Source: Naegleria gruberi
Taxonomy: Eukaryota
Length of the DNA stretch: 1,070 nucleotides
Direction: 5' to 3' (one strand)
Assembly (NCBI GenBank): GCA_000004985.1
Contig: GG739583.1
The notes beneath the pieces are model-generated. The model was not told the DNA's origin, did not search any database, and saw only the letters and a program-made list of their open reading frames with translations. Both the position numbers and the translations under genes were made by a program. Below are positions 1 through 1,070 of this stretch, piece by piece (positions within the stretch are counted from its first letter, which is position 1; each line of letters begins with the position of its first letter).

Positions 1-1
1 C

Positions 2-253
2 TTCAACACTGAAGATGTTTCTCAACTTATCAAGAATGCTATATTCTCTGTTGATTCAGAAATCACTGTTTCTGGTCACAGTTTACGTATTGGTGCAACT
101 ACTGAGAGTATTATCAAGGGAATTCCTACTCAGGATATTATTATGGGGACTAGACATAAGGATGTGAAATCTTTACAACCTTATCAAAGACAAGAAGCTC
201 TTGTAGCTCGCCACTTGTCTACTACTCTCCTTTCTCAGGACAATATCCATTAG
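2..253 (+). CDS. Tyrosine recombinase (phage-integrase/Cre-like family). C-terminal catalytic fragment; the 5' end is truncated by the window edge. Stop codon TAG at 251-253.
   Basis: Frame 2 is open from the window edge and translates to FNTEDVSQLIKNAIFSVDSEITVSGHSLRIGATTESIIKGIPTQDIIMGTRHKDVKSLQPYQRQEALVARHLSTTLLSQDNIH*. It carries box I 'GHSLRIG' (His at codon 77-79, Arg at 86-88), box II His at 155-157 and the nucleophile Tyr at 182-184. The H/R/H/Y spacing (0, +3, +26, +35) equals the Cre spacing H289/R292/W315/Y324. About 22 residues follow the Tyr before the stop, as in Cre. GC is about 38% here versus about 26% downstream. Confidence 0.85.
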   Translation, partial: FNTEDVSQLIKNAIFSVDSEITVSGHSLRIGATTESIIKGIPTQDIIMGTRHKDVKSLQPYQRQEALVARHLSTTLLSQDNIH

Positions 254-285
254 TTTATTTATTGTTGGTTTTCTTTTAAGAAACA
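243..285 (+). repeat. 43-bp perfect direct repeat, copy 1 (atatccattagtttatttattgttggttttcttttaagaaaca). It overlaps the last three codons (I-H-stop) of the recombinase gene. Candidate recombination core or att-type site.
   Basis: All 43 positions are identical to 772-814. The boundaries are sharp: position 242 is a where 771 is t, and 286 is t where 815 is c. The copy contains the recurrent ATTAGTTTATT motif at 249-259. Confidence 0.9.
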
Positions 286-336
286 TGTTCTTATCGAAGT
301 TTACTGAGATAAAGTAGTGTTTCTTGAAAACAACAA

Positions 337-351
337 TTGAATAAACTAATA
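337..351 (-). repeat. Left arm of a 15-bp perfect inverted repeat (plus-strand ttgaataaactaata; reverse complement tattagtttattcaa).
   Basis: Its reverse complement is identical to 411-425. It contains the ATTAGTTTATT motif in inverted orientation. For a 15-mer inverted match the chance expectation in this window is about 0.01. Confidence 0.75.
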
Positions 352-354
352 GAA

Positions 355-380
355 AGTATGATCAAAAAAATTGTCATACT
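355..380. other. Hairpin with a 7-bp perfect stem (agtatga / tcatact) and a 12-nt A-rich loop (tcaaaaaaattg).
   Basis: 355-361 agtatga is the reverse complement of 374-380 tcatact. The stem is AT-rich with only 2 GC pairs, so it is weak as an RNA terminator. On the minus strand it is followed by uucuauu. Confidence 0.4.
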
Positions 381-385
381 ATAGT

Positions 386-402
386 CCCACCCTTGCCCAC
401 CC
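386..402 (-). other. Motif on the minus strand capable of forming a G-quadruplex (G4): GGGTGGGCAAGGGTGGG. On the plus strand it reads cccacccttgcccaccc, an i-motif candidate.
   Basis: Four G3 tracts with loops of 1, 3 and 1 nt satisfy the canonical G3+N1-7 pattern, and short loops favour a stable parallel G4. It is the only GC cluster in a stretch of about 26% GC. It sits inside the inverted-repeat-bounded segment next to the hairpin. Confidence 0.6.
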
Positions 403-410
403 TCTATTAT

Positions 411-425
411 TATTAGTTTATTCAA
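411..425 (+). repeat. Right arm of the 15-bp perfect inverted repeat (tattagtttattcaa).
   Basis: Identical to the reverse complement of 337-351. The two arms enclose a 59-bp segment (352-410) that contains a hairpin and the G-tract motif. Confidence 0.75.
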
Positions 426-429
426 ATCA

Positions 430-443
430 AAGGTTCTAACCTT
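430..443. promoter_or_regulatory. 14-bp palindrome aaggtt-ct-aacctt (6-bp arms, 2-bp centre). Candidate dimeric protein-binding site.
   Basis: aaggtt (430-435) is the exact reverse complement of aacctt (438-443). It lies 5 bp after the right inverted-repeat arm. Confidence 0.3.
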
Positions 444-662
444 TATCCTTAATACTTTGGAATGTGATTTTTTAACCAATCCTCAAATATTTTCTCAATT
501 GATTGAAAGATTTCACTCTATTTGTATTATTGAAAGATGATTGTTATCATCTTTTTATCTTTGTATTATTATTTGATATTTGACAACTTGGTTTATTGTC
601 AGATTGCTTTAATTTAGTTTAGTTTTTGCTTTTTGTTAAGAAATCATAGTATGATTGTATTG

Positions 663-675
663 ATTAGTTTATTTA
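663..675 (+). repeat. Additional direct copy of the recurrent motif (attagtttattta), matching 249-261 and 778-790.
   Basis: A 13/13 match to the 5' part of the 43-bp repeat. It lies 109 bp upstream of repeat copy 2. Confidence 0.6.
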
Positions 676-734
676 ATTTCTGGACCTGCTGAATAAAACA
701 TAATGCCTAAAAACAGCAGTAACCAGGCTACAAA

Positions 735-752
735 CTACCTAAGAATAGGTAG
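735..752. other. Perfect hairpin ctaccta-agaa-taggtag (7-bp stem, 4-nt loop). It overlaps the stop codon of the minus-strand ORF.
   Basis: 735-741 is the reverse complement of 746-752. On the minus strand it is followed by only UUUG, so it is not a convincing intrinsic terminator. Confidence 0.35.
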
Positions 753-1070
753 AAGTTGTAGTGTGAGCTTTATATCCATTAGTTTATTTATTGTTGGTTT
801 TCTTTTAAGAAACACAACGCCAAAACCAGAATAGTTCTCCAAAAGAAACAATAAAACAATCGTTGATAAACCAATAGGTAGAAGCTCACTCAATATATTC
901 CACATCCAAAAGGATGGTATATGTTGCTCAGAAATGCTGCTTTGAAGGTCATTGACTTTATTGAACATTGTCCCGAGTAAATAAGGTTGTTTACAAAATC
1001 GAGATTGAAGTAGAACAACTCCTATAAAAAACCTGCATTGCAGGAAAAAATTAGTAAAACTCAATCCATA
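735..1070 (-). CDS. Hypothetical small hydrophobic (possibly membrane) protein, at least 111 codons. The 5' end probably lies beyond the window, since the frame is still open at position 1070. Stop codon TAG at 737-735.
   Basis: The only long open frame outside the recombinase gene. An open run of 111 or more codons on a roughly 72% AT strand has about 1e-4 chance per frame. There is no competing plus-strand ORF. The predicted protein has hydrophobic stretches (LSELLPIGLSTIVLLFLLENYSGFGVVFL) followed by a basic tail (KRKPTINK). The listed 'M' start is really TTG at 1064-1062, so the true start is unknown. The codon composition (Phe/Leu-rich) also resembles antisense or AT-rich noise, so confidence is moderate. 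Confidence 0.4.
   Translation of the reverse strand, partial: YGLSFTNFFLQCRFFIGVVLLQSRFCKQPYLLGTMFNKVNDLQSSISEQHIPSFWMWNILSELLPIGLSTIVLLFLLENYSGFGVVFLKRKPTINKLMDIKLTLQLLPILR
744..755 (+). repeat. 12-bp direct repeat aataggtagaag, copy 1. The partner copy is at 873-884.
   Basis: The two exact 12-mers are 129 bp (43 codons) apart and bracket 43-bp repeat copy 2. Each has an adjacent 7-mer: gtgagct at 763-769 and agctcac at 883-889, which are mutually inverted. A 12-mer direct repeat alone is only weakly significant here (expectation about 0.3). Confidence 0.4.
772..814 (+). repeat. 43-bp perfect direct repeat, copy 2. It lies 529 bp downstream of copy 1, inside the minus-strand ORF.
   Basis: Identical to 243-285 over all 43 positions with unrelated flanks on both sides. 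It reproduces ...ATC CAT TAG of the recombinase 3' end. A chance match is negligible, even at this AT bias. Confidence 0.9.
873..884 (+). repeat. 12-bp direct repeat aataggtagaag, copy 2.
   Basis: Exact match to 744-755. It overlaps agctcac, the inverted partner of gtgagct at 763-769. Confidence 0.4.

Follow-up and report, generated by a model that had tools for sequence, protein, structure and literature searches.

Introduction

DIRS-order retrotransposons, which carry an RT/RNase H ORF and a tyrosine recombinase (YR) ORF in one element, are known with two terminal architectures. In PAT-like elements the ends are split direct repeats (A1...B1-A2-B2), the internal ones lying 3' of the YR gene (PMC4157794, PMC3266345). 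This A1-[ORFs]-B1-A2-B2 layout has been described several times (PMC4157794; PMC8547959; PMC9210276, with A of 236 bp and B of 152 bp), and the repeats of an element from Bodo saltans measure 83 bp (A) and 57 bp (B) (PMC6681497). SIRE combines the VIPER 5' portion with a private internal stretch and the 3' end, that is, the A2-B2 region (PMC6681497). DIRS1-like elements are defined by ITRs and an internal region (ICR) that is their near-exact inverse complement, and the ICR of DIRS-1 has been shown to be essential (PMC7192593). The site specificity of the YRs of eukaryotic retrotransposons is without experimental test (PMC7192593). By pol phylogeny, Piednoel et al. placed Naegleria gruberi with the DIRS1-like (ITR/ICR) and not the PAT-like elements (PMC3266345). 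The coding regions of Naegleria DIRS-type elements were counted in 2011, and no description of their ends was found in the accessible literature.

Here we analyse a stretch of 1,070 nucleotides from N. gruberi (contig GG739583.1), referred to below as the window. It is very probably the 3' end of a Naegleria DIRS-order element of about 4.0 kb with a split-direct-repeat or tandem A-X-B layout. The element adds to a known kind, and its B-A-B build is a known way for such elements. What had appeared to be a prokaryotic recombination cassette is reassigned to a eukaryotic (Naegleria) mobile element, and a first sketch of Naegleria DIRS-type termini is obtained: a 5' end whose first bases are TGTTCTTATCG, a 3' module of 43-50 nt starting from CCATTnGTTTAT, and a conserved palindromic joint between the two.

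The recombinase gene and its element

The window begins within the 3' end of a YR ORF (positions 1-253, plus strand), which was recognized from its translation, the Pfam Phage_integrase match being weak on this fragment. HSLRIG (H-x-x-R), TRH and SLQPY with the catalytic tyrosine are present, and the ORF closes with a TAG stop at 251-253. In a 15-sequence alignment the H, R and Y columns vary little or not at all, and ARPGE and GHKTD are found upstream. The closest proteins are those of Naegleria: the fragment is 96% identical to the N. gruberi predicted protein P0031 (XP_002679188), and 98% identical to P0047, the YR of the metagenomic element L009. Distant relatives end in ...NNTH* and P0031 in ...DNIH*. 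Since this C-terminus (N-I/T-H, then stop) is conserved, the TAG at 251-253 is the native stop; ciliate genetic codes, under which TAG would be read through, were rejected because the relatives keep both the C-terminus and the stop.

The nature of the whole element can be read from L009, a near-complete copy of 4.3 kb with gag, RT/RNase H/methyltransferase-like and YR genes, whose positions 3794-4185 align with window 1-389 at 98% over 392 nt. Its gag is 372 aa long, RVT_1 is matched with E=3e-26, a Dam-like match follows with E=8e-4, and the YR comes last. An RT ORF followed by an overlapping YR ORF is also present in four other loci (L003, L005, L006 and L008); RVT_1 was detected ahead of the YR in L005 and L006, while L003 has an RNase H-type region 5' of its YR and a Phage_integrase match of 38.9 bits against a cut-off of 27.1. 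Since the YR of the window is 98% identical to that of L009, which carries gag and RT/RNase H, the gene belongs to a DIRS-order retrotransposon: RT/RNase H and YR ORFs are found in one element, and the catalytic YR residues are in place. A Crypton, which has a YR without RT, was rejected in view of the RT ORF lying directly 5' of the YR with overlapping stop and start in these four loci and in L009. The methyltransferase-like similarity (PF05869) has E=1.9e-5 (24.8 bits) in L003 and E=7.8e-4 (19.6 bits) in L009, both below the gathering score of 28.1 bits. A Dam-like match described as "faint" is also among the precomputed matches of L006.

The 43-nt repeat

The 43-mer ATATCCATTAGTTTATTTATTGTTGGTTTTCTTTTAAGAAACA is present in two plus-strand copies at 243-285 (B1) and 772-814 (B2), with 0 mismatches and 529 nt from start to start. 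Two matches to it were found in 0 of 200 dinucleotide-preserving shuffles, even with 3 mismatches tolerated. The perfect repeats reported in the preliminary description are therefore real, and copy 1 does cover the last recombinase codons as stated there, the TAG stop lying inside it. B1 starts at the conserved motif CCATTnGTTTAT, which six families keep at the YR stop or after it.

The same description held the flanks of the two copies to be completely unrelated, which is right for the edges themselves but does not extend to everything that follows. The bases next to the repeats differ (a at 242 versus t at 771, t at 286 versus c at 815), and the upstream flanks align locally with a score of 22, no better than shuffles (22.7). 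The downstream flanks score 34 against 26.9 +/- 4.6, a weak excess that 29 of 300 shuffles reach. However, an inverted B-like segment follows each 43-mer, 28 nt on for copy 1 (314-356) and 16 nt on for copy 2 (831-879), so that both copies form left arms of imperfect palindromes. As for copy 2 lying in frame in a minus-strand ORF (735-1070), this carries no weight as evidence, because the ORF has zero homologues among 5.8 billion proteins. Its only Pfam match (MauE) is sub-threshold, and it was rejected as a gene: it is most likely spurious, in part an inverted 3' module of another element read as protein.

The ends of the element

In L009 an identical 43-mer (4036-4078) also overlaps the YR stop. 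The sequence that comes next in the window, A2 (286-389, plus strand), matches L009 4079-4185 at about 98%, and window 286-386 also matches L009 61-164 at 93%, immediately 5' of the gag ATG at 159. A2 is thus a copy of the 5'-terminal segment, running from the 5' UTR to the gag start. Within L009, 61-306 and 4079-4324 are direct repeats with 97% identity, 4018 nt apart. A1 and A2 copies are 93-97% identical, and at the gag-start position both A2 copies (window and L009) have ATA, versus ATG in the A1 of L009. Because the sequence following the 43-mer recurs at the 5' end of L009, position 285|286 is a joint between a 3' end and a 5' end, hereafter B|A. No B-like sequence was found in the 5' flank of L009. 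As A1 is preceded there by ordinary flank, A is the true left end of the full copy, and an insertion of L009 into a resident joint was rejected on the same ground. No terminal repeats were found within L003, L005, L006 and L008, whose contigs end 21-95 nt past the YR stop.

The boundary is seen again in a second family, that of L010, whose assembly is a 3980-nt unit, either closed or tandem, in which the YR stop, B, an inverted B' and then gag follow each other. Window 831-879 (minus strand) is an inverted 3'-terminal B module of this L010/P0028-like type, identical to L010 79-128 at 42 of 50 positions (E=1e-8); it lies tail-to-tail with B2 across a 16-nt spacer (815-830). Its homology breaks off at L010 127/128, the counterpart of window 285|286, and B accordingly has a terminal right edge in this family too. 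With an inverted L010-type B only 16 nt beyond B2, element ends are clustered around the window. Past 814 there is continuity neither with A nor with L009, and we read the right edge of B2 as the 3' end of an A-X-B unit or of the element.

The order in the window is therefore B1, A2 (104 nt), X (382 nt), B2. B1 would close the coding body and be joined directly to A2, and B2 would close a short A-X-B unit. The series ...YR-B1-A2(-X)-B2 probably corresponds to the A1-[ORFs]-B1-A2-B2 layout or, equivalently, to a short non-coding derivative joined head-to-tail to the full element. B1 and B2 agree at 43/43 positions and A2 resembles the A1 of L009 at 93% for 104 nt only, A1 and B2 never occurring in one copy. 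In L009, gag and not X follows A2, which shows that the family does not always carry the A-X-B unit. The whole layout is pieced together from the window (B1-A2-X-B2) and L009 (flank-A1...B1-A2-gag'), no single sequence having all of it.

A palindrome at the joint

A contains an imperfect inverted copy of B, called B' (314-356, plus strand), which pairs with B1 to form an imperfect hairpin or palindrome of about 100 nt (249-351, centred near 301). Self-BLAST of the window recovers a palindrome at 231-368 (E=1e-12, 68% self-complementary with gaps), and within it an ACA|TGT dyad falls at 285|286. The predicted fold of the hairpin has z=-5.4 as DNA and -5.0 as RNA; z is about -5 in both families (window and L010), versus -0.5 for A alone. 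The palindrome at the joint is conserved: L010 has an equivalent one of different sequence, with compensatory pairs at 7 of 38. A search of Rfam gave no meaningful match.

Since the 43-mer ends on its right in a joint of element ends, with the 5' end following in L009, this B|A joint is the most plausible site of YR action. It offers a concrete candidate substrate for the YR of a eukaryotic retrotransposon. Following the published models of DIRS, PAT and Ngaro elements, the internal B|A joint would duplicate the junction formed when the cDNA ends are joined, and would allow full-length circular DNA to be rebuilt from a transcript without complete ends. The YR would then cross over at or near ACA|TGT, inserting the circle without target duplication. 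If resident B|A joints can serve as substrates too, head-to-tail arrays and clustered ends would be expected to accumulate.

Alternative explanations

The repeats had been interpreted in the preliminary description as att-like crossover sites at which the YR would excise the 529-bp interval in circular form. Perfect, sharp-edged direct repeats beside a YR gene do resemble attL/attR of phage and ICE integrases, where crossover is expected in a short dyad such as ACA|TGT. Recombination between direct repeats is also thought to give the solo AB repeats of Cafeteria (PMC8547959), and a circle could arise as a by-product. However, the Naegleria repeats are the termini of a retroelement and not a duplicated host core, it is a reverse-transcribed copy that integrates, and the downstream flank of copy 1 is the 5' end of the element and not host sequence or attB. 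There is no tRNA in the window that might serve as a target, and a blastn search of phages and plasmids with the entire window gave no match. Patterns derived from the 43-mer and from A are absent from IMG/VR, GTDB (185,579 genomes) and JGI metagenomes, and recombinase-based locus searches in the same three collections returned nothing. With no phage, plasmid, GTDB or IMG/VR match, and with Naegleria proteins as the closest, a prokaryotic or viral origin was rejected. The att/attB framing of a prokaryotic-type integrative element fails for the same lack of matches and because the gene, that of a eukaryotic retrotransposon, stands behind gag and RT/RNase H/methyltransferase-like ORFs; the circle as a function is unsupported, as in L009 the 43-mer precedes a further gag-bearing copy and not a 529-bp cassette. 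We thus give hardly any credence to excision at att-like sites. Other parts of that description fared better. The repeats do belong to a mobile element encoding the adjacent YR, as L009 shares both; the view of the 43-mer as a functional recombination site survives, without its att framing, in the plausible role of the element-end joint; and the alternative it had offered, a remnant of a second tandem unit lacking an integrase, comes close to the A(104 nt)-X-B(43 nt) unit seen here. The sharp repeat boundaries are explained by the terminal architecture of the element (split repeats or head-to-tail joints) and not by duplicated att cores.

A DIRS1-type organization has more in its favour, yet we consider it very unlikely. 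The palindrome at 231-368 would then be the ICR (left part 243-300, right part 300-356), and copy 2 would lie in the right ITR. A 138-nt imperfect B1-A2 palindrome does come right after the YR ORF, as an ICR pair would, the published range being 85-130 bp (PMC3266345). Segment 314-364 is about 75% complementary, with gaps, to 764-818, and the pol phylogeny cited above groups N. gruberi sequences with DIRS1-like elements. In addition, the 11-mer ATTAGTTTATT, with 5 occurrences in the window versus 0.17 expected, is common to all repeat parts, as reported for DIRS1-like termini. But ICRs should be near-perfect inverse complements, whereas here it is the direct copies that are close (B1=B2 at 43/43, A2 at 93%) and the inverse ones reach 68% (231-368) to 75% (314-364/764-818), with gaps; moreover, the outer right terminus predicted by this model, the complement of 300-313, is missing after 818. 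An assembly artefact fusing repeat copies at a shared 43-mer, or a chance local duplication, is again extremely improbable. The element is multi-copy, the contig is short, chimeric assemblies readily arise where repeats abound, and X has no homologue. Against this, the 43-mer-to-A joint was assembled independently in L009, and the 43-mer stops on its right side where element ends were independently defined in L009 and the inverted L010-type copy. A de Bruijn assembler could also be expected to break at a 43-bp repeat unless reads longer than it supported the path.

Comparison with described architectures

On the split-repeat or tandem A-X-B reading, the PAT-like elements (Pat1, Toc, kangaroo) are similar in gene order, with gag, RT/RNase H, a methyltransferase-like domain (putative in Naegleria) and YR last, and in their split repeats, of which B1-A2-B2 would be represented in the window and A1 in L009. 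The Naegleria element differs from them in its B of only 43 nt that overlaps the YR stop, in the long imperfect palindrome at B|A, and in an A2 that corresponds to the 5' end for 104 nt only before an unrelated 382 nt. The likeness comes from layout and domains, whereas N. gruberi pol was typed as DIRS1-like (PMC3266345). The A1-[ORFs]-B1-A2-B2 layout is also that of VIPER and Ngaro, among which short repeats occur; SIRE of VIPER has the same make-up as window 286-814 (A of 104 nt, X of 382 nt, B of 43 nt). Unlike the Naegleria family with its weak Dam-like match, VIPER and Ngaro have no methyltransferase-like domain. DIRS1-like elements have the same gene set, a self-complementary, junction-type sequence immediately 3' of the ORFs in which the joined termini are mirrored, and a tendency to insert into resident copies, forming clusters. 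Their internal region is however an inverse complement, while that of Naegleria is a direct copy (B 100%, A 93%) that is 68-75% self-complementary.

The Naegleria elements might be a structural intermediate between the two architectures, a tentative idea that we think unlikely to hold. The joint would be both a direct copy of joined ends, as in the PAT/Ngaro type, and a long imperfect palindrome, and B1 would pair with the inverted B' located in the 5' end and B2 with the B' inside A2, in the manner of a DIRS1 ICR. This mixture of direct-repeat and palindromic character is relevant to the evolutionary passage between the two DIRS terminal architectures.

The filler segment

X (390-771, plus strand) is a filler of 382 nt without counterpart in L009, whose match to the window ends at 389-392, and as a whole it has no known homologue. 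It holds B-like fragments at 411-428 and 655-682, and at 552-634 (plus strand) a segment resembling the region just 3' of the YR stop in the sister family L001. The 20-mer ACAACTTGGTTTATTGTCAG (584-603) is identical to L001 659-678. By blastn, 23 nt match L001 at 96% and 84 nt at 67% (E=6e-5), and local alignment scores 53 versus 36.5 +/- 6.3 for shuffles. X was also considered as a decayed recombinase gene, which was rejected since alignments in three frames are no better than shuffles. The tblastx comparison of X with L001 gave a weak summed match, and it is the DNA similarity to the L001 post-stop region alone that stands. At the left edge of the filler, a G3N1G3N3G3N1G3 motif (GAGGGTGGGCAAGGGTGGGAC, 386-406, minus strand), read from the sequence, sits where A2 ceases to match L009.

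Terminal repeats and the recombinase gene

The 43-mer ATATCCATTAGTTTATTTATTGTTGGTTTTCTTTTAAGAAACA is present twice in the 1070-nt window, at 243-285 and 772-814, with 0 mismatches, as the preliminary description had claimed, and two such matches were found in none of the shuffles of the window. N. gruberi DNA is AT-rich, and the G+C content of the window is ~32%. The bases adjoining the two copies differ, and the immediate flanks align with scores at or near shuffle level. Copy 1 spans the last codons and the TAG stop of the ORF that enters from the left edge, so it was rightly placed over the recombinase end. The proposed link between repeat and recombinase is also correct: the 43-mer is part of the terminal repeats of a tyrosine-recombinase (YR) retrotransposon of eukaryotes, a system of a kind already known.

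The ORF (YR 3' end, 1-253) carries the H-x-x-R, H and Y motifs of a tyrosine recombinase, with a weak match to Pfam Phage_integrase. In alignments, the fragment is 96% identical to the N. gruberi protein P0031 (XP_002679188) and 98% identical to P0047, an ENA metagenome protein of the same cluster. Among 1.84 billion representatives, a profile search yielded few relatives, including full-length recombinases of ~300 aa, and a search seeded with one related protein, P0004, led to proteins of N. gruberi and N. fowleri. The 83-aa fragment, as query of a word-indexed protein search, retrieved only two proteins, both metagenomic, and not P0031 (96%), which was reached through the distant, full-length P0004. 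Because the YR C-terminus is conserved (...NNTH* or ...DNIH*), the TAG stop is native, and an alternative genetic code is not needed. By these protein matches, the source of the window is an N. gruberi-like amoeba, which agrees with the base composition. Window-like sequence was not found in phage/plasmid records, IMG/VR, one genome per GTDB species or JGI metagenome contigs, and no tRNA was found in the window.

In all relatives with upstream sequence, a reverse-transcriptase ORF lies upstream of the YR ORF, mostly overlapping it. In L009, a 4324-nt metagenomic copy of the same family as the window, this ORF matches RVT_1 (E 3e-26). The related locus L003 has an RNase H-type region, and Dam-like matches in L003 (E 1.9e-5) and L009 (E 7.8e-4) are both under the Pfam cut-off. 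A gag-sized ORF comes first in L009 and in L010, a P0028-like relative. These genes together are the set that characterises YR retrotransposons of the DIRS order. Seven DIRS1-like sequences had already been counted in N. gruberi by Piednoel et al., whose Table 3 of annotated termini contains no Naegleria element (PMC3266345).

Element ends

Window 1-389 aligns with L009 3794-4185 (98%), the L009 43-mer being at 4036-4078. The sequence directly 3' of copy 1 (286-386) also matches L009 61-164 (93%), the untranslated 5' leader, which stops at the gag ATG (159). Within L009, 61-306 and 4079-4324 are direct repeats (97%, spacing 4018 nt), and the 60 nt preceding position 61 have no resemblance to any B module (defined below). 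From these matches and this flank, the element runs from a 5'-terminal segment A, starting TGTTCTTATCG, to the 3'-terminal 43-nt module B, ending ...AAGAAACA, so that 285|286 is a joint between a 3' end and a 5' end. The boundary falls on the dyad of ACA|TGT, and the element ends, as read from the sequence, are short imperfect inverted repeats (TGTTCTT / AAGAAACA).

The first B copy (B1, 243-285) is followed by a second A (A2, 286-389) that contains B', an inverted imperfect copy of B (314-356), then by a filler X (390-771) and by B2 (772-814). The gag ATG of the 5' A copy (L009 159-161) is ATA in L009 4177-4179 and window 381-383, and the two A2 copies share further variants. Because of these common features, A2-type copies look like a lineage of their own, probably not homogenised with A1 every cycle.

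Neither L009 nor any other sequence has a counterpart of X, which contains several B-like fragments; its stretch 552-634 resembles the post-stop region of a sister family, L001: the 20-mer ACAACTTGGTTTATTGTCAG (584-603) is identical to L001 659-678, 20 nt after the L001 YR stop, whereas the coding regions of window and L001 have only ~76% identity. A decayed recombinase gene in X is unsupported. On the minus strand, GAGGGTGGGCAAGGGTGGGAC (386-406) is a canonical four-tract G-quadruplex motif in surroundings of 25-32% G+C, placed exactly where the window-L009 match ends (389-392).

A 16-nt spacer (815-830) separates B2 from an inverted, L010-type B module (831-879, minus strand), 42/50 identical (84%) to L010 79-128 (E 1e-8). 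The homology ends at L010 127/128, the position aligned with window 285|286. Since the inverted B of a different family lies next to copy 2, the window is a cluster of element ends from three or more families (window, L001 and L010 types). The right edge of B thus acts as a terminus in three settings: in B2, in the inverted B of the other family, and opposite the left edge of L009 A1, with which it pairs up. No homologue was found for the minus-strand ORF across copy 2, some of which is just a translation of the inverted B module.

Architecture and proposed mechanism

With A at the 5' end, the order ...YR-B1-A2-B2 forms a predicted split direct repeat structure, A1-[ORFs]-B1-A2-B2. Such repeats define PAT-like, Ngaro and VIPER elements, and published sizes lie between A 83 / B 57 bp and A 381 / B 294 bp (PMC4157794, PMC8547959, PMC9210276, PMC6681497). 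A canonical DIRS1-type ITR/ICR structure fails, as exact matches occur in direct orientation and inverse matches are no better than 68-75%. The two 43-mers had been proposed as att-like sites from which a 529-bp circle could be excised. This reading fails in the context of a eukaryotic YR retrotransposon, but a deletion between the repeats could arise as a side reaction, and such recombination has been proposed as the origin of solo AB repeats in Cafeteria (PMC8547959). A chimeric assembly is unlikely: L009, an independent assembly, has the same B|A joint, and element ends in other sequences fall at the same boundaries.

Window 286-814 is composed of 104 nt of 5' end, 382 private nt and 43 nt of 3' end. 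SIRE, a short relative of VIPER, likewise combines an A2-B2 region with a private insert (PMC6681497). Because L009 A2 continues into gag, not X, we favour the reading that the window holds a full element head-to-tail with a short non-coding A-X-B unit. Less favoured is A-X-B as a tail that all copies share without change; both readings describe variants of a single architecture.

By analogy with published DIRS models, an incomplete transcript would suffice for rebuilding a complete circular DNA, because the joined ends are also copied internally; the corresponding internal region of DIRS-1 proved essential (PMC7192593). The YR would then put the circle in at the junction, and resident joints would be identical substrates. 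This would explain both the head-to-tail arrays (L009, L010, L006/L007) and the three-family cluster of ends within 1 kb. DIRS-1 also piles into existing copies, a parallel to the ends clustered here (PMC7192593).

Joints in other families

L010 has a perfect 127-nt terminal overlap (1-127 and 3981-4107) in a k=127 assembly, and so represents a 3980-nt template that is either closed or tandem. Tandem arrays in the genome, or extrachromosomal circles in the amoebae that were sampled, could account for this. Its order is YR stop, B-like module, 31-nt spacer, inverted B', conserved ATGCTCAAAAAAATT box and gag ATG. In L006 (3646-3740) and L007 (2462-2556), the YR is truncated (267 aa, without the catalytic C-terminus) and a gag-like ORF starts 18 nt beyond it, an arrangement that resembles a head-to-tail joint from which B and A have been lost.

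B1 and the start of A2 (231-368) form an imperfect palindrome (self-BLAST, E 1e-12). The joint hairpin of ~100 nt has z=-5.4 when folded as DNA and z=-5.0 when folded as RNA; a similar fold forms from a different sequence at the L010 joint (z=-5.4 and -6.2), and A1 without B does not fold (z=-0.5). In 7/38 pairs both sides have changed between families with pairing kept, a suggestive sign of conserved joint pairing from two independent sequences only. The palindrome could be an RNA/cDNA hairpin, or a pair of inverted arms to which the recombinase binds.

In six families the B module starts with the motif CCCATTnGT(T)TAT, which overlaps the last codons or follows the stop. Five copies of the 11-mer ATTAGTTTATT are present in the window (249-259, 340-350 on the minus strand, 412-422, 663-673 and 778-788) against 0.17 expected, and the related opening motif closely follows the YR stop in L003, L005, L008 and L010. 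That the opening motif is kept in either position points to a cis-acting DNA or RNA element, not protein constraint. The motif is a candidate recombinase-binding or priming element.

The novelty is limited to details of the families: the B module is very short and overlaps the stop codon, the joint has a palindrome that Naegleria families conserve, and the A-X-B unit resembles SIRE. It is doubtful that the split-direct-repeat and ITR/ICR architectures have their missing intermediate in this direct-and-palindromic joint (PMC4157794). Two decayed sister-family copies were seen in metagenome assemblies: L002 (ERZ4903137) has lost the HSLRIG region by internal deletion, and L004 (ERZ27254754) has unrelated sequence after IIKG, evidence that dead copies are probably numerous.

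Follow-up and report, generated by a model that had tools for sequence, protein, structure and literature searches.

The stretch of DNA analysed here (1,070 nt; hereafter the window) is very probably the 3′ end of a eukaryotic tyrosine recombinase (YR) retrotransposon of the DIRS order, in which the end of the YR gene is followed by repeats in the split-direct-repeat layout, B1-A2-B2. This reading rests on comparative sequence data; the window does not include the element's 5′ end (A1), gag, or RT. The original prediction had interpreted an iterated 11-nt motif, ATTAGTTTATT, as the arm-type sites of a phage attP region next to an int gene. The motif does belong to the cis-acting repeats of a recombinase-encoding mobile element, but the phage layout could not be upheld, and the combination of an int-like gene with iterated 11-mers, a tempting misreading as a prophage attachment site, is here better explained as retrotransposon terminal architecture. 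The element adds a new case to a known class of mobile elements and represents a rare, uncharacterised lineage of eukaryotic YR retrotransposons.

Repeat architecture downstream of the recombinase gene

The two copies of the direct repeat, B1 and B2, are identical at 43 of 43 positions and lie 529 bp apart, measured start to start (Table 1). The most closely related contig, L004, has a perfect 46-nt direct repeat of its own at the homologous position (368-413 = 989-1034, 46/46), which differs in sequence from that of the window. In the alignment of the window with L004, the YR, B1, the left and right parts of A2, and B2 are shared, and the homology ends right after B2. The conserved blocks of A2 are found at 286-405, 583-605, and 668-771, and the centre (~420-582) is variable. 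A conserved AATAAA is found at 692-697. A further contig, L007, reproduces window positions 583-1070, showing an identical B2 joined to the same flank at 97% identity. L004 and L007 come from two further, separate samples. The B1/B2 repeat, the repeat and hairpin that L004 has for itself, and the loss of homology after B2 together argue for an arrangement of B1-A2-B2 followed by target DNA from position 815. From the split-direct-repeat model, A2 would repeat the sequence of A1 at the element's 5′ end, and the full layout would be A1-[gag, RT/RH/MT, YR]-B1-A2-B2, with target DNA after position 814.

In the relatives L008, L010, L011, and L009, the sequence CCATTAGT is retained at the YR stop or after it. 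Direct repeats were not found after the YR of L003, and the locus of the Naegleria relative shows one clear inverted pair only; neither of these two defines the termini of the clade to which the window belongs.

Repeats of this kind could also be non-functional debris, produced by slippage in AT-rich DNA or by a local tandem duplication, or could stem from an error of assembly. The region 250-800 is AT-rich, with a GC content of 22-34%, and the related contigs are all short metagenome assemblies. Such an origin is nevertheless most improbable, given that the same architecture is present with a different repeat sequence in the independent contig L004, that the junction at B2 is reproduced in a third sample by L007, that the hairpin described below shows compensatory changes between the window and L004, and that the perfect identity of the 43-nt copies contrasts with their diverged surroundings.

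Table 1. Coordinates of the features in the window, with the element's extent as proposed here
Feature	Position	Strand	Remarks
Tyrosine recombinase (YR) C-terminus, 83 codons and TAG stop (251-253)	2-253	+	Translation, Pfam, homologues
B1, first 43-nt direct repeat copy	243-285	+	100% identical to B2; overlaps last three YR codons; contains motif copy 249-259
Long imperfect hairpin/palindrome, 37 pairs	249-350 (arms 249-295/308-350)		Spans B1/A2 junction 285/286
Putative A2, 486 nt between B1 and B2	286-771	+	L004 alignment, blastn blocks, L007
Inverted motif copy	340-350	-	Right hairpin arm; pairs with 249-259 as outer stem
Direct motif copy	412-422	+	Variable centre of A2; window-specific, no L004 counterpart
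Degenerate B-like modules	587-645	+	Repeat families D1, D2
Looser motif copy CTTGGTTTATT	587-597	+	Real degenerate B-like module inside the element
Looser motif copy TTTAGTTTAGT	613-623	+	Real degenerate B-like module inside the element
Direct motif copy	663-673	+	Conserved right part of A2
B2, second 43-nt copy, proposed 3′ terminus of the element	772-814	+	Contains motif copy 778-788
Putative flanking target DNA, outside the element	815-1070		No homology to L004 past B2

The recombinase and its relatives

The motif had been said to adjoin the 3′ end of an int gene, and it is indeed found directly downstream of, and overlapping, the 3′ end of a tyrosine recombinase gene. The window contains the C-terminal third of this protein, including the catalytic residues HSLR (HxxR; in GHSLRIG), RH (in TRH), and the tyrosine in LQPYQRQ. 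The 83-aa fragment matches Pfam PF00589 with E=0.005 at profile positions 106-168 of 172 and shows 76% identity to P0001, and its closest solved structure is Cre, which is weakly matched. A search of 1.84 billion representative proteins gave 27 matches to relatives of the recombinase, all of them eukaryotic or metagenomic, with one in the nuclear genome of Naegleria fowleri. The full-length relatives are 302-306 aa long, with the catalytic domain at roughly residues 140-290 and PF00589 at about 142-286; of two that carry this domain, P0004 scores above the curated cut-off and P0009, at 26.9 bits, just under that of 27.1.

These full-length relatives are located in elements that consist of gag, RT with a Dam-like methyltransferase, and YR. 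The RT domain RVT_1 is detected with E = 1e-19 to 1e-26 in L008, L009, L003, and L006, and in the first three of these it lies upstream of or overlaps the YR and is accompanied by the Dam-like methyltransferase. The matches of the RT ORFs to PF05869 (Dam-like) have E-values of 8.9e-10 for L003, 4.6e-5 for L008, and 3.5e-4 for L009, of which only that of L003 passes the curated cut-off, and the N. fowleri ORF gave no PF05869 match. In L008, a further ORF upstream sits at the position of gag and has no Pfam match; a protein search with this ORF, aimed at a 5′ end that shows A1, gave no match. RT and methyltransferase are known here from relatives with ~47% amino acid identity (shared C-terminus) or less, the closer relatives L001, L004, and L005 being ~1-kb contigs that stop short of the RT region.

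The family of the recombinase bears directly on whether the window could be an attP, attL, or attR site of a phage or integrative element in a prokaryote, with the 43-nt repeats as duplicated att cores and the 11-mers as arm-type sites. An int-like 3′ end does adjoin direct repeats, and one of the repeats overlaps the end of an opposite-strand ORF, which superficially looks like an element inserted at a gene's 3′ end. Such a site is nonetheless highly unlikely here, since the relatives of the recombinase are embedded in gag/RT-MT/YR units, one of them in a Naegleria nuclear genome, and the recombinase family is that of eukaryotic retrotransposons. Nothing phage-like or prokaryotic was found: whole-window blastn against plasmids and phages gave no match, and neither protein-guided scans of IMG/VR, 185,579 GTDB genomes, and JGI metagenomes nor a search of genome and metagenome collections with a 23-nt pattern of conserved DNA in the right part of A returned anything, so that no contig with the element's 5′ end was recovered from them. 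The window contains no tRNA or tmRNA gene, which rules out a tRNA gene as the integration site, and Rfam at a permissive E-value gave two chance-level matches only. The minus-strand ORF at 735-1070 was considered as a host membrane-protein gene interrupted at its 3′ end; its match to MauE, which ends exactly at the boundary of the element, reaches 19.9 bits against a cut-off of 27. This candidate was rejected because nothing in the databases matches it except the same chimeric ORF over the junction in L007.

The AlphaFold model of P0004 predicts an all-helical N-terminal region of ~116 residues with low confidence (pLDDT 44.8), which is too poor for a fold search. The length of the relatives (~300 aa), the position of the catalytic domain, and this predicted helical N-terminus give no sign of a lambda-type arm-binding domain, although this is a weak point.

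Distribution of the 11-nt motif

Exact copies of ATTAGTTTATT are found five times in the window, at 249-259, 412-422, 663-673, and 778-788 on the plus strand and at 340-350 on the minus strand, compared to an expectation of 0.008 from the base composition for both strands. With up to two mismatches allowed, there are 9 matches against 2.05 expected, a number attained by none of 200 dinucleotide shuffles. The motif is therefore iterated non-randomly, as had been proposed; its five copies, however, are not independent events. The copies at 249 and 778 both lie within the perfect direct repeat (243-285 = 772-814), and the 11-mer, as a core word of B, is present there twice because B is duplicated. 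The inverted copy, previously placed at 341-350, does exist, with a true span of 340-350, and forms the outer stem of the hairpin together with the copy at 249-259. A perfect 15-nt inverted repeat (337-351/411-425) takes in this inverted copy and the direct copy at 412-422. The copy at 663 is conserved and co-varies in L004, where positions 869-882, TTAGTTTTATTCAA, bear the B-motif variant of that contig, and the sequence around it in the window (655-675) is 86% identical to the A2/B2 junction (770-790). The L004 variant of the motif recurs in B1, the right part of A, and B2, for which 0.10 matches would be expected.

B-like sequence of a degenerate kind is also present in A2: identity to B is 63% at 603-645, and positions 592-610 match part of B at 79%. 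One block within 587-645, ACAACTTGGTTTATTGTCAG, is kept in L001, L004, and L007. A looser copy suggested near 614-621 proved to be genuine, as a degenerate B-like module at 613-623. The possible degenerate copies at 866-877 and 955-965, in contrast, fall in the flank past the end of the element, and the two-mismatch matches located there (850-860 and 865-875) do not exceed the number expected by chance. Collectively, four of the five exact copies are explained by the 43-nt split direct repeat, the conserved hairpin, and one conserved B-like module, rather than by arm sites scattered around a core.

Hairpin across the B/A junction

The hairpin that spans the junction of B1 and A2 has a folding energy of -21.5 kcal/mol as DNA (z -5.08), and the RNA fold gives z -4.83. 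An equivalent hairpin is present in L004 (z -5.10). L008 shows an analogous one after its YR stop (z -4.0), built on a stem of quite different sequence. The counterpart of the inverted motif copy in L004, TTGAATACAAACTATT at 465-480, co-varies with the B sequence of that contig. Between the stems of the window and L004, at least four pairs are changed on both sides and no pair is broken: 250:349 is T:A in the window and A:T in L004, 262:336 changes from T:A to C:G, 266:332 from T:A to A:T, and 284:319 from C:G to G:C. These compensatory changes are drawn from one sequence pair, and gene conversion between repeat copies could have contributed to them. The palindrome AACA/TGTT at the junction was considered as a Cre-like core site and dropped, as L004 differs (AGTAT/GTTA).

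It is possible, if doubtful, that the motif copies are binding sites of the element's own YR, whose protomers on B and A sites would assemble a complex of the circle junction with the target. The copies occur in both orientations, clustered in ~550 bp beside the recombination junction; the L004 variant changes together in B, in the inverted copy, and in the copy in the right part of A, and co-evolution with a binding protein would look alike. For the copy at 663, a pairing partner is lacking nearby, so that a binding site suits it better than a stem does. However, the compensatory changes reach far past the 11-mer, over all of the 37-bp stem, which points to pairing and not to the recognition of a single word, and the hairpin of L008 persists despite its different stem sequence. 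Moreover, DNA specificity has yet to be described for any DIRS-order recombinase (PMC7192593), and in the YR relatives, with ~300 aa and a predicted helical N-terminus, no extra DNA-binding domain is detectable, which is weak evidence. Binding by the YR would be compatible with the window being a retrotransposon end.

The palindrome also raises the question of DIRS1-like termini, with ITRs and an ICR; 243-350 would then correspond to the lICR-rICR palindrome, and the right terminus would finish with 772-814. The position of the palindrome right after the YR stop is in line with this, and an lICR and rICR with similar ITR ends would look alike. In the N. fowleri relative, a 31-nt sequence at the YR stop is inverse-complementary to sequence upstream of gag, as in an lICR, and in the window 314-329 and 803-818 are 88% complementary (16 nt, I7). 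On the other hand, a DIRS1-like rICR is expected to be ~100% inverse-complementary to the 3′ terminus (PMC3266345). An exact inverse complement of that kind is absent from the window, where the best inverted matches to roughly the final 50 nt of the element reach 72% over 39 nt (326-364 versus 764-802) and the 88% over 16 nt mentioned above. In both the window (43/43) and L004 (46/46), it is a direct copy that matches the terminus perfectly, and inverted copies are only 72-88% complementary. DIRS1-like termini are thus improbable for this element, and the split-direct-repeat layout is preferred.

Proposed role of the repeats

In the split-direct-repeat layout, B1-A2 could be a stored form of the circle junction, in which B2 is joined to A1, and the B2-A1 junction would be needed for rebuilding the ends and for circularisation before the YR integrates the element. 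The inverted copy of the 11-mer in A pairs with B and thereby closes the conserved hairpin of ~100 nt over the B/A junction, and the 11-mer recurs in B-like modules deeper in A. The hairpin might serve to keep both ends of a single-stranded replication intermediate in contact, to offer the junction to the recombinase, or both.

The rebuilding of the ends and the site of recombinase action in the DIRS order are still largely described by models, and only the ICR of DIRS-1, which is essential for retrotransposition (PMC7192593), has been tested. The short B repeat in a compensatory hairpin is therefore a well-defined, testable cis element, even though its practical importance is modest.

Comparison with known systems

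The element shares with PAT-like elements of the DIRS order (Pat1, Toc, and Kangaroo) the use of a YR instead of an integrase and the split direct repeats with internal repeats after the YR (B1-A2-B2), and its YR relatives carry the ORF of RT plus Dam-like methyltransferase that characterises DIRS and PAT elements (PMC4157794, PMC3266345); the likeness is one of layout and domains. It differs in that the short B (43 nt) pairs with an inverted copy in A to give a conserved hairpin over the B/A junction, for which no description in PAT-like elements was found in a limited literature check. Internal repeats downstream of the YR, in the arrangement A1-[ORFs]-B1A2B2, are known from Ngaro, PAT, and VIPER (PMC8547959, PMC4157794). 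Ngaro and VIPER thus agree with the proposed element in layout and in having the YR as the last ORF (PMC8547959, PMC13465315). A methyltransferase is carried by DIRS and PAT elements (PMC4157794, PMC7192593), whereas Ngaro and VIPER are without it; the closest full-length relatives found here have a Dam-like domain after the RT.

The resemblance to a lambda-type attP consists of iterated words of ~11 bp in both orientations near a tyrosine recombinase gene. Here, in contrast, phage or prokaryotic context and a core between P and P′ arms are absent, a terminal direct repeat together with a hairpin accounts for the copies, and an arm-binding domain is not evident in the predicted structure.

DIRS1-like elements, such as DIRS-1 of Dictyostelium, have the same gene set and ORF overlaps as proposed here, and the Naegleria relative looks DIRS1-like. 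They also have a cis element right after the YR that stores the circle junction, with complementarity to the terminus, as would the present element. A sequence of at least 10 nt is conserved in both ITRs and both ICRs of DIRS1-like elements and is thought to aid the circular intermediate (PMC3266345), and a short word likewise recurs in the terminal and internal repeats here. The difference is one of orientation: in the present element, the 3′ terminus is copied exactly in direct orientation, and only imperfectly in inverted orientation. These similarities to both groups allow a tentative and rather unlikely extension of the split-direct-repeat reading, by which the clade as a whole would combine split direct repeats with an ICR-like inverse copy of the terminal repeat, B pairing 32-65 nt into A, and the A1 and B2 ends of the linear single-stranded intermediate would be clamped in the hairpin stored at B1/A2. 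If true, this would offer a concrete, mutable cis element for studying the circularisation of split-direct-repeat elements. According to one survey, no form intermediate between PAT-like and DIRS1-like termini had been seen (PMC4157794), and the clade would then be such a structural intermediate, between the direct termini of the former and the inverted termini with an ICR of the latter.

Recombinase and Its Relatives

Frame +2 of the window (2–253) encodes ...VSGHSLRIGATTESIIKGIPTQDIIMGTRHKDVKSLQPYQRQEALVARHLSTTLLSQDNIH*, the end of a tyrosine recombinase with its HxxR, H, and Y residues (PF00589 match, E=0.005). This recombinase is very isolated in protein databases: only two matches were obtained among 5.8 billion proteins, both on ENA metagenome contigs of ~1 kb or less, and 27 when 1.84 billion representative proteins were searched with a profile. 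No similarity was found in phages, plasmids, IMG/VR, 185,579 GTDB genomes, or JGI metagenomes. The informative relatives are the full-length proteins of ~300 aa P0004 and P0009, together with Naegleria fowleri XP_044569001.1. The contigs of the relatives carry, in this order and with frequent overlaps, a gag-like ORF, an ORF with RVT_1 and a Dam-like methyltransferase, and the recombinase (RVT_1 and Dam, respectively: 1.9e-19 and 4.6e-5 in L008; 1.2e-20 and 3.5e-4 in L009; 3.9e-26 and 8.9e-10 in L003; RVT_1 1.3e-20 in L006, the N. fowleri locus). This gene set is that of DIRS-order retrotransposons, in which the methyltransferase marks the DIRS1-like and PAT-like branches (PMC4157794, PMC3266345, PMC7192593). 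The original prediction had correctly tied the 11-mer ATTAGTTTATT to the cis-acting region of the recombinase, but its model of arm-type sites in a phage attP is unsupported; all of the context evidence contradicts a phage or ICE att region, and the locus is probably the B1-A2-B2 end of a retrotransposon.

The closest solved structure to the recombinase is Cre, a weak match (E=2e-4). Full-length relatives have 302–306 aa, with the catalytic domain at ~142–286. The N-terminal ~116 residues of a relative are predicted to be helical in a poor model (pLDDT 44.8), as are the core-binding domains of simple recombinases, and thus speak only weakly against an arm-binding domain of the lambda type. The catalytic H/W position is His in the window (G-T-R-H, 146–157), P0001, P0002, and P0034, whereas the more distant full-length relatives P0004, P0009, and P0024 share Trp (A-G-R-W) with Cre.

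Close relatives are mostly damaged copies, a pattern typical of decaying transposons. In L001 (600–700), the recombinase end is fused directly to the right part of A, B1 and the left part of A being deleted, and the reading frame is shifted further upstream. The HxxR segment is missing from L002 (360–380), and L005 (470–1020) breaks off after IIKG, where unrelated sequence takes over.

Architecture of the Element End

The closest relative extending past the recombinase gene is L004, a contig from another ENA sample, whose protein P0034 ends in ...LLSRDNIQ, compared to ...LLSQDNIH in the window. L004 has a perfect 46-nt direct repeat (368–413 and 989–1034) with a sequence different from that of the window's repeat, but beginning, exactly as there, within the last recombinase codons. 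The two contigs can be aligned over the recombinase and the first repeat, then over ~120 nt more, and again over a conserved block on the right that leads into the second repeat. Directly 3' of this repeat homology stops (window 814/815), indicating that the mobile unit ends here and that flank follows.

Features of the window
Feature	Position	Strand	Basis
11-mer ATTAGTTTATT, exact	249–259, 412–422, 663–673, 778–788	+	sequence match
11-mer ATTAGTTTATT, exact inverted	340–350	-	sequence match
Degenerate B-like modules	592–610, 603–645		repeat comparison within window
B1	243–285		first copy of 43-nt direct repeat
A2 (putative)	286–771		between B1 and B2, by split-direct-repeat layout
B2	772–814		second 43-nt copy, element 3' end
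Flank	815–1070		no L004 homology

Split-direct-repeat elements have the layout A1-[ORFs]-B1A2B2, with internal repeats 3' of the tyrosine recombinase (PMC8547959, PMC4157794, PMC13465315). The window matches the B1A2B2 part, in which A2 would be a copy of A1; no contig with the 5' end (A1) was recovered. As a structural identification, the locus is probably the B1-A2-B2 end of a DIRS-order retrotransposon, most likely PAT-like; the lineage is new and rare, and the kind of element is already known. A DIRS1-like architecture of inverted terminal repeats and an internal complementary region is disfavoured because the terminus is repeated exactly only in direct orientation, inverted matches reaching just 72–88%. 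The N. fowleri relative does, however, have an lICR-like inverted pair at its recombinase stop. The N. fowleri locus also shows direct repeats 1.1 kb apart in its 5' region (6337–6437 and 7440–7520) and two 56-nt tandem-like repeats 3' of the recombinase (10463–10600).

Within A2, a small stem CTGCTG ... CAGCAG (686–719), conserved in L004 as CTGCTGAATAAAGC...CAGCAG, encloses AATAAA (692–697); this could be a polyadenylation/termination signal inside A, ~120 nt before the element end. The otherwise AT-rich A2 also contains a C-rich island, CCCACCCTTGCCCACCCT (388–405), partly conserved in L004 as CCCACCCACCCTCC (~527–540).

The third ENA sample provides L007, of which 1–705 (reverse strand) corresponds to window 583–1070. 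It is 100% identical to 583–814 (the right part of A and B2) and only 97% identical in the flank; left of 583 it is unrelated to the window, its centre being L004-like. Because the junction is shared while the flank has diverged more, L007 may reflect either a site-specific insertion at a target that is itself repeated or a mosaic/allelic copy of the same locus. A minus-strand ORF of >109 aa (735–1070) spans the flank and B2 and enters A2, with a below-threshold MauE match (19.9 bits; cut-off 27) ending at the element boundary. It is probably not a gene, since its sole database relative, P0035, is the corresponding chimeric ORF across the junction in L007. The 12-mer AATAGGTAGAAG occurs in A2 (744–755) and in the flank (873–884), and GTGAGCT / AGCTCAC adjoin both copies in inverted orientation (749–770 and 882–903). 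Since insertion of DIRS elements into copies of themselves has been reported (PMC7192593), the flank could be what is left of a related element, or the 12-mer pair might be due to chance.

Origin of the 11-mer Copies

The motif is non-random, as originally proposed: five exact copies were found where base composition predicts 0.008, and with ≤2 mismatches there are nine matches against 2.05 expected, a number reached in none of 200 shuffles. Two further possible copies suggested at 866–877 and 955–965 fall within the flank, where the 2-mismatch search gives no more than chance would. The exact copies are not mutually independent. Those at 249 and 778 both lie inside the perfect 43-nt direct repeat, whose starts are 529 bp apart, and a perfect 15-nt inverted repeat (337–351/411–425) has the inverted copy and that at 412 at its core. 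The sequence surrounding copy 663 (655–675) is 86% identical to 770–790. This copy is within the conserved right part of A, and its L004 counterpart (869–882, TTAGTTTTATTCAA) carries L004's own form of the B word (three matches in L004 against 0.10 expected), indicating that it changes in concert with B. Copy 412, in the variable centre of A, has no counterpart in the L004 alignment.

The Junction Hairpin

A long imperfect palindrome extends over B1 and the first 65 nt of A2, with 249–295 and 308–350 joined by 37 pairs (DNA fold -21.5 kcal/mol, z -5.08; RNA fold z -4.83), the outer stem consisting of the first motif copy and the inverted one. L004 has the same fold (z -5.10), with four pairs changed on either side relative to the window, at 250:349 (T:A to A:T), 262:336 (T:A to C:G), 266:332 (T:A to A:T), and 284:319 (C:G to G:C); where one side alone differs, A-U has become G-U, so that every pair is kept. 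An origin of the repeats as debris or assembly artefact is contradicted by these compensatory changes and by independent contigs of three samples (L004, L007). L008, with ~47% aa identity to the window across the recombinase C-terminus, has a hairpin of ~110 nt immediately 3' of the stop (z -4.0) whose stem sequence is unlike the window's. L008, L010, and L011 retain the word CCATTAGT at or beyond the recombinase stop, as does L009, where its position ~20 nt 3' of the stop indicates conservation independent of coding. Sequence comparison shows a hairpin conserved across the B|A junction, a detail of modest interest, and likewise the repeat architecture, the element boundary, and the retrotransposon nature of the recombinase family. 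The contigs of the P0004 family (L008 3981–4131, L010, and L011) run out 66–150 nt past the recombinase stop, either shortly before the hairpin is complete or beyond it, as would be expected if assembly fails at repeated terminal sequence.

Proposed Mechanism

In models for the DIRS order, the DIRS-1 internal complementary region, located just after the ORFs, stores the junction of both termini. It is needed so that full ends can be restored from a shorter transcript/cDNA, and for making the circle, which the recombinase then integrates with no duplication of the target (PMC7192593, PMC3266345). In split-repeat elements, B1-A2 would correspondingly preserve the B2|A1 junction as a copy. As an extra feature of the window's element, B is complementary to A positions ~32–65, so that B2 at the 3' end of a linear single strand and A1 at its 5' end could pair into a B1/A2-type stem and be held for closure. 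In the double-stranded form, the palindrome centred near the junction could offer the recombinase symmetric sites. A pairing role of the hairpin in the element is conceivable, if somewhat short of probable, and binding of the 11-mer by the recombinase seems rather doubtful; the two are compatible and not mutually exclusive. In DIRS1-like elements, both terminal repeats and both internal complementary regions share a conserved sequence of ≥10 nt that has been proposed to help the circular intermediate form (PMC3266345), and the window's 11-mer parallels this word.

Follow-up and report, generated by a model that had tools for sequence, protein, structure and literature searches.

We consider it likely that the stretch of Naegleria gruberi DNA analyzed here (1,070 nucleotides, G+C 31%; hereafter the window) represents the 3' end of a PAT-like retrotransposon of the DIRS order, from N. 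gruberi or a very close relative, and that the 89-bp unit at 337-425, in which inverted repeats enclose a hairpin and a G-quadruplex motif, reflects a rearrangement of one decayed copy of this element. Sequence comparison makes it nearly certain that this is a DIRS-order element of Naegleria. That the 89-bp unit is copy-specific, and not a working site, is probable and forms the weaker link of the overall reading, because the comparison rests on one intact close relative. The inverted repeat, hairpin and G-quadruplex motif found beside a recombinase gene thus lie in amoeba retrotransposon DNA and do not constitute a bacterial recombination site.

The window opens within the 3' end of a tyrosine recombinase gene. 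The encoded fragment retains the HxxR box (GHSLRIG), an RH pair and the catalytic tyrosine (LQPYQRQ), and the full catalytic set (ARPGE, GHKTD, HSLR, RW/RH and Y) is found in the family alignment and in the metagenome contig L008. The Pfam profile Phage_integrase matches the fragment below its cut-off, and also matches P0004 and other relatives, the longer of which are approximately 300 aa. The fragment is identical at 80 of 83 positions to the N. gruberi protein XP_002679188.1 (P0030), a predicted protein, and at 81 of 83 to the recombinase of L008. An exhaustive profile search returned only 27 relatives of the recombinase among 1.8 billion representatives. The named members of the family profile are all from N. 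gruberi or N. fowleri, apart from two unplaced 'integrase' entries, with the rest of the family derived from environmental contigs, and the N. gruberi proteins of the family are annotated just as predicted proteins. In three related loci, L003, L004 and L007, an ORF with reverse transcriptase and/or Dam-like matches lies directly upstream of the recombinase, overlapping it by 4 nt in two cases, and RVT_1 is also present in L004 and L007.

The window had no blastn match among 72,556 plasmid or 50,697 phage records, protein-pattern scans detected no relatives in JGI metagenomes, IMG/VR or GTDB genomes, DNA-pattern scans with the arm pair and the B repeat found no match in viral contigs, and the B-repeat scan of metagenomes likewise found none. 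A search of the window against Rfam gave just two sub-threshold chance matches. The single GTDB match, in a Legionella MAG (L006), was discarded: it consists of 27 nt within a gene for a membrane protein, lacks similarity on either side and is regarded as a chance identity.

The element to which the window belongs could be reconstructed from L008, a 4,324-nt contig that carries a cluster mate of P0030 and was the sole intact close relative compared. Positions 1-389 of the window correspond to L008 3794-4185 at 98% identity, while 286-386 also correspond to L008 61-164 at 93%. L008 encodes gag (159-1277), pol (1237-3150) and the recombinase (3153-4046), and its pol product matches RVT_1 (E 3e-26) and the RNase-H-like RVT_3 (E 0.017), followed by a Dam-like match. 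The Pfam Dam matches are all below cut-off (E 7.8e-4 in L008, 7.5e-5 in L004 and 1.9e-5 in L003), and sit at the same place in these three lineages. Judged by its domains, the gene set of L008 is that of the DIRS order.

Self-comparison of L008 revealed a direct repeat only, in which 61-306 recurs at 4079-4324 with 97.2% identity over 246 nt. The upstream copy, A1, starts at TGTTCTTATCG after an unrelated flank, and the downstream copy, A2, starts at the same base, right after a 43-nt repeat, B; in L008 as in the window, B is followed by the very base at which A1 starts. A2 is readable for 246 nt up to the end of the contig, which stops before its own B2. The A1-[ORFs]-B1A2 arrangement read from this contig is the split-direct-repeat layout of PAT-like and Ngaro elements, which are defined by an A1-[ORFs]-B1A2B2 layout (PMC4157794, PMC8547959). 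The two copies of A differ at the gag start codon, which is ATG in A1 (L008 position 159) and ATA in A2 of both L008 and the window, and the inner hairpin of A1 in L008 runs exactly up to the gag ATG. The features of the window are collected in Table 1.

Table 1. Coordinates of the features recognized in the 1,070-nt window, with the strand where one applies and the observation on which each is based.
Feature	Position	Strand	Basis and remarks
Tyrosine recombinase ORF, 3' end, 83 codons + TAG	2-253	+ (frame 2)	Translation, Pfam, alignments
Repeat B1, 43 nt	243-285	+	Overlaps recombinase stop codon (251-253); contains motif copy 249-259 (+)
Junction palindrome, imperfect, 108 nt	246-353		Spans B1/A2, centre ~301; self-blastn 74%, E 2e-10
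Small palindrome TAAGAAACA / TGTTCTTA	277-293		At boundary 285/286; also in L008; candidate crossover core, read from sequence
First 104 nt of repeat A2	286-389	+	Internal copy of A1 leader up to gag start
Left arm	337-351		Part of repeat A and of junction palindrome; in L008 A1 and A2
Inner hairpin	355-380	+	Fold and L008 alignment
G-quadruplex-type motif (predicted)	386-402	-	This copy only
Region without counterpart in intact copies	390-771		Patchwork of fragments
Right arm (411-425) with extension	403-425		Inverted duplicate of A leader, judged from sequence
B-like fragments (the second a partial copy)	583-645, 639-678		Weak self-matches
Second repeat B copy	772-814	+	Similarity to 243-285 lost on both sides
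Inverted B-type repeat, L009-type sister family	831-879	-	blastn to L009 79-128, 84%, E 2e-9
Recombinase C-terminus remnant, weak	961-1041	-	Marginal

The boundary between B and A could be placed at 285/286 in the window from the end of the 43-nt repeat and the start of A1 in L008. Repeat B1 is identical to L008 4036-4078 and recurs within the window at 772-814 as an exact direct repeat (43/43; self-blastn, E 6e-18). This second copy is probably B2, the 3' terminus of the element, a label that is tentative because the sequence upstream of 772-814 is not A-like, a result that applies to the 382 nt before the copy. Neither the sequence that immediately precedes the second B copy (…GTGAGCTTT) nor the 3' end of the A repeat (GTGAGCTT) could be located in L008 or L009.

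An imperfect palindrome spans the B1/A2 junction, and its outer ends are formed by the copies of a recurrent motif at 249-259 (+) and 340-350 (-); the left arm of the reported inverted repeat, 337-351, is the distal end of this palindrome. Sequence complementary to the same region is found again around the second B copy, where 775-818 is 80% complementary to 353-314. Assignment of 246-353 to the DIRS1-like ITR/ICR class was considered and rejected, given exact identity in the direct repeats and complementarity of 74% (246-353 with itself) or 80% (775-818). Similar features mark the junction in more distant relatives. L007 has AAACATGTT..ATCGAA in common with the window boundary, and the sequence (C)CATT(A/G)G sits right at the recombinase stop in three loci (the window, L003 and L007) and follows it at a distance of 2 nt in L009 and 15 nt in L004. 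A long imperfect hairpin that begins from or near the recombinase stop and extends across the boundary of B and A, with a smaller hairpin next to it, is present in the window and L008, in L009 and in L007. The sequences of these junction hairpins differ between the three diverged families, with fold z-scores of -4.2 to -6.5, and the outer stem displays one compensatory difference, TTTATT/AATAAA in the window versus TTTATC/GATAAA in L009, as read from the sequences. A block approximately 10 nt before the gag ATG, ATG(C/A)TCAAAAAAATT, is conserved between L008 and L009, but the hairpin on this block is not, and L009 forms a different one. In L007, a second, unrelated 12-nt perfect hairpin was also observed roughly 100 nt past the recombinase stop.

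The recurrent motif, ATTAGTTTATT, has five copies in the window (249+, 340-, 412+, 663+ and 778+) compared to 0.17 expected, a count reached in none of 200 shuffles. In L008, it occurs only at 115(-), 4042(+) and 4133(-), that is, once in B on the plus strand and once per A copy on the minus strand, confined to the terminal repeats, and no plus-strand copy follows either A leader. The L008 copies form the outer ends of the junction palindrome. The first-pass annotation, made from the letters of the window, had described the arms of the 89-bp unit as carrying a recombinase-associated motif, and this description is borne out by L008, where the motif is found only in the terminal repeats of a recombinase-encoding element. 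Within the intact element, the left arm is matched by the motif of repeat B (window 249-259) instead of by 411-425.

The inverted repeat that drew attention to this region has the structure originally reported for it. The two 15-bp arms, TTGAATAAACTAATA (337-351) and TATTAGTTTATTCAA (411-425), are complementary at 15 of 15 positions and lie 59 nt apart, and the 7-bp stem hairpin with A7 in its loop and the G-tract are both present inside the unit by folding and regex scan. The arm pair is the longest perfect inverted repeat of the window at gaps of up to 100 nt; in 300 first-order Markov simulations of the window, none reached a 15-nt perfect inverted repeat, and the maximum was 13. Single-strand folding of 337-425, which the first-pass annotation had suggested predicting, gave computed energies of -14.2 kcal/mol for the plus strand (z = -7.2) and -13.8 kcal/mol for the minus strand (z = -5.7), with no equally stable fold among 200 shuffles. 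The stem of the inner hairpin is formed by AGTATGA (355-361) and TCATACT (374-380), with three extra pairs (CAA/TTG) around an A5 loop drawn from the A7 run. The C-rich tract CCCACCCTTGCCCACCC at 386-402 reads GGGTGGGCAAGGGTGGG on the minus strand and is, by regex scan, the sole occurrence of G3N1-7 x4 in the window, conforming to that sequence rule; in the related loci, the same scan found no such motif in L001-L005 or L007-L008.

Comparison with L008 indicates that only part of this unit belongs to the element as it is otherwise known. L008 and the window diverge at 389/390, a point that the G-tract straddles: L008 continues into gag-like sequence, whereas the window continues into the C-rich tract, the right arm and roughly 350 nt that have no match in L008 or L009. 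The G-tract and right arm extend beyond 389 and are missing after both A1 and A2 of L008, so that the 89-bp unit does not qualify as a conserved module. The arms were to be compared between copies for conservation, and in the 98%-identical L008 the recombinase and left arm are kept, without the right arm or G-tract; with the recombinase retained and the pairing lost, the unit fails as a conserved site. Window positions 408-425 are the reverse complement of L008 112-129 and 4130-4147 (18/18), which are positions 52-69 of A in L008, and the match extends to approximately 23 nt if one TAT indel is allowed. The right arm therefore is, by this alignment, a short inverted duplicate (18-23 nt) of the left-arm region of the leader, and it matches the L008 version of the left arm even better than that of the window itself. 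The left arm, which includes AATAAA (341-346), has two mutually exclusive partners, 246-260 or 411-425; in the RNA minimum-free-energy fold of 240-430 it pairs with 246-260, and in the DNA fold with 411-425.

From 390 to 1070, the window resembles a set of nested fragments of terminal repeats. Region 390-771 had no blastn, k-mer or tblastn match in L008 or L009 except for copies of the motif, an exact look-up of ten window ORFs in the sequence collection found no other copy of it, and a search for homologues of the 62-aa ORF that spans the 89-bp unit found none. By sequence, this region may derive from a rearranged A2, an insertion or older debris; it may also be that there is a sub-family whose A repeat truly contains 390-771. 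Within it, 583-602 is an exact 20-nt match to L001 660-679, a stretch that follows the recombinase in the L001 family, which is 76% identical. Judged by its match to L009, 831-879 is a second DIRS-like 3' end, arranged tail-to-tail with the first and separated by 16 nt from the B copy at 772-814. Further downstream, tblastn with residues 271-297 of the L008 recombinase matched 961-1041 on the minus strand (33%, E 0.023), with colinear 10-11-mers. A shufflon, with C-terminal swapping in the minus-strand ORF 735-1064, was considered for this part of the window and rejected, as only a sub-threshold MauE match was obtained and the region is an inverted sister-element fragment.

These results bear on what the 89-bp unit might be. 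The first-pass annotation had offered an integron attC-like folded site, a small invertible switch of the fimS or RecV type, or a replication or transfer origin, and none of these fits a recombinase that belongs to a Naegleria DIRS-order retrotransposon and a window with no plasmid or phage match. We give practically no credence to an attC-like site or a plasmid or phage replication or transfer origin. The imperfect-hairpin geometry, the good single-strand folding and the nearby tyrosine recombinase would suit such a site, but the arms, as read from sequence, have no RYYYAAC/GTTRRRY core, the recombinase is not IntI and its homologues are DIRS-type proteins of Naegleria, no plasmid or phage record is similar by blastn, and the context is eukaryotic, with no cassette array and no rep or relaxase gene. 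A fimS- or RecV-like switch, with the adjacent recombinase inverting the segment 352-410 that the 15-bp arms enclose, is very improbable. While the inverted arms adjoin a tyrosine recombinase gene and have a recombinase-linked motif inside them, this recombinase is part of a eukaryotic retrotransposon and is retained by L008 without a right arm after A1 or A2; moreover, a segment of 59 bp is very short for inversion, and 352-410 consists of leader and a mutated gag start (ATA), with no promoter facing a gene. The preference expressed in the first-pass annotation for a folded single strand fares better in one respect, in that it is a reasonable idea for an element of this order, DIRS-1 being replicated via single-stranded cDNA (PMC7192593), but the origin and attC classes are unsupported.

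Alternatively, a variant and perhaps non-autonomous sub-family of this retrotransposon might use the 89-bp unit as a functional cis-element, for example through self-priming or circle closure by a hairpin that forms in RNA or single-stranded cDNA, or through paired recombinase-binding sites, and the two options of the left arm, 246-260 and 411-425, could then act as a choice between conformations. The perfect 15-nt arms and strong fold z-scores, the exclusive partners of the left arm and their different selection in RNA and DNA folds, and the restriction of the motif to terminal repeats are all consistent with this explanation, as are the unrelated 12-nt hairpin of L007, ~100 nt after its recombinase stop, and the proposal of a 3' hairpin as the primer of DIRS-1 (PMC7192593). 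Indeed, the perfect arms, the 18/18 match of the right arm and the strong fold amount to more order than random decay predicts, and this counts against a copy-specific origin. On the other hand, the right arm and G-tract are missing from both A copies of the 98%-identical L008, no second copy of 390-771 was found by pattern scans, ORF look-ups or homologue search, and the surroundings are a patchwork of repeat fragments. Given this evidence, we regard a working element of a variant sub-family as improbable.

A further possibility concerns the junction itself. The conserved feature may be the palindromic B1/A2 junction, not the 89-bp unit, with the junction acting as an ICR-like cDNA hairpin and recombinase site, perhaps in an 'intermediate form' between PAT and DIRS1. 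The element would in this case have split direct repeats together with an internal junction that is ~75-80% self-complementary and bracketed by a pair of ATTAGTTTATT copies. An intermediate between the split direct repeats of PAT-like elements and the ITR/ICR of DIRS1-like elements has not been observed (PMC4157794), and we put this forward as an unlikely, if credible, interpretation.

Under the explanation that we favor, the 3' end of a PAT-like element in a decayed copy, the 89-bp unit would have arisen by rearrangement or nesting, and the pairing of 337-351 with 411-425 would have no function of its own. The left arm, a conserved part of repeat A, forms with the motif in B (249-259) the outer stem of the ~108-nt palindrome across B1/A2, and the inner hairpin makes up the end of the leader, immediately ahead of the start codon of gag. 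The B1/A2 junction may be an internal stored copy of the joined termini, and hence a counterpart of the internal complementary region of DIRS-1, that serves as a template or scaffold for restoring the termini in single-stranded cDNA. The recombinase crossover would take place at the junction, most plausibly at the small palindrome (277-293, with its boundary at 285/286), and the motif pair might either hold the junction hairpin together or bind the recombinase. The repeat arrangement, the junction palindrome, the confinement of the motif to terminal repeats and the lack of the unit's right half in L008 are direct observations, whereas these proposed roles in cDNA completion and recombination are extrapolated from the models that have been published for the DIRS order (PMC7192593, PMC3266345).

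DIRS, PAT-like and Ngaro elements and a model for their replication are known already, and the gain from this analysis is modest. Next to nothing is known from experiment about cis-acting sites in the DIRS order, and the Naegleria families provide a precisely defined junction of B and A, a palindrome at the boundary, and a junction hairpin whose architecture is kept in at least three diverged families. These features are candidates for the recombinase site and for a terminus-restoring structure, and specialists in transposons may find it noteworthy that an element with split direct repeats has a palindromic junction that partly resembles an ICR.

Compared to known systems, the likeness to attC and to fimS or RecV switches is limited to inverted repeats near a tyrosine recombinase and a foldable single strand; unlike those systems, the window has no attC core and no IntI or bacterial recombinase, one of the arms is missing in L008, and the context is a eukaryotic retroelement. 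The ICR of DIRS-1 is approximately 85-130 bp, lies just downstream of the last ORF and mirrors both termini, and its size and position fit 246-353; as in DIRS1-like elements, a short motif is common to the termini and the internal region (PMC3266345). The ICR of DIRS-1 is essential for retrotransposition, and the cDNA is single-stranded (PMC7192593). The ICR of a DIRS1-like element is in theory 100% complementary to its termini, whereas the internal junction here is a direct copy of the termini (97-100%) and is just 74-80% complementary to them. Ngaro elements share the split direct repeats and leave scattered remnants nested in other mobile elements, as in the patchwork of 390-1070 (PMC8547959), and solo AB repeats of Ngaro occur, for example in Cafeteria burkhardae (PMC8547959); similarly, new insertions of DIRS-1 seem to favor older copies of the same element (PMC7192593). 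Ngaro elements are without a methyltransferase-like domain, whereas weak Dam-like matches recur here in three lineages.

PAT-like elements of the Pat1 'echinoderm form' or Toc3 type have the same order of gag, pol (RT, RNase-H-like, Dam-like) and recombinase as L008, with internal repeats 3' of the recombinase, A1 repeated directly after B1 (as in L008) and B repeated downstream (as in the window, with 772-814 as the probable B2). Four differences set the Naegleria element apart. It resides in a heterolobosean amoeba; sequences from N. gruberi had been noticed in 2011 and left unclassified, with their DIRS1-like status uncertain (PMC3266345). The methyltransferase matches are below the Pfam cut-offs, which makes the assignment to PAT-like over Ngaro-like elements provisional. 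The A1…B2 layout is a composite of two copies, with A1 and B1A2 seen in L008 and B1 and a second B in the window. Finally, B and the start of A are imperfect mutual inverted repeats that generate the 108-nt junction palindrome, and no description of a palindromic B1/A2 junction in PAT-like elements was found in the DIRS-order literature searched. In its overall layout, the Naegleria element matches the published descriptions of PAT-like elements (PMC4157794, PMC3266345).

Comparison of the internal repeat copy A2 with the 5' terminal copy A1 revealed three substitutions, one of which converts the gag ATG of A1 to ATA in A2. With A1 of L008, the intact metagenomic element, as reference, the same three substitutions are common to A2 of the window and A2 of L008. 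Either A1 is not homogenised with A2 in every replication cycle, or the window and L008 copies derive from one master that already carried these differences. In L009, a sister-family contig assembled at k=127, the first and last 127 nt are identical; the assembler traversed a cycle running from the internal region through B and A and back. Such a cycle is expected from a B1A2 junction, and also if the element exists in tandem or as a circle.

Coordinates of the features discussed, by sequence
Feature	Window	Other loci
A1/A2 substitutions (L008 as A1/A2)	304, 314, 386	L008 79/4097, 89/4107, 161/4179
Identical contig ends		L009 1-127, 3981-4107
Inverted repeat, second B copy side	744-814	
Inverted repeat, sister-family side	831-903	
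27-nt match to repeat B		L006 4690-4716
In-frame TGA within RT motif region		L004 332-334
Recombinase frameshifted		L001 270-330
Recombinase truncated or with internal deletion		L002, L005
AATAAA in left arm, coding strand	341-346	
Block ATG(C/A)TCAAAAAAATT	357-372	L009 206-221; L008 133-148

The second copy of repeat B lies within an imperfect inverted repeat of roughly 70 nt, one side of which consists of this copy and about 28 nt upstream, and the other of a sister-family B fragment with adjoining sequence. Both sides share AATAGGTAGAAG and GTGAGCTT/AAGCTCAC, and neither of the intact elements, L008 or L009, carries the shared adjoining sequence. Repeat B also matches 27 nt exactly in a Legionella metagenome-assembled genome (L006; JACPOX010000095.1), within the 3'-terminal part of a membrane-protein gene. 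There was no similarity to either side of this match, which was rejected and attributed to chance in AT-rich DNA.

Many of the related loci are dead copies, with lesions in the RT motif region or the recombinase. The first homologue search, with an 83-aa fragment as query, missed the N. gruberi protein XP_002679188.1 even though it is 96% identical, and this protein was recovered only by the family profile. Caution is needed wherever the word-indexed search gave a negative result.

An AATAAA was observed inside the left arm, with an A-rich hairpin 10-30 nt downstream. This hexamer, situated within A2, is a possible poly(A) signal for the element transcript.

The block ATG(C/A)TCAAAAAAATT, located ~10 nt 5' of the gag start, is kept in two families, but the hairpins that it forms differ between them. 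Rather than forming a structure, it may belong to the start site or the translation context.

Follow-up and report, generated by a model that had tools for sequence, protein, structure and literature searches.

What is a strong G-quadruplex (G4) motif doing in AT-rich noncoding DNA just behind a recombinase gene? The question is raised by a locus of Naegleria gruberi, of which a stretch of 1,070 nucleotides (contig GG739583.1 of assembly GCA_000004985.1), here called the window, was analysed. A first-pass annotation of this DNA had drawn attention to the motif and had proposed that it promotes or targets recombination in the manner of the Neisseria pilE G4, or that it is an origin or nick site. 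The explanation of the whole that we favour, with modest confidence, is another one: the window would hold the 3' repeat module of a retrotransposon of the DIRS order, with the motif as a regulatory GC-rich box or G4 of its terminal repeat. To our knowledge, the replication of tyrosine-recombinase retrotransposons is understood only for DIRS-1 of Dictyostelium. The two features from which the question arises are the following:

2-253, plus strand: C-terminus of a tyrosine recombinase (YR), 83 codons, recognized from its translation, a Pfam match, and alignment with full-length relatives
386-402, minus strand for its G-rich side: the G4 motif

The motif reads CCCACCCTTGCCCACCC on the plus strand and GGGTGGGCAAGGGTGGG on the minus strand, the latter with four G3 tracts separated by loops of 1, 3, and 1 nucleotides; sequence, coordinates, and loop pattern are exactly as the first-pass annotation had given them. 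This arrangement falls within the canonical definition of a G4 (at least four runs of at least three G, loops of 1-7 nt), and it is the sole canonical G4 or C4 motif in the 1070 bases of the window. Other runs of three or more G or C are limited to the coding part (GGG at 118, GGGG at 145) and to CCC at 972, which is the only other such C-run outside the coding part. GC content is 23.5% on either side of the motif (254-385 and 403-700) and 25.5% in 254-771 minus the motif, which agrees with the 26% reported earlier. Shuffling the mononucleotides of the window yielded any canonical G4 motif in 1 of 20,000 trials, and a sequence within three mismatches of the 17-mer was obtained in none of 200 dinucleotide shuffles; the probability of a chance origin, per window, is low. 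In G4Hunter the 17-mer scores 2.06, and the motif is the one site in the window where the 25-nt G4Hunter score exceeds |1.2|. The most stable parallel quadruplexes include those with G3 tracts, single-nucleotide outer loops, and a short central loop (c-MYC Pu22, T30695, and pilE type). Because the loops of the 17-mer are of this design, its folding in vitro is, by analogy, very likely, and judged from its letters the motif is a genuine and very strong G4 candidate.

The same 17-mer can be parsed in another way, namely as tandem 10-mers, CCCACCCTTG and CCCACCCTCT, which are identical at 8 of 10 positions. With such a tandem structure, the 17-mer is therefore less improbable than four independent G-runs would be. 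This parse is the starting point of the main rival to a regulatory reading, and a serious one: an incidental 10-bp duplication. The motif may have no function at all, having arisen by slippage duplication of a 10-mer with one CCCACCC in fast-evolving noncoding transposon DNA and having been picked as the outlier of a scan over many windows. A per-window chance of about 5e-5 permits a few cases of this kind in a genome of tens of megabases. Against this explanation, which we regard as possible but on the unlikely side, it can be said that the motif is the single extreme compositional outlier of the window and that TRF reported no tandem array at the motif; a simple tandem repeat was rejected.

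What the motif could do depends on what kind of locus this is, and here the recombinase is informative. Frame 2 is open from the start of the window to a TAG stop codon at 251-253. Its translation carries the catalytic motifs H-x-x-R (GHSLRIG), His (TRHK), and Tyr (QPYQR), matches Phage_integrase of Pfam (E=0.005), and is 96.4% identical (80/83, local blastp) to the C-terminus of the N. gruberi protein XP_002679188.1 (P0037, 326 aa), with which it shares the C-terminal residues ...DNIH. This protein contributes the upstream catalytic R (FRLFARPGE) and K (GHKTD); together with HSLR, H, and Y of the window, these residues give the R...K...HxxR...H/W...Y pattern of a DIRS-order YR. In the 90% cluster of P0037, four proteins are from N. 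gruberi NEG-M and one is metagenomic, and the recombinase family therefore has several near-identical copies (at least four annotated in strain NEG-M). In a comparison of the window YR with a 76%-identical copy (L001), dN/dS was 0.16: the coding part of the window evolves under purifying selection. L001, at 628-856 of a sequence from ENA sample ERZ4903137, is itself degenerate: its reading frame is shifted, the conserved ...NIH C-terminus is gone, and the counterpart of window positions 237-582 is missing. Long T-runs and small GC clusters are found in its 3' flank, among them CCCGTCG[AG]ATT twice.

A word-indexed protein search with the single sequence retrieved two fragmentary metagenomic relatives only. 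Profile searches, the first of which covered 1.8 billion representatives, retrieved full-length relatives, several of them from N. gruberi and N. fowleri. Protein-guided scans of viral, genome, and metagenome contigs gave no relatives, and a PDB sequence search with the YR profile returned nothing useful.

The neighbourhood of the relatives identifies the element. The end of a 630-aa ORF, which has an RVT_1 domain and weakly matches a Dam-like methyltransferase, extends into their YR ORF. An RT ORF upstream of or overlapping YR was seen in the relatives L012, L013, L017, L014, and L015, while the window itself begins inside YR; in L012, a gag-like ORF precedes the RT ORF. The Dam-like match in the pol ORF of L012 is to PF05869 (E=4.6e-5, 23.6 bits, below the cut-off of 28.1 bits) and, weak as it is, leans towards the DIRS/PAT group rather than Ngaro. 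Since the YR relatives directly follow gag-like and RT/RNaseH/Dam-like ORFs, there is little doubt that the window is the 3' end of an N. gruberi tyrosine-recombinase retrotransposon of the DIRS order. DIRS-like sequences had already been reported from N. gruberi, as unresolved ones, in a 2011 survey (PMC3266345).

Other origins were considered and rejected. A search with blastn of plasmid and phage collections gave no match, and a bacterial, phage, or plasmid origin was dropped. A Crypton or a plasmid-type YR element was ruled out since the relatives bear RT ORFs. An organelle origin with GC clusters, for which codon usage and the hairpin that follows the stop had spoken at first, was dismissed because the relatives are nuclear Naegleria retrotransposon genes.

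An apparently complete relative of about 4.1 kb is present in N. fowleri (L015, positions 8325-12459 of VFQX01000003.1). A GC-rich hairpin lies at about 8358-8400, just inside its left end, and the 100 nt of the left end recur internally, after the first ORF and ahead of the RT ORF (9440-9520). A 785-aa gene annotated at this locus as 'Tyr recombinase domain' (XP_044569001.1) appears to be a fusion of a partial RT/pol frame and the YR ORF.

Downstream of the recombinase, the window holds a series of repeats and palindromes:

243-285, plus strand: copy 1 (B1) of a 43-nt direct repeat, overlapping the YR stop codon and serving as the left arm of palindrome 1
246-352, unstranded: palindrome 1, a long imperfect hairpin directly after the stop codon that is similar to an internal complementary region (ICR), with arms at about 246-300 and 303-352
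286-771, plus strand: inter-repeat segment ('A2' in B1-A2-B2), noncoding, about 25% GC, bounded by the 43-nt repeats and holding the motif
583-605, plus strand: segment common to the window and the 3' flank of L001 (22/23, E=5e-4)
587-646, plus strand: diverged third B-like copy, 63% (D1) and 79% (D2) repeat identity
763-889, unstranded: palindrome 2, a long hairpin on B2 (z=-3.0, 1/200 shuffles)
772-814, plus strand: copy 2 of the direct repeat (B2), 43 nt, identical to B1 and serving as the left arm of palindrome 2

B1 and B2 are identical at 43 of 43 positions and both lie downstream of YR, as is characteristic of split direct repeats; their 100% identity suggests that this copy of the element is young and has not decayed. 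Such youth would also count against the motif being a functionless slippage duplication in transposon DNA. The predicted fold of palindrome 1 has an energy of -45.5 kcal/mol (z=-5.4, 0/200 shuffles). In L012, a distant relative, the stop codon is likewise followed by a palindrome of this architecture (z=-3.9), the sequence of which has diverged. The right arms of palindromes 1 and 2 differ in sequence, and about 410 nt of DNA with 25% GC lie between the two. A perfect 43-nt repeat and two palindromes following YR correspond to the terminus-matching internal repeats found after YR in the DIRS order.

The repeats fit a split-direct-repeat layout of the form A1-[ORFs]-B1A2B2, in which B1 would be 243-285, A2 would be 286-771, and B2 would be 772-814. 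On this layout, 286-771 would duplicate the 5' terminal region of the element (A1 = A2). The strict DIRS1 model, in which the ICR is the exact complement of the right terminus, was tried and appears not to fit: complementarity between the right arm of palindrome 1 and 764-818 is about 72-88%, against 100% identity for the direct copy. Because the N. fowleri relative has terminal inverted repeats of 24-31 nt and the window has a perfect direct repeat, the family appears to combine split-direct-repeat and inverted-repeat (DIRS1-like) features.

These repeats also bear on whether the motif is a part of the element. At 583-605 the window again matches L001, and the sequence of the element therefore continues past the motif; the position of B2 beyond the motif gives further support. 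The motif very probably belongs to the retrotransposon. The description of the motif as isolated is consequently valid for the window, with its single G4 motif, and not beyond it, because the motif sits inside a multicopy mobile element.

An 11-mer, ATTAGTTTATT, occurs five times in the window against an expectation of 0.17, at positions 249, 340 (minus strand), 412, 663, and 778. The copies at 249, 340, and 778 are located in palindrome arms and the one at 412 in the right arm of a 15-bp stem around the motif, while the one at 663 is in none of these. The 11-mer is a candidate for a protein-binding (arm-type) site of the recombinase.

Some further observations concern the right half of the window. 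An exact 12-nt direct repeat, AATAGGTAGAAG, at 744-755 and 873-884, brackets palindrome 2, and inverted 8-mers, GTGAGCTT and AAGCTCAC, are found at 763-770 and 882-889. The AATAGGTAGAAG repeat could be a duplication made upon insertion, a part of the palindrome, or a product of chance. On the minus strand, a hydrophobic ORF of 111 codons (735-1070) crosses B2 and runs off the right end of the window. It was considered as a neighbouring gene and rejected, its MauE match being below the cut-off and no homologue being present in 5.8 billion proteins; it is probably not a gene. Concatenated ORF pieces from 254-1070 had no homologue in 5.8 billion proteins either, and since no protein matches these translations, no other copy of the noncoding region is visible by this route. 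Rfam and tRNA searches of the window gave no meaningful Rfam family and no tRNA, and an RNA gene was rejected.

With the locus placed among the retrotransposons, the proposed role in recombination can be weighed against a second site in the window:

281-288, unstranded: AACATGTT, with the palindromic core ACATGT (283-288), a candidate YR crossover or circle-junction site

The hexamer is set between inverted 6-mers (TAAGAA and TTCTTA around ACATG, 277-293), and the identity of B1 and B2 stops after ...AACA, in the middle of ACATGT. Among the relatives, ACATGT is found 15-65 nt past the stop codon in L012, L014, and L016, and the contig of L013 ends at ...AACATG. The sequence CCATTAG at the stop codon is kept at the DNA level in L012, L013, and L014, and is CCATTTG in L016. 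Because it is conserved in the family and because the identity of the direct repeats breaks inside it, ACATGT at 283-288 is likely to be the crossover or circle-junction site of the recombinase, as far as can be inferred from these alignments. It precedes the motif by about 100 nt.

From the YR stop codon to the start of the motif the distance is 133 nt, close to the value of about 130 bp given earlier. This proximity, together with a G3 design with short 1-x-1 loops that is the same as that of the pilE G4, is what speaks for the G4 promoting or targeting recombination as in Neisseria, or marking an origin or nick site for the adjacent recombinase. The setting speaks against it. The locus is a eukaryotic retrotransposon, tyrosine recombinases use short duplex core sites, and a conserved candidate for such a core, ACATGT, is present 100 nt away. 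The pilE system needs Rec-dependent gene conversion and an R-loop formed by a small RNA (PMC13463697, PMC3547852), and nothing comparable was recognized here; moreover, the motif is missing from the relatives that were read. We consider this explanation very improbable. Of the first-pass interpretation, a strong G4 beside a tyrosine-recombinase gene, within a repeat-bounded unit of that gene's mobile element, has stood, while the recombination mechanism has not found support, given a eukaryotic retrotransposon with ACATGT as the best candidate site elsewhere. A pilE-like trigger acting with a site-specific YR in a eukaryote would have nothing beyond the shape of the motif in common with its model, and an origin or nick-site role found no support. 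The motif is most likely not a recombination initiator.

The immediate surroundings of the motif, which lies 33 nt beyond palindrome 1, are themselves structured:

337-425, unstranded: stem-loop module with a perfect 15-bp stem (337-351 and 411-425), DNA fold z=-5.3

Inside the 15-bp stem are a 10-bp hairpin (355-380) and a 4-bp mini-stem (381-384 and 404-407) that brackets the motif. The perfect 15-nt inverted repeat and the 43-nt repeats enclose the motif, and the repeat-bounded noncoding unit belongs to the mobile element of the recombinase. The precise placement of the motif at the apex of a perfect 15-bp stem, with a 4-bp closing stem of its own, is a further argument against the motif being an incidental duplication. 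In the minimum-energy fold of the minus strand, calculated by ViennaRNA with G-quadruplex folding enabled, the G4 is included and the stems are undisturbed, a result that is merely indicative since RNA parameters were used.

Such a fold suggests a role in replication. The G4 might act in the antisense single-stranded cDNA that serves as a replication intermediate, where it might aid or time the joining of ends, the priming of the second strand, or recognition by a protein. The G-rich strand of the motif is antisense to the YR gene, as this requires, and in the modelled minus strand the G4 forms beside a palindrome and inside the 15-bp stem. In Dictyostelium, DIRS-1 passes through an antisense single-stranded linear cDNA as a true intermediate and depends on its ICR (PMC7192593). 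The same study provides an argument to the contrary, as the DIRS-1 transcript stops soon past the ICR, without most of the right repeat (PMC7192593). Palindrome 1 carries a polyadenylation-type signal, AATAAA, in its right arm at 340-345, which is about 40 nt ahead of the motif, and additional copies are located at 692 and 850. The signal at 340-345 could put the 3' end of the RNA upstream of the motif; the motif would then be kept out of the cDNA and a role in cDNA would be excluded. In addition, the relatives do not conserve the motif, and a stable G4 in the template is more likely to block second-strand synthesis, in line with the lowered retrotransposition of Ty1 upon insertion of a potential quadruplex sequence (PQS) (PMC8074290). 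A role in the cDNA intermediate is thus improbable. The more specific version, in which the G4 folds in the antisense single-stranded cDNA right by the ICR-like palindrome and in which the circle could not be closed, the second strand primed, or the recombinase loaded in its absence, is a shade less probable still. If this version were true, the motif would be a structured-DNA cofactor of tyrosine-recombinase retrotransposition, the first to be described.

Conservation of the motif was looked for in the related loci. The canonical G4 motif is absent from about 37 kb of them (L001, L002, and L012-L015), which contain one lone GGGTGGG, and none was seen in L016, read to position 1500. L012, L013, and L017 end 150 nt or less past the stop codon, and much sequence after YR is available in L014 and L016 only, both of which are distant or degenerate; as evidence, the absence of the motif from the relatives is weak. 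In L001, the nearest relative at the DNA level with downstream sequence, the region of the motif is missing. Both the related loci without a G4 motif and the gap in L001 are as expected if the motif has no function. Dispersal of the motif as a repeat of its own was examined and rejected: the nine exact matches of the 17-mer in IMG/VR are all unrelated and mostly in GC-rich contexts (42-73% GC). The motif with its AT-rich flanks had no match in genome or metagenome contigs.

The favoured reading of the motif as a box in the terminal repeat starts from its plus strand, on which 386-402 has two CCCACCC (CACCC-type) boxes, 10 nt or one helical turn apart. In the layout given above, the motif would lie in the LTR-like terminal repeat segment (the 'A' of A1-[ORFs]-B1A2B2), and a second copy of the segment that bears it would be expected at the 5' end of the element. 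The two CACCC-type boxes could there serve a DNA-binding factor, or a G4 could form on the antisense strand, or both, and either could modulate transcription of the element. This action would parallel that of G4s and Sp1-type boxes in other retroelements with LTRs; PQS are concentrated close to promoters within LTRs and influence expression (PMC3902901, PMC5838962). A possible parallel to the window motif is seen in the N. fowleri relative, at whose 5' end an inverted B-like sequence is followed immediately by a GC-rich, CACCC-containing hairpin. By analogy with these systems, a regulatory function of the motif can be put forward tentatively, at rather less than even likelihood.

If the motif should prove to be conserved in all active copies, it would offer a handle on the regulation of a poorly studied class of retrotransposons, and, with the AT-rich genome of this protist as background, it would also be a rare, strong, and directly testable G4. 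Should it not be conserved, what is gained is annotation only, namely of the 3' repeat module of the Naegleria DIRS-like element that had been left unresolved (PMC3266345). The most useful by-product of the analysis is the anatomy of the repeats, with their two palindromes, the direct repeat of 43 nt, and the conserved ACATGT in which the repeat identity breaks.

Several known systems can be set beside this locus. For the motif as such, the reference is the c-MYC Pu22/T30695 type, in which the arrangement G3 N1 G3 N2-3 G3 N1 G3 predicts a very stable parallel fold in K+. The 17-mer of the window has this arrangement and is predicted to fold likewise. With the pilE G4 of Neisseria gonorrhoeae, the design of the motif is shared and nothing else: G3 tracts, 1-nt outer loops, and a short central loop. 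The pilE locus is bacterial, has an adjacent sRNA promoter and R-loop, and undergoes RecA-type conversion between silent and expressed pilin copies (PMC3547852, PMC13463697). Instead of a bacterial locus with silent donors and Rec-dependent conversion, a eukaryotic retrotransposon with a site-specific YR was found here.

As regards the element, the likeness to the DIRS order (DIRS1-like, PAT-like, and Ngaro elements) extends to the order of the genes in the relatives, which is gag-like, RT/RH(/MT-like), and YR, and to the overlap of their ORFs. In both, the ORFs end with YR, which is closely followed by internal repeats and accompanied by an ICR-like palindrome, and the repeats appear to pair with the termini. 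The perfect direct repeat B1 = B2 resembles the split direct repeats that are found downstream of YR in Ngaro and PAT elements (PMC8547959, PMC4157794). DIRS1-like features are that each B is an arm of a long palindrome and that the N. fowleri relative has short terminal inverted repeats. Palindrome 1 resembles the ICR that is essential for the retrotransposition of DIRS-1 (PMC7192593). Taken together, the terminal architecture appears to be a hybrid. In the literature searched, no description of a G4 motif as part of DIRS-order elements was found.

The closest functional analogue is provided by the PQS of LTR retrotransposons (PMC3902901, PMC5838962). There, as would be the case here by analogy, a strong PQS lies in a promoter-proximal, noncoding terminal repeat and overlaps GC- or CACCC-type boxes. 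The G4/Sp1 region of the HIV-1 LTR is a further example of a G4 in the LTR of a retroelement. The two differ in that LTR elements have DDE integrases and true LTRs, whereas the element described here has a tyrosine recombinase. Quadruplex-prone GC boxes are thus a known kind of feature of retroelement terminal repeats, but one that has not been described for the class of element and the host considered here. The DNA of this host has about 25-35% GC, and the motif therefore stands out much more from its surroundings than the PQS of LTRs do.
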